NCBI GenBank assembly: GCA_029856365.1
Contig: JAHQWW010000006.1
Location: forward strand, 1-64,000
Direction of reading: 5' to 3'
DNA length: 64,000 bases
DNA from: Candidatus Hodarchaeota archaeon
GTDB taxonomy: Archaea; Asgardarchaeota; Heimdallarchaeia; Hodarchaeales; Hodarchaeaceae
Program-made: the position numbers and the translations under genes
Shown here: one piece after another, positions 1-64,000 of the stretch
Position numbering within the stretch: position 1 is the first letter of the stretch
How the letters are laid out: each line of letters opens with the position of its first letter
The notes under the pieces: generated by a model
The model's database searches: none
What the model saw: only the letters and a program-made list of their open reading frames with translations
What the model was told of the DNA's origin: nothing

Positions 1-18
1 AAAATCCCTCCCCCGGCG
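1..18 (+). tRNA. 3' end of a tRNA, probably tRNA-Ser (truncated by window edge)
   Basis: aaaat-ccctc-ccccggc-g fits the end of the T-loop, the T-stem 3' strand, the acceptor 3' strand and discriminator G; tRNA-Ser is commonly next to rps10 in archaea. Confidence 0.5.
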
Positions 19-256
19 CTCTACACCTGTTATTTCAACTAATTACTTTCAGTTTTCACATAATTATGATTTCTAAGGTCATTATTCTATTTTTTCTAAA
101 AAATGTAGGGTACATTACCCTGAAAGGTTTGTTAATGCTATCCTTTTTTTGTGTTTAATTATAAGTCTCATATAACGAATTACAGGACTTATTTCATATC
201 CTACTCTCTCAATAGCTGCTTTAATCTCTCGTTTTTATACACGTGATGACTAAATC

Positions 257-283
257 AAGCTCTTGTTGGATCAACAAGAGCTT
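257..283. repeat. Perfect 12-bp inverted repeat followed by T-rich tract (terminator-like or mobile-element end)
   Basis: aagctcttgttg-gat-caacaagagctt. Confidence 0.5.
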
Positions 284-607
284 TTGTTCGTTTTATTTTT
301 GTTTTTGGAGCTATTCAAGTTCTTCTAGATGTACATATTCAAATGTCATTGTCATCCCCTTTCATCATTCTGTTTGAAGAATTCTACCGATATTCTTTCT
401 TTTCCAATAAGGAAGCTCTAGCATCATTCAAAAACCGTTTTATGCTTGTGTATCATGTTTCTGTCAAAATCATCCTTGAGGTTTTCAGATGATTCGCATT
501 TAGATCTAAGAAAGGATGGTGTATTAACAAAAACCAACAATCCTTATAACTCCAAACTATTCTCCCTATTTGAGCAATCTAGTAAAAAGAATTGTATAAA
601 CGAATAG

Positions 608-931
608 GTGAAGCGAATCTTGGTGTCCGTAGCACGAATTCGGTTAATGAGTACCGATGTTGGACAGCTTGACGGAATCTGTAATGAAATGAAAAGAATT
701 GCAGAGAAATCTGGGGTCAAGATGCGAGGTCCTATTCCTTTACCAACAAAAAAACTGAAATTACCAGTAAGAAAGTCACCAAGCGGACAAGGCACTGCAA
801 CTTGGGAAGATTACGAACTAAGAATCCATAAACGTTTGATAGACATTGATGCAGACGACAGAACGATGCGTCAGATTATTAGATTGAATGTTTCTCGTTC
901 GATTTTTGTAGAAATCGAATTAAGGACATAG
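608..931 (+). CDS. rps10: 30S ribosomal protein uS10
   Basis: GPIPLPTKKL, RKSPSGQG, RIHKRLIDI motifs; true start possibly 620/623. Confidence 0.97.
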   Translation: MKRILVSVARIRLMSTDVGQLDGICNEMKRIAEKSGVKMRGPIPLPTKKLKLPVRKSPSGQGTATWEDYELRIHKRLIDIDADDRTMRQIIRLNVSRSIFVEIELRT

Positions 932-944
932 AAACTAATGGAAG

Positions 945-1526
945 ATGAAAATGGCCTCTGCGGAAGAAATGAAAATATTTGGTTTATGGGATTGTAAGGA
1001 GATCGAAGTTAAGGATATTAGTCTTGTTCGTTATATTAACTTAACTGAACGACTTGTTCCACATAGTGCGGGACGTCATGAACATAAACGATTTCATAAA
1101 TCATTTGTTCATATTATTGAACGTTTAGCAAATAAATTAATGAGCCCTGGCAAGAATACAGGAAAAAAAATCTTGGCTCTTAATGTGGTGAAATCTGCCC
1201 TACAAATAATTGAGTTGAAGACTGGTAGTAACCCTATTCAAGTTCTTGTTGATGCTATTGTGAATTGTGCACCAAGAGAAGAAACAACTCGTATTTCATA
1301 CGGTGGAATTGTATATCATACAGCTGTAGATAGCGCTCCTCAACGTAGGGTTGATGTTGCACTACGTTTATTGGCTCAATCAGTCAGGAAAGCATCTTTT
1401 AATAATGTAAGAACGTTTGATGAAATCCTTGCAGAACAACTTATATTAGCATCTACTAATAATCCAAATTCTAATGCAATCAAAAGAAAACAGGATATTG
1501 AGCGAGTTGCATTAAGCGCTCGTTAA
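945..1526 (+). CDS. rps7: 30S ribosomal protein uS7
   Basis: PHSAGRH, APREETTRISYGG, ERVALSAR. Confidence 0.97.
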   Translation: MKMASAEEMKIFGLWDCKEIEVKDISLVRYINLTERLVPHSAGRHEHKRFHKSFVHIIERLANKLMSPGKNTGKKILALNVVKSALQIIELKTGSNPIQVLVDAIVNCAPREETTRISYGGIVYHTAVDSAPQRRVDVALRLLAQSVRKASFNNVRTFDEILAEQLILASTNNPNSNAIKRKQDIERVALSAR

Positions 1527-1739
1527 TACATTTTACATATTGCTACCTTTGTTGTTTATTTACCATTTTTTTCTTATAGATGGTTGAATTATTCAAAGAT
1601 CGTCTCAGTCGGGTTGGTTTTGGATTTTTCACTCATTTTTTCCAGAAATATGGGACTTAAATAACTGTAACTCCTCACGAAGGGTTCATACATACATAAA
1701 AGTGATATAGATGACATTATTCGCATAAACTGAAAATAA

Positions 1740-1925
1740 AATTCAACAGAAGATCTGAGGTGTTCAGGGTTATTTAAATGCCAACAAGGTACTATTATCA
1801 ATGCAGATGTGAATGGTGTGTATAACATTCTGAAAAAAACATTCCTGAACGTTGTTGAAGCTGGCAAGATAGAGAATGTCGGGTTACATCCCACACGATG
1901 GAGACTGGCCGCCTTAACGAGCTAA
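1740..1925 (+). pseudogene. tnpB: Remnant of IS200/IS605-family TnpB (C-terminal RuvC-III segment)
   Basis: My translation with no start codon: ...SGLFKCQQGTIINADVNGVYNILKK...IENVGLHPTRWRLAALTS*; GLF...INADxNG.YNI..K is the TnpB C-terminal signature. Confidence 0.8.
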
Positions 1926-1982
1926 TTGATGACCTCATGTGAATAAAATTTAATACATTTTTATCAATTCTAATAAGCTAGC

Positions 1983-3314
1983 CTAACTTACTCGTATTAT
2001 ATCGTTAACAATGCCTACTGCAATAGTTTGCCCAGAATGACGTAAAATTATCCTACCCAATTCAGGGAAATCAGTATATTTCTCAATGACTATCGTGGAA
2101 TCTAGGGTCAGTTCCACATCAATTAATTCGCCTTTAAAAGCTATAGTTATATGCCCTTCAAAATCTCGAGGTAAATTTTTATATTTTGGATTCATTTTCA
2201 AAATTTTCGTTATCTTTGAAACTTGGGTGGTTGTATAAGAAGTTCCACAATGAAAAATCACAGAAGAACCTGGTACGAAAGATCCCTCGAGAATTAATAA
2301 TCGTGCGCTAATAAGAGACGCAAAACGATAATCTAATTGTTCAGGGGCCAAAACAATCCCTTCTTCTAATGTATTTTTGTCCATATTTCTTAAAAGAGCT
2401 GAACCGTGGTTTCCAGGACCAATATATGTTGTTTTAATGTCTTGTATCCAAGTTTCCTTCACCTCTGATATATTGCCTAAAGGTAGAGCTTTCACCAAAT
2501 CCCCTACTCTCAATGGTGAACCTAAAACTTTGCCCAATAAAAAAGTTCCAAAACCATGACGTTCATCCAAGTCATAGGTGACGAATCTCATTGCTAACTT
2601 CTCTTTAGATACTGAGCCCTTGAATGAATCCAAGGCTTCAATTAAGGTAGGACCAGAGTACCAGTTCAAATTGGTAGATTTCTGAACTAAATTGTCTCCA
2701 AAGAATCCACTGATGGGAACAAATGGGATCTCGTCTAATTTTTTAGCCCAAGGTGAATGAATCTCTTTAAACAATGCTTTTATTTGCTTTTTAGCTTGCT
2801 GATAGGGATCTTCTCGAAAATTAACTAAATCCATTTTGTTAATTGCTACAATAATCTGTTGAATTCCTAAAACCGATGCCAAAACCGTATGTTCTCTTGT
2901 TTGGCCTCCAGGATTCTGATAACTACCTCTTTTTAATCCAGATTTAAGATCATTGGGAACAGCACTAACAACTAATATACATGCATCTGCTAATGCTGCA
3001 CCTCTAATCATATTTTTCACAAAATCACGATGTCCGGGGGCATCAATAAGCATGAAATTTCTCTTCTTTGTTTCAAATGGATGGAATGCGACATCTGCTG
3101 TGACACCTCGTTCTTTTTCTTCTGGTAATGAATCAAGAATATAAGCCCATTGCCATGATTCCATTTGATGTTGTATGGCTTCTTCCCTTAACTTCTCCAT
3201 TATTCGAGTATCAATAGCCCCTATTTGAAATAATAAATGTCCTAATGTAGTTGATTTTCCATGATCAACGTGTCCGATCCACACAAGAGAAATAGTAGGT
3301 TTAACTTCTATCAT
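1983..3314 (-). CDS. EF-1alpha-family translational GTPase paralogue (HBS1/eRF3-like features)
   Basis: GHVDHGKST, ERGVT, DAPGHRDF, NKMD, PISG, domain III LGRIILRHSGQTIAVG. Confidence 0.9.
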   Translation of the reverse strand: MIEVKPTISLVWIGHVDHGKSTTLGHLLFQIGAIDTRIMEKLREEAIQHQMESWQWAYILDSLPEEKERGVTADVAFHPFETKKRNFMLIDAPGHRDFVKNMIRGAALADACILVVSAVPNDLKSGLKRGSYQNPGGQTREHTVLASVLGIQQIIVAINKMDLVNFREDPYQQAKKQIKALFKEIHSPWAKKLDEIPFVPISGFFGDNLVQKSTNLNWYSGPTLIEALDSFKGSVSKEKLAMRFVTYDLDERHGFGTFLLGKVLGSPLRVGDLVKALPLGNISEVKETWIQDIKTTYIGPGNHGSALLRNMDKNTLEEGIVLAPEQLDYRFASLISARLLILEGSFVPGSSVIFHCGTSYTTTQVSKITKILKMNPKYKNLPRDFEGHITIAFKGELIDVELTLDSTIVIEKYTDFPELGRIILRHSGQTIAVGIVNDIIRVS

Positions 3315-3393
3315 GAAAATAAACCGCCAATCTCAGGCCGTTTTTATGTAAAAAAGAAAAAAAGTTTTTGAAAAAAGAAAAAAAAAGTATTTG

Positions 3394-4920
3394 TTAGCCA
3401 TATTTGCCTAACTCTATTTTCTGAACCACTCCCACTGCGACGGTTTTCCCAGAATCCCGTAGTGCGAATCGTCCAAGTGAAGGAGATTTGGATAATGGTT
3501 CAACAACAAGGGGATTCAAAGGAGTCATCCAAACCATTCCCCTTTCACCTTGGCCTAGCTGATCTTTATCTTGAACTTGTGTTACACGACAGGCGACCTG
3601 AGCTGTACCACAATGAACAACAGGAGAATAATTCTCATGGATTCCCCAGGATTCACCTTTTTTCTTTGCTTTTTTACCTAATCCACGCACAACAAGAACA
3701 TATGACAAAAATCCATCAATATTTGGTCTTAACGCTTTTGCAGGATCTTTAGGATCACTAACAACTGCGCCTCGAATAATGTCCCGTGCGCCAATATTCT
3801 TGGTTTTAATGTTAAATCCGATATTATCACCTGGTAGAGCTTGAGGAATGTCCTTATGAAATTCTTGGATGGTTTTTACGGAGATTGGGAGGGGTTCAAT
3901 ACTTTGTTTTGTGGGAGAAATAACAACTTCCGAATTTGGTTTTAAAATACCGCTAGAAACCCGTCCAGTAAGAACAGTACCTACACCACCTATATTCAGA
4001 GTTTGTTGAATCGGAATTCTAATCGGTTGTTTTGCAAACATTTCTTTACGAACAGCGGGTGATTCTAGTATATCAAGAGCATCGAGTAAGGATGGTCCAT
4101 CATACCAAGATAACGCCTCAAATCCAGCTTTAATATCTGCTATCTCTTTTTCTAATGATTCGATGAATTCAGGATCACCATTCCCAGCCTTTGCTGCTGA
4201 AATATGCCCTTCAAGGTTTTTAACTGTTACATCTTTTGAAAGAACGTTCACTCCTACTAAACCACTTGTTGGAACATAATTAATAGCTTCTAGATATTTT
4301 TCTTTGCTTTCTATTTGAAGGGCCGTCATAAGCTGAGTAAAAATCTTATGAATCGAATCTTTAATTTGTTCATACCGTTTATGATCATAATCAACGACAT
4401 CCATCTTATTGATTGCAACTACAATATTTGTAATACCCAAAGAAGTTAGAAGAAGCATATGTTCCGTTGTCATCCCAATTACATTTGCATATTTTCCTGA
4501 AGCTGTTCCTGCTACCTTAGTTCCATCCTCGAATTCCCCTTTTCTTGCAGAGACTACTAAGATTGCAGCATCTGCTTGTGAGGCTCCTGTTATCATGTTT
4601 TTAATAAAATCACTATGCCCAGGGGCATCTATAAGATTGAAAATATAATTTTTGGTCTTAAATTCCATGAAAGATACGTTTATTGTAAGACCTCGTTCTC
4701 TTTCATCCATTAGAGGATCTAAAATCCAGGCATACGACCAACTTCCCATACCTTGAGCTTTACTATCTTTGAAATACCTCTCAGCAATACGCCAAGGTTG
4801 TCGTTTCTTTTTAGGATCATGAATCTGACCGAGTAGGAATAACATGTGGCCCAAACCAGTCGATTTCCCATGATCGACATGACCTGTGACCACTAAATTC
4901 ATTCTTTCGAGATCTGCCAT
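3394..4920 (-). CDS. tuf: Divergent elongation factor 1-alpha with several insertions
   Basis: GHVDHGKST, ERERGLTI, DAPGHSDFIKNMITGASQAD, NKMD, GVGTVLTGRV, ALPGDNIGFN, LGRFALRD; near rps10/rps7. Confidence 0.85.
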   Translation of the reverse strand: MADLERMNLVVTGHVDHGKSTGLGHMLFLLGQIHDPKKKRQPWRIAERYFKDSKAQGMGSWSYAWILDPLMDERERGLTINVSFMEFKTKNYIFNLIDAPGHSDFIKNMITGASQADAAILVVSARKGEFEDGTKVAGTASGKYANVIGMTTEHMLLLTSLGITNIVVAINKMDVVDYDHKRYEQIKDSIHKIFTQLMTALQIESKEKYLEAINYVPTSGLVGVNVLSKDVTVKNLEGHISAAKAGNGDPEFIESLEKEIADIKAGFEALSWYDGPSLLDALDILESPAVRKEMFAKQPIRIPIQQTLNIGGVGTVLTGRVSSGILKPNSEVVISPTKQSIEPLPISVKTIQEFHKDIPQALPGDNIGFNIKTKNIGARDIIRGAVVSDPKDPAKALRPNIDGFLSYVLVVRGLGKKAKKKGESWGIHENYSPVVHCGTAQVACRVTQVQDKDQLGQGERGMVWMTPLNPLVVEPLSKSPSLGRFALRDSGKTVAVGVVQKIELGKYG

Positions 4921-5171
4921 AATTATTCACCAGAAAATTACTCGATTTATTAATTTAGGATTAAATGTTGATAAGTTAGTCAAATTTTTTGTTTTAATCC
5001 CAAGAGTCAGCGACATAGACTACAGTTTATCATATTTTCGAGGTATTTTTTAAAATTGGTATTGTTGTAAAGGTACCATTTAAATTTCGTAAGTGGATTA
5101 ATAGGAGATGTAGACAAATGTTTTAGTTTCAAAGGTTTTGATTAAAGCTTAATTCAATTTCTTATTATTGG

Positions 5172-6275
5172 TCACACTAATAATTGATTATTACGAATCT
5201 CCACTTCCATCAGAGGTTTTGCCAATAATAAGAAGTGTTCACGTAATGTGAATTCAGCAATATTCAAGATTCTAGCAATGTGTTTTTGTGTTAAAATTCC
5301 CCGTCTAGATTTGCGTTTATAACAGTGTGGAAACAAATTTTGTCGTGCTAATAATATATCTGAAGCAATAATAATTGCTGCTGCAAGAATGAATGGATTA
5401 CGTCCCCCACGATCAGATTGAGGAAAATTTATGAGTAATTTTTTTGCACCAAGCTTTAAGTAATGTAAATATTCATTTTTATCAATAATGGTTTTTTTCT
5501 TTAAATGTTGTATAATATCATTATCTTTTTGGAGACGACTAATAATATTATCTAAATACTCCTCTGATTTAACATGACTCACCCGAATTCTAGCATGTTG
5601 CCTGATTAATGAAGCGGCCTTTATTATATCTTTACCTAGGATCAAATACCCACGATTTTGAGCAGCTGCAACTAGTCGCGCTAGCTCGATATTTTCTCTT
5701 CTAGATCGGATCGATAAGTAAAGAGAACCCATAATTAAGCTAGATAATTTCAATTTTTCGCGTAAATGAGAATGTACACTTCGAAATAAGAATAGCGCAT
5801 CTGCTTTAGCTACATCAGTAATTTGTAAAGCATTACAAATTGTGGTAAGAAGATGATATCCACGATACTCCCGTTGGCGGCCATTAAAGTGAAGATAAAT
5901 GTCATTGAGGGATTTTAATCGCATAAATTGTTGTTTAGAAGGGATTTTGATTTGAGTTCCTCTTATATCTGTTAAAAAATTTTTTCTATAAGAACCAATG
6001 TATGATCCTAATGATTTCATGGCACTAGGCCTTTCGCTTATTGAAGCATACTGATTTCCAAAACTCTTTTCAGATTTTATCAACTGAATCGTTGGTTTTT
6101 CGTAAATTTTGTTTGCAACTAACCCACAATTCACACAAACAACATCAGATTCGGTTTGAATAAGATTTCCACCACATTCTAAGCATCCATGTCTCAACAA
6201 TTCCACCAAAAAAACAATTAGTAATCTTATATCTAAGTAAAACACAGAAAGAGAGACTTGAATAAAAATGAACAT
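5172..6275 (-). CDS. Divergent TFB/TFIIB-family protein
   Basis: Zn ribbon CLECGG...VVCVNCGLV, cyclin-repeat motifs (GRNP..LAAA, TQKHIARILNIAEFTLR); true start likely ~6206 GTG. Confidence 0.75.
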   Translation of the reverse strand: MFIFIQVSLSVFYLDIRLLIVFLVELLRHGCLECGGNLIQTESDVVCVNCGLVANKIYEKPTIQLIKSEKSFGNQYASISERPSAMKSLGSYIGSYRKNFLTDIRGTQIKIPSKQQFMRLKSLNDIYLHFNGRQREYRGYHLLTTICNALQITDVAKADALFLFRSVHSHLREKLKLSSLIMGSLYLSIRSRRENIELARLVAAAQNRGYLILGKDIIKAASLIRQHARIRVSHVKSEEYLDNIISRLQKDNDIIQHLKKKTIIDKNEYLHYLKLGAKKLLINFPQSDRGGRNPFILAAAIIIASDILLARQNLFPHCYKRKSRRGILTQKHIARILNIAEFTLREHFLLLAKPLMEVEIRNNQLLV

Positions 6276-6694
6276 TAAGTCTATAAGAAAAGAATAAGTG
6301 TTGAATGAAATTTTGAAACTATTAAATTTCGGTTTCTATGCATCAAAAGTGAAATATCCTAGTTCAGATGAAAAATGATGTTAGTAGTGAACTAATTCAA
6401 CCTCACCAAAGAGAAAATAAGATTTTAAAAAAATATTGAGTTTCGTGATGTAGAAAATCATTTTAAGGCTTTAAATGTACTACAAAGGTATAATACCTAC
6501 CATAATTACAATTTTCTCGTTTTTTCTATTGTTCTATGTCGTCCAGACTTGACCGATATGTCACTATTCATTGCTAGCTTGAAAGAAGAGGATTTCTAAA
6601 ATAAAAAATCAAATTGTGAAAACACCAATTCTTTAAAAGTATAAGATCAAGAGGAAACTAATTTCCCCCTTTGTTCATCTGAGGAATTTAAATA

Positions 6695-7306
6695 ATGAAA
6701 AGAGTAGATCAACAGCGAAAACGAAAAAAAAAGAAAGTAAAATCACATTTTGTTTACAAAGGAGAGAGTGTTGTAATAGATTTTTATGCGTACGGAAAAT
6801 CATTAAGCCACAGGCGTTCTGAAGATTATAATCCACTAGCAGTTGTCGTCACGGTTGAATGGTTCCAATTTTTTGATGTTATTTTAATTAATAGGTCGAA
6901 AATTTCTATAGGCGACCATTTATTGCTGTCATCTACTAATAAAAGCATTCTAAGATTAAACAAACTACATTATAATCAACTTTCTAGTTCTGCTTTGGAA
7001 ATTCTGCCTGTTATAGTCAAAGAAATAGTCACTACCTTCGAATCTCGTTATGTAGCATTCTTCAATCGAGCACAGCCACTAACAACCCAAATGCATCAAA
7101 TTCAATTATTACCTGGGATAGGGCAAAAAAGGCTGTGGTCGATTTTAAAAGCCAGAAAAAACGATTTATTCTCATCCTTCAGCGACTTCACTAAAAGGAC
7201 CGGTATTTCAGATCCAATATCAATATTCACAAATCGAATTTTATTAGAGCTTGAGGGGGTGTCAAAATATTATTTATTTACCAAAAAATCGCTACAGCAT
7301 GATTAA
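6695..7306 (+). CDS. DUF655-family HhH RNA-binding protein
   Basis: FFNRAQPLTTQMHQIQLLPGIGQK; usual neighbour of ksgA. Confidence 0.85.
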   Translation: MKRVDQQRKRKKKKVKSHFVYKGESVVIDFYAYGKSLSHRRSEDYNPLAVVVTVEWFQFFDVILINRSKISIGDHLLLSSTNKSILRLNKLHYNQLSSSALEILPVIVKEIVTTFESRYVAFFNRAQPLTTQMHQIQLLPGIGQKRLWSILKARKNDLFSSFSDFTKRTGISDPISIFTNRILLELEGVSKYYLFTKKSLQHD

Positions 7307-7308
7307 GA

Positions 7309-8196
7309 TTGAGCTTCTTCTACTTACTTGAGAAAGGGAATATAAAAAAGTATACAAAGACTCTAATTCAGAATTATGCCATTTCTCCCAAGAAATCGTG
7401 GGGACAAAATTTCGTCATTGAAAAAACAGTTATAGATGCCCTCATTTCGGAGGTAGCTTTGGATCAGAAAGATATTGTCGTCGAAGTGGGAAGCGGAATT
7501 GGGGCCTTGACTTATTTTCTTCTTCAGAATTGTCAGAAGGTTTATTCATATGAAATTGATCCTATTCTCTCTTCCATTCTTAGAAAAGAATTTATTAATT
7601 ATAGTGAAAAAATAAAAGTTATATCAGGGGATTTCCTCAAACTTGAGATCCCTTTTCATCAAAAATTAATTTCAAATCTCCCATATGGTATTTCATCACC
7701 TTTTATCAAGAAATTAATCGAAAGTAAATATCGTCCAGATTTAATCGCTGTTACTTTACAGAATGAATTCGCAAATCATTTATGTGCACAGCCAAGAGAT
7801 CCTGATTACAGTCGAATCTCAGTATATTCTTCATTTTTTTATAAATTTGAAAAAATTAGGATGTTTCCACCTTACTTCTTTTCTCCTCGGCCTCACGTTC
7901 ATTCAAGCCTTGTTCGTGGAACTAAATTGGAACCACCCCCAATTATTAATAATAGGGAGTTTTTTAGTTTTCTTACTCAATTATTTTGTCGTAAACATAA
8001 AAAGGTTCGAAATAACCTACAGATTTATGTGAAAAATTATCCTCGGGGTCTTAGAAAATTGTTTAGACATGAAATTGACACGCTTGAATTTAGTACAAAC
8101 CAACCAGTTAATCTTTCACCAAATGAGATACTAGACCTCTTTATTCAATTTAATGAGATGTTGAGTAATTTTCCACGTTTGAGGAATAATTCTTAA
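7309..8196 (+). CDS. rsmA: 16S rRNA adenine dimethyltransferase KsgA/Dim1
   Basis: KKSWGQNF, EVGSGIGALT, YEID, SNLPY, FSPRPHVHS. Confidence 0.93.
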   Translation: MSFFYLLEKGNIKKYTKTLIQNYAISPKKSWGQNFVIEKTVIDALISEVALDQKDIVVEVGSGIGALTYFLLQNCQKVYSYEIDPILSSILRKEFINYSEKIKVISGDFLKLEIPFHQKLISNLPYGISSPFIKKLIESKYRPDLIAVTLQNEFANHLCAQPRDPDYSRISVYSSFFYKFEKIRMFPPYFFSPRPHVHSSLVRGTKLEPPPIINNREFFSFLTQLFCRKHKKVRNNLQIYVKNYPRGLRKLFRHEIDTLEFSTNQPVNLSPNEILDLFIQFNEMLSNFPRLRNNS

Positions 8197-8200
8197 AATT

Positions 8201-8479
8201 TTATGGAATAAAAGGATAAATCAAAGGTAATCCTGCCAGGAAAAAAGGAACTGTTACTAATATGAAAATAATAGCTGTAAGTAAAAGATTAAATTCGAAA
8301 TCTTTCTTATTACGGATTAGTCTATCTCCAAGTTGAATGAGAATCATTGTTAAAGATATTGCTCGAACTACCCATGCAACAAGAATGAGAATCGTCCAAA
8401 ATATTTGATCTCCAGATTCGATCAAGAGTTGCCATCCCCGAATATATTCATTCCATTGGCTTAGAATTATCAGTTCCAC
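8201..8479 (-). CDS. Small two-TM membrane protein
   Basis: Two hydrophobic helices separated by a basic loop. Confidence 0.5.
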   Translation of the reverse strand: MELIILSQWNEYIRGWQLLIESGDQIFWTILILVAWVVRAISLTMILIQLGDRLIRNKKDFEFNLLLTAIIFILVTVPFFLAGLPLIYPFIP

Positions 8480-9254
8480 AGGTAAACACCAAATAAAGAA
8501 TTCATAAAATGAATCCCCTAGTCTTTTTAATCTCCCAATTTCTCTAAATCAGAGCATTAATACGTTTATAGGAACGGAACGTACGAAGCACGGTTAAACA
8601 TTGAATTCATGTCTTTATTTGTTTTCAACACCTTCTAGTTATATTAATCCCCCGCTGAATTTACTCGAGTCCATTAATCTACTCGTTCTGTGTATAATAT
8701 CACCTCTCACCTCGTATAGTGAGGTGAATACAGCATTGCATCCCTAGTTTTTGACTAAGAGCTTTTAACTATGTTTTACCTTTATTAACACCATTTATCG
8801 CTGCTTTAGTTTTCAAGAAAACTATTGGCCACTCCTCTTGGGAATTACTCCCCCTAATGAGTTCTTGGGTTTCATTGCTAGCCACATTTTGAATTGAGAA
8901 TATTGTTAATGAACCTCCTTTAATTTCAAATTTTATATTATTTTGTTGAAATGTTCCAAACAAGGAATCAAATTCACTTGAAATTATTAAATCCGTGAAT
9001 ATTTCTTGTCTTCTGGTCATAATTGACGCTAAATGGACTATCAATGCTCATAAAAGGTTTGATTCAATATTTCTTCTGAAAGGAAACCAGATTTAGAAAA
9101 AAAATTTAAAGCCAACTCAATTGTGGCCATATCGTATAAAACACATCACTACGAGTAGCCAATAGGCAGAAGAAGATGAAATTTCTTTCTTTTTCTATGG
9201 TTCTCATGTTAGGTTTTAGATTATAACGAGTCAATAAAAGGCGGTAGTATATAT

Positions 9255-10055
9255 TTGGAACTGGAGATTGTTGAACAACGAGAAAATTATGTTAAGTTTA
9301 TCCTCTCTGGTGTAACCCCAACATTCGCTAATACTCTGCGAAGGATGATCCTCAGTGAAGTTCCTACAATGGCCATCGATGAAGTAATCATTATAGAAAA
9401 CACTACGCCTCTTTATGATGAAATAGTAGCTCATCGTTTAGGATTAATCCCTTTGAAAACTGATCTAGAAAACTATGTTAGACCTGAACTTTGCTCCTGT
9501 GGAGGACAAGGTTGTACCTCCTGTGAAGTATCTTTGACTTTAGAACAGAATGGCGAACAAGACATAGAAATAGTGTTTTCAAAGGATCTATTATCCCAAG
9601 ATCCTAAAATAGTTCCTGTTTACCCTGATATACCAATTCTTAAAATGGCTAAAGATCAAAAAATATTTCTGGAAGCTATCGCTAGACTTGGGCGGGGCTT
9701 GGATCATGCAAAATGGCAGCCTGTTTCAACAGTTTCCTATAAGTATTTTCCATGTATTGAATTTAATTTGAATAACTGCACTTTTTGTGGAGACTGTGTT
9801 GGAGTCTGCCCCCGTGATATCATCAAAATCGAAAATGACAAAATATTAGCTGTTAATGTGATAAATTGTAGTTTATGTAATCAATGTGTCGATGTTTGTG
9901 AACTCGATGCTGTTGCTGTATCAACGACTGGTAGTGATTTTGTTTTTATCATTGAAAGTACTGGTGCGCTTACCATTAAAAATATATTGATTGAAGCTTT
10001 AAAACTTTTGAAAGAAAAAGCAAAAGAATTTAACGTTCTTGTTGATGAATTTTAA
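9255..10055 (+). CDS. rpoD: RNA polymerase subunit Rpo3 (D) with ferredoxin-like domain
   Basis: ANTLRR, DEIVAHRLGLIPL, HAKWQP; two CxxCxxCxxxC motifs. Confidence 0.96.
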   Translation: MELEIVEQRENYVKFILSGVTPTFANTLRRMILSEVPTMAIDEVIIIENTTPLYDEIVAHRLGLIPLKTDLENYVRPELCSCGGQGCTSCEVSLTLEQNGEQDIEIVFSKDLLSQDPKIVPVYPDIPILKMAKDQKIFLEAIARLGRGLDHAKWQPVSTVSYKYFPCIEFNLNNCTFCGDCVGVCPRDIIKIENDKILAVNVINCSLCNQCVDVCELDAVAVSTTGSDFVFIIESTGALTIKNILIEALKLLKEKAKEFNVLVDEF

Positions 10056-10068
10056 AAGAGGGATCCAA

Positions 10069-10431
10069 TTGAAAATCAAAGGAAGAACAGATCCAAATAA
10101 AATTGCACTGATTAGTTTTTTAAGAGGAGCTGCGAGTAAAAACAACACAAAAATCTGGTCATTATTGGCGTCTGAAATGTCCAAGTCGAATAGAATGCGT
10201 GTTATAGTGAACATCTCGCGATTAAATCGAGTATCTTCTCCAGGAGACACCTTACTGATCCCAGGGAAGGTTCTCGGTACAGGATCGCTAAATCATCGAC
10301 TTAATGTTGCTGCGGAATCATTTTCAAAAACAGCTCAAAAGAAAATTAGAAATGCAGGTGGACAATGTTTGACTCTTGAAGAACTAGTGAAAAAGAATCC
10401 TATGGGATCTCAAGTTCGAATGATTAAATAA
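10069..10431 (+). CDS. rpl18e: 50S ribosomal protein eL18
   Basis: VNISRLNR, PGKVLGTG, FSKTAQKKI; TTG start at 10069 preferred. Confidence 0.95.
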   Translation: MKIKGRTDPNKIALISFLRGAASKNNTKIWSLLASEMSKSNRMRVIVNISRLNRVSSPGDTLLIPGKVLGTGSLNHRLNVAAESFSKTAQKKIRNAGGQCLTLEELVKKNPMGSQVRMIK

Positions 10432-10450
10432 TGGAGAAGAGAGGAAAATA

Positions 10451-10891
10451 ATGATGTCAGACAATTCCTTAGATGAGACTAAAATTATAGATGCAGAGAA
10501 TTCAATTCTGGGTCGTTTAGCAAGTATTATCGCAAAACGATTATTAAATGGAGAAAAGATCATTGTCCTTAATGCAGACAAAGCACTGATTTCAGGTAAA
10601 AAAGATTTCATTGCTGCGAAATACCTGCGAAGATGGCGAATTAAAACAAAGTCAAATCCTTTGAAAGGTCCTTTTTACCCTCGAGAAACTGATCAGATTT
10701 TGAAACGAACTGTCCGGGGCATGCTTCCATATCATAAGAGCAGAGGAAAGGAAGCTTATCATCGTTTGATAGTATACAATAACTTTCCTTACCAGTTTAG
10801 AGAAAAAGAAATCGAAATCATTCCAGAAACTCAGAGAATTAACCCGAAAGCGACTTACCTCTCCCTTGATGAATTAAAAACAAAGATCTGA
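10451..10891 (+). CDS. rpl13: 50S ribosomal protein uL13
   Basis: IDAENSILGRLAS, RTVRGMLP. Confidence 0.96.
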   Translation: MMSDNSLDETKIIDAENSILGRLASIIAKRLLNGEKIIVLNADKALISGKKDFIAAKYLRRWRIKTKSNPLKGPFYPRETDQILKRTVRGMLPYHKSRGKEAYHRLIVYNNFPYQFREKEIEIIPETQRINPKATYLSLDELKTKI

Positions 10892-10902
10892 AGGTACTAA
10901 TA

Positions 10903-11304
10903 ATGAAAAGCATATTACGAAGTGGAAAACGACGTACCGCAATTGCACGTGCCATAATTAAAGAAGGAAAAGGTAGAATATTAATCAATGGAAAGCCAAT
11001 AGAGATCATCGAACCAGAAATCGTACGGATGAAATTGATGGAACCTTTTTATTTTATCGATGAAAAAACCAAACAGCGTATAGATATCAAGGTAAAAGTC
11101 AAGGGTGGAGGGTATATGGGCCAAGCTGATGCGGCAAGAACTGCTATTGCACGAGCTCTTTTAGCTTGGATTGACTCTGAAGAATTACGGGTTAAATACA
11201 TTGAATATGATCGTCACATGATAGTAGGAGATCCACGTCGACGTGAGCCTAAACATTTTGGTGGACCAGGTGCACGAGCAAAATATACTAAGAGTTATCG
11301 ATAA
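10903..11304 (+). CDS. rps9: 30S ribosomal protein uS9
   Basis: GKRRTAIARA, GGGYMGQA, EPKHFGGPGARAKYTKSYR. Confidence 0.97.
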   Translation: MKSILRSGKRRTAIARAIIKEGKGRILINGKPIEIIEPEIVRMKLMEPFYFIDEKTKQRIDIKVKVKGGGYMGQADAARTAIARALLAWIDSEELRVKYIEYDRHMIVGDPRRREPKHFGGPGARAKYTKSYR

Positions 11305-11364
11305 TCCACAAGATTTATTTAAGATAGATTGAGAAATATTCTTACCTTTTTTACTCTCCAAAAA

Positions 11365-11472
11365 GGGCCCATGGCTTAGCCTGGTTAAAGCGCTCGGCGT
11401 TCTGAAGAGTATTCATCAGAGCGGGCGATGCTGATAACCGAGAGATCCCCGGTTCAAATCCGGGTGGGCCCA
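11365..11472 (+). tRNA. tRNA-Ile(GAU) with 33-nt intron at 30/31 (11397-11429)
   Basis: Cloverleaf after intron removal: anticodon arm ctcgg-ct-GAT-aa-ccgag; BHB central helix cgct/ggcg with 3-nt bulges cgg and atg. Confidence 0.92.
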
Positions 11473-11710
11473 CATTTACTGCTTTTATAATCCCCCTTCT
11501 ATTGTAAAGATGATGAATATACTTGAATAGCTGAAAGTCAAGCAGAATGCAACATTAAAAGATGTGCATAAGACTAAAAACTAATCACTTACACTAAAAC
11601 AGTATGATAGTTCAAAACTAATATAAAGTCAAAATATAACCGAGGGAACATATGTTTCAAGTTATAAGAAAAATACCTCCAGTGTAAATCGGTGTAAACC
11701 CATTTTTGAT

Positions 11711-13168
11711 TCATTTTTGTGCTAATGAAAGAGAAATCTGCTCAAAATCTTCATCGTTAGAAAGGAGTTTCGAAGAAGGGAGTTTCTTGTTAAAAATAGG
11801 AGTTCCTTGAACCTTGTCATTTAGTCTCAAGAGGATATAAATCAAATTGACAATCTCATGATAAGGGATTTCTAGGTGATTTGATTGAGATAGCTGAGTA
11901 AGAACACAAATAAGTTGTTGATAAGAAAGATGGTTCTTTAATTCAGTAAAAAGGTGAATTTTATCTTTTTCAGACCTCTGATTTAAAATAATTTCAAATA
12001 TCGAAGATAACTTATCATTTGTTAATAGTTTTTGACAAAAATTTACTCTTTTAAGACATTTCTTTTCTTTTTCTTTTGACAAGCTTTTGGTATCTTTTGG
12101 AATGTTACATAATTCGTAACAGATTTGATTCATTCCAAGGGAAAAACCGGTTTTTTCTACACCCAAAAGACTTTTTGGCTTCATTTCAGGAGATAACATA
12201 ATTGGGGTATAACTAACTTGCTTTTCTTCTACAACTGATGGTTTTGATTCTGTTAAGAAGAGAGATAACCCTTCTTTGAAATGGAGAAGGCCTCTTTGAA
12301 GAGTGATCTTGGGATTTTTCTTTATTTGATATTTCAATCTAATTCTTTCAAGTTCCTGAATGTCCCAAAAATAATCATCTTTTTTGTTTTGAGTGTTGAA
12401 GAGTATCTTATTTATATATTTAAAGAATGAAGTTTGGTTATAACTATGAAAGCAGTAGCATTGAACTCTATTCTTCTCATTATTATTTTCTTTAATACTT
12501 GTTTTTTCTGTAAAGTTATAAGCTAGAATCATTCTAGAGAAGAAGGGTAAGGATTTTATGTCGAAATTCACAGATTTAGGAAAAATGAACTTTGAATTCT
12601 CTTCTAAGATATATTTCTTTCGAATTTTTACCAGTTTGTTTTCCCTTAATAATTTATCAATATCATCATTTGAGATTAAGATTATATCAGGTAAAACTCC
12701 TTCTAGAATTGGTTTTGACTTCTTAATTCGTTCTTTCAGCTCTTTATAGGATTTTGAATAAAGAAAAATTCTAATACAAGCTTTTTCTGTATCTAATTCT
12801 AATGAAAATGTCTTTAAGTGTTTCAATTGTTTTAATTCACTTGTTTGGATTTTTCTAAGGGAGAACGTTTGGAATATGGCAAACCATATGTCATAATTTT
12901 GGATAAAAACTATTCCTTTTTGTATCACTGTAAATTTTAGCAGAGGATCATTTCGGTTTGATGATAAAACTATTTCATTTGCAAACATGTACAATAAAAT
13001 TACAATTGGTAAATATCGTACTAAATCATATGGAGATTGTATAATACTTCGTAAAATATCAGTATAATCGTTTAAAATAAGTGATCCTTCAATAATGATT
13101 AGAAAAACAAGTAAAATGAAGACTATTACAAAAATCTTTAATTTGTTTAACAAAATATTTTGATTCAT
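11711..13168 (-). CDS. Hypothetical protein with two N-terminal TM helices
   Basis: 485-aa ORF 10 bp downstream of the large surface protein gene. Confidence 0.7.
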   Translation of the reverse strand: MNQNILLNKLKIFVIVFILLVFLIIIEGSLILNDYTDILRSIIQSPYDLVRYLPIVILLYMFANEIVLSSNRNDPLLKFTVIQKGIVFIQNYDIWFAIFQTFSLRKIQTSELKQLKHLKTFSLELDTEKACIRIFLYSKSYKELKERIKKSKPILEGVLPDIILISNDDIDKLLRENKLVKIRKKYILEENSKFIFPKSVNFDIKSLPFFSRMILAYNFTEKTSIKENNNEKNRVQCYCFHSYNQTSFFKYINKILFNTQNKKDDYFWDIQELERIRLKYQIKKNPKITLQRGLLHFKEGLSLFLTESKPSVVEEKQVSYTPIMLSPEMKPKSLLGVEKTGFSLGMNQICYELCNIPKDTKSLSKEKEKKCLKRVNFCQKLLTNDKLSSIFEIILNQRSEKDKIHLFTELKNHLSYQQLICVLTQLSQSNHLEIPYHEIVNLIYILLRLNDKVQGTPIFNKKLPSSKLLSNDEDFEQISLSLAQK

Positions 13169-13178
13169 AATTTTCAGC

Positions 13179-16100
13179 TTAAAGAATTGATGTTTTTCTC
13201 TTTCTAATCATTCGAGCAATAAAAATACCGCTTATTATTACAAGAGACAATAGAATAGGAAAAAAAAATTCTGATGTAATCATGTTTGAAAGAGAAGAAG
13301 AACCTGAAATTATTCCTTTAATATCGATAATTTCAGATGATTTCTCATTTCCAGCCCAATCGAACACACTAACTGTAATAAAATAGGAGTCAATAGTTCT
13401 TACTGGAATTTCGAATACATAATGATTTAATGAAAAAGAAATAGAAGCTATACTCTGGTCTTCCAATGTTAAAGAGATATTTTTGATACCTGAAGCCATT
13501 TCAGGTTCAAACACAAAAGTGTGAATTCGAATAATATCAACCATAGACTGAACAGAATAATCTAATGTAGGTGCAAATGGGTCACTAATTGTGAAATTTT
13601 GCATCAAACTAGCTATTATTAGATCGTCAAAATAGTTCACCATCAATTGAATAGAAATCGAAGTATTCCATCTTTGGGGAGATAAAAAGGCAGTTATTAA
13701 ACTTGATGCATTTGAAAAAGTTTTTAAGGAAGTGTTATAACATTCCCAAGATCTTAAATCGTTTATGGTGCATAAAACTAAATAAGAATAGTTGATTGGT
13801 GTATTGATTTCCCAACTACCACTTATACTTTCATTATAAACATAAAATGACTGAAAAGGTTTTTTAATTTTTATTTCCAATTCTTGAAGATATCCTTCTA
13901 AAAAATAACACATTTCGAGCCCGCTTATTGTATTAAGCTGAAATAACGAAACAGTTGAGCCCGCAATGGTCATTTTAAATAGATGAGTAATATCACGATT
14001 CAAAGAATCTAGGAGGGTAATGTTGGCGAAAGGAAATCCTAAGAATTTAAGATCAATTTCTATTGAATAATTATTAATAGTTATTTTTGAATAAGATTCT
14101 AGTCTAATCCTAAATTTTCTCGATATCACTTCCTTTATCACTAGTATAGTTGGGCATGGTAATTCCAATACTAATATGTCATTCAATCTAGATTGATTTG
14201 CTTCTAGTGTCCAGATTAGCATGTGATTATCAATATTGGTACCAACAACATAATTATCTCTTAAAATGTATGCAGCCAATATTAAATCACTAAATGATTC
14301 GATGGGAACAAACCAATTAGAATTGTTGTTTAAGTATTCAACGTGATAATAGATAAAAAAAGTTTCATTTACTCTAATAGGTGATCTCATAATTTCACGA
14401 ATGTAAGCTCGTTCCCCACCACCTAGAGCTGTCTCATTCGAGATATAGAATAATAATGTCTGAAGTTTAAAAACTTCACCCTCTAGCATTCCATCAACAG
14501 CGACTTGAAGAAATTCCATGGGTATTGTATACTCAAAATCGAAATTAATGTCAGCAAATCCTTTTAAATTTGTTTGGAAGTTCGAAATTACTGTATCATT
14601 GATCCAAATCCTAATATTAAGTCCAGAAAGGGTTTGGAAGTATTCTTCCCCTTGAAAATGGATATATGAATAGAGTCGGAAGCTTATACTCTCATTTTTT
14701 AATAATGTTGTTTGTAAATTTTCAAAACTCCAAAAAATCGAAGCTGGTTTAACAGTTATACTTATTACATCCTTTGCAAAGAATAAATTGCCATCAGACG
14801 CAATAACATCTAAAGTATAATCTCCAGGATCCCAAATAATATGAGAAACATTTAGAATGAAATCATTGTGAGACGTTTGGGAGAAAAAAAGACATTCATA
14901 TCCTTTTATTAAGAAAACCAATGTTAAATTAGTAAAGTATTTGTTTCCATCTTTTAAAAGGCTTAAGTTTATTAATAATGGTTCAAATCGATAAATATTA
15001 ACATTCTGGGACGATTTAAACAGAATAATTGAGTTTGAACAAACTTCCTCATGAACATAAACTAATTTTTCATATATACCATACTCCCACGAGTTTGACC
15101 AGTTGAGAGTTAATTGCAAGATTCCTATGGGAAATTGTTCAGTTATTTTTATTGATGGGAAAACAAAAGTAGAGTTGATCATAGGAAGGGTAGTTTGGTG
15201 AAAAAGGAAAGATTCATTGTAGTAGTATAAGTTTATATTACTTAATAAGGGATAACGTAAATCACCTCGAACTTGGATAACATCATTTCTGCTAACATCA
15301 GTGGGAACTACAATGTTTGTGAAATAATTTGGTGACCATGCTTCAAGAACCCCCCAATTAATTCCATAGACGTCTGCACGATAAAGATATCCTAAAATAA
15401 ATTCATTCAGTATTTGAGTTTTATTAGTAAATTCAAACTTGATACTTTGATTAATAATATTAATATTGATCCAGTCTGAGGGAAGAATAATGCCAATAAT
15501 ACTAGAAGATGCAGCCTCAAGAATATTAGGTATGTTCACGTACAAATTTATTCTTATTTTGGTCTCATTCCAATCTTTAGCGAAATAAAAACACTCTAGG
15601 CTCTTTGTCCTGGTAATATTTACCTCTAGATATGTTTGTGAATTGTTTTTCCAAGATGAACTTTCATATGCAGTAAGAGTAAAGTTTCCTAGTGTTGAAT
15701 CAAAAGATAATGAACCATTACTAGTAAAAATCGATGTTTCTCCTATTGAATAGTTAATTGGAGGACAGGGAAGTAATGATGTCAAATATTCTAAATTATT
15801 TATGTCTAGAGTTAATTTGTATTCTGGAATAAATGTAATCATATAACAAAAGAGAGTTTCAAGACTTGAAAATTTACTATACTCTTCTGAAAAAAAGTAT
15901 GTTGAAATTAATTTTGTAATATTGTATGAAATGTGTCTCCAACCAAAAGGTGCTGTTTCATTACATAAAATATAGAGAAAGTCGGATCCATTGGGTCGTG
16001 TGACATTTTCTTCAAGAATTTCTCCAAGGTTCCCACCAAAATCTGACAAAATGAATGTTATTGAACCATTATTATACCTGAATTCTAAACCTAAAGTATG

Positions 16101-16727
16101 TGGTGAATTTATTAGTGCAGGTGTTAAAAAGGGGATTCTGAAATCAAAAGAAATAATAGTGGGATAATTAAATACATCTGGATTTGATGATACAAGAAAT
16201 TCTGTATTAGTTATTCCTGAAGCAGGGGTTTCAACATTTTCAGAAAAATTTAAGCGAAAGACGTTAGTATTTTCCGAAAGAATTGTAGATACGTTAACAT
16301 CTCCATAATCAGGTTCGATATCATTTTGCCATTTATTACCGCTACTATTCCCAGTGGAAAAAATCTGAAATGAGGAATTTATTACTTCTGACTTAATGGA
16401 AACATTTGTGTATGAATTTGAGACCAAGTTTTTCATTTGGTGCTTTTTTAAATTGAACTGAGTACCCTGTTCTACATAATATTGTATTTGCTCCTCATTA
16501 GTTATTAATTTGTTAATTTCAAAATTTGATGCATTTTCCTGATTTTTTTGAGGATATGATTCCTTTTCTGAAGGTATACTTTGATTTGAGGAGGGTAAAC
16601 AGGGAGAAAATAGGTAAGTACCAGCATCGAGGGAGTTCAGCATGAAAGAAATGAGAATTAAATTAAAAAGAAAGAGTAATTCTGATTTTCGAAACCATTC
16701 TGCTTTAGGAATTTTCCACATCTTCAT
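13179..16727 (-). CDS. Large predicted cell-surface glycoprotein (signal/anchor, beta-rich body, C-terminal TM)
   Basis: N-terminal hydrophobic segment, C-terminal TM + RKRK tail, about 40 N-x-S/T sequons by my count. Confidence 0.8.
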   Translation of the reverse strand: MKMWKIPKAEWFRKSELLFLFNLILISFMLNSLDAGTYLFSPCLPSSNQSIPSEKESYPQKNQENASNFEINKLITNEEQIQYYVEQGTQFNLKKHQMKNLVSNSYTNVSIKSEVINSSFQIFSTGNSSGNKWQNDIEPDYGDVNVSTILSENTNVFRLNFSENVETPASGITNTEFLVSSNPDVFNYPTIISFDFRIPFLTPALINSPHTLGLEFRYNNGSITFILSDFGGNLGEILEENVTRPNGSDFLYILCNETAPFGWRHISYNITKLISTYFFSEEYSKFSSLETLFCYMITFIPEYKLTLDINNLEYLTSLLPCPPINYSIGETSIFTSNGSLSFDSTLGNFTLTAYESSSWKNNSQTYLEVNITRTKSLECFYFAKDWNETKIRINLYVNIPNILEAASSSIIGIILPSDWININIINQSIKFEFTNKTQILNEFILGYLYRADVYGINWGVLEAWSPNYFTNIVVPTDVSRNDVIQVRGDLRYPLLSNINLYYYNESFLFHQTTLPMINSTFVFPSIKITEQFPIGILQLTLNWSNSWEYGIYEKLVYVHEEVCSNSIILFKSSQNVNIYRFEPLLINLSLLKDGNKYFTNLTLVFLIKGYECLFFSQTSHNDFILNVSHIIWDPGDYTLDVIASDGNLFFAKDVISITVKPASIFWSFENLQTTLLKNESISFRLYSYIHFQGEEYFQTLSGLNIRIWINDTVISNFQTNLKGFADINFDFEYTIPMEFLQVAVDGMLEGEVFKLQTLLFYISNETALGGGERAYIREIMRSPIRVNETFFIYYHVEYLNNNSNWFVPIESFSDLILAAYILRDNYVVGTNIDNHMLIWTLEANQSRLNDILVLELPCPTILVIKEVISRKFRIRLESYSKITINNYSIEIDLKFLGFPFANITLLDSLNRDITHLFKMTIAGSTVSLFQLNTISGLEMCYFLEGYLQELEIKIKKPFQSFYVYNESISGSWEINTPINYSYLVLCTINDLRSWECYNTSLKTFSNASSLITAFLSPQRWNTSISIQLMVNYFDDLIIASLMQNFTISDPFAPTLDYSVQSMVDIIRIHTFVFEPEMASGIKNISLTLEDQSIASISFSLNHYVFEIPVRTIDSYFITVSVFDWAGNEKSSEIIDIKGIISGSSSLSNMITSEFFFPILLSLVIISGIFIARMIRKRKTSIL

Positions 16728-16981
16728 TTCATCCCTTATTTAAAATAGTCTCTTAGCTGAACCTCCACCTTCATATTTAGAGGATCTTAAAAAACTCCCA
16801 AGAATATTGACTTCAAAAAAGTATAATAATAATTAGTACAATCCTCGTGGACTACTACCAGCTTCTCAACTTAGTACTCGTGAAATATCCCGAACTAATT
16901 GGTAGTATTCTTTATTTCCTTGTAAGGCTTTTAACAACTCATTTTACTTATAATATCCATGAGAACATCTTTTATCGCCAT

Positions 16982-18520
16982 TCATCCCGCCCCTAAAGGA
17001 ATGGAACCTCTGGATAACTCTGTTAAAGCGTTTTTAACAATCATATATACAATAAGAAATAAAATAAACTTTGATAATCTGAATATTTCTTTCCATAGGA
17101 TTACAATATTTTTGTTGAATCTTCTGATATTAACTCTATTGAAGGGTAAAATACTAATTATAAAAGCTATTACCAAATAAATCAATTCATAGACAGAGTT
17201 ATTCAACGCTACGGACGATTCAGTGAATGAATGACTTACCATATTTGAAACAAAAAGAAAAAAAGGGCCTGCTCCTGCAATAAAAGCTAAAGAGATTATT
17301 GCAAGCACTTGAACAATGTCACTGTGTAATTTTGCCGCCCTGAGTCGTGCAACACCCTTGTTTAGTAAATCATTAGTTTTATTTAATTCTTCAGTAATTG
17401 TCATCAATTTTTGACCAGCAATGTGAGTATCTATCATAGAAAATTTTTTTGTTAACAAGATAAGGTGTAAGATTCTTTCTGAGAAAAATTCTGTTAAGAA
17501 ATCTGTATTTAATTCGTTTTCTAAAGATATCCCTAGCCTAAATTGCACATAATTTTCTGATTTCTGTATAAAATAGTCTGTTGTAGTGTTGAAAATAATA
17601 TTTAGAGCTTTATTTAAGCTTTTGTTGAATGAATTCCCCCTTGACAGGTTCTCTGACAAAATGACTAAAAATTCTAATGATTTTTCATCATAAGATAAAG
17701 AAAATTTATCATTTTGATAAAATACTGTTAAATTTCTTTCTGGGTATATAAAAAATGATCCAATCACCATACTGATAATGATTAAAAGACCGAAAAACAC
17801 ACTCATATTCCCAGAGATCAATAAAAAACATAATATCACTGGAGGACTTAGAAATATCACTCCAGCAGATAAGGAAGCCCAGGAGTCGATTTTATCTGTT
17901 TCTTCTGATATCTTCTCTGAGATTCTGTTAAGAATCTTATTCTTTGAAAGAAGAGTAATATTCTTTCCATTTTCCCAAATTTCCAAAATATAAAGGAAAA
18001 TAGTCTGAATGTTCCCATGAAGATACTTCTTTATTTGAGTTTTTAACGTAAGATCAAGAGGGTTCCCGAAATGTGTCGAAACCATCGCTCTCTCAAAAAT
18101 TTTGGAAAAAACAGGATAATTACTCAAAATAATGAATTTTGTTGATTCTTTCAGGGAATGGGATGAATCTAATATTACTAGTAGCTCATTAACAACAAAA
18201 TAACCTATCGTTTCAATGAACATACAATATTCTTTGAATTTAAGAAAAATCGTATAGTGAAATAATCTTAAAAAGGCTACAATCAATACTAATTCGATTA
18301 TAATCCCTTCAAGTGAAATATTCTTCAATATAAATATTTGAATTCCAATAAAAAAAAGAGATAAAGTGAAAAAAGAGAAGGAAATCCAGAAGACATGTTT
18401 TTCACTGACTTTATACTTTGAATTAAAATATCCCCTGAAATTATAAAGATTGAAAAAATCGAAGTTACCAAATAGCATAGAATTGAAATATTTCAATATG
18501 AAACTAATGTCACGTGGCAT
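16982..18520 (-). CDS. TadB/TadC (T2SS-F)-like pilus platform membrane protein
   Basis: Two cytoplasmic segments of T2SSF type (LDSSHSLKES...HFGNPLD; LSENLSRGNSFNKSL) alternating with TM bundles; adjacent to secretion ATPase. Confidence 0.6.
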   Translation of the reverse strand: MPRDISFILKYFNSMLFGNFDFFNLYNFRGYFNSKYKVSEKHVFWISFSFFTLSLFFIGIQIFILKNISLEGIIIELVLIVAFLRLFHYTIFLKFKEYCMFIETIGYFVVNELLVILDSSHSLKESTKFIILSNYPVFSKIFERAMVSTHFGNPLDLTLKTQIKKYLHGNIQTIFLYILEIWENGKNITLLSKNKILNRISEKISEETDKIDSWASLSAGVIFLSPPVILCFLLISGNMSVFFGLLIIISMVIGSFFIYPERNLTVFYQNDKFSLSYDEKSLEFLVILSENLSRGNSFNKSLNKALNIIFNTTTDYFIQKSENYVQFRLGISLENELNTDFLTEFFSERILHLILLTKKFSMIDTHIAGQKLMTITEELNKTNDLLNKGVARLRAAKLHSDIVQVLAIISLAFIAGAGPFFLFVSNMVSHSFTESSVALNNSVYELIYLVIAFIISILPFNRVNIRRFNKNIVILWKEIFRLSKFILFLIVYMIVKNALTELSRGSIPLGAG

Positions 18521-18811
18521 ATAATTCTACACCAATATTTTAGTAAATTCTTCAATTTTTAATTAAATGAAGATCTTATACACAAATGAATTTTCTTGGA
18601 TTAAATCATCATAATATTTCACCTTCCTTTATTTATACCCGAGAATCCTGAAAGAAAAAAGATAATTTTAGTTGAATTGTGTCTTAACGGTCGTGATATA
18701 CTTTATGTACATTGTTTAGTGGATCAATCTTTATTTCTCTTTTTTTTTTCACAAATTTAATTTCACTTGCAATAAACTTGGGTTATTTTAATTTCATTTA
18801 CAAAATTAATT

Positions 18812-19135
18812 TTGGTAATAGAATTGACAGTCCTTCAAACACAAAAAACTATCATTGAGACTACTTGTCCAATTTGTGGAAAGCATGAATCAATTCTAAT
18901 AACTGAATCTGAATTATATATTGCACAAGAACAACATTCTCTCATTACTAAAGCATTGTCTCACTCAAAAGAAGGCCACATTCTTACTCTATATATTGAT
19001 GGGCACGGAATTGTTCGACGAAAATATTGTTTTGATATTGCAGAACAAAAAGCCAATTCCTTTAAAGGTTCTCACCCTAAAAATTTGAGCATAATTTTTG
19101 ATCAAATGATTCAGGAGTCAAAGAAACAACAATAA
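18812..19135 (+). CDS. Small putative Zn-binding protein
   Basis: CPICG...H...HILTLYIDGHGIVR. Confidence 0.6.
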   Translation: MVIELTVLQTQKTIIETTCPICGKHESILITESELYIAQEQHSLITKALSHSKEGHILTLYIDGHGIVRRKYCFDIAEQKANSFKGSHPKNLSIIFDQMIQESKKQQ

Positions 19136-19168
19136 AGATCAAGACTTATCTTATATTGGAGCGAAAAT

Positions 19169-20575
19169 ATGAATCAATCCTTAATTATTGACTCAGGTTT
19201 AAATCGAAAAGATGGAATTGTAATAGAATCCTATTCTTTTCATTGTTATAGAGTTTCGATAATTAAAATGCTTGAAAAAGAAGAACTCGAGTATCAGGTA
19301 CGATATAATCCTCTAACTTATAATCATTTGAAAGATTTTAGTCGTTATGAAAAGGAAGTCTATATTTTCCTTAAAGAATTTATATTACAACAAAACGATT
19401 TCTGTACTTTTAATCAGCTTTACACTTACTTGTCAGAAACTATTGGTAAAGAACTAAAGCTCCCTAAACAGCTTTTAATCCCCGTATTACTCCGTAAACT
19501 TAATCTTGAAAAGATTGGACCACTTTTAATTGAAGATCAGGTTGATGAAATATACTTAGATTCGAGTAAGAAGAATCTCTACATAGATCATTCCCGACAT
19601 GGGAGGTGTACTACCTCAATACGGCTTTCAAAGAAAGAAATTGAAGCTTTTGTCCATCGAGTAGCATTAGAAAACGATTTTTCCCTTAATCAAAGCAATC
19701 CAACTATGAAAGCAGATTTCGTATCTAATTTATTTCACACCCGAGTCACAGTGGATATTCCTCCTCTTATTATCGAAGATATTCACATTGATGTCAGGAA
19801 ATTTCATTCAAAAATATTACGAATTTCAGATCTGATTAGGAATGGAAGTCTTACACTAAACCAAGCAATTTTCTTGGTATTTCTAATTCAGAATCAAGTA
19901 TCAATATCAATAATTGGGCCTCCAAATTCAGGCAAAACAACGTTACAAAATGCCTTGATTGAATATATTCCCTCTCATCTTCGACTTTTATCAGTTGAAG
20001 ATGTTCTAGAAACTTCTGAAATAAGATATGGGAATATTGTTAGATTCCGTTTAGGCTATGATCCCCATGAAAGCATGATTTTTTCAAAATCACTTGAGAT
20101 CCAAAAAATTTTACACAGAAGTCCAGACTTTATCAATTTAGGTGAACTATCAACAAAAAATCATTTTACTGCTTTCCTAAATGTTTTGTCTGTTGGAATT
20201 CCATCAATTCAAACAATACATGGAAGAAATCCAGAATTTCTATTTGTACGTTTGAATGATATATATGATATACCTCTAGAACTCTTAAAAACTTCATTTC
20301 CTCATATCTTCATCGAATTAAATGTTTCTTGGGTTAAAAATAAGAAAAAACGTACCATTATGCGAATTGCAGAATTGACAAACGAAGGCATTATTAAAAA
20401 TTTGACTAATAAATCAATCGAATCGTTTCTCTCTCATCCTAATACCAAATCAGGTATTTTTACTCATGATTTCCTGATTAAACACAGTCAAAATAATCTC
20501 AAAGATTTTGCAGCAAATCTTGAGAAAATTGCCTTATTCTTGGGTAGAAACTCGTTTCAAGCCAATTTAGCTTGA
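19169..20575 (+). CDS. VirB11/CpaF(TadA)/FlaI-family secretion ATPase
   Basis: Walker A GPPNSGKTT, Asp box VEDVLE, SPDFINLGE, His box QTIHG, IDVRKF. Confidence 0.9.
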   Translation: MNQSLIIDSGLNRKDGIVIESYSFHCYRVSIIKMLEKEELEYQVRYNPLTYNHLKDFSRYEKEVYIFLKEFILQQNDFCTFNQLYTYLSETIGKELKLPKQLLIPVLLRKLNLEKIGPLLIEDQVDEIYLDSSKKNLYIDHSRHGRCTTSIRLSKKEIEAFVHRVALENDFSLNQSNPTMKADFVSNLFHTRVTVDIPPLIIEDIHIDVRKFHSKILRISDLIRNGSLTLNQAIFLVFLIQNQVSISIIGPPNSGKTTLQNALIEYIPSHLRLLSVEDVLETSEIRYGNIVRFRLGYDPHESMIFSKSLEIQKILHRSPDFINLGELSTKNHFTAFLNVLSVGIPSIQTIHGRNPEFLFVRLNDIYDIPLELLKTSFPHIFIELNVSWVKNKKKRTIMRIAELTNEGIIKNLTNKSIESFLSHPNTKSGIFTHDFLIKHSQNNLKDFAANLEKIALFLGRNSFQANLA

Positions 20576-20733
20576 TTAATGTTGGAATCTACACAAAATT
20601 CGGAAGAAAATGTGTTTCATGTTGTAAATCTAGCCTTTACTTCGAAGTAGAATATATAAGTACAAAATTAAGAGGAAAACTAAATTGGGAGAAAAAAACT
20701 TCGGTCCTTATATGTCTTAATTAATCTAAGGTA

Positions 20734-21294
20734 TTGGACATTAAATTTCATGCAGAATTAGGGATTATTTTGATTCGGTTCCATCAAGCTTCAATAACAG
20801 GTGTAGAAATCGCTTTTTTCTCCCCAGAAATTACGGAATATCTACAGGAGTTTTCAAAACAGCTACTGAAATTATTGTCGTCTCTATTCCCAATATTACT
20901 TAGTATTACTATTGTAACTGTAAATCTTTCGCTGATTTCAGGAGCAATCGTCTACCTCTTAGATTATAATGAAGATAATGGAAAAATAATGATTCTAAGA
21001 TCATTTATAATTCTAATACTCTTAATATCCATTTTTAATCCGAAATTCCCCAATTCAACAGTGGTTATGGAGCCGTTCGAGGGATTTCTGCCGTTAACAT
21101 CATTTATAACTTCATATTTATTATTTATTTTTGCAGCATTATCTCTTATAGTCTTCCTTGGAAATTTGGGGCTGTACCTCATTGCATCGGATTCAAAACG
21201 GGTTAAGAATTTAAAAAAGAGCGTATTCTGCCTTATATGTATTATTTTACCATTAGGTTTTCAATTTCCGAATATGCCTTTGTGGAGGACGTGA
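20734..21294 (+). CDS. Four-TM membrane protein (two TM-hairpin repeats)
   Basis: Two hydrophobic hairpins, each with a short charged loop. Confidence 0.65.
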   Translation: MDIKFHAELGIILIRFHQASITGVEIAFFSPEITEYLQEFSKQLLKLLSSLFPILLSITIVTVNLSLISGAIVYLLDYNEDNGKIMILRSFIILILLISIFNPKFPNSTVVMEPFEGFLPLTSFITSYLLFIFAALSLIVFLGNLGLYLIASDSKRVKNLKKSVFCLICIILPLGFQFPNMPLWRT

Positions 21295-21298
21295 GTTT

Positions 21299-21487
21299 AT
21301 GTTGAACGAAATTATAGTAAGTGTTGTATCGGCCTGCTTGGATATATTTCTATCTGTACAATTTGGGGCTTTTTTAATAGCTTTAGGGTCTACAATCTAT
21401 GCTCCCACTGGTAATCGGATTGGAAAGTACTGTTTATTGTTTGGTTTTATCATTTTCACTCTCAATAATCTAATTATTGACATTTAA
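21299..21487 (+). CDS. Small two-TM membrane protein
   Basis: 62 aa, starts 4 bp after upstream gene. Confidence 0.55.
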   Translation: MLNEIIVSVVSACLDIFLSVQFGAFLIALGSTIYAPTGNRIGKYCLLFGFIIFTLNNLIIDI

Positions 21488-21563
21488 TCAGAAAAAATGA
21501 ATTGTTAAGCAGATCATTGTTTCTTACAAGGATATTGCATTGATGGGGATGAAATCATTTGAA

Positions 21564-22583
21564 TTATAGGATAAACTTGGTTTTACTCCTTTCAAAAACC
21601 TCTTTGAAGAGATTGTCCATCTTAAGCTTATGTGGAAGAGCTTTTGCTACTCTTCTAATTTTATTTATAATTTCCTTATCATAGGATTGAAATCGAGAAT
21701 GAAATAAAGAATCTAAAGGAGTCTGATTATATAGTAGAGATCGTTTACTTTCCAAGCAAAACGGTGGTACATCTAAAAGACTTGCAAGTGTAATTTTTTC
21801 TCTTGAAATGCTGTGATCTTTTAAGATTGTTTTCCATTCTAGGTCTCGTAAAAGATGATGATCAATGATCACATTTTCTATATCATTTACTGCCATTAAT
21901 CGCTCAAAGGCACGTTCTGTATCTTTAGTAGTCTGTTTAGGATGATAAGTTGAAGGCCCGTCAATGATTATCAAGTCAGCTGGATTTTCGTTAATAAATT
22001 TCAATGCTATGTCAGAACCAGGACCTACAATATCAGAACTGATCAGGACACTTTCATAGGAATCTGAAATCAAAACTGCAACTACCCATCCTTGTTTTGA
22101 ATGTAGTTTCCCGTGAGGTAAAGCTGCTGAAAAAACAATTCTGGTTCGGCCAAACACAAATGTATTACCATCAGCTACAAACAAGGGAATTCCATTACGT
22201 TTCCATAACCAGAATGCTCTTTTTTTCTGATTAAAATTTATGTTTTTTGTTGGATCTTTAGCTAAAATCTTCTTCTTCGGATGAGAATACAATGTATTAG
22301 CTATAGCTTTATTTGTAAACTCATATGGTCGATCTATACTTAATGAATAATGATCCGCGTGATAATGAGTTTGTATAATAATAGTAGCAAGTTCCCAAAA
22401 TTTCATGATATAGTGTCGAGAAAGATAAGAGGCTGCTATCTCCTGAATATGCGGAGGATAACCATTACGAAAGGGAGCAAGGGAAACCGATGGGTCAATT
22501 AAGATATTTTGATCTTCAGAAAGTATGAATAATGATAGTCCTCGAGTCCCTAAAGACTCTGATGCAATCGGAATCACCCGCAT
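21564..22583 (-). CDS. UPF0282-type metallo-beta-lactamase-fold hydrolase
   Basis: ASESLGTRG, IDPSVSLAP, THYHADH, IIDHHLLRD. Confidence 0.85.
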   Translation of the reverse strand: MRVIPIASESLGTRGLSLFILSEDQNILIDPSVSLAPFRNGYPPHIQEIAASYLSRHYIMKFWELATIIIQTHYHADHYSLSIDRPYEFTNKAIANTLYSHPKKKILAKDPTKNINFNQKKRAFWLWKRNGIPLFVADGNTFVFGRTRIVFSAALPHGKLHSKQGWVVAVLISDSYESVLISSDIVGPGSDIALKFINENPADLIIIDGPSTYHPKQTTKDTERAFERLMAVNDIENVIIDHHLLRDLEWKTILKDHSISREKITLASLLDVPPFCLESKRSLLYNQTPLDSLFHSRFQSYDKEIINKIRRVAKALPHKLKMDNLFKEVFERSKTKFIL

Positions 22584-23266
22584 TCATTCTTTCACCTTAA
22601 TCTGAACTAAATATTCTTAGGTTATTAAAATTGATAAAAATATATTCAATTTTTAATGTGGAACGACACTCTTAATAATATTTAATGTGTGGGGAGTAAA
22701 GAATTTAATATTGTTATCGTAAAATTTGGTAACCTAAGGAAGTGTAAGGAGTAATATCCCAAAACAAATAGTAAAAAGAAACTTTAAATACCATAAAGCC
22801 TCTTTAGATATGTTTTTGTCCATTTTTATATCAAGCAAAAGGTTATGGTTAATAACAATCGCTATTGTAGGAATAACATCCACTCAAACTACGATTAAAA
22901 GTATTTTAGTTTGAAATGGGCATTTTCATTATAAATAAAAAGGTCCTTCTAAATCAGGTTGTATGTATAAAATTACAAAAAAGTTTAATGAAGTGTTTAT
23001 TGATCTGATTCAGTCTTCTCCTCTTGAGTATGTTAACATTAATCAGCGTGGTTGACATAAGAGAGTATAGTAGCTCATAGTTCTCTTCCTCTGAGTTACT
23101 AGCTCACAATATAATTTGAGAATCATTAACGTTAAAATACATAAGCATTTTCGCTTTAGTTAAGTAATTTTCATATTTCTTACCAACTCCTCTCCTGAAA
23201 AACCCATAAATCTTCTCTAAATTCTGTAACATGTTCTAGCTGTAAATATTGCTGGGAGACTATCTG

Positions 23267-25954
23267 ATGTGGACACCTGAGCTAAAAAAAATTAACCAAA
23301 TTCAATTTGGAATTCTTTCACCAGATGAAATCAGAAAGATGGCAGTTACAAAAATCATTACTGCTGATACTTACAACGAGGATGGAACACCCATTGAAGG
23401 TGGATTGATAGATCGTCGTCTTGGCACAATTGAACCTGGTCAACGTTGTAAGACCTGTGGAAATCAAGTGGGAGATTGTCCAGGACACTTTGGTATGATA
23501 GAACTTGCAAGACCAGTCATCCATGTTGGATACGCTAAATCAATAATTTACAAACTACTTCGTTCAACATGCAGAGCATGTTCACGAATTCTATTAGATT
23601 CACTTACTATAAAAAAATATCAACGATTGATTGAGAAAGCAGCCAAAGAAGAAGATATTAAGACCACTTCTGAAATAATCAAGGAAGTAGTTAAAGAAGC
23701 AAGGAAAAAATCCGAATGCCCTCATTGCAGCCAACCTCAGTTTAAAATAAAGTATGAAAAACCAACTAGCTTTTACGAAGAAACACCCGAAGGATCCGTC
23801 CGAATAACACCTTCAGAAATCCAAAAACGATTTGAAGGAATTCAAACACAGGATTTAAACCTATTAGGTATTGATGCAACCCATTCTCGACCAGAATGGA
23901 TGATATTATCTGTTTTACCAGTACCTCCTGTATCTGTTCGCGCTTCGATAACATTAGAATCAGGTGTACGAAGTGAAGATGACCTCACACATAAACTAGT
24001 AGATATAATAAGGATAAATCAAAGATTAAGAGAAAATATTGAAGCTGGAGCTCCGCAGCTTATTGTAGAAGACCTATGGGAGCTTTTACAATATCACGTC
24101 ACAACTTTCATGGATAATGAAGTCGCAGGAATTCCACCAGCAAGACACAGATCGGGCCGTGCATTAAGAACACTAACTCAAAGATTGAGAGGGAAAGAAG
24201 GACGTTTTCGAGGAAATTTATCTGGAAAAAGAGTTGACTTCTCTGCAAGGACAGTTGTTTCTCCCGACCCCAACATTTCTATAAATGAAGTAGGGGTTCC
24301 TGAACAAATCGCTAAAATTTTAACTGTTCCTGAGAGAGTAACGGAATGGAATATTGAGGAAATGAAAGAATTAGTGATGAATGGTCCCAATCCAGAGATA
24401 AATGAGAAAACAGGAGTTTCTAAAACAGGATCCAATTATATTATCAGACCAGATGGTAAAAGAATTGACTTAAGATTTGTTGGAGATTTAAATAACACCG
24501 CAGAGATGATCGATCAAGGTTTCATTGTTGAACGTCACTTACGAGACGGTGACATGGTTCTCTTTAACAGACAACCATCTCTTCATCGTATGTCTATTAT
24601 GGCTCATGAAGTTCGTGTAATGCCCTTTAAGACCTTTAGATTACATCTATGTGTATGTACACCCTACAATGCCGATTTTGATGGAGATGAAATGAATCTT
24701 CATGTGCCCCAAAGTGAAGAGGCTCGGGCAGAAACCCGTGTTTTGATGAGAGTCCAAGAACAGATACTTTCTCCTAGATATGGTGGTCCAATTATTGGAG
24801 CCCTTCATGATTATGTTTCTGCATCGTTTTTACTTACACGAAAGAAAACATTAATTTCAAAAGAAGATGTCTGGCAACTATTACTGGCAGGAAAGTATGA
24901 AAGGGAACTTCCATTGCCAGCAATTGCATATCCTACAGAATTGTGGACTGGAAAACAAGTTTTTAGCTTATTATTGCCTTCAGATGTCAATGTTACAGCC
25001 AAATCCCGAACTTGTCGAAAACATGATGTTTGTAAGGGAGAGCTCTGCGAATACGACAGCTCAATCTATATTAGATCAGGCCAGTTACTCTCTGGGGTCA
25101 TTGATCGACGAGCAATAGGTGCAGATGAGTCAGAAAGTGTTTTACACGTTGTAGTTAAAGATCATGGAAGTGACAGAGCTAGAGAGTTCTTGGATTCTCT
25201 AACTCAAATGCTCTTGGAATTTCTCTCTCATGAAGGATTTAGTTTGGGGTTTTCTAACGTCAATATGCCAGAAGAAGGTAAGAAAAGGATTAAAGCATTA
25301 ATCGCAGAGAATGAAAAAACAGCAGATGAAATAATTGAAGCTTATCACAGGGGAGAACTAGAACCTCTTCCTGGTAAATCCCTTGAAGAAACTTTAGAAA
25401 TGCGTATCATGAGTGTTCTAGCCAAAGCTAGGGATAGCGCGGGTAGCGTAGCGAACGATTACATGGGAATTTCAAATTCAGCGGTTGTAATGGCTTCAAC
25501 TGGGGCAAAAGGAACTCAACTCAATATTGCCCAAATGGCTGCATGTGTTGGGCAGCAATCAATTCGAGGAGAAAGGATATTGAGAGGGTATCGTAAACGA
25601 TCTCTACCACATTTCAGAAAAAATGACATTGGACCAGTTGCACGGGGTTTTGTTCGTTCCAATTATAGAACAGGACTATCTCCCACGGAATTTTTTTTCC
25701 ATGCTCAAGGAGGGCGCGAGGGGTTAGTTGATACCGCAGTTCGAACCTCAACTAGCGGGTATCTCCAACGGAGATTGGTGAATGCTTTACAAGATCTCCA
25801 TGTCAATTACGATATAATAGTCCGAACAACCGAAGGAGATGTAGTTCAATTACGTTATGGAGAAGATGGAGTGGATCCAATGAAATCGTACCATGGTAGA
25901 CCTGTAGATATCGATGCTATTATTGAAGAAGTTCTTTCAACAGAAGAAGATTAA
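23267..25954 (+). CDS. rpoA1: RNA polymerase subunit Rpo1N (A')
   Basis: NADFDGDEMNLH catalytic motif, CPGHFG, GKRVDFSAR. Confidence 0.99.
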   Translation: MWTPELKKINQIQFGILSPDEIRKMAVTKIITADTYNEDGTPIEGGLIDRRLGTIEPGQRCKTCGNQVGDCPGHFGMIELARPVIHVGYAKSIIYKLLRSTCRACSRILLDSLTIKKYQRLIEKAAKEEDIKTTSEIIKEVVKEARKKSECPHCSQPQFKIKYEKPTSFYEETPEGSVRITPSEIQKRFEGIQTQDLNLLGIDATHSRPEWMILSVLPVPPVSVRASITLESGVRSEDDLTHKLVDIIRINQRLRENIEAGAPQLIVEDLWELLQYHVTTFMDNEVAGIPPARHRSGRALRTLTQRLRGKEGRFRGNLSGKRVDFSARTVVSPDPNISINEVGVPEQIAKILTVPERVTEWNIEEMKELVMNGPNPEINEKTGVSKTGSNYIIRPDGKRIDLRFVGDLNNTAEMIDQGFIVERHLRDGDMVLFNRQPSLHRMSIMAHEVRVMPFKTFRLHLCVCTPYNADFDGDEMNLHVPQSEEARAETRVLMRVQEQILSPRYGGPIIGALHDYVSASFLLTRKKTLISKEDVWQLLLAGKYERELPLPAIAYPTELWTGKQVFSLLLPSDVNVTAKSRTCRKHDVCKGELCEYDSSIYIRSGQLLSGVIDRRAIGADESESVLHVVVKDHGSDRAREFLDSLTQMLLEFLSHEGFSLGFSNVNMPEEGKKRIKALIAENEKTADEIIEAYHRGELEPLPGKSLEETLEMRIMSVLAKARDSAGSVANDYMGISNSAVVMASTGAKGTQLNIAQMAACVGQQSIRGERILRGYRKRSLPHFRKNDIGPVARGFVRSNYRTGLSPTEFFFHAQGGREGLVDTAVRTSTSGYLQRRLVNALQDLHVNYDIIVRTTEGDVVQLRYGEDGVDPMKSYHGRPVDIDAIIEEVLSTEED

Positions 25955-27160
<1,206 letters not shown>

Positions 27161-27162
27161 TC

Positions 27163-27462
27163 ATGAAACAAGAATTGGAAAAAGCCATTAGCATGGCTGT
27201 AAGTACAGGGAAAGTGAAATTAGGGTATAATGCTGCAATTAAAAGCGTTTTAAGTGGTAAAGTTAAAGTAACAATAATTTCAGCCAACCTCCCATTAGAT
27301 TCTAAAGATATTTTATTACGGAATTGCGAACTCTCACAGATACCTATTATACAATATGAAAAAACTAGTTTCGATCTGGGTGCTGCATGTGGACGTCCCC
27401 ATATGGTTTCTACAATAGCAATCTTAGATCCAGGAAATTCTAAAATACTGGATTATCTATAA
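27163..27462 (+). CDS. rpl30e: 50S ribosomal protein eL30
   Basis: TGKVKLG, DLGAACGRPH, DPGNSKI; conserved position. Confidence 0.96.
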   Translation: MKQELEKAISMAVSTGKVKLGYNAAIKSVLSGKVKVTIISANLPLDSKDILLRNCELSQIPIIQYEKTSFDLGAACGRPHMVSTIAILDPGNSKILDYL

Positions 27463-27476
27463 TAGGATGTATTTTA

Positions 27477-27917
27477 TTGTCAAATATTCGCATGTCTCAG
27501 GAAGAGCTTCGCTTTATTTCCATTCTTGAAGGTCTTACAGGTGCGCTTGCTGTTGATTGTATTTGGGATAAATCCGAAACTAGAGTGATTTTTGTGGTTC
27601 GTCGTAATGATACAGGAAAAGTGATAGGTCGTGGAGGAACAACCATTAGGCGTCTTCGTGAACATTTCCATAAGCAAATTGATATTGTCGAATATTCTGA
27701 AAATTTAGAGATTTTTGCTGCAAATACACTAGCACCTGCTAAAACGAAGAATGTAGAAATTCATGAAAAATCAGGAAAGAAAACCGTTGTAGTAACGGTT
27801 ATTCCAAAAGAAAGAGGAAAAGCAATTGGTAAGAATGGTAGAAATATCCAAAGATCGCGACTTTTAATGAAAAGACACTTTGGAGTCAATAATGTAATCA
27901 TCCAAAGCCCTCCTTAG
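27477..27917 (+). CDS. nusA: Archaeal NusA (KH domains)
   Basis: VIGRGG, AIGKNGRNI; between rpl30e and rps12. Confidence 0.93.
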   Translation: MSNIRMSQEELRFISILEGLTGALAVDCIWDKSETRVIFVVRRNDTGKVIGRGGTTIRRLREHFHKQIDIVEYSENLEIFAANTLAPAKTKNVEIHEKSGKKTVVVTVIPKERGKAIGKNGRNIQRSRLLMKRHFGVNNVIIQSPP

Positions 27918-28058
27918 AATGAAAATAATCAATTTGCAATACAAAACCTTTCTTATAAGAAATCAAAAAAAGAAACAGAGACTCCTATTTGCTTCAAAGA
28001 CCAGTTTACATTGTTTGATGATACAAATTAAGGAATTATTTGAATTAGGCGAAGAAAT

Positions 28059-28502
28059 ATGACGGGATTAAAATCACCACGAGGAGAATTTGCTGCAAAC
28101 AAGTTAATACGGAAACGAAAGAAGTTTCGTTGGAAAAGCACAATATATAAAAGAAAAGTACTCCGTTTGAAGGAAAAATTCGACCCTTTAGAAGGAGCTC
28201 CGCAAGCGCGGGGAATTGTTATCGAAAAAGTAGGAATTGAATCAAAACAACCCAATTCTGCAATTAGAAAATGTGTTAGAGTCCAACTTATAAAAAATGG
28301 AAAACAAGTTACTGCTTTCGTTCCTGGTGATGGGGGTCTATTATTTATCGATGAGCACGATGAAATAATAATAGAAGGGATTGGTGGAGCAAAAGGTGGT
28401 GCTATAGGTGATCTACCAGGCGTGAGATATAAAGTGGTTCACGTAAATGGAGTTAGTCTCAGTGCTTTACTCTCGGGAAAAAAAGAGAAACCAATGCGGT
28501 AA
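28059..28502 (+). CDS. rps12: 30S ribosomal protein uS12
   Basis: [25 protein letters not shown]. Confidence 0.98.
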
Positions 28503-28583
28503 CACTGGCCTTCTTTCTCATGAAAAAATGGTTTAAGCTAATGGATTATCCAGTCTCATTCTACATAGGATATTGGTTTTTTC

Positions 28584-29273
28584 ATGTCAGCTATTCCTAA
28601 ATCAAGCTATAGAATCATCACGCCTGTAAATTTCTCTTGGTCTTTGAAGCAAATCGAATTATATCGAAAAATCATTGCTTTTGTCAAACAAATTGATAGT
28701 TTTAGATCACCTAAAGTCTTATTAGAACAATATTCATTGCCAGCGCAGCTCATAGCTTTCATTCTAGTTTGTGTAGAAAAAGATCTAATGAATCAGAGAA
28801 TTGTTGAATTTGGATCAGGCACAGGGAGAATCAGTCTACCATTATTAAAATTCTTTTCCGCACATTTACTTTGTGTAGATATAGATTCTGAGACAATGCA
28901 TGGTTTGAAAAGGCTTCTCAAATCAGAAAAACTCGATGCAGAGCTGTTATTATCAGCTATTGAATTCCTCGAAACTTATTCTTGGAAGGATTCTTATGAA
29001 GTAACTATTATGAATCCACCCTTTGGTACAAAACGGAGGGGTATTGACATTGTATTTTTAGAAAAAGCATTGATTTTTTCAAAAAAAGTAATTTCTATTC
29101 ATAAATCAAATCGAGAATCACGAAGGCTCATTGATAGGATCAGTCGAAACTACAATAAATCATGTGAAATATTAGCGACTTTGGAATTCCCGATTCCACC
29201 TTTATATGTGTTTCATAAAAAAAAGAGTCATTATGTTGATGTTGATGTCTACAGGATCAGTGAAATAATATAA
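28584..29273 (+). CDS. METTL5-family N6-adenine RNA methyltransferase
   Basis: LEQY, EFGSGTG, MNPPFGTK, IDIVFLEKA. Confidence 0.85.
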   Translation: MSAIPKSSYRIITPVNFSWSLKQIELYRKIIAFVKQIDSFRSPKVLLEQYSLPAQLIAFILVCVEKDLMNQRIVEFGSGTGRISLPLLKFFSAHLLCVDIDSETMHGLKRLLKSEKLDAELLLSAIEFLETYSWKDSYEVTIMNPPFGTKRRGIDIVFLEKALIFSKKVISIHKSNRESRRLIDRISRNYNKSCEILATLEFPIPPLYVFHKKKSHYVDVDVYRISEII

Positions 29274-29751
29274 AATCTGACATTCTCTTAAATAACTGAA
29301 GAAAATTCAAAATAGTAAATTTTACAGTTCAATAATCTTTTTAATTAGGTTAGTTTTAGGATTTTCACTCATCTCTTCCATAAATACAGGTAAAATACCT
29401 GTAAGATCAGAGCTAGGGAGTTCCAATCTTTACACAGAAGAGGTCTTTGAAGAGCTCGTTTCACCTTTGCTTTGTTATTGTATAAATATCCTTTCTTTGA
29501 AGGTTTTCAAGCTATAATTAAGGGATGATTCATCTTAATTCTATTTTAACAATAAATTCCGTATTTGCTAAAAAAAAAGTAAAGCTCGAATAGCTTCGTT
29601 ATAGGTCAAAGAAAAATTTACCAATATAATTCCTGAGTCCATTATTATGGAGATCTTGTGTCTTTGGTAGAGATGAGAGAACAAATAATGTCCTCACCTG
29701 CTTATGTACTCGAATCATATTAAAAAGCGATAATAGATAGTACTATTAGGA

Positions 29752-30369
29752 ATGATCATGAATAATAATAAGAAATTTGACGCTGATAATGATTGGGTTT
29801 TACCAGGTGACAAGATTGCTGTTATAGAGGAGTTCTTACCAGATGAAACCTGTTATGAACAAGATGGAAGCATTTATTCAAAAATCGTTGGTCGAGTAGT
29901 GACGGATCCTAAAAAACATAAAATATCTGTGATTCCTAAACATCCGCACCGCACAATAAAGAATGGTGATGTTGGATTGGGACGTGTAGAATTCATGAAA
30001 AAACAAATAGCATCTGTTAATATATATCATCTAAATAAAGAAAACCTTTCTATCCCAATAAGTGCTGTGTTGCATATATCAGAAGCTTCTCGACGTTTTG
30101 TGAAGAATATGTATGAGGTGACGCGACCAGGAGATTGGCTTAGGTTCCGAATAATTAGAGCGGTAAAACCAGTTTATATTAGTTTGATTGGGGATGGATT
30201 GGGTGTTGTAATTTCCTATTGTATCCAATGTGGCCATGAACTAGAATACAAAAGACGAAATAGATTAGAATGCCCGAATTGTGAAACTCCTCAATCAAGA
30301 ATCACGTCAAAATATTTTGGCAAATCATTAATTCGTAATTTGAGGCCATCAAGGAATGAAGCCAGATGA
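29752..30369 (+). CDS. csl4: Exosome cap subunit Csl4
   Basis: VLPGD..EEF, LHISE, LGVV + C-terminal Zn ribbon. Confidence 0.9.
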   Translation: MIMNNNKKFDADNDWVLPGDKIAVIEEFLPDETCYEQDGSIYSKIVGRVVTDPKKHKISVIPKHPHRTIKNGDVGLGRVEFMKKQIASVNIYHLNKENLSIPISAVLHISEASRRFVKNMYEVTRPGDWLRFRIIRAVKPVYISLIGDGLGVVISYCIQCGHELEYKRRNRLECPNCETPQSRITSKYFGKSLIRNLRPSRNEAR

Positions 30370-31186
30370 TAAGAAGATATGGGATATAGGTCTAAACGAA
30401 GACCGATGGCGAAAAAGAAAAAAAAGATCTGAAGATTTTCAGACCGTTGATGCAGTGATTGACCTGAATACTGCAAAACAGTTGAAACGGTTGCAAAATA
30501 ATAGATTTATTGATTCAATTACTGGAACTATTGCTTCTGGAAAAGAATCTGGTGTCTTTTTGGCTGAGCTCGGATCAAAGGGAAAGGAATATTGTAAAGC
30601 GTATTCAATAAGCTCACCTATTGTTGTGAAGATATTCCGTACAAGTACACTTAATTTCAAGCAAATAATCCGTTATATTTCTGGTGATAGAAGGTTTCGT
30701 AAACATAGTAAAAAAATCCATCACATCATAAACCTTTGGGTTGAGAAAGAATATAGTAATCTCCAGCGAAGTTCATTAGCAGGAATTAATGTTCCAAAGC
30801 CTATTTTAGCAAAGAATAATATTCTACTGATGGAACTTCTAGGAAAAGATGGAAAACCATATCCTTTACTGAAATTCACGCCAAAGGCATATACAAGATC
30901 CACATTAACTCAGATACTGAATCAAACTAAACTTCTTTTCCGACGGGCGGGCCTTGTACATGCTGATTTATCACCCTTCAACATTATAATGGTAGATCAG
31001 ACACCTTATTTCATAGATATGAGTCAAAGTATTCTAATTTCGCATCCAAGGGCTTTAGAATTTCTCAAACGAGATCTGAGAAATGTTCTTTCCTCCTTTA
31101 AAATGAAAGGTTTGTCGGTCCCTAATGAAAAAAAGCTATTTGATGAAATGACTGTTGATTTTCCTGATAAAAATCTTATACTGTAA
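30356..31186 (+). CDS. rio1: RIO1 kinase
   Basis: ASGKES, VVKIF, WVEKEYSNL, LVHADLSPFNI, IDMSQS. Confidence 0.93.
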   Translation: MKPDDKKIWDIGLNEDRWRKRKKRSEDFQTVDAVIDLNTAKQLKRLQNNRFIDSITGTIASGKESGVFLAELGSKGKEYCKAYSISSPIVVKIFRTSTLNFKQIIRYISGDRRFRKHSKKIHHIINLWVEKEYSNLQRSSLAGINVPKPILAKNNILLMELLGKDGKPYPLLKFTPKAYTRSTLTQILNQTKLLFRRAGLVHADLSPFNIIMVDQTPYFIDMSQSILISHPRALEFLKRDLRNVLSSFKMKGLSVPNEKKLFDEMTVDFPDKNLIL

Positions 31187-31230
31187 ACCTACTAATAGAG
31201 TTGAAGGGCTTTTAAGGGGAAATAAACCGA

Positions 31231-31797
31231 ATGGTAATAGAAAGTCACTTAAAAATTCCAAAAAGTCGAATTGGGGTGGTGATTGGGAGAAAAGGTACGG
31301 TGAAATCAGAAATAGAATCTATTACAGGTGTTTCCATTCGAATTAATAGTGAAGACGGTTCAGTTCACATATCATCAACTTCAGATATGACAGATCCTAC
31401 ATTTATATGGAAAGCTCGAGATATTGTCAAAGCAATCGGTAGAGGTTTCAGTGCGGAAAAAGCTTTCTATTTATTAGACGATGATATCTTTCTAGAGACC
31501 ATTGAGCTAGCAGGATCGAAAAATACAATTAAAAGAATTAAAGCCCGTATTATTGGAGAGAAGGGAAAAGCAAGAAAGATGATTGAGGCTAGTACTGAAG
31601 TAATGATTTCTATTTTTGGTAATCAGGTTTCACTCATTGGAGAAATTTCAGAAATCAAAAATGCAAGAGAAGCTATTATGCAGCTAGTTCATGGCTCGAA
31701 ACATGGTACCGTCTATCGTTATCTAGAGCAATTACGATTTAGATCTAAACAGGAACCTCAAAAAATTTGGAAGAACCGTCATCTCGATGAAAATTGA
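31231..31797 (+). CDS. Dim2/Pno1 KH-domain ribosome biogenesis protein
   Basis: IGVVIGRKG, KAIGRGFS, RIIGEKGK, GSKHGTVY. Confidence 0.92.
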   Translation: MVIESHLKIPKSRIGVVIGRKGTVKSEIESITGVSIRINSEDGSVHISSTSDMTDPTFIWKARDIVKAIGRGFSAEKAFYLLDDDIFLETIELAGSKNTIKRIKARIIGEKGKARKMIEASTEVMISIFGNQVSLIGEISEIKNAREAIMQLVHGSKHGTVYRYLEQLRFRSKQEPQKIWKNRHLDEN

Positions 31798-31840
31798 AAA
31801 ATTTTTAAGAAAATTAATATTTCAACGTTCTGGATATTTA

Positions 31841-31915
31841 GGGCCGATAGCTCAGCCTGGAAGTAGCGCCTGGCTTGCAATCAGGAGGTCGTGGGTTCAA
31901 ATCCCATTCGGTCCA
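31841..31915 (+). tRNA. tRNA-Ala(UGC), intronless
   Basis: Cloverleaf, cctgg-ct-TGC-aa-tcagg, G3:U70 pair. Confidence 0.93.
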
Positions 31916-32097
31916 CAATTTCTTTAGGAAAATCCCTGGAAACGCGTATAAATATGAATAAAGAATAAAAGGATCTATTATTGGCTTAAACTCGTTTTTT
32001 TCCCTCTTTAGTTTCTGAAAAGGAATAATACATGATTTTCAATCCTATATAACTGAGAATATTTCACCTCATTTCACAAGAAATAAAGTATTTCCAC

Positions 32098-32310
32098 TCA
32101 AGTAAATAAAGATCCTAACTCTTTTAGTAATTCATCAGCATTAAGTAAAAGCCAATCAAGAACTCCAGTCACGATTGATAAAATAAGTAAAAAGCCAAAT
32201 AGACTCAGTCCTATTAAAATTCCTTCTTCAACTAAAGGTGAAGCTCTTCTATCCCTTTTTAATCGTTTTAATAGAGAAATAACTCCTCTTTTTCCTGAAA
32301 TTGATTTCAT
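32098..32310 (-). CDS. Flp-like small type IV prepilin
   Basis: Basic leader ...LKRDRRA|SPLVE with Glu at +5 then ~20 hydrophobic residues (class III signal peptide); 47-aa mature peptide. Confidence 0.75.
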   Translation of the reverse strand: MKSISGKRGVISLLKRLKRDRRASPLVEEGILIGLSLFGFLLILSIVTGVLDWLLLNADELLKELGSLFT

Positions 32311-32426
32311 GGTTTCGCCAATCTACCTCTTCCCTTGCTCCTTTTAACCTCCCAAAAATTAGCAACAGAAATGTGATTTTTGGGTAATTAAAATAAAAAA
32401 TATTATTGGGAGTATTGGTGTGTATC

Positions 32427-33017
32427 ATGAGGCTATTACCACCAGATAATAATAAACCATTGAAAATTGTCATCTTAGGGGAAGGAGGAGTTGGAAAAAC
32501 AACTATATCAAAGACATTCATCAACAATTCGTTTTTCAGTAAAGCAAAACAAACAATTGCGGTAGAGTTTCATTCTAAAATACTTTCAAATTGTAAGAAC
32601 ACCTTTTGTAAGCTACAAATATGGGATCTAGGAGGACAAGAGCAATTTAAGAATATGGGAGTTTTTGAAGAGTTTTGTAAAGGCTCCGACGCAGCACTCT
32701 TATGTTTTGATCTGACAGATTTATCCTCCTTATTTTCTATCCCTGAATGGATTAGTTTTATCGAACCTCATGTACCCAAGTTTTTAATTGGTACAAAATC
32801 TGATATTGCGTCTTCTGAAGAGAGAAAATTTGACTTAATACCATTTCAGAAAAGATTTCAGTGTGTAACTTCATTTAAATGTTCAGTAAAGGATGTTATT
32901 TCCGTAATAGGAATTTTTGAAACAGTAATCGGATTTATTCAGAATATCCGAAGTGGTAGGGTTAAATTTCATTCCGATTTATCATTAGAGCTCTCAAAAC
33001 ATCTATTAATCTCTTAA
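32427..33017 (+). CDS. Ras-superfamily (Rab-like) small GTPase
   Basis: G1 GEGGVGKT, G2 TIAVEF, G3 WDLGGQE, G4 TKSD, G5 CSVK; no C-terminal Cys. Confidence 0.92.
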   Translation: MRLLPPDNNKPLKIVILGEGGVGKTTISKTFINNSFFSKAKQTIAVEFHSKILSNCKNTFCKLQIWDLGGQEQFKNMGVFEEFCKGSDAALLCFDLTDLSSLFSIPEWISFIEPHVPKFLIGTKSDIASSEERKFDLIPFQKRFQCVTSFKCSVKDVISVIGIFETVIGFIQNIRSGRVKFHSDLSLELSKHLLIS

Positions 33018-33027
33018 GGCGATTTTA

Positions 33028-33777
33028 ATGCAAAAATTATTGAGAAAAGTGTATAATCAAGAATATAATAGAATACTAAGTGGTGTCCCTGGTTTCGATA
33101 ATTTAGTTTTCGGTGGATTTCGTAAGAATTCAGTTAACGTAATTATTGCTGACCCTGGATGTGGAAAATCAACTTTTTGCTGGCAATTTTGCTCTGAAGA
33201 CTCCCAATCCCCCGCTCTGTATGTTTCTCTAGAACAGAATATTGATTCAGTATTTCAAGATTGCTGTGATATTGGACTTACTAAATTCAAAGAGAAATAT
33301 CGACGGGGAAGTTTACAATTTCAAGTTGCCTTTTCTGAAGATTCAGACTTAACTTCAGGTGAGATTGCTTTGCGTTTTTTTATGTCAGAGCTACCAAAGT
33401 ACCTAGAAGTCATCAAAGAAACTGCAGATAGCTATCAGGGTGGTATCCGTATAGCTATTGATCCTCTCACTCCATTACTTCTTGAAATTCCAGAATCAAA
33501 TCATCAAAGAAATGTCATCAACAGGATTTTTTCTTCGTTAAGAAAGATTGGAACTTCTGTCGTGACAATTGAAAAGGGATTTGGAAAAACACTCGCAAGA
33601 ATACCTCTTTTTTTGTCTGATTCAATAATTGAACTCGATCACATAGGATTAGGTGGAATATACAATAGAACTTTAAGCATACGTAAGTTTAGAGGATCTG
33701 CTCATTCAGAAATACCTCAACCAATTTGTTTTGAGAAAAATAAAGGTCTGATAGTCCATGATATCTCAAGTAATTGA
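33028..33777 (+). CDS. Single-domain KaiC/RAD55-like ATPase
   Basis: SGVPGFDNLVFGG, PGCGKS, YVSLEQ, RIAID, SDSII, RTLSIRKFRGSAH. Confidence 0.88.
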   Translation: MQKLLRKVYNQEYNRILSGVPGFDNLVFGGFRKNSVNVIIADPGCGKSTFCWQFCSEDSQSPALYVSLEQNIDSVFQDCCDIGLTKFKEKYRRGSLQFQVAFSEDSDLTSGEIALRFFMSELPKYLEVIKETADSYQGGIRIAIDPLTPLLLEIPESNHQRNVINRIFSSLRKIGTSVVTIEKGFGKTLARIPLFLSDSIIELDHIGLGGIYNRTLSIRKFRGSAHSEIPQPICFEKNKGLIVHDISSN

Positions 33778-34213
33778 CTCTCCAGTTATTAACTCTGATG
33801 TTCCTCCTACTGATCTATCGCCAGTAATGGCCTCACTTGACAAGGAGTTAACATACCTCGCGGATTTTACCGATGTACAAGCTGTAATCCTATTTCGACT
33901 AGATGGAAAAGTTATAAAATCCCAATATCGTTCAAAAGCTTCTCAAAATCTGTTAGTTGTTATGAAATGGGTGAAAAATATAATTTCTAAAACAATGGAG
34001 GAGCTTCAAGCAGGATCACGATGTATCAAATATGATAAAGAAATCAACAGGAAGGAAGCTATCCCAGTCTATTTTTATTGTGCTGGAAAAACTAGTATCG
34101 TTGTAACAATTCTCACTTCAGTAGCTAATACAGGTCTAATGGAAATCGAAATGAGTCGTAATGCACGACGAATAGGGGAGATTATTGACAAAAAAGAACC
34201 TTTAGGTGACTAA
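33758..34213 (+). CDS. Roadblock/longin/profilin-like fold protein
   Basis: DVQAVILFRLDGKVIKS start and ANTGLMEIEMSR..RRI end typical of Roadblock/LC7. Confidence 0.6.
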   Translation: MISQVIDSPVINSDVPPTDLSPVMASLDKELTYLADFTDVQAVILFRLDGKVIKSQYRSKASQNLLVVMKWVKNIISKTMEELQAGSRCIKYDKEINRKEAIPVYFYCAGKTSIVVTILTSVANTGLMEIEMSRNARRIGEIIDKKEPLGD

Positions 34214-34215
34214 AC

Positions 34216-35595
34216 CTGATAAAAGCGGCAACAGGTCTCTACATAGATCATGATTTAAAGCGAGCTACTATAAAAGCTCTCGAACAAGCTGAAGATGAGC
34301 TTGAAGTACAACCAAGTGCTATTCTATATTTCACGGGGTCACATCATGGGGGAGCGAAAACATATAACCAAGCAATGGCAGTAATAAAGGAGCGATATCC
34401 AAATGTTCCTCTAACAGGATGTTCTGGTCTCGGTATGGCCAATAAGAATGATTATGGATTAAAAGGGGCAGGAATGATGTTATTGGCTGGTATTACTGCT
34501 AAAAACACCATTATAAAACGGTTCCGTGTTGGTAACTGGCTTAAGACCAAGAAAGTCGTACGAAATTGTACGAAAACAGTTCAATCTGAAAGTAAAAGAA
34601 ATTCAAATACCACTCACATCTTCTTTCCTCCTGGCGTTGGATTTCCAAAGTTTATGGCAAATTTGTTGAATCACCGTATTGAGGGTATAAACCCTTTTAT
34701 GCCCTTCAATAACCGTATTTGGCGTAAATTTTCGATTCTTTCAAAAATAGTTGGAAAACCAACTGAACTATTAATGAATATTGCTGGAATCGGTTTTTCC
34801 TATTCTTCTTCATGGCCCCTTTTCACGCAGCTCTATAGAAGAGGCATACATTTTACAGGTAGTTTTGGCGCTGATCCATTAACCATGTTCAAAGCTTATC
34901 AATTCTATAACTACAAGGCCTTTAAAGATTCATTAGCATACATGTCAATAAGCTCTCCAAACCTCCAATTTGAGAGTAGAGCTGATTCAGGCGGAGAAAT
35001 TCTCCCTGATAAGAACCTTAGTCTTGATAGCTTCATTAATGGAGGATTCATTCCACGAATTCATGGAAAATGGGGTGCTGATGCTTTACTTGAATTATAT
35101 GGCATGGAGAATTGTCCTGATATCTTAGAAAGATGTACACAACGAGCTTTTTATGCCCATCCTTACAGACCACTCTGTGTTATTGATGGCCAACAGAACC
35201 TAAATCTCTACGGTTTAATCGTTAATCCGAACCTAAAGCATGCACTTGTCACAGCACCCCCTCAAATAGCTAAGAAATTACATTCCAATGATCCAAATCG
35301 ATATAAGGCATTTATTGGAGACCAAAGCTCAACTACAATTGAGTGTTCCTTAAAAAAAACTCTTAGGACATTAGTTACGAAAGATACGACTTTTGGTTTA
35401 TTTTTCGATTGTGCAAATAGAACTATGGTTCTTGGAGATAAATTTGGTAAGTATCTTGAGAATTTTAAAGATCACCTTGGGAAAACCCCATATCTTGTTA
35501 TCCTTTCAGGTGGGGAAGTCAACTCTCAGGATTATCCCATAGTAAATTTCACCACAGTTTCTCACGTAGCCAATAAGACCACACCTGTTCACTGA
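34216..35595 (+). CDS. FIST-domain sensory protein (N-terminus extended to a CTG start)
   Basis: In-frame upstream extension LIKAATG...PSAILYF.GSHH joins PLTGCSG; C-terminal FFDCANR and SGGE motifs. Confidence 0.8.
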   Translation: MIKAATGLYIDHDLKRATIKALEQAEDELEVQPSAILYFTGSHHGGAKTYNQAMAVIKERYPNVPLTGCSGLGMANKNDYGLKGAGMMLLAGITAKNTIIKRFRVGNWLKTKKVVRNCTKTVQSESKRNSNTTHIFFPPGVGFPKFMANLLNHRIEGINPFMPFNNRIWRKFSILSKIVGKPTELLMNIAGIGFSYSSSWPLFTQLYRRGIHFTGSFGADPLTMFKAYQFYNYKAFKDSLAYMSISSPNLQFESRADSGGEILPDKNLSLDSFINGGFIPRIHGKWGADALLELYGMENCPDILERCTQRAFYAHPYRPLCVIDGQQNLNLYGLIVNPNLKHALVTAPPQIAKKLHSNDPNRYKAFIGDQSSTTIECSLKKTLRTLVTKDTTFGLFFDCANRTMVLGDKFGKYLENFKDHLGKTPYLVILSGGEVNSQDYPIVNFTTVSHVANKTTPVH

Positions 35596-35641
35596 AATAA
35601 CTCCTTTTATCAAAAACAAATAATGACAGAATAGGATAAAT

Positions 35642-37015
35642 ATGTCATTCATTTATACAATCCTTGGTATTTCAGCTTTTCCTTCAGATTTACGAAACCT
35701 AAGCCTCAAATATTGTGGTTTACATGTTGTAGTCTCCGGAATCTATCTGAGTTATGCTTGGATATCATTATATTATTTATCAATTCTAGATTCCTTTATT
35801 GTTTTTGGAATAATCTTGTCCATTGGAATGCTTTGTGGAGCCATTCTTGACCTACCCCTTGGTGTCCTAACGGATTATTTTGGTCAGAGGATTGCGTTCA
35901 GTGTCGCATTATCTTGTTTATTTGTATACTACTTTGGACTTATTTTTGCCTCAAAACCTATTGAATTACTATTCTTAGAAATTATTGTTGGAATTTATTC
36001 TGCACTCCTTTCTGGATCGTTTAATGCTTGGTTTATGAACACTTGGGAATTTATCTCGTCAAAAGGAAATGAATTATCCTTCCGTAATATAATGGGAAGT
36101 GTCAATTTTGTGAAGACAATTGTAGCCGCTGTTGCAGCATTCATTGGAGGATTTCTACTTTATCAAACCCAGGTTCAACCACAAACTATCTTTCTGTTAC
36201 AAGCTTTAATTGCAGCTATAGGAATTATTCTCGGATTAAAATTCATATCTTCTCCCTTTTCGATAAAGAGAAGAATATTGCATAAAGAAGAGAGAATGAA
36301 TTTCTTATCCCAAATTAATAATCGTGAAGCATCTAGATTAGCCAAAAAAATTCAGTATGTAAAAGAGAAATATATTATTATCACTCCTTTCTTCATAAGT
36401 TTTTCTCTCTTGGCTTTTACTTCTGTCTCCTTTAGTACGGTGGTTTTTTCTTCCTTATTATACGACATTAGTTCTCCAATTCAGATTTTCAAACAAAGTA
36501 ACTATGAAATTCATTTTGCTGCAATTTCGATAATACTCATCTCAATGATTCGAGCGATTTCAGATATCATCTTTGCAGTTGCTAGTCGCTTTTCTGGAAA
36601 AGTAACTTCTTTCATTAGCTCTCCTTATAAAGGATTGCTTATATTTTATACTCTTAATTATCCAATTAGTTGGATTACATATTTAGGCATCGTAGTTATC
36701 AATTTCTCTCCAAATATAAAACTAAATCTGGTCATTCTAACATTTTTTCTGAGAATAGTCTTAATAGGACTTACTACTGGCCTTTACTGGCAATTATATC
36801 TCAATATTACTTCTTCTGAAACAAGAAGCTCTCAGGAATCCCTTTTTAACACAATTAATTCATTCCTTTCAATAATAGGGTATGGATTACTAGGTGTGAT
36901 AATTGAATTTTACAGATTCAGGGGCGCTATGATCTTTTTACTTGCTGTAAGCTGTTTAGGAATGCTTATACTGGTTCTTGTCAAAAATCCTGATAATATT
37001 TCTCAAATACATTAA
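35642..37015 (+). CDS. MFS transporter
   Basis: DLPLGVLTDYFGQR motif A, ~12 TM. Confidence 0.85.
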   Translation: MSFIYTILGISAFPSDLRNLSLKYCGLHVVVSGIYLSYAWISLYYLSILDSFIVFGIILSIGMLCGAILDLPLGVLTDYFGQRIAFSVALSCLFVYYFGLIFASKPIELLFLEIIVGIYSALLSGSFNAWFMNTWEFISSKGNELSFRNIMGSVNFVKTIVAAVAAFIGGFLLYQTQVQPQTIFLLQALIAAIGIILGLKFISSPFSIKRRILHKEERMNFLSQINNREASRLAKKIQYVKEKYIIITPFFISFSLLAFTSVSFSTVVFSSLLYDISSPIQIFKQSNYEIHFAAISIILISMIRAISDIIFAVASRFSGKVTSFISSPYKGLLIFYTLNYPISWITYLGIVVINFSPNIKLNLVILTFFLRIVLIGLTTGLYWQLYLNITSSETRSSQESLFNTINSFLSIIGYGLLGVIIEFYRFRGAMIFLLAVSCLGMLILVLVKNPDNISQIH

Positions 37016-37064
37016 GTGATTATTAAAGATAACAAAGAAAAATCTTTTGAAATAGGATTTTTTT

Positions 37065-37928
37065 ATGTCATTCTTTTTTCATTCAATAGAAGTAAATTTC
37101 GTTAATATGATTAAAGGTGAGAGAACTTTGATTGAGGCATCAAAAAATCCCCTTATTGTGTTTTTGACGGATTTTGGCAGTGATCCTTATGTTGGTATAA
37201 TGAAAGGGAGAATTCTTCAAATAAATCCCTTAGTTAGAATTATTTCACTAACTAATAATATAAACACACAAGACATTCGTCATGCTGCTTTTGTCTTGTT
37301 GAAATCATACAAGTATTTTCCACCTCATACAATCTTTTTAGCTATTGTAGACCCTGGAGTTGGTGGCCCAAGAAAGGCAATTGCAGCCAAAAAAGATGAT
37401 TACTACTTCATTGGACCTGATAATGGCATTCTATCACCTATCTTTTCCGATAATAAGGATGTAATTGTTGTTGATCTTCCGATCCCTGATGAAGCTTCAC
37501 ATACTTTTCATGGACGAGATGTATTCGCTCCTGCAGCTGGTAAACTTAGCCAGACTTATTTACTTAAAGATCTAGGCCCCATCAGTGCCATTCAAACCTC
37601 CTTTGATTTCTACTGGGATCATGTTACATTAACAGGGGAAGTTATTTTTATTGATCATTTTGGAAATATCATAACTAATATTCCCAATTCAATGAATCTA
37701 CAATATAACAAAGAGTATCTATTATTAACGACCAAGACTAAAGTAATACTAAGTTTTAAGGGAAGTTACTTTGAAGGTTCTGATGTAAACCCATTTCTCG
37801 TTATTAGTAGCTATGAAACAATAGAAATCTCTCTCCAAAATGGAAGAGCTGCAGATATTTTAGATATTACTCCAGGTGATCGAATCCAAATTCGCTCTGT
37901 TGATAAAAAGATTAAGATTGACAAGTAA
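37065..37928 (+). CDS. SAM hydroxide adenosyltransferase (DUF62) family
   Basis: LTDFG, VDPGVG, GPDNG, TFHGRDVF, IDHFGN. Confidence 0.92.
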   Translation: MSFFFHSIEVNFVNMIKGERTLIEASKNPLIVFLTDFGSDPYVGIMKGRILQINPLVRIISLTNNINTQDIRHAAFVLLKSYKYFPPHTIFLAIVDPGVGGPRKAIAAKKDDYYFIGPDNGILSPIFSDNKDVIVVDLPIPDEASHTFHGRDVFAPAAGKLSQTYLLKDLGPISAIQTSFDFYWDHVTLTGEVIFIDHFGNIITNIPNSMNLQYNKEYLLLTTKTKVILSFKGSYFEGSDVNPFLVISSYETIEISLQNGRAADILDITPGDRIQIRSVDKKIKIDK

Positions 37929-37944
37929 AAAGTTCTAGAAAAAA

Positions 37945-39456
37945 CTAGGATATCCCTAGGAAACCACGTAAAGCAGGATTCATTTCCGCGACTCTTTCTT
38001 TACTTATCAATTCAAAGTATTGCCTCATAATACTAACTGAGAGCAAAATACCCATACCAGAACCGATTGCTCCAAGGAAATCAGCAAAAGCTGCAAGACA
38101 ACCAATGAATAATCCACCTATAACAGCTATTGTAGGAATATACATCTCTAATCGACGTTCAACAATCTTTTTGCTTCGGCGCCAGCCTGGCATCTGCATT
38201 CCTGATTGTAAGAACTGGCTTGCTACATCTCGAGGACCCATTCCAGCAGTTTCTAACCACATGACCGAAAAAATGACTGAAAGGACGATTAGAATAGCTG
38301 CATAAATGAAGGCACGAGCTATGGATGCTATTGGATTGGCAGGATTGATAACCCCAAGATCCCCGATAAAAGATCGTGGGGGGGTTAAGAAATAAACAAG
38401 ACCACTTGTTGGAACATATTGTCCAGAAGATTCACTAAATGTTCCTAGAAAAGCAGCTAATGGATTATTGGGATTTTGTCTACCAACGGTATTCCAGACC
38501 ATTTGGGCGATGAAGTAAATGTCGGCAAATACGGCCGAGGTTAGGATGACTGGGATATTTGACACGTAAAGCAGTTTAATAGGATAAGTGGAACGGATCC
38601 CCTTATATTGTGCATAAGAAATCGGAATTTCAATCCGCATTGATTCAAAATAGATGACAATGATAAACACAACAATGGTAGCGATTACAGAAAGGAGAGA
38701 CAAAGAAGGTAGATTTACATTTTCAGCAGGACTATAGCGGAGAAATAATGCAGTTATTGCCTCAATAGGACCGCGTTGTGTAGCCCAAGCAAAAAATGCA
38801 AGAGCAATCCCTCGAAATGAGGTCACCCCCAATTCGGGAGATGTTATATATCCTTCCCCAAGTGCTTGTGCTGCAAATAGGCCCTGAAAAATTTGCAAGC
38901 CAACACCCCCCGCAATGAATAGCGAAATTCCTGATCCTAAACCCCAACCTTTCTGAATCATTTCATCAAGAAGAATGATGATAATACCTGCTGCTAATAA
39001 TTGAGCAATTATTGCTAATTGCCTTCCAGGATCAAGATTAGTTCCATAAGTTCCTCCGATTAAGAAGGCACTAGCCTCTATGATTGTCATTGCTACTGAC
39101 ATAACCTTTTGTGCACCAGTATAGAGAGATCTCTCTTCCGGATCTCCCATATTTACATTGATAATTTTAGATCCTACTAAGATCTGCATAATGAGTCCTG
39201 CGGTTACTATAGGGCCAATTCCAAGCTCGGCCAAGGATCCTTGAGTTGACGCCGTGATTGTCCGCATAAAGGCAAAAGGGTCACTCTCTCCTAAATCAGC
39301 CCCAATAATAGGAGTTGATGCCATTACAAAATAAATAACAAGAGCAGCGAATGTCCAGATCATTTTCTCATTGAAATGAACCTCACGGGTTGGTTTAACA
39401 ACTTCTGGGGTTATTGACATGAACGGCCGAACAGCTTGAAGAAACCTAGATGTCAT
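37945..39456 (-). CDS. secY: Preprotein translocase SecY/Sec61alpha
   Basis: ELGIGPIVTAG, KGWGLGSGISLFIA, YPIKLLYVSNIP, GSGMGILL; ATG 39456 follows GGAGG. Confidence 0.98.
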   Translation of the reverse strand: MTSRFLQAVRPFMSITPEVVKPTREVHFNEKMIWTFAALVIYFVMASTPIIGADLGESDPFAFMRTITASTQGSLAELGIGPIVTAGLIMQILVGSKIINVNMGDPEERSLYTGAQKVMSVAMTIIEASAFLIGGTYGTNLDPGRQLAIIAQLLAAGIIIILLDEMIQKGWGLGSGISLFIAGGVGLQIFQGLFAAQALGEGYITSPELGVTSFRGIALAFFAWATQRGPIEAITALFLRYSPAENVNLPSLSLLSVIATIVVFIIVIYFESMRIEIPISYAQYKGIRSTYPIKLLYVSNIPVILTSAVFADIYFIAQMVWNTVGRQNPNNPLAAFLGTFSESSGQYVPTSGLVYFLTPPRSFIGDLGVINPANPIASIARAFIYAAILIVLSVIFSVMWLETAGMGPRDVASQFLQSGMQMPGWRRSKKIVERRLEMYIPTIAVIGGLFIGCLAAFADFLGAIGSGMGILLSVSIMRQYFELISKERVAEMNPALRGFLGIS

Positions 39457-40190
39457 ATAATGAACCTCCAAAATTGAATGAGCGGTTCTAATACATAGGA
39501 ACTCAGATTTATACTATAGTTAAATCTATTAGAGATTAAAGGATTGTTTTATCTATATATTCAACTTTGTTTTCTTTTTTTATTGATTTAGTTTCTATTT
39601 ATTTCACTCGCAATGAAAGAAGGAATGGAGTCATTGAGGTTATTAGGGGAAGGGGTTGAAGTTTAAAAGCATTATACTAAATTAAGACATGAATAACATC
39701 CACAGAAGGCTAAAAAAAAGAATGAAGAATTATTATAATAATGAAGGATGGAAAAAGAGGATTTAAAAAAATATTTATTAAAAAAGGGGTTAAGAAGAAG
39801 TATTTGGGGAATCTATAATCCATTCATTTTTGCGTTATTTCTATCTTTTTTTACTTCTCTACTGTTATTTTCTCTCCCCAACTCTTTTTCGCTTTTGTTC
39901 TGTCATCTTATACTTTCTTCCCACTTTGAAACTTTTAATTCCCTCATCTGATTTCATTTTTTATCAGATTTATTGTTTCAATTCACCATATACAGTTATG
40001 GTTGCTTGTACCTATTGTTTAATTTATTTCAGTAAAGTTTTGCAATAAAAGATAAAATATTTTATACTGTGTAAAACGAGACCGTGTCAGCCATAATCTG
40101 CAAGTTCAGGTGGATTATCAGAATATCAATCTCTTAATCGATACTAGCGTTGCTATTGATAACAAAGGCAAATCCTAGGAGCATTCGAAG

Positions 40191-42287
40191 ATGAAAAGGA
40201 AACTAGAATCTAGCTTGAATTTTTTCCTCATTGTTATGATAGTTTCTACCCTTCTCGTGACAATAAATATAAACGTTGCCCAGGGAATCTCTAGAAATAA
40301 TGAAAATTTTTATCAAGCCGAAGTAGAACAGAATAATATAGATTTACTAAATTTTTTTGACGTTAATGACTTCACTAATACAAGCCACGAAATAACTGTA
40401 AGTCGGGAAATAATAGGCAATCCTTATGGTTATACTACCTCATATACTAAAATTCATCTACACCTGTCTGAAAATGCCTCCCAACTGATAAATGCTTTTA
40501 ATTATACTATTCCATCTCATGAACTTCTTGATACAAAATATCTGGAAATTTATTCTCTAAACGATACTAACATAGAGTCCACTGAAGTTTTAAGTACAAT
40601 AAAGAAAAATGAATCAACTACATTTGTCGTTAAAATTCCATCAGTTGAAAAAAATCAATTTTTATCAATAATAATAAAGATGGATCATCTTAATGCCATA
40701 ACATTTGAAGAGAAGGCTAAACTCGAGTCCTCAACCTTTCCTTATCAATTTAATCTCAGTTTTCTTCCTCTGATTTCTTTTCCAATTACATCTTATAATT
40801 TACAGTGGAAAGTAGGGGATGATATCGAGGTTAACGTGGAGAATGATTCCATTCAACCAACAAGGGATGCTTTTACAGGTGATTTCTCAGAAGATACTTC
40901 CTATGGGTTAGTTTTTGAAAATATAACTGAACTTTCAACCATTAACAGATCCTTATTAAATCAATCTGAATATGGAAACTATAATCTTACTGCATTACAA
41001 AATCGGCCGTTCATTCCAGCCTATATTCCAACTCAAGCCACCAATTTCAAATCCTATCTTTCTTTCGCCTATTTCCAGAAAGCAAATACAAAAATTGAAT
41101 TCACAGAGTTGAAATCAGTGGTCACCGTATCAGAGTGGGGATATGTTACTACTAGTCATGAAATTACGCTCCATAATATTGGTATTAAATCGGGTTCCAG
41201 TTTATCTACAGCTCTTGGCGGATCATCATTTCCTATTACTTTTTATCTTCCTGAAAGTGCTAGAAAAATTGGATTACATGATAATTATGGGAATCTCACA
41301 CCATCAATATCCCTAGACTCTGTACTAAGTAAGAAGATCTTGAGAATCAATCCATTAGGCCAAGACCAAAATTGTCCCAGAATCCAAATAGAACAAGATG
41401 CAAGATATAATTTGTATCTATCTTACCGAGAAGAAGTTTCAGATCTTATAAAAGACGTAGGAGGAGGTAAAACTCAATTACGAATTCCTTTGGCTATGAA
41501 CTTTAACTGGACAATTCAAAGATTTGAATTTAATCTATTATTACCTCATGGTTCGAGCTACAACAGAACCAGTATAATAAATTCAATAGAGCAAAAAGCT
41601 TTGAGAGAATCTACTCATAATTCTTCAATACGAAAAAATGAACTCCTTGGGATCTTCGATAAAACTGGTTTCAAAATAATTTTTAAGGATCTAACCCCCC
41701 TCAGCAACCAATACCTCAACATTGATTTTCGTCTTTCCTTTCTTTATTTTGTAAATACTCCTCTTTCCATCTGTATTCTGTTTTTACTTCTAGGTATAGC
41801 TTATACAATCGTTCGCAATCTCTCGTTCGGTTTTAAACCCAAAAGAATAACATTAGAGGAAATACCTCTGGATTTAATAAAGGAGTTTGTGAAAGCTTAC
41901 GAAGAAAAGACTGCAATTAGAGAACAAATACTAAGGCTTGATCGAAAACGGAAATCAAAGAAAATAAACCAACGAGAGTATGAACAAACCCGAATAATTT
42001 TAGGGAATCGCCAAAAAGAAATCGATCGTTCAATTGTATCAGTATCAAAAAAATTAGCAGAAAAAGAACCACGATATAGAATATCCATGAGATCCATCGA
42101 AGTTGCGGAAGCTAATCGAGAAGACATTCTACAAAATATTGAATCACTTGAACTGAAGAAGACCCAGGGGAGGATTGGTAAAGAAGCTTATGCCAAGCTA
42201 AAATTAAATTATGATAAGCAGCTTCGTAAGGCAAACAACGAGGTCGATAAGGTTTTAATTGATCTACGCTCGCTACTTTCAAAATGA
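40191..42287 (+). CDS. Ribophorin I (RPN1/Ost1) homologue
   Basis: Signal peptide, VTVSEWGYVTTSHEITLHNIG, LPESA...HDNYGNL, LLPHGS, single TM, cytosolic helical tail. Confidence 0.8.
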   Translation: MKRKLESSLNFFLIVMIVSTLLVTININVAQGISRNNENFYQAEVEQNNIDLLNFFDVNDFTNTSHEITVSREIIGNPYGYTTSYTKIHLHLSENASQLINAFNYTIPSHELLDTKYLEIYSLNDTNIESTEVLSTIKKNESTTFVVKIPSVEKNQFLSIIIKMDHLNAITFEEKAKLESSTFPYQFNLSFLPLISFPITSYNLQWKVGDDIEVNVENDSIQPTRDAFTGDFSEDTSYGLVFENITELSTINRSLLNQSEYGNYNLTALQNRPFIPAYIPTQATNFKSYLSFAYFQKANTKIEFTELKSVVTVSEWGYVTTSHEITLHNIGIKSGSSLSTALGGSSFPITFYLPESARKIGLHDNYGNLTPSISLDSVLSKKILRINPLGQDQNCPRIQIEQDARYNLYLSYREEVSDLIKDVGGGKTQLRIPLAMNFNWTIQRFEFNLLLPHGSSYNRTSIINSIEQKALRESTHNSSIRKNELLGIFDKTGFKIIFKDLTPLSNQYLNIDFRLSFLYFVNTPLSICILFLLLGIAYTIVRNLSFGFKPKRITLEEIPLDLIKEFVKAYEEKTAIREQILRLDRKRKSKKINQREYEQTRIILGNRQKEIDRSIVSVSKKLAEKEPRYRISMRSIEVAEANREDILQNIESLELKKTQGRIGKEAYAKLKLNYDKQLRKANNEVDKVLIDLRSLLSK

Positions 42288-42529
42288 GGTGCATAAGTAT
42301 CCCTCGGAAGATCATAATCAACCATAATCTTTGTATTAGATGTCTAAAATGCATCCGAAGTTGTCCTGCAGAGATTTTGATTCAAGAAAATCTAGGTGGA
42401 AAAATTTCAAACGAAATAATTAAAATTACGAACCCTAACTTATGTTTTGAATGTCGAGCTTGTGAAGTTATTTGCCCTGTATTTGCCATCAATGTCATGT
42501 GTGCTGTCAAAAATATTTCAGCCCCGTAG
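42284..42529 (+). CDS. 2x[4Fe-4S] ferredoxin
   Basis: CIRCLKCIRSCP and CFECRACEVICP. Confidence 0.88.
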   Translation: MRCISIPRKIIINHNLCIRCLKCIRSCPAEILIQENLGGKISNEIIKITNPNLCFECRACEVICPVFAINVMCAVKNISAP

Positions 42530-42623
42530 TGTAGCGGACCATCATACGAGGTTTTGGTCCTCGAGACCCCAGTTCGAATCAAGAGCATAAAAATGCTTGT
42601 TTGCGATATTCTGGGCGGGGCTA
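42520..42623 (+). tRNA. tRNA-Gln(UUG) with 31-nt T-loop intron at 59/60 (42579-42609)
   Basis: agccccg/cggggct acceptor, cgagg-tt-TTG-gt-cctcg, T-stem cccag/ctggg interrupted by a hairpin intron with a relaxed BHB. Confidence 0.9.
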
Positions 42624-42716
42624 TGCTCTCATTTTTATTTATCCAGAAAAAAATTCTAACAACAACAGGTTTATCTTCAAATTAGTTTGTAATGCTAACA
42701 TGGGAACATTATTTTC

Positions 42717-43001
42717 TTATTTTTGAGTATGTGACAACGAAAAAGGTTTACCTTCTGAAAGAACCTTAGTTGGTATCTTATCTTGATTAGATGAAAGAAA
42801 TTTTAGATCTTCATCCTTATTTCTTAAATCATCTGGTAACATTACTGGTATTGTCCCTTTGATGGGATAATAACGATTACATTCCGAACAAACGATAAGA
42901 CCAGTTTCAATTTCTGTTTCATCCTCTTTAAAGATGAATAATTCTAATTTAGGGTTTTTACAGATTGGACAGGCTAAGATTTCTAATAAGTTCTTTTTCA
43001 T
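42717..43001 (-). CDS. trm112: Trm112 methyltransferase activator
   Basis: LLEILACPIC...GLIVCSECNRYYPIKGTIPVMLP. Confidence 0.92.
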   Translation of the reverse strand: MKKNLLEILACPICKNPKLELFIFKEDETEIETGLIVCSECNRYYPIKGTIPVMLPDDLRNKDEDLKFLSSNQDKIPTKVLSEGKPFSLSHTQK

Positions 43002-43048
43002 TTATTTTCATCTCTTACTCTATATGAAACCTTAAAAATCAAAACAGT

Positions 43049-43118
43049 CACTTCAGACGGCTCTTCACGCGTTCATTGTTGTAACACAACTCATTCGGGG
43101 ATAACATCATCATTAGTG
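43049..43118 (-). ncRNA. Box C/D guide sRNA with two 23S rRNA guides
   Basis: Minus strand: C ATGATGA, guide TGTTATCCCCGA, D' ATGA, hairpin, degenerate C', guide GTGAAGAGCCGT, D CTGA, terminal stem cact/agtg. Confidence 0.8.
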
Positions 43119-43223
43119 TCGAGATTGAATTAATCATCAAGGATATATCACAGGAACAATTTTTTGAATATCACTGAAGAGAGAGTTTCCTTCTCAATTA
43201 ACTATCATATCATGATTTGATAA

Positions 43224-43541
43224 TTAATAACTTACCGGATATACAAGCACAATAACTCCTATAATCACAATCATAAGTAGACAAATAATGAACCATTCGC
43301 GAAAATATCGCTTTTGGACTACAGGATCCGAGGTTTTAGTCAACTGTGTCCGAAAATTCCATGTAATCAACAAAAGGATAGCTGTAAGAAATATAGGCAT
43401 CAAATTCAGTACAGTATTGTCGAGAACACTCATATATAAGAATATAGCGATGATTAAGATGAAACCATAGCCGATCAAAGAGATATCCAGCAATTTGACT
43501 GGTTTAGGAAGATTAAACCATCCTTCAAGATCAGAACTCAT
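43224..43541 (-). CDS. Three-TM protein resembling DAD1/Ost2
   Basis: PKPVKLLDISL, FRTQL, KRYFREWF in the order and spacing of DAD1 motifs (recalled sequence). Confidence 0.65.
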   Translation of the reverse strand: MSSDLEGWFNLPKPVKLLDISLIGYGFILIIAIFLYMSVLDNTVLNLMPIFLTAILLLITWNFRTQLTKTSDPVVQKRYFREWFIICLLMIVIIGVIVLVYPVSY

Positions 43542-43603
43542 GAGGTTTTCCTCTAGATAGTTTAACTAAACAGTTTTATTTCAATTTTTTAGTGTTTTCA
43601 GTG

Positions 43604-43734
43604 TTTTAGTCTCCCCTAAGCTTAGTAATCAGTCTGGAACATTCTGTAATGTGGTGTATTATTACAGAACTGTCGTTGCCAGTTTTTTACAGAAACCTCA
43701 CTCCAGGGTTGGGAGAAGGTTCTTAAGGACTGAA
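43604..43734 (-). ncRNA. Candidate structured RNA (three-way junction)
   Basis: Closing stem plus two internal hairpins, including perfect ttctgtaat/attacagaa. Confidence 0.4.
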
Positions 43735-43905
43735 TTGTCAATGAAGATATTTCAATTGATTTGCTATTTTAAATTTAATTATGAATCTAGTTTCACCCAA
43801 TTTTAATTTTCCTAAATTCTCTATCTTTTTTGGAACTATAAAAGAATATTTTAAAAATTCAGCCCATTTTACCATCTAATGATGAATATATTGGGGAATC
43901 TTCCA

Positions 43906-45225
43906 ATGAAACGAATAAAAACTGTTATAATAGGCGCTGCTGGACGAGATTTCCATAATTTTAACACTTATTTTCGTAATAATGAAAGATATGACGTGGT
44001 AGCATTTACTGCCACTCAAATTCCCGATATTTCAGGACGAAAATATCCTGCTGAATTAGCTGGATTTTTATATCCCGAAGGTATCCCTATTTATCCTGAA
44101 AAAGATTTACCGTCCTTAATTAGGCAACATAAAGTCGATCAGGTGATCATGGCGTATTCTGATATCTCCCATGTTCAAGTTATGCAAAAAGCTTCTCATG
44201 TCCTTGCTATTGGACCAGATTTTAGATTAATGGGAACTAAGCATACTTGTATAAAGTCAAACAAACCAGTTATTGCAGTATGCGCTGTCAGAACAGGAGC
44301 AGGCAAGAGTCAAGTCTCTAGGAGACTGGGCCAAATCTTACGAAAGCATGGAAAGCGTGTTGCAGTTATTCGGCACCCAATGCCTTATGGTGAATTAAGA
44401 AAACAAATTTGTCAGCGATTTGGTGATTTAGCTGACTTAGATAAACATGAATGCACTATAGAAGAGCGTGAAGAATATGCTCCTCATATTGAGGCAGGTA
44501 ATTTAGTTTTCGCTGGTGTAGATTACGATGTAATTCTAAAAGAAGCAGAGAAAGAAGCAGATATTATTTTGTGGGATGGAGGAAATAATGATTTTCCTTT
44601 TTATGCCCCAGACTTGTGGTTCACTGTTACCGATCCTCATCGTCTTGGACATGAAACTACTTATTATCCTGGTCACACAAATCTTTTAGCTAGTGACGTT
44701 ATAATTGTAAATAAAGTCGATACCGCGAAAACAGAGGATGTTGAAACGTTAATAGAGACCATAAAAGTAGAGAATCCGAAAGCACAGATTATAAAAGCAG
44801 AGAGTATTGTAACGGTTGAAGATCCTGATATAATCAGAGAAAAACGTGTATTGGTTGTTGAAGATGGACCAACAGTGACTCATGGAGATATGGAATACGG
44901 TGCTGGGATGGTTGCAGCCAAAAATAATCATGCTTCAGAAATTATTGACCCTCGCCCTTTCGCAGTTCGTTCCATTAATGATACTTATGAAAAATACACA
45001 CATCTTAAACAAGTTTTGCCTGCAATGGGATATGGAGCAAAACAGATCAAAGACCTTGAAGAAACTATTAATAATACTAATGCCGATACTGTTATCATTG
45101 GTACCCCAATAGATTTACGAAGGTTAATTACTATTAACAAGCCTAATACTCGCATTACTTATGATGTTGATGAGAAAAGTACTAAAGCTCTAGAAAATAT
45201 CCTAGAAGCAAGAGGTTTTATATAA
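43906..45225 (+). CDS. COG2403 P-loop protein, arginine synthetase (ArcE)-like / cDPG synthetase family
   Basis: GAAGRDFHNFN, RTGAGKS, RHPMPYG, TIEEREEY, WDGGNND, EDGPT.THG. Confidence 0.85.
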   Translation: MKRIKTVIIGAAGRDFHNFNTYFRNNERYDVVAFTATQIPDISGRKYPAELAGFLYPEGIPIYPEKDLPSLIRQHKVDQVIMAYSDISHVQVMQKASHVLAIGPDFRLMGTKHTCIKSNKPVIAVCAVRTGAGKSQVSRRLGQILRKHGKRVAVIRHPMPYGELRKQICQRFGDLADLDKHECTIEEREEYAPHIEAGNLVFAGVDYDVILKEAEKEADIILWDGGNNDFPFYAPDLWFTVTDPHRLGHETTYYPGHTNLLASDVIIVNKVDTAKTEDVETLIETIKVENPKAQIIKAESIVTVEDPDIIREKRVLVVEDGPTVTHGDMEYGAGMVAAKNNHASEIIDPRPFAVRSINDTYEKYTHLKQVLPAMGYGAKQIKDLEETINNTNADTVIIGTPIDLRRLITINKPNTRITYDVDEKSTKALENILEARGFI

Positions 45226-45426
45226 TTTAGATTAGTAAGGTTTATCTTCATCTGATACTAGCTTTATTATTTTTCTTTGAGTTTTTAAGGTATCAATCAA
45301 ATCAAGGTAGATTCAATGATTTAAGTTTCTCCCTCCGAAAAAATGTCCTAGAGATAAGTTCTTTTGGTTAAAAAGCCTTTAATTAATACAAGAAAGCAAT
45401 GATAGCATATATAAATTCTGAAAAGT

Positions 45427-45786
45427 TTAATAGGATTCTTGTGTTGATACAACCACCATATATAAGCCAACAATTGCTACAAGTGCACTAACAAATGAAG
45501 TAATGACTCTTTCAAAAGGAGGATATTCGTAGTAATACATTAGAAATGAAATAAGAATGCTCCATCCGAGTCCAAGGCCTCCAATAATCGTTGCGTTATT
45601 TCCTTCATCGAATCCGAAACTCTCGCGATTTCCATACCCAAGTCCAATACCGCCAACTAATCCACCAAACCAGATTATAAATAATACAACATATGGAGGA
45701 TCTGGCGGGGGTGGCAACGCAGTAATGACTGCTATCATTATACTAATTACAAATATTAATGTACCAATTAATGTAGGGGTTTTCAC
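45427..45786 (-). CDS. Four-TM protein resembling KCP2/KRTCAP2
   Basis: GGLVG, GNRESFGFDEG, RV...IVGLY...Y resemble recalled KCP2 motifs; SD gaggt upstream of GTG. Confidence 0.55.
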   Translation of the reverse strand: MKTPTLIGTLIFVISIMIAVITALPPPPDPPYVVLFIIWFGGLVGGIGLGYGNRESFGFDEGNNATIIGGLGLGWSILISFLMYYYEYPPFERVITSFVSALVAIVGLYMVVVSTQESY

Positions 45787-46212
45787 GTTATCAGACCTCT
45801 AAATAAATACACTCTTTGATAGTTAGATTCTCACAGCTGATATGACTTTTAATTTTTTTCATAATTGTACTCGATCTATCGTAAATTTAGATTTGACTAA
45901 CACTCATTAGCAATTTTTCGTTTATAAGCGAGAAATAGTTATGTCGTGAAACGAATTCATACAATCAAACCTCTATAACATAAATTCAGCATATTGGGTT
46001 GATAAATTAATCAAAAAGGTGATTAAATCTAAAAAAAAATTTTACATCTCTTTTTGTTACGCTCGCTATGTAGGATATTATAAGTTCCAAGGTTTGAAAA
46101 GGTATGGATAGAAACCTTTTCTCTTAAAATGAACATATTACTACAACAAAAATTTAAGACCATGATCAAGAGCGATGTAATCGTTGATTTTTCTCACGAA
46201 GTTTATGTTACA

Positions 46213-46369
46213 GGGCCCGTGGCTTAGCCTGGATAAAATTCTGGCTTAGCTTGCTTTTTGTAGGCTTAACCTAGATTACTCCAGATAGAGTACGGCGCTG
46301 CGAGAAGTGAGTATAAGTACCGCTTTCAGTAAGACGCTGGGATCGTGAGTTCAAATCTCACCGGGCCCG
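46213..46369 (+). tRNA. tRNA-Arg(GCG) with two introns (D-loop 46235-46286; anticodon loop 46303-46332)
   Basis: gggcccg/cgggccc acceptor; BHB helices ctgg/ccag and gctg/cagt; mature loop ct-GCG-ga. Confidence 0.88.
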
Positions 46370-46621
46370 TTGCCAATTGTATGATCTTCCGACATGGTTA
46401 TGCAGAGACTTGTTTATCATTAATTCTTTGTTTCAATCAATTTTGTCAGAAAATAGATTATCGTTATTTTTCCTTTATTTTTCTGATTAATTTTAAAATT
46501 CACTAGACCTAATATCACAATATCATGAAGGAATTTAACTTAAGAAAAAGGACTTTAGGATATGTGAAAATCTACTTGTAAAATCTTATCTTTAGCTTAT
46601 CTAGAATTCACCTACCTTCTC

Positions 46622-46957
46622 TTGGAAAAAAAAATGCGACTATCAATTGCTAATATATTTGGAACTTTCAATCGTTCCTTCAGAATAAAAAAAAATAGAA
46701 TCCGCTGCATTTCAATACAGGATTTCACAGATACAGATGATATTGAACTTGAGATGGAACATCATAGTTTAATAATTGTCTTTTTCAAAGAGTTTCGAAT
46801 AAAACAACCAATGCGAGCCAAACGATTTTTGCAGCGACTAAATGCATTCATTCGGCAATATGAATATGATATGTTAAACCTAGGGAAACTTGATTATCTC
46901 TTTCTTTTACCAAAAGATTGTGAACTCACAACAAAGGCCTTAAGTTCAATTGTATGA
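46622..46957 (+). CDS. SepF-like protein
   Basis: Pattern LIIVFF...RFLQRLNAF....DMLNLG..YLFLLP resembles the archaeal SepF core. Confidence 0.55.
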   Translation: MEKKMRLSIANIFGTFNRSFRIKKNRIRCISIQDFTDTDDIELEMEHHSLIIVFFKEFRIKQPMRAKRFLQRLNAFIRQYEYDMLNLGKLDYLFLLPKDCELTTKALSSIV

Positions 46958-46980
46958 CTTTTTAGTATTTATTGCCTTTC

Positions 46981-48246
46981 TTATTTTTTCTTCCCTAAAT
47001 TTATGTATATGATTATTGCAGTTGATAGAAATAGGATAGAAGATGCCAAAAATAAGCCCTGAAGAGCTAGGTTTGGTGGGTTCGGTGTAGGAAATGGAGG
47101 TTTTATATATATGCGGCCAACACTTAATTCAAGAGGTAGATAACCGATACGGCTAGCGATGAACACTACATCACAATATCCATAACTCAAGCCCTCTGTA
47201 CTCACCCAACCAGAATAATTGGAAGCATTATTAGGAAATATATGCATTATTCTTGAACTCAGAATAGTGCCTGTACGTTCAAGAGTAATGATTAGTTTTA
47301 CTTGCGAAAGACTTTGGTTTTGAGAATTTACCAAAGTGACATTACCGTGAATTATTTCTCCAATATCAATTGATTGACCATCTAAATCTACCCATGGATT
47401 ATAAAAATTCATTATTCCAGTATTTTTTCCTAACCATCTTATCGCATTCAAAATGAAATCTGTGTTATCTAAGAAAATCTTTGTAGTATTGGCAAGAGGT
47501 TCGATATAACTGTTATTAAACATGTCTACTGATCCAATAGCTAATATTCGGGCCCCATTTTCAAATTCTAGAGTTGAAATCAAAGTATTATTCCCCGATG
47601 GAGCTTCTTCAGAATTATCAACTAGGATAGGATTATAATACACTATAGCTGGAGATTGATAACTTTCTAGCTTTGATTCATTTACTGATATTCCCATTCC
47701 GTTGGGGCATATGATTTGGGAAATGTTTTCCGTTAAAGGAGTAATTGGTGTCGTGAAATTTCGAGCCAAGGCCTTTTTTGATATAATAGAGCTTGAATAA
47801 TTGAAGGTTAAACCAAAAACATTCAGGACATCATTTGATGGCTCTCTCGTTTGGTTTCTATAACTGGAAGCTATCAGTACGGAGTTCCCTTTCTTTATAA
47901 ACTCTTCTAAGACCATAATTTCCGTTTCAGGATCAAAGCTTAAGGTAGGTGCTAATATAGTTAATACATCAATACCTGCTAAATTCTCCGACGTGAATTT
48001 TTCCTTAAGAAATACAACTTGCTGGGAACTAAAGGTAGTATTAAGAATGGACGTCAAATTAGTGATCTCACTGGTATTAATATCATTTTGGTGATATATA
48101 TCAATTCCAATAATGATTTCAGATTCAATGGTGGGTTTAACTGTTCCCTGAACTATTATTAGATTCAAATAAGAATTATTAGTAGTAAGAATAGTGAGAA
48201 AGAATACTATGACTATTATGATCCAAGAATTCTTCAGTTTACTCAA
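46981..48246 (-). CDS. OST48/Wbp1-like type I membrane protein (GIFT-type lumenal domain)
   Basis: Signal peptide; [49 protein letters not shown]; C-terminal TM. Confidence 0.72.
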   Translation of the reverse strand: [421 protein letters not shown]

Positions 48247-48424
48247 TAAAAATTCCTCTTTCTTAATATTCGTTGTCTTTCTTGAATTAGTATGTCACAT
48301 ATTGTATATCCGACTATTAGAGAAATATCGGAGGCGTAGAAGGTCAATTTTAACCCATTATACTGTCTTTTTTATGTACTTGGTTTTTTGATAATTATGG
48401 AAATTACTTTTCTAGGTTCAAAGA

Positions 48425-48994
48425 TTAAGGTACCACAGCACGATAGATGATAAACTCACCTGCTGTGGGACTTTTACGTATTATTTTCAGTACATCTCCG
48501 ACTTTAGCACCTAGAAGTTGTACAGCAGGATCTTCCGCTGATATTTTTGGTAATTGATACTTGAAAATAGAATATCTTTTCTCTAATTCCTTGATTTCGT
48601 CTTCGGTGGCAAATTCATGTAGAGGTACTAAATAATGTTTAAATAAATTAAAGAAAGGAAACTTGATCGAAAAGGTTTCAATATTAGCGGCTTTTGCCTC
48701 TCGTTTCGCATAATGAGTATATTTGCTTAAGGCAAGCAGAATGGCGTGATCATAATTTTTTTTCTCTATTTCTTCCTTGTAATCACGTAATTCCCGAACA
48801 CCAACAACTTCTTTTGTTGGAATACGTACAATAATTGTTTTCTTGTTGGCGTCTTTTCCGTAAATATCATAAAATTCATCCTTTTCAATCTCAGAAGTTA
48901 CAGTAAACCCTCTTGTTGAAAGAATTGATTTAGCTCCGTCAATAACTCGTTCTTTACGGCCACTCACACTCTGTATTCTCCAAATGCAGCTCAT
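48425..48994 (-). CDS. rpoH: RNA polymerase subunit Rpo5 (H) with RPB5-like N-terminal domain
   Basis: C-terminal HYLVPLHE...LPKISAEDP...GDVLKIIRKSPTAG..YRAV plus ~110-aa N-terminal extension. Confidence 0.92.
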   Translation of the reverse strand: MSCIWRIQSVSGRKERVIDGAKSILSTRGFTVTSEIEKDEFYDIYGKDANKKTIIVRIPTKEVVGVRELRDYKEEIEKKNYDHAILLALSKYTHYAKREAKAANIETFSIKFPFFNLFKHYLVPLHEFATEDEIKELEKRYSIFKYQLPKISAEDPAVQLLGAKVGDVLKIIRKSPTAGEFIIYRAVVP

Positions 48995-49194
48995 TCTGTC
49001 AATGATGTCGCGTTTTTTTGTGTTTTTCTCTTTTTTGAGTCACATAAATCCTGTTAAAATCTTCGTTCAGTCTCCCTCGGAAAAAATCCAGACATGAAAG
49101 GAATTATTTACCAAAAATTTCAGCTTAAAATGATTTTTACTGAAGAATTTTAAAAAAAAATACTACCTTCGAGAAATAAAAACGAATTTCCTGT

Positions 49195-51207
49195 TTATGA
49201 TACAGATTCTTCTAATCCCTTAGAAGGAATCGGGAAAAAATCATCATTTTGATACTTGACTAATGGACAGAAATCATTACAAATCAGGCAGCGAGTACAT
49301 TGCTTTTCAACAACTTTAATAACTCCTGATTCGACTAGAAGAGCATTATTATCGCATTGATAGGTACAAATCCCACATCCGTCACAATAGATTATTCGGT
49401 ATAATGTTCTAACTAGAGAATTAATTGTTTTAACTAATAACGGAATATTTTTACTTTTAATTGTAATAGAACCATCTCGAAAGATGTCTATACGTCCTTG
49501 TTTCTTTGTTGTAATTGATAGAATGTCCATTTCCTTATTATATTCAATGGGACCATGGATTGAAATTAAACGCCTAATTCTTGGTAAATCTAGCATTTGA
49601 TTTGCTAACACATATGCTGAATAACCACCTTGAGTACATGGAGATGGAGAATTTATAACACGAAAAGCTAACTTAATTTCATTTAAAAAAGACAAATTTT
49701 GGCTTGAATATATTATATTGTGAGCTTTCAATAAATTAATAACCTTCTGAGGCAAGAATTTCCAGCGCCATAATCCCCAACTGATATACTGATCTGGTAA
49801 TCCATGTTTCTCTTGAATTTTGTGCAGTTTGTATTCTAATTTACTAATTAATGAGGGATAGGATTCATTCATGATTTTAAAATCAGCCAAGGTTGAAGCA
49901 GGGCACAACCAGCAACCGATTCTAATAAGTCCTTTGAAATATAATGGATTCAAAAATTTCACAAGGTTATGTTTTTGAATGTATAAAAAAACTTCAAAAG
50001 CATTCCAGTTTCTAATTGGTGACGCTGTGATTTGTTTAGGAATCCACGGATTTTGAGACACTTGTGGTTCTCGAGAACGTCCTAATGATTCATATCTTCT
50101 TCTTCCAATGTAAGTTAGTACCTGTTTATCACCAGGAAAGATTTTTTCCAATATTTTATTCACAGGTAATAATTTGGCTGATTTACAACACCATCGAGAG
50201 TTCCTCGAGGGTGGTCCAAACTGATCAAATCGTTTCCAAAATTCCCAAGACTCATTTTTTTGCGTAATTACTTTTCTTTGATATTTTTGCTCAATTAATC
50301 CCATATTTTCGAGTGTTTCAGGATATTCCAGACCTGTATCAGAAAAAATAATCTCATAGGATACATTAGACCGCGCCACTAGATCTAACGTTACTAGAGA
50401 ATCTTTTCCACCAGAATAAGCCACAACATGCTTTTCAAACCTCTTTGCTATTCTTTCAATGAATTTAATTGCATCTTTTTCAAGAATTTCCAGTGAATGT
50501 AAGTTAGCATCAATTATTTGTTCCCAAGTTAGCGTCTTTGGGCTTATTGTACAAGTGACTTTCTTCTTACGATACTTTGTTTTAACAGCAACGCCCTTGT
50601 TGTGTGATCCCATTTGACCACCTTTCATTTTAGCAAGACCAACTGCAATTACTTCGTTTTGACATACGATTATTACAGGATCATTCACAGAAATATTTGT
50701 ATCAGCAGATACAACACCAGGGGAAAGGACTGAAGCACCCTTAATGATTGGTTCTTTAGCTCCGATATCAACAGCCACCCATCCTTTGGATTGAGCATTC
50801 CATAATTCTATTGCTAGAGAGATTCTGGGAAGTAACTCAAAATTCTCTTTAACAAGATTAAATCGAAAAATTCCGATTATTTCACCTTGTAGAATTATTT
50901 CATCCATACGGTCTATGAAAGGAACTTTATTTAGAAGAATCACTTGATTCTTAATCAATTTTCGAAACTTTTGGGCAGAAACATCACCAAATTGAGTTTT
51001 AACCACTGAAATCATCCTCCCCAAATCACCTTGAAATGCAGGCCGAAAGTCTCCAGGAGGAGATAACAATATTTTTCTCCCTTTTTCTTGACATAGAGAA
51101 CATTTTTCACGAATTAGTGGCACATGACATGAATCACACCAAAAGAACCTTATTTTTCCTAAATAGGGTATTTTCACTTTCGTTTCGCCGCTACTAAGAA
51201 TTAACAA
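49195..51207 (-). CDS. PAPS-reductase-family protein with PUA and ferredoxin domains
   Basis: YSGGKDS, DTGLE, RWCC, RIGCWLCP, C-terminal CxxCxxC motifs. Confidence 0.88.
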   Translation of the reverse strand: MLILSSGETKVKIPYLGKIRFFWCDSCHVPLIREKCSLCQEKGRKILLSPPGDFRPAFQGDLGRMISVVKTQFGDVSAQKFRKLIKNQVILLNKVPFIDRMDEIILQGEIIGIFRFNLVKENFELLPRISLAIELWNAQSKGWVAVDIGAKEPIIKGASVLSPGVVSADTNISVNDPVIIVCQNEVIAVGLAKMKGGQMGSHNKGVAVKTKYRKKKVTCTISPKTLTWEQIIDANLHSLEILEKDAIKFIERIAKRFEKHVVAYSGGKDSLVTLDLVARSNVSYEIIFSDTGLEYPETLENMGLIEQKYQRKVITQKNESWEFWKRFDQFGPPSRNSRWCCKSAKLLPVNKILEKIFPGDKQVLTYIGRRRYESLGRSREPQVSQNPWIPKQITASPIRNWNAFEVFLYIQKHNLVKFLNPLYFKGLIRIGCWLCPASTLADFKIMNESYPSLISKLEYKLHKIQEKHGLPDQYISWGLWRWKFLPQKVINLLKAHNIIYSSQNLSFLNEIKLAFRVINSPSPCTQGGYSAYVLANQMLDLPRIRRLISIHGPIEYNKEMDILSITTKKQGRIDIFRDGSITIKSKNIPLLVKTINSLVRTLYRIIYCDGCGICTYQCDNNALLVESGVIKVVEKQCTRCLICNDFCPLVKYQNDDFFPIPSKGLEESVS

Positions 51208-51471
51208 ATTGTATTAGAAGGAAGATTTGTAATAAATAAATTTAAACGTTTAATTCTATGTCACTCATAATAAAAAAAGAAGAAATAGAAAATCTTTTTG
51301 AGATTACCTCATAGGATTCTTGGTAGTTAAAAAATTCTTAATGAACTTATTTTTAATAGTCTTACGATGATAAAAATTAATGAGAAAATGAATTATAACA
51401 AAGAATTACCCCATATACGAAGTAACGCCAATTCTATTAATTGAAAAAGAAAAATATTCCTAAATAAAATT

Positions 51472-51906
51472 GTGGAAAACATGCCATCACCTTTTTGTAA
51501 GAAATGTGGAACTTTGATTGTACCTAGGGCGAAAAAAACGAGGAAAAATATAATATTCTGGTGCCCAAACTGTCGAGAAGAAATTGAAATTGAAGATACT
51601 ACTATTTTCCAGGAACATTCACCAATAGAACATACCCCTCGCGATTATACTCGTATTCTAGAGGATGAACCACCTCCAATACCTAAGATTTTTAGTCAAA
51701 CATATGAGGAACGTCGTAAAAAACAATGCCATCATCCTAATGCTGTCTTTCAAGGTTTCTATCAGTTTTCTCGTGGAGATGAGGCGTCACGAAAATATTG
51801 GTACTGTAAAGACTGTGGCCAAGTTTTTCGATTTTCTGGCAGAGTAGATATAAAGCCAAGACGGCGACTAATATCTAAAGAGGATGAAACTAATCCCAAG
51901 AAATAA
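51472..51906 (+). CDS. TFS/RpoM-family transcript cleavage factor paralogue
   Basis: N-terminal FCKKCG..CPNC ribbon; C-terminal QFSRGDE...YCKDCG. Confidence 0.75.
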   Translation: MENMPSPFCKKCGTLIVPRAKKTRKNIIFWCPNCREEIEIEDTTIFQEHSPIEHTPRDYTRILEDEPPPIPKIFSQTYEERRKKQCHHPNAVFQGFYQFSRGDEASRKYWYCKDCGQVFRFSGRVDIKPRRRLISKEDETNPKK

Positions 51907-52139
51907 GATGATCATTGATTAAATAGAAAAAGTAGTTTGTAACTCCATTAGCTAGCCTTTTTTGATGAATAAATTAATAGAAAGTATTTTCAAATGAAAA
52001 AAATGTACCTCATCTTTTTATATTATCCGAAATCCAAGAAAGTACTTATTTGTATGTTTTAGATTAGATAGATAGAATAATAACTTTTAATAAAGTGTCT
52101 TAAGTTGTTTTATATACCATTTCAGTGTTACATATTTAA

Positions 52140-52634
52140 ATGACGAAATTGTTACACCTATCCAAAGGTTGTAAGTGTATGATTAAGGATGAAAAAAGAA
52201 GATTTTATAACGCTCTTAAAGAGTATAACGGGCAAAAATATTCAGGAATGAAAGTAGGAGGGAAACATGGATGGAATTATAAGGATGGGAAGTGGAATGA
52301 GACGAAAATATCGCCAGATATGTGGAAATTTGTGTTTATTTGTAATAAATATCGAATTCATCAGGCACCAATAAGAACAGGAGCACTGAATAACACAGAA
52401 TTCCTTTGGTATATAATTGCAGATCAAAAGGTTAATAAAATGAACGCAAATACCTATAGAACAGAAATGACTGGTTTAAAATACAAAATAGCACATAAAC
52501 GACCCCATTGGAATCATTGGAGTTATCATTACAAAGGAGAAACATATGAAGATAGGAAAATTAGAGTATTGGAAGAAGTCCTTGAACAGTTGAAAATAAA
52601 GAGAAAAAACAGAGAATTAACAAATTTTTTCTGA
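52140..52634 (+). CDS. Conserved hypothetical protein
   Basis: Trp/Tyr/His-rich YSGMKVGGKHGWNY, WYIIADQ, YKIAHKR. Confidence 0.7.
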   Translation: MTKLLHLSKGCKCMIKDEKRRFYNALKEYNGQKYSGMKVGGKHGWNYKDGKWNETKISPDMWKFVFICNKYRIHQAPIRTGALNNTEFLWYIIADQKVNKMNANTYRTEMTGLKYKIAHKRPHWNHWSYHYKGETYEDRKIRVLEEVLEQLKIKRKNRELTNFF

Positions 52635-52672
52635 AATAAAAAGAGGGAGAATTATTCATTACTCAAGACATT

Positions 52673-53884
52673 TTAGAAGACCTTGAGTCTTTTTCCTACC
52701 TCCTCGAAAGCGCGGAGGCCTTCATTCAGCTGTTCTTTTGTCAATGCTGCATTGGCTTGAACACGAATTCGATCTAGTCCCCGAGGTACCATTGGAAAAA
52801 CAATCGGTAAGGCAAAAATGCTGTATTCGGAATACAATAAATTCGATGCTTCTTTTGCTTTTAAAGGATCTCCAAAAATAATTGGAATAATTGCAGTAGT
52901 TGAAGCACTTGTTATTTCATGATTATAACCCATATTTATTATTTGATCCTTGAAATAATTGATGTTGTCCCATAGTTTTTTAACAAGATTAGGTTCTTCA
53001 TGCTCGATTAGATCAAGGGCCTTGATTGATGCGGCTGCAGTTGCAGGAGGATGACTAGCGGATAATAGGTATGAACGTGTCTTATTTCGACACCAAGTTA
53101 TCAGCTCTTGGGAACCTACTATAGAACCCCCCATGGTTCCAAATGCTTTAGAAAAAGTACCCATCTCAATGTGTACTTTCCCCTGTAATCCATAATGATC
53201 TACAAGACCTTTTCCAGAATAATCTCGACCAAGAACACCATCCCCATGAGCATCATCCACATATATAATTGCATTATTATAAGATTCACAAATTTTATAG
53301 ATATCTCCAAGGGGTGCGTGGTCTCCATCCATTGAAAATACGCCATCAGTAATAACCAGAATCCTTCGGGGATTCTCCTTGGTAAGTTTGGTGAGTTCAT
53401 CTTCAAGAGAAGTCATATCACAATGTTCGTAAACGGCTCTCATTGCTTTAGTAGTTCGTACGCCGTCAATTATTGATCCATGATTTAAACGATCAGATAA
53501 AACAACATCATTTGTAGTAGGAGCAAGCTGTTGTATCACTCCTTGGTTAGCGGCGAATCCTGCGGAAGTGATAAACGCAGCTTCCTGTTCCTTAAACTTA
53601 GCAAGTCTTTTTTCCCATTGTTCATGTAAATCCATGTTTCCTGAAATTGCTCGAACGGAACCAGATCCCACACCATGAGTTCTAATTGCCTCGATAGCTG
53701 CCTCCTTCATTTTAGGATGATTAGATAGCCCAAGATAATTATTTGAACACAACATGATGACTTCTTTTCCCTCTACCTTACATATAGTGTCACTAGGCCC
53801 TTCTAAAACTCGATGTATCCACTCTCGTCCTGCATCTCTAATTTCTCTCATCTCTGTTGTTAAGAAATTCGTACTTCTTTTCAT
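52673..53884 (-). CDS. kbl: Glycine C-acetyltransferase / alpha-oxoamine synthase family PLP enzyme
   Basis: CSNNYLGL, LNHGSIIDG, DGVFSMDG, DDAHG, GTFSKAFG. Confidence 0.85.
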   Translation of the reverse strand: MKRSTNFLTTEMREIRDAGREWIHRVLEGPSDTICKVEGKEVIMLCSNNYLGLSNHPKMKEAAIEAIRTHGVGSGSVRAISGNMDLHEQWEKRLAKFKEQEAAFITSAGFAANQGVIQQLAPTTNDVVLSDRLNHGSIIDGVRTTKAMRAVYEHCDMTSLEDELTKLTKENPRRILVITDGVFSMDGDHAPLGDIYKICESYNNAIIYVDDAHGDGVLGRDYSGKGLVDHYGLQGKVHIEMGTFSKAFGTMGGSIVGSQELITWCRNKTRSYLLSASHPPATAAASIKALDLIEHEEPNLVKKLWDNINYFKDQIINMGYNHEITSASTTAIIPIIFGDPLKAKEASNLLYSEYSIFALPIVFPMVPRGLDRIRVQANAALTKEQLNEGLRAFEEVGKRLKVF

Positions 53885-54409
53885 AGTTGTTTGTCTCCTA
53901 GGATATATTAAGATATAACGATGAGGAATCACAATCCTAAATTATTTTGTGGTTATAAAGATATCTATCGTTCTAGCATAGACAACGTACTTCTGATTTT
54001 AAATCCTCCGTAAGTCATTTTTAAGAAACTTTTATCACTGAAAGCTAGATGAGAAAGGTAATTTTCCTAAAAAGCGGAATTAATTGACAAAACTAATGAG
54101 AATCTTTAGAAACAAATGGATTTAGTTAAAACCAACCAACCAGCTTAGACATCTATATCATATCTCAGAAATTCATGGAATGAGACTGGTTAAATAAACA
54201 TCTCCAAAAATCTTTGTTAAATCAACTTAATGGATGAGTTATGGAATTAAAAAAGAACCTAAGTTTAATTACGATTATTCAATGTTCATTCAATTGAACC
54301 TATATAAGCACCTGAAGACAACAATTTTCACGCAATATTTCTTTGAGAACGTGCGAACCACAGTATTTTTTGTAATAATCTTCAAAGAAGACACGTTTAC
54401 TTCTGGAAA

Positions 54410-55342
54410 TTACAAATTATTGTTGATTTGGGCTCCTAGACTTTCTAATAGTAGTTTTATTACAGTAAAAGCTGTGATTTCAGCCGAATCATAGGTAGGA
54501 TTGTACTCTACTATATCCCAACTAATTATCTGAGTCTTAAGTCCCCGAAATATGCCTGTTAGAAGCCATATTAGCTCTCTTGTTGATATTCCCCCACCCA
54601 CAGGATTTCCAACTCCAGGGGCATAACTTGGATCCAAGACATCCAGATCCACGGAAACATAAACCCGATTAACTTTCTTATCTAATACTTTAGCGATTTC
54701 AAAACCAAACTGAAACAAATCTGATTGATGAATCAACTCATTCGTTGATATTACATTAATATTGTTATTTTGAGCATAAGATAGTTGTTCTTTTGTAAAA
54801 AATCGATACCCTAATACTGTAGCTCCTTGAAACCCTGATATTTCAGAAAGCCTTCTTAAAGTACACGCGTGAGATAGATCTGATTCCATCATCTCATCAT
54901 ATAAGTCAAGATGAGCATCAAGATAAATGACATGTATAGAAAGATCAGCTTCCTCAAATGCTTCTCCAGTCCCTATTGTTAGGCTATGATCACCACCAAA
55001 TAATAAAAATGGATGTTCATTTAGAATTAAATCAAGAACTCCCTCAGAGATTAATTGTAGACTCTTACGTAAATTTGTAGGAATTACTCCGATATTTCCC
55101 CAATCTTGAATTTTATAAAAATCTTTGAGAATGACACCACCCTCTGTTACACACTCAAAATTCTCTGAACGGAGAATTTGACGAAAAGAATCTGGACCAT
55201 ACCGCGCTCCATTTCTATAAGAGGAGGATATATCCAAAGGAATCCCTAAAAAGTGATAGTTTGGTTTGAAATCTGTCCATTCACGCTTAAGAATTCCACA
55301 CAGCATTTCAGGTTCATAGCATGCAAATTTTAAATTTTTCAC
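54410..55342 (-). CDS. speB: Agmatinase
   Basis: GGDHS, DAHLD, SHAC, DLDVLDP..APGVG. Confidence 0.9.
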   Translation of the reverse strand: MKNLKFACYEPEMLCGILKREWTDFKPNYHFLGIPLDISSSYRNGARYGPDSFRQILRSENFECVTEGGVILKDFYKIQDWGNIGVIPTNLRKSLQLISEGVLDLILNEHPFLLFGGDHSLTIGTGEAFEEADLSIHVIYLDAHLDLYDEMMESDLSHACTLRRLSEISGFQGATVLGYRFFTKEQLSYAQNNNINVISTNELIHQSDLFQFGFEIAKVLDKKVNRVYVSVDLDVLDPSYAPGVGNPVGGGISTRELIWLLTGIFRGLKTQIISWDIVEYNPTYDSAEITAFTVIKLLLESLGAQINNNL

Positions 55343-55534
55343 GGCCTTTCACGACTTAATTATCAAACTTCGGAGATGAATGCTATTGAATAAAGGTTTT
55401 TCAGACTATCTAGAAACAACCAAATTAAAGGTTTAATACTCCTTTGGAAAAGAGAATGATCTAAGTAACTTACAAGTGGAAAATAATTGCATCTATATGT
55501 ATATTGACCATAGATAGCAAAGAGTTCGATACAT

Positions 55535-56458
55535 ATGAAGTTTAGTCGCATGAAACAAGTAGATATTCGTCCAAACATGACAACTATTGAACTATTATCA
55601 GCTATGAAAAATGGTGGTTTTACATGTCGTAAAGTTGCTTTAGCAACAGAGTTATTAGAACAAATGATCCAGGATAATGGATGTACTGTTTTTCTAGGGC
55701 TTGCAGGAGCTTTAATTCCAGGAGGTATGAGAAATATCCTTCGGATAATGATTGAAAAAAACATGGTGAACTGTATAGTTACAACAGGAGCAAATATCAG
55801 TCATGATCTGTTGGAAACATCTGGAGGTTCTCACTATCATGGTTCAGAACACTTAAATGATGATAAACTAAATGAAATGCAGATGAGTAGAATATATAGT
55901 ACACTAATCCCCTACGAGTCATTTGTTAAGTTTGAAACTTTGGCCCAGAAAATTCTCAAAAACATTACTGATCAAAGAATGAGTAGTCAACAATTTCTAT
56001 TTGAGCTTGGGCGATATATAGATGATCCAAAGTCAATAGTAAGAGCAGCTTTTCTAAAAAAAGTCCCGATTTTTTCCCCCTCATTTGCAGACAGTATGCT
56101 CGGAGTTCAAACTTGGCTTTTTTCTCAAACAACTCCATTTTACATTGATGTTCTAAAAGACCACTCAGAATTTACTAAGATTGTTTATGAAACAGAACGT
56201 ATGGGGGCCTTATTCCTAGGTGGAGGAGTTCCTAAGCACTTCATTATGAATGGTTCTCAGTTACACGATGGATTATCGTATGCAATTCAAATTACTATGG
56301 ATCGCCCTGAACATGGTGGCGTTAGTGGAGCGAGTGTGAAAGAGGCAATATCTTGGGGAAAAGTAGCGTCTGAAGCAAAATGGATCGATGTCACTTCTGA
56401 CATCACTCTAGTTTTACCATTAATGATCTCTGGAGTTTTGTCTCGGCTTCAAGATTAA
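55535..56458 (+). CDS. dys: Deoxyhypusine synthase
   Basis: TTGANISHD, GGGVPKH, GGVSGA..EAISWGK. Confidence 0.93.
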   Translation: MKFSRMKQVDIRPNMTTIELLSAMKNGGFTCRKVALATELLEQMIQDNGCTVFLGLAGALIPGGMRNILRIMIEKNMVNCIVTTGANISHDLLETSGGSHYHGSEHLNDDKLNEMQMSRIYSTLIPYESFVKFETLAQKILKNITDQRMSSQQFLFELGRYIDDPKSIVRAAFLKKVPIFSPSFADSMLGVQTWLFSQTTPFYIDVLKDHSEFTKIVYETERMGALFLGGGVPKHFIMNGSQLHDGLSYAIQITMDRPEHGGVSGASVKEAISWGKVASEAKWIDVTSDITLVLPLMISGVLSRLQD

Positions 56459-56473
56459 TGGAACGAATGATTC

Positions 56474-57889
56474 ATGTTACAAACCTGGCACGTCGGAATA
56501 GACGACACTGATTCTCAGAGCGGTATGTGTACGACCTTCTTAGGTACTATTATAGTCGATTTCTTACTCAAACACTCCCTAGAATTTCTCGATTTTCCCA
56601 AATTAATACGACTGAATCCCAACATTCCCTATAAAACAAGAGGAAATGGAGCTGTGGCTATTACATTCATGGCATATGAAGAAATCATTGATAGTCTTTG
56701 GAAAGGAATTGTTGGTTTAGTAAAAGAAAATGCTGACATTAATGATCCGCACACTGATCCAGGTCTTATACTTATTAAAGGAGAAATTCCTTCCGCTTTC
56801 CAAGAATTATATTGGGAGGCATTATATCAAGTAATTCCTTTAAATTTTGTAAAACAGCTGCTTAAGAAACACACATCGGAAAAGCATTTCTATGTAAAGG
56901 AAGGAAGAGGCCTGATCGGTGCCGCAGCCGCCATTGGGGCGATACTCTCGCAGGATTATACTTATGAATTCATTGCTTATCGGAACCCGGAAGAAAAGAA
57001 ATCTGAACGCTTAATAGACCCCATATCTGTCATAAACGCTGATAAAAAAACTCTATTGACCTTCAATAATTATGATTATGAGCACAAGCAAGTAATGATC
57101 AGCCCTCACGGGCCTGATCCCGTTTTTTGTGGAATTAGAGGTGAAACCTCAAGTGCTGTCATCCGAATGTGGGAATTAATTGATATTTTAGAACCGATAC
57201 AAACAACTATGGTTTTTCGAACCAATCAACATACACAGGTACATTTCCCTAAAAAATTCCTGGGACATGAACTTAAACCATACCTTTCTGTAAAAGTAAG
57301 GGGAATCGTGGCAAAGAAACCGTATAACTACCCTGGTGGTCATGTCATCTTTACAATTAAATCAGGTAACGTTTCAATCGATTGTGCAGCATACGAACCT
57401 ACGAAAAGATTTCGTAAAATCATTAGAGAACTAATCGAAGGAGATGAAGTTCTAGTTTTTGGAGGAGTTCGACCTGCATCTTCAAAAAACCCAGTTACTA
57501 TAAATATCGAAGAGGTTCAAATTATCAAGTTAATTTCTATCCAAGAAAAAGTTACTCCGAAATGTCCTATCTGTGGAGCTTCTCTTACTTCTGCAGGGAG
57601 AAACCAAGGATTGAAATGTAAAAAATGCTCATTTACATCTCCAAAGAAAAAATACATCTGTCAACAGAAAAGTCGAAAACTTCGAACTGGGGTAAGATAT
57701 GTAATCCCTGTTTGTGCTCAAAGACACTTAACTAAACCAGTTACCAGGAATCTTCCCTTACAATTTCATCTTTCACCTGAAATAGATTTCAAGTATGCTT
57801 TTTATGACTTCTTGAAAAAAAGAACAATATTAAACAATCATGATATCAATAGAAGAGAAACTTACACTTACATGAAAAATAAAAAATAA
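56474..57889 (+). CDS. tiaS: tRNA(Ile2) agmatinylcytidine synthase
   Basis: GIDDTDS..GMCTT, RLNPNIPYKTRGNGA, TNQHT, AYEPT, Zn ribbon. Confidence 0.95.
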   Translation: MLQTWHVGIDDTDSQSGMCTTFLGTIIVDFLLKHSLEFLDFPKLIRLNPNIPYKTRGNGAVAITFMAYEEIIDSLWKGIVGLVKENADINDPHTDPGLILIKGEIPSAFQELYWEALYQVIPLNFVKQLLKKHTSEKHFYVKEGRGLIGAAAAIGAILSQDYTYEFIAYRNPEEKKSERLIDPISVINADKKTLLTFNNYDYEHKQVMISPHGPDPVFCGIRGETSSAVIRMWELIDILEPIQTTMVFRTNQHTQVHFPKKFLGHELKPYLSVKVRGIVAKKPYNYPGGHVIFTIKSGNVSIDCAAYEPTKRFRKIIRELIEGDEVLVFGGVRPASSKNPVTINIEEVQIIKLISIQEKVTPKCPICGASLTSAGRNQGLKCKKCSFTSPKKKYICQQKSRKLRTGVRYVIPVCAQRHLTKPVTRNLPLQFHLSPEIDFKYAFYDFLKKRTILNNHDINRRETYTYMKNKK

Positions 57890-57968
57890 ACTAAAAAAAG
57901 GAAGTCTCGGAAAGATTTGAATATATAGTCCTTAAAAATGGCACAAGGTACGAACAAAGGTAAAAAAC

Positions 57969-59246
57969 ATGTACATTCTCCAAGATATATTCGATGGCGT
58001 TCTTAATCTATTCACAATGCCTATGACTGTTCTGCAAGATATAACTGATGTCATTCCAACCCAACCTCCTCTATCATCGATATTTATTCTTATTGTTGCA
58101 TTCTTTGTATCATTAGCGTCTACTTTGGTTTCTAGAAAAATGATTGATGTTGATAAATTAAGAAGGCTTACAAGAGAAACAAAAAAGTATCAAAAATTAC
58201 GTATGCAAATGCTAAAAACAGCTGATAGTAAATTAAAGTTAAAATATGAGAGAAATGCTGACAGGATGCGAAAAGTACAATCCGAACTTACAATGATGAA
58301 CTTGAAACCATTAATGATCATGTTTCTTCCAATGATAATTTTTTTCATTGTTCTCTCTGGTTTCTATAGCTTCCACACAGGTATCACTTATATTGCTTAT
58401 GCAGAGGCTACTGATGGTGATTCTGTAACTACAATGCTGATAAATAAGCCACCAGGGACAATTAAAGATGATTTAATGATTGCTTTAATGGTTAGCACAA
58501 TTGGTTCCGATAACAATGGCACCTCAATAAGCTCAACTCCCTCTGGCTGGACAAATGAGCATGAGTATATACATAATGCAATTAGCGGTCAGCATGTTTA
58601 TATTTATTGGAAAATTGCAGGTGATTCTGAACCTTCAAATTATACATGGACTTGGACAGATAACTGTAGTTGGATAGGTCAGATTAATACTTTTAGGAAT
58701 GTAAATACTACCTCTCCAATCCATATCAAGGGAGCTGTTCAACAAAAAACGGAAGAACCTTGTGTATCTCCAAGTGTAAAAACATCACAGGATAAATGTA
58801 TGATTTGGCTTTATGCGATAGCTAATAGTGCTGATGTTGAGGATGACAATGTTCCAAGTAAAACAAAAATGATAAAGGGAACAGAAAGAGCTGATCCAGA
58901 AAACGGTATTATTGTCGAAACAGCGTATTTCGTACATAATTCTGCTGGAGATACAGAAGCCAAAGAATGGACTGACTGGCTTAATCAAGATGTGGAAAAT
59001 AGTGGTCAGCAGTACGCTTTGAATCCAGCTTATAAGGGGAAAATGGTGTCAGGAAATGTCCCTGCTATAATACCCTTTGATCCAACCTTCGGACTTGAAA
59101 CCCTTTGGATTTTCCAAATAGGAAAGAATGCAGAGCTTCCTGGATGGGGACAAGTCTTTATACCCAATTATATCTGGTGGTATTTTGGTGGTAGCTTAGC
59201 ATTTGGATCAATTTTACGAAAAATTTCAGGACTACAACCTGATTGA
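57969..59246 (+). CDS. DUF106 (EMC3/TMCO1/Get1, Oxa1 superfamily) protein with large inserted domain
   Basis: TM1, coiled coil, MMNLKPLMIMFLP TM2, WWYF...F..ILRK TM3; adjacent to rpl34e; ~220-aa insert before TM3. Confidence 0.85.
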   Translation: MYILQDIFDGVLNLFTMPMTVLQDITDVIPTQPPLSSIFILIVAFFVSLASTLVSRKMIDVDKLRRLTRETKKYQKLRMQMLKTADSKLKLKYERNADRMRKVQSELTMMNLKPLMIMFLPMIIFFIVLSGFYSFHTGITYIAYAEATDGDSVTTMLINKPPGTIKDDLMIALMVSTIGSDNNGTSISSTPSGWTNEHEYIHNAISGQHVYIYWKIAGDSEPSNYTWTWTDNCSWIGQINTFRNVNTTSPIHIKGAVQQKTEEPCVSPSVKTSQDKCMIWLYAIANSADVEDDNVPSKTKMIKGTERADPENGIIVETAYFVHNSAGDTEAKEWTDWLNQDVENSGQQYALNPAYKGKMVSGNVPAIIPFDPTFGLETLWIFQIGKNAELPGWGQVFIPNYIWWYFGGSLAFGSILRKISGLQPD

Positions 59247-59497
59247 GACCAAATCAAGGTTTTAGGTGTTCAATTAAAATGACTAAGAATGTTAGAAAGA
59301 AAAAAAGTCCAGGGGGACGAATACTAGTACATAAAGCCAAAAGAAGAACTCAAAAGTCGCATTGTAGAATTTGTGGTACGGTAGTACAAACAAACACATT
59401 GAAAGACTCTAAAAGTGGAAGACATGCTGATCGACCATATGGAGGAGAGATTTGTCACGCCTGTCTAAGAACTACTATTCAGGCACTTAATTTATAA
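59243..59497 (+). CDS. rpl34e: 50S ribosomal protein eL34
   Basis: SPGGR, CRICG, RPYGGEICHACL. Confidence 0.9.
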   Translation: MRPNQGFRCSIKMTKNVRKKKSPGGRILVHKAKRRTQKSHCRICGTVVQTNTLKDSKSGRHADRPYGGEICHACLRTTIQALNL

Positions 59498-59557
59498 CAA
59501 CTCCTGAATTAAACGATAATTATTCTTGATTTATGACAATTAAAGAAGGCAAAAAAT

Positions 59558-59968
59558 ATGAGTCCTCGAAGTAAGAAAAGAAAGAAGAAGATTTCATGTA
59601 AAAAATGTGGCTATGTTCTAAATCCCATTGAAACTCCTCCAGAAAAAACATGGCAGTTAATTAGTCCAATGCCAGATAAGGATGGTCGAGTTACTTTAAC
59701 CATAATGGGATCATTTCACTGTCCAACATGTAATGCTTCTGTTCGTGCTTCTTTAAAGAAAATTCGTGGAGACGAAATCGGTTCAGGAAAATCGAAGAAA
59801 GAATTACTAATTCAAGCAGTTAACCTTGTCGAAGAAGCTACTGATATTGACCAAATCGAAATCGCAGGTATATCAGCTGCTGCTGTTGGTAAAGCCATTG
59901 AAACCCTGATAAATCAGGGTGAGCTTAAAGGACGAGTGGAGAACGGAATTTTCTATCCCCAGAGATGA
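59558..59968 (+). CDS. Zn-ribbon Cren7-like protein with C-terminal winged-helix-like segment
   Basis: CKKC..PEKTWQLISP...TIMGSFHCPTC; LINQGELKGRVENG. Confidence 0.55.
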   Translation: MSPRSKKRKKKISCKKCGYVLNPIETPPEKTWQLISPMPDKDGRVTLTIMGSFHCPTCNASVRASLKKIRGDEIGSGKSKKELLIQAVNLVEEATDIDQIEIAGISAAAVGKAIETLINQGELKGRVENGIFYPQR

Positions 59969-59972
59969 TTCA

Positions 59973-61172
59973 TTAAATCTTATTTTTTGTTATCTCTCGG
60001 ATGACAATGGTGCCATAGGATCCTTTAGGTATACTAAATGTAACTTTAATCCCTTTCTCTTCAATATCCATTGGAAAATAATTGAAATTGTTCGGGAAGA
60101 TAATAGCTCTTCTTGAGGATCCTTTTGAACGCAAGTTTGGTTGCTCATGTCTAAAACTGTGTAAATCTAAGGAGTCTTTCTCTAATAAAGCTGTTAAGTT
60201 ATCCCATATTTCATCACTAACTTGTTCTTGAATAGTCCGATATCCTGGTAAAGGAATTGCAATGTCACTAGCAAGGGGAACACAGGTCTTGTTAAGATGA
60301 CTTAAAACTCTATTAAAAAGATAAGACTGGTAAGCAGAAATTGCTAACTTCAGAAACGACTTAGGTAAATTCAACATGATGCTTTTAGCTGAATGATGTC
60401 TTATTAGTCCCCTTAACAACATCCTTTCAATATGATATGAATATGGGAATTCGAATCTTAACTTATTGTAAGAATGAGTTTCATGATATTTCTGTCGTAA
60501 TTTTGTAATCCGCTCATTCTCCAAGGGGCTTATTTCACCTAAATATTTAGTAACTGCATCGGAATACTTCTCCTGTAGAAGAAGTTTTCCTATTAAATGG
60601 AGAATGGGTCGTCTTGCTCCAAATCGTTGAGGTCCATAAAAGTTTAGGACTCCTTTTAATTCTAGATGAACTTTAAAGTGTTCCCATTCTTCATTGTTCC
60701 ACTTCTGATGATTGTTGCGAATTATGATTTCGAAAAAGTTCCCTAGCAAATCACCTATTTTAACAGCGAATTTCTGACGTATAGGATAAAATATCTTAAT
60801 ATTTGGTAAATTTGTAGTGTAAATCCGCTTTTTATCAATGTTCCAAATTGAAATTCTCTGATAGGTTTCAGCAGCAGCATCCTTCAAACCTGCAAAACCA
60901 AAATCCTTTTCTGCGATCTTCCAGCTACTACTTAGCTTTCTTATTGCACTATAAGTGTCAAGGCCTGTTTTCCAGAGAACACAATGAATGAACATCCCTC
61001 CTAAATTATCACCGATTTCTGATCCATCGAAAATAGGTTTTCCACTTGGAGGTATTTCTCGAACTATGAAGTCTTTATTTCGCTGCTTTATTATACCCCC
61101 TATACCCGTAAATTGTGGTGTACTATAACCATGAACTCCAATATTGGACTCAATTGAATAATCTTTCAACAT
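59973..61172 (-). CDS. truD: tRNA pseudouridine(13) synthase TruD/Pus7
   Basis: DFIVRE, FAGLKD, GDLLGNFF, NFYGPQRFG, SAYQSYLFN, KGSYGT. Confidence 0.94.
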   Translation of the reverse strand: MLKDYSIESNIGVHGYSTPQFTGIGGIIKQRNKDFIVREIPPSGKPIFDGSEIGDNLGGMFIHCVLWKTGLDTYSAIRKLSSSWKIAEKDFGFAGLKDAAAETYQRISIWNIDKKRIYTTNLPNIKIFYPIRQKFAVKIGDLLGNFFEIIIRNNHQKWNNEEWEHFKVHLELKGVLNFYGPQRFGARRPILHLIGKLLLQEKYSDAVTKYLGEISPLENERITKLRQKYHETHSYNKLRFEFPYSYHIERMLLRGLIRHHSAKSIMLNLPKSFLKLAISAYQSYLFNRVLSHLNKTCVPLASDIAIPLPGYRTIQEQVSDEIWDNLTALLEKDSLDLHSFRHEQPNLRSKGSSRRAIIFPNNFNYFPMDIEEKGIKVTFSIPKGSYGTIVIREITKNKI

Positions 61173-61174
61173 AA

Positions 61175-61648
61175 CTACTCAAAAAATTTATCGTATTTTC
61201 CTGCATTAATGGCTTCAATTATTGTTTTTGGATCCTCATCATCTATGGTTAAACCCATTGATATACACGTCCCCACAACCTCTTTCACTGCAGATTGCAA
61301 ATTAATAGCTAGCATGGATTCCTGTTTCATCTGAGCAACTTTAATGCATTGAGCAAAATTGAGATTTCCCACTTTCTCACTATTCGGAGTACCACTTCCT
61401 TTCTCTACTCCCGCTTCCCTTAAAAGTAAAGACGATGTAGGAGGAACACCGACAACTATTGTAAAGTTCCGTGAATCATCCACTTCAACTTTAACGGGGA
61501 CTTTCATCCCTGTAAAGCCTTGGGTTTTTTTATTAATTTCATCAATGACAGCTTTGATATTTACACCTAAAGGCCCTAATTGAGGCCCTAGGGGCGGACC
61601 AGGTGTTGCTTGGCCTGCATCAACTAATGCTTCAATGGTCTTGGACAT
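61175..61648 (-). CDS. rpl11: 50S ribosomal protein uL11
   Basis: GQATPGPPLGP, GMKVPVKV, GTCISMG. Confidence 0.97.
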   Translation of the reverse strand: MSKTIEALVDAGQATPGPPLGPQLGPLGVNIKAVIDEINKKTQGFTGMKVPVKVEVDDSRNFTIVVGVPPTSSLLLREAGVEKGSGTPNSEKVGNLNFAQCIKVAQMKQESMLAINLQSAVKEVVGTCISMGLTIDDEDPKTIIEAINAGKYDKFFE

Positions 61649-61868
61649 TATTTTCACCTGAATGAATGAGAAATAACTTCTATGTTCTAATTCTCACTAA
61701 TAATCCAGTAATTAACGATTTTAGAGTGAAAAATTAAATTTTTTGATACCTCTTCACCATCTCTATCTTTACGGTTTCTCAAAACACACAAAAAACTTTA
61801 CTAGAAAACCTTGTAATAGATTAAAAACATCAAAGAAGCCTAAATTACAATTCAAAAGGGAATATTTC

Positions 61869-62528
61869 ATGTCATATACACCAAATCAACTGGAAGAAGC
61901 AATATCTGGAGCCAAAGTTAAAAGTATTGAAAGAAAACAAAGAAAATTTATTGAAACCGTTGAAATGTCCATTGGCCTTCGTGATATTGATTTAAAGAAT
62001 CCTGCAAATAGAATCAACTTAGAAACCTTAGTTCCAAATGATTTGGGAGGCAAATCTAGTGTTGCCATCTTTGCTGAAGGTGATCTTGCCGTCAAATCAA
62101 AAGAAGCTGGATTAACGACTTTGAGCCGCCAGGAAATCGAGAGACTAGCTAAAGAACCAAAGAATGCAAAAAAGCTAGCTAATGAATTCTCATTCTTTCT
62201 CGCAGAGCCGCAGTTAATGCCTATTGTAGCCAAATTTCTTGGAAAAACTCTGGGACCAAGAGGAAAGATGCCTAAACCAATTTCAGCTCGAATTGAAATT
62301 GATAAATTTGTGGAAAGATACGAACGTACAGTGAAGCTGAGATTAAAATCAACCCCTGTAATCAATACAAAGATTGGAAAAGCCAATCAGGCTAATAAAG
62401 ACTTAGCGGATAATGCAAGTTCAATTTTACAAACATTAACTACAAAACTTCCAAAAGGAGCTGCACAAATTAAATCAGTGAGCTTTAAAACCACAATGGG
62501 GCCCTCCGAGAAAATTAAGGGGAAATAA
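61869..62528 (+). CDS. rpl1: 50S ribosomal protein uL1
   Basis: RKFIETVE, LGPRGKMP, KTTMGP; ATG 61869 preferred. Confidence 0.96.
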   Translation: MSYTPNQLEEAISGAKVKSIERKQRKFIETVEMSIGLRDIDLKNPANRINLETLVPNDLGGKSSVAIFAEGDLAVKSKEAGLTTLSRQEIERLAKEPKNAKKLANEFSFFLAEPQLMPIVAKFLGKTLGPRGKMPKPISARIEIDKFVERYERTVKLRLKSTPVINTKIGKANQANKDLADNASSILQTLTTKLPKGAAQIKSVSFKTTMGPSEKIKGK

Positions 62529-62540
62529 GGAGATTAATAG

Positions 62541-62696
62541 ATGGCACGACATAAACCTCATGCAAAAAAAATTCGCCTTGGTAAAAGAATAAATTCTAAC
62601 CAGACCGTTCCAACTTGGGTAATTATGAAAACTTCACGAAAAGTAACTACTCATCCGAAAAAAAGACAATGGCGTTCCACAAAAATAAAACCTTAA
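62541..62696 (+). CDS. rpl39e: 50S ribosomal protein eL39 (absent from ORF track, 51 aa)
   Basis: My translation [51 protein letters not shown]. Confidence 0.95.
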
Positions 62697-62714
62697 GTAT
62701 AGAAGGAGAATCTA

Positions 62715-62996
62715 ATGAGTGAAGCCTCATCTGACGCAGTAATAGAAGAAAGGATTTACACAATTCCGTTCAGTAAGGTAGTCTATGGTCGACGAATTCC
62801 TCGTCCTAGGAGAACTCCAAGAGCAATACGGCATCTTCGTGCTTTTGTTAGACGGCATCTTCGGTGTGATGCGGTTATTATTGACCCCGAAGTGAATGAG
62901 TTTATGTGGGCTCGTGGAATTCAACACCCACCAAGAAAAATCAGAATTCGTGCTGTAAAAACTGAAGATGATATTGTAACTGTTTATCTCGGATGA
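62715..62996 (+). CDS. rpl31e: 50S ribosomal protein eL31
   Basis: ERIYTIP, RTPRAI, WARGIQHPPRKIR. Confidence 0.96.
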   Translation: MSEASSDAVIEERIYTIPFSKVVYGRRIPRPRRTPRAIRHLRAFVRRHLRCDAVIIDPEVNEFMWARGIQHPPRKIRIRAVKTEDDIVTVYLG

Positions 62997-63058
62997 TATA
63001 CGATTTTTTATCTTTTTTCTACTTCAATTTAGACAATTCTTATTTGTGAGTCTTTAAC

Positions 63059-63709
63059 ATGGAAATTGAATTCATTGACTTTCTAGGTAGTATTCATATT
63101 GGGGTCAAAATATTATGTACGGAAAATAAGGCATTTCTACCAAACAATACTCCTTTAAATCTCAAAAATCTTGTCCATCGGACTTTGAAAGTTGAAATGA
63201 CCCAAATTTCAGATAATATTATAGGTTCTTTAGCTATAGGAAATTCTTTTGGAATTGTTGTTTCAAGTGTGATTAGTTCAGAGGTAATAGACGAAATAAA
63301 GTCAGCAGGTCTTCCAATCTATCAATCTTCGGAATTTTTTGCATTTGGTAATGTTGTACTTGCGAATGATTATAGTGGATTAATCTCTCCTATAGTTCCT
63401 CCTATAATTAGAAAAGAAATATCTGATACACTAAATATTCCTCTAGAAGCAAAGAAAATTGCAAATTCAGATTTAGTCGGAAGTCTTGCTTTTGTTACCA
63501 ATAATGGAGGATTGTTTACACCACTTGCCAGTGAAGAAGAGATTTCCGAGATAAAAGAAATACTCCACCTACAACAGGTAGGAGTTGGAAGTGTTAACAA
63601 AGGTTCTGAATTTGTGGCCTCTGGAATAACCGGAAACACTAAAGGAATGCTTATTGGGCGAGAAACAACAGGTATTGAGATTATGGAAATAACACGCTGT
63701 TTTTCTTAA
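63059..63709 (+). CDS. eif6: Translation initiation factor 6 (aIF6)
   Basis: GNVVLAND, VGSL..TNNGG, GSVNKG, TTGIEI; conserved position. Confidence 0.92.
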   Translation: MEIEFIDFLGSIHIGVKILCTENKAFLPNNTPLNLKNLVHRTLKVEMTQISDNIIGSLAIGNSFGIVVSSVISSEVIDEIKSAGLPIYQSSEFFAFGNVVLANDYSGLISPIVPPIIRKEISDTLNIPLEAKKIANSDLVGSLAFVTNNGGLFTPLASEEEISEIKEILHLQQVGVGSVNKGSEFVASGITGNTKGMLIGRETTGIEIMEITRCFS

Positions 63710-63808
63710 TGAATCAGAAAGATTACTCGAACGAATTGCGAATTAATATAAAGAAAGTAAAAAATCGAAGTGAATTGAAAAAAAGTCACCTATAAAGGGT
63801 AGAATAAC

Positions 63809-64000
63809 ATGAAAAATGATATAGCTGTTAAGATCTATAGAATCTTGGGATTTTTTAAACAAAGACGGGAAACAACCTCTTTTTCCAAAGAATTATGTGC
63901 CTTAACTGAAGAACAGGCCAAAGATAAGCTTTTTTCGGAATTTGGAAGCCGAAACCGTCTAAAAAGACGACAAATTCGAATTATTTCAATTGATGAGATT
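63809..64000 (+). CDS. rpl18a: 50S ribosomal protein eL20 (LX/L18a), truncated by window end
   Basis: My translation ...KIYRILG...FSKELCALTEEQAKDKLFSEFGSRNRLKRRQIRIISIDEI. Confidence 0.9.
   Translation, partial: MKNDIAVKIYRILGFFKQRRETTSFSKELCALTEEQAKDKLFSEFGSRNRLKRRQIRIISIDEI

Follow-up and report, generated by a model that had tools for sequence, protein, structure and literature searches.

A probable DAD1/Ost2 homologue in a Hodarchaeales genome, with diverged relatives in other Asgard archaea

A 105-codon gene from a Hodarchaeales genome very probably encodes a homologue of DAD1/Ost2, an accessory subunit of the enzyme that glycosylates proteins in eukaryotic cells. This assignment, put forward in the original prediction, is favoured by profile searching, by fold searches with two independent models and by a predicted complex with AglB that was run against controls. 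The protein is probably a non-catalytic membrane subunit, bound to AglB, of a multi-subunit oligosaccharyltransferase (OST). The polypeptide has the fold and motif register of Ost2, and is predicted to dock through TM2 and a single side of TM3 on the eukaryote-like STT3/AglB of the same genome. By analogy with the eukaryotic complex, it would cross the membrane three times with its N-terminus inside, and would act as a scaffold between AglB and an OST48/Wbp1-like protein, joining the latter by its one TM helix. Table 1 lists the features discussed here, with positions given in the window, that is, the whole stretch of 64,000 nucleotides that was analysed.

Table 1. Features of the DAD1/Ost2-like gene and of its surroundings in the window.
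Feature	Position	Strand	Remarks
DAD1/Ost2-like gene	43224..43541	(-)	105 aa, ATG start; N-terminal helix and three TM helices
Helix/TM1, residues 13-38, K-L-L-D motif	43428..43505	(-)	D19 aligned with yeast Ost2 D48
Asn46, outer loop just before TM2	43404..43406	(-)	Aligned with yeast Ost2 Asn75
TM2, residues 48-69, R64 at its end (= Ost2 R95)	43335..43400	(-)	Main predicted AglB contact
Basic, presumably cytosolic helix into TM3, residues 73-100	43242..43325	(-)	R-x-F-x-E-W versus Ost2 R-A-F-A-E-F
SecY/Sec61-alpha	37945..39471	(-)	PF00344, E=2.9e-64; divergent from ribophorin I gene
Ribophorin I/Ost1 homologue, putative fellow subunit	40191..42287	(+)	PF04597, 33.3 bits, above cut-off; orthologue E=2.6e-18
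Trm112	42717..43001	(-)
P-loop protein	43879..45225	(+)	448 aa
Glycine-rich membrane protein	45427..45786	(-)	119 aa
Soluble ORF	46622..46957	(+)	111 aa
OST48/Wbp1-like, C-terminal TM, putative fellow subunit	46981..48246	(-)	PF03345, E=1.1e-7, below cut-off
Rpo5/RPB5	48425..48994	(-)

The gene and its product

The open reading frame and its ATG start are in place, and hydropathy and the AlphaFold2 model (pLDDT 82; helices at residues 3-9, 13-38, 48-69 and 73-100) agree on a short N-terminal helix followed by three long ones, which bears out the three-TM protein described earlier. The three peptides that had been quoted from it are likewise present, at residues 11-22, 59-67 and 76-84. We regard the ORF as a real, conserved gene because close relatives exist, 45 proteins at 57-86% identity; Hodarchaeales genomes carry relatives at 61-83% identity. 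The gene is single-copy, its own ORF scoring 132 bits versus 15 bits for the next-best ORF of the same genome. Basic residues (R64, K69, K77, R78 and R81) mark the TM2-TM3 loop, and the positive-inside rule would therefore place the N-terminus inside and the C-terminus outside, as in DAD1. A Y-P motif is found at the C-terminus, after TM3. Scanning the region with a bacterial promoter model gave seven matches versus a chance expectation of 7.3, and an Rfam scan of 37-50 kb of the window gave no match.

Sequence similarity to Ost2

A profile of 52 sequences from Heimdallarchaeia, Wukongarchaeia and close unplaced genomes (A7) was collected iteratively from the query alone. Among 177,635 PDB sequences its best match was yeast Ost2 (24.7 bits, E=1.6e-4), the next one reaching 16.8 bits; the match spans Ost2 residues 39-126, and human DAD1 is absent from the PDB matches to this profile. 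Yeast Ost2 had already ranked first with a smaller profile of 21 sequences (E=0.21), and it was the top natural match to one of 61 sequences (E=0.021). Scored against A7 as controls, none of 510 further multi-TM ORFs from the genome exceeded 15.0 bits and no reversed family member exceeded 17.6 bits; 7% of the members shuffled in 8-residue windows still attained 24.7 bits, so that part of the score derives from the layout of the helices. The similarity to Ost2 thus exceeds that of unrelated membrane proteins but partly mirrors this layout.

A single-sequence Pfam scan of the candidate gave no DAD match, only DUF noise, and the DAD model (PF02109; gathering cut-off 27 bits) found nothing above its cut-off in 399 Asgard genomes and missed the candidate gene. 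Its weak matches are mostly unrelated membrane ORFs, two of them (in G083 and G089) being members of the family. In a tally of Pfam matches among family members DAD came first with 6 of 61, tied with DUF4181, and the best DAD match of any member (20.1 bits, E=8e-4, over 15-106) falls under the cut-off. Neither a feature-based nor a shape-based search of the ESM Atlas returned an informative family for the candidate.

Comparison of folds

Foldseek placed a yeast OST chain (8agc_D) first for the candidate model, with a TM-score of 0.69 and an E value of 1.2, which is not significant; other Ost2/DAD1 chains in the list have TM-scores of 0.63-0.70. When the candidates were realigned with VIA-align, six of the top seven were Ost2/DAD1 chains (Z 9.0-10.4, rmsd 3.0-3.4), with 97-99 residues aligned at 14-15% identity. 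A wide fold search gave human DAD1 a Z of 10.1, tied with BAR domains that are three times the length and superpose with an rmsd above 5. The structure prediction and superposition on Ost2 that had been proposed as a check therefore yield a full-length match over the N-terminal helix and the three TM segments, and the fold alone, being a common helical one, is suggestive of DAD1/Ost2 rather than decisive.

The protein might instead be a different small subunit of OST or of the translocon: Ost5/TMEM258, OSTC/DC2, KCP2 and TRAP-gamma are likewise small, helical and membrane-bound, and Asgard archaea have homologues of them or candidates for them. None of these is among the best sequence or fold matches, though the library searched contains the OST structures, and every OST match is a chain of the size of Ost2/DAD1 (103-110 residues); the rank order largely refutes this reading, and we hold it to be highly improbable.

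Conserved residues

Besides the three residue pairs of Table 1, the alignment to yeast Ost2 matches Q66-L67 with Q97-L98 and requires a single gap of two residues. The motif spacings in the candidate and in Ost2 are 27 and 27 from D to N, 18 and 20 from N to R, and 14 and 14 from R to R, the last followed in both by F-x-E-aromatic, where the R-x-F-x-E-W of the candidate is aligned on R-A-F-A-E-F. The order and register of motifs claimed relative to human DAD1 are thus borne out by this alignment and by the structural alignment to human DAD1.

Among the 52 sequences of A7, D19 is kept in 49, N46 in 46, and R64 in 48 with Lys in the remaining four; W83 is kept in 43 and an acidic residue at position 82 in 32. 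The residue set of DAD1/Ost2, comprising the Asp of TM1, the Asn before TM2, the Arg after TM2 and the acidic-aromatic pair before TM3, is therefore present in the family. K16 (33/52), F80 (23/52), Q66 (19/52) and R78 (15/52) vary more. The conservation expected of the motifs KLLD, RxQ and RxF accordingly holds for LLD and for the Arg of RxQ, and is weak for its Gln and for RxF; two of the three motifs selected earlier were not the conserved ones, and the better-conserved N46 and W83 had been overlooked. DAD1 carries a loop reading F-P-F-N and ends in N-F-x-G, where the candidate has x-Q-N and Y-P instead. The F-P-F-N signature is not kept in the candidate family, which retains only the Asn.

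In yeast, Asn75 of Ost2 forms a hydrogen bond to the penultimate glucose on the lipid-linked donor (PMC9701220). By extension, Asn46 on the outer face might help Wbp1 to shape a pocket in which the lipid-linked glycan is held by its far end. The residue could also be a simple helix cap, because it stands two residues before TM2. It may serve as either a donor-glycan contact or a cap, and we regard a glycan-reading role as rather doubtful.

The predicted complex with AglB

The genome encodes one STT3/AglB (G000:C81:80784-82961 (+); L110:1396-3573), located on the same contig as the candidate and the RPN1, OST48-like and secY genes, 37 kb from the candidate and beyond the window. Among PDB sequences, human STT3A (E=8e-93) is a far better match to it than any archaeal AglB. 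By this and by its motifs S-V-S-E-H-Q and W-W-D-Y-G it is strongly eukaryote-like.

The complex of AglB residues 20-495 with the candidate was predicted with an ipSAE of 0.71 (0.71, 0.69 and 0.71 in individual runs) versus 0.00 for the best of three controls. The runs share at least 91% of their contacts and the partner has a pLDDT of at least 77. The ipSAE mark of this model is reached by 58 of 80 solved pairs and by two of 110 mismatched ones. Because OST is already solved, such a pass may reflect memory, and the score would indicate likeness to OST rather than that this particular copy binds. On the candidate side the predicted interface comprises TM2 (47-65), the loop 42-44 and one face of TM3; on that of AglB it comprises residues 246-274, 202-204 and 77-82/97, the first of these corresponding to human STT3A 234-262, the seventh TM by count. 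Ost2 joins Stt3 to the helices of Wbp1 and Swp1 and lies near TM5, EL1 and TM8-9 of Stt3 (PMC7226087), a position with which the predicted interface appears compatible.

Compared with yeast Ost2 and human DAD1 of OST subcomplex III (PF02109; PDB 6C26, 6EZN, 8AGC, 6S7O, 6S7T), the protein is alike in length (~105-130 aa), in its N-terminal helix and three TM helices superposing with TM-scores of 0.63-0.70, in its predicted binding to STT3, and in the register of D, N, R and F-x-E-aromatic. It differs in having a structural identity of only 14-18% overall, a score under the Pfam cut-off, a TM2 shorter by two residues and a Y-P C-terminus; its genome has yielded no Swp1, and its setting is the archaeal cell membrane versus the ER.

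Neighbouring genes

The RPN1 gene does lie within 1 kb, as had been stated. It ends approximately 0.94 kb short of the candidate; the two genes converge from opposite strands, and genes for ferredoxin and Trm112 stand between. For RPN1 itself, the PF04597 match is above the cut-off. As support for the assignment this proximity is weak, because the cluster with the OST48-like, RPN1 and secY genes is limited to the candidate's own genus, and with the two genes on opposite strands there is no operon. The order OST48-like, two small ORFs, P-loop, candidate, Trm112, ferredoxin, RPN1, secY is confined to that genus, and Hodarchaeum mangrovi already departs from it; an operon or a conserved OST cluster is therefore rejected. 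Elsewhere in Heimdallarchaeia the neighbours are an A24 peptidase gene and one for a prenyltransferase-like protein, or else a RadA-like gene.

The OST48-like gene lies 3.4 kb from the candidate. In two genomes (G059 and G062) the corresponding match, which lies approximately 4 kb away from the orthologue of the candidate, scores above the PF03345 cut-off. No credible match to Swp1/ribophorin II (PF05817, PF25147) was obtained in this genome, which is 84% complete. A soluble ORF of 477 aa (L111:937-2370 (-), G000:C9) gave a weak PF05817 match and was rejected as Swp1 since it has no TM segments; by eye its C-terminal part is longin-like.

Several other genes of the region deserve mention. Trm112 is the next gene downstream of the candidate and shares its strand. 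The arrangement recurs in G079 and in the loci of the genus that extend far enough to show it, and the two genes are possibly co-transcribed. The P-loop protein between the candidate and the OST48-like gene has CobW/CbiA-like matches. The glycine-rich membrane protein occurs only in Hodarchaeales, in 21 of the 23 other genomes of the order and in none from the rest of the class; PF09775, profile searches of the PDB and the ESM Atlas did not bear out a KCP2-like identity for it. The 111-aa ORF has no Pfam match, and its position is kept in all eight related loci and in the window. Rpo5 possesses an N-terminal restriction-endonuclease-like domain, which is the long, eukaryote-type form, and is conserved in the genus.

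Relatives among Asgard archaea

The first profile of the family matched 174 of 399 Asgard genomes. A profile of the non-Heimdall members (A8) matches 314 of them at E<=1e-4, usually with one copy each, including 79 of the 90 best genomes and 126 of the 135 genomes of one Lokiarchaeia family (f20). These matches are full-length ORFs of 92-137 aa, and in the candidate's own genome the best match to A8 is the candidate ORF (E=1.5e-6). The source labels among the relatives are Thor-, Loki-, Hel-, Hermod-, Jord-, Baldr- and Wukong- as well as Borrarchaeum; all named matches are Asgard, the profiles having been run on Asgard genomes only. Aligned by hhalign, A7 gives 98.5% with A8 and 97.1% with a Loki-only profile (A9), figures that lean high because the sets were first chosen by similarity. 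In a tree of 111 columns, with a midpoint root only, each tested family falls together except for one mixed group of three. This tree, the full length of the matched ORFs, the gene context common to many of them and the fold of a Thorarchaeia member (see below) back the wider range independently of the hhalign figures.

In the relatives of families f24 and f25 (L165-L170, L174, L182; 128-137 aa), a charged helical insertion of 25-30 residues is found between TM2 and TM3; these proteins keep L-R/K-x-K/Q/S and a C-terminal F-P. In two single-contig genomes of f19, a family taken as Lokiarchaeia by its gene order, the relative directly follows NAC: G134 (L186:1501-1812, 4.4 Mb), where it has 103 aa, and G137 (L153:1483-1788, 6.0 Mb).

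The non-Heimdall members keep the Trp, and often an acidic residue before TM3, and are without D19, N46 and R64. Neither A8 nor A9 matched Ost2 among the PDB sequences. Many relatives sit in a common NAC-PUA-PAN-MBF1(-atpD) context, so that outside Heimdallarchaeia the gene adjoins these, often with atpD, and not OST genes. Identity is low and three-helix bundles are common, and the protein could on these grounds be an unrelated small membrane protein resembling DAD1 by convergence, such as a factor of co-translational targeting or of ATP synthase assembly. Against this stand the four polar positions in register with Ost2, the E value of the A7 match and the specific docking predicted on AglB. 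A Thorarchaeia protein folded with A8 alone, with no Heimdall sequence used, moreover returned DAD1/Ost2 at Foldseek ranks 1-5 (TM 0.74-0.77, rmsd 2.3-2.4, E 0.18-1.1); in the wide fold search it matched DAD1/Ost2 with a Z of 11.1, tied with BAR domains. Convergence is, in our judgment, improbable, and we retain homology to DAD1/Ost2.

A true homologue need not do all that Ost2 does. The protein may do no more than accompany or stabilise AglB, neither bridging to Wbp1 nor touching the glycan, subcomplex III having been assembled later. Relatives lacking D19, N46 and R64 are present in Loki-, Thor-, Hel-, Hermod- and Jordarchaeia, groups with hardly any PF03345 match (2 of 135 genomes in f20 and one in a Thor family). 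This would suit such a role, as would the failure to find Swp1 in this genome and the glycans of Promethearchaeum syntrophicum, which are reported not to be eukaryote-like (PMC11284389). The D/N/R set is instead concentrated in Heimdallarchaeia and Wukongarchaeia, home of most OST48-like matches, and in the present genome the OST48-like gene is close by; we consider this restricted role possible, though unlikely. The pairing is imperfect in both directions: family f7 is without Asn at column 46, a further point for the restricted role, yet has OST48-like genes, and f4 has the Asn but OST48-like Pfam matches in only 1 of 31 genomes. The co-occurrence is therefore a pattern and not a test, also because kin are not independent. 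For the Hodarchaeales protein we prefer the fuller role of an OST subunit. For the family as a whole we lean slightly towards the view that DAD1/Ost2 is a near-universal single-copy gene of Asgard archaea, Lokiarchaeia included, which at first was simply a three-helix protein paired with AglB and gained the Asp/Asn/Arg set, with the Asn that in yeast reads the donor glycan, in the Heimdall-Wukong lineage together with Wbp1.

Relation to earlier work and significance

DAD/OST2 homologues in Gerdarchaeota were reported by Cai et al. 2019 (10.1101/858530), and Eme et al. 2023 (PMC10307638) reported Asgard Ost2/Dad1, WBP1 and Swp1 as restricted to Heimdallarchaeia. Since these homologues are published, the candidate is a further case of a known Asgard Ost2/DAD1; it shares their class and assignment and very probably belongs to the same family. 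The accessible parts of both texts contain no residue-level or complex analysis, and their range is Heimdallarchaeia only, versus most Asgard families for the relatives found here. The OST of P. syntrophicum MK-D1 (PMC11417166, PMC11284389) is similar in that it, too, has accessory subunits around an Asgard AglB, alongside a Sec61/TRAP translocon; those studies list STT3, OST1 and OST3/6 and no Ost2. In the openly searchable literature we found neither a pan-Asgard range nor the correspondence of Asn46 with Asn75 nor a predicted AglB complex. What seems new relative to the published work is the wider range, with diverged relatives in 314 of 399 Asgard genomes, Lokiarchaeia and Thorarchaeia among them.

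These results add residue-level and complex-level support for a true Ost2/DAD1 in the closest archaeal relatives of eukaryotes, and they offer an annotation for several hundred proteins labelled hypothetical or mislabelled as permeases. If the wider range holds, the origin of Ost2/DAD1, an essential subunit in eukaryotes, would be placed in the Asgard ancestor and no longer in Heimdallarchaeia, and a candidate gene would be named in Lokiarchaeia, where binding to AglB is testable; as that class has cultured members, a pan-Asgard distribution could be tested in culture. Should that distribution prove true, it would date the stepwise origin of OST subcomplex III.
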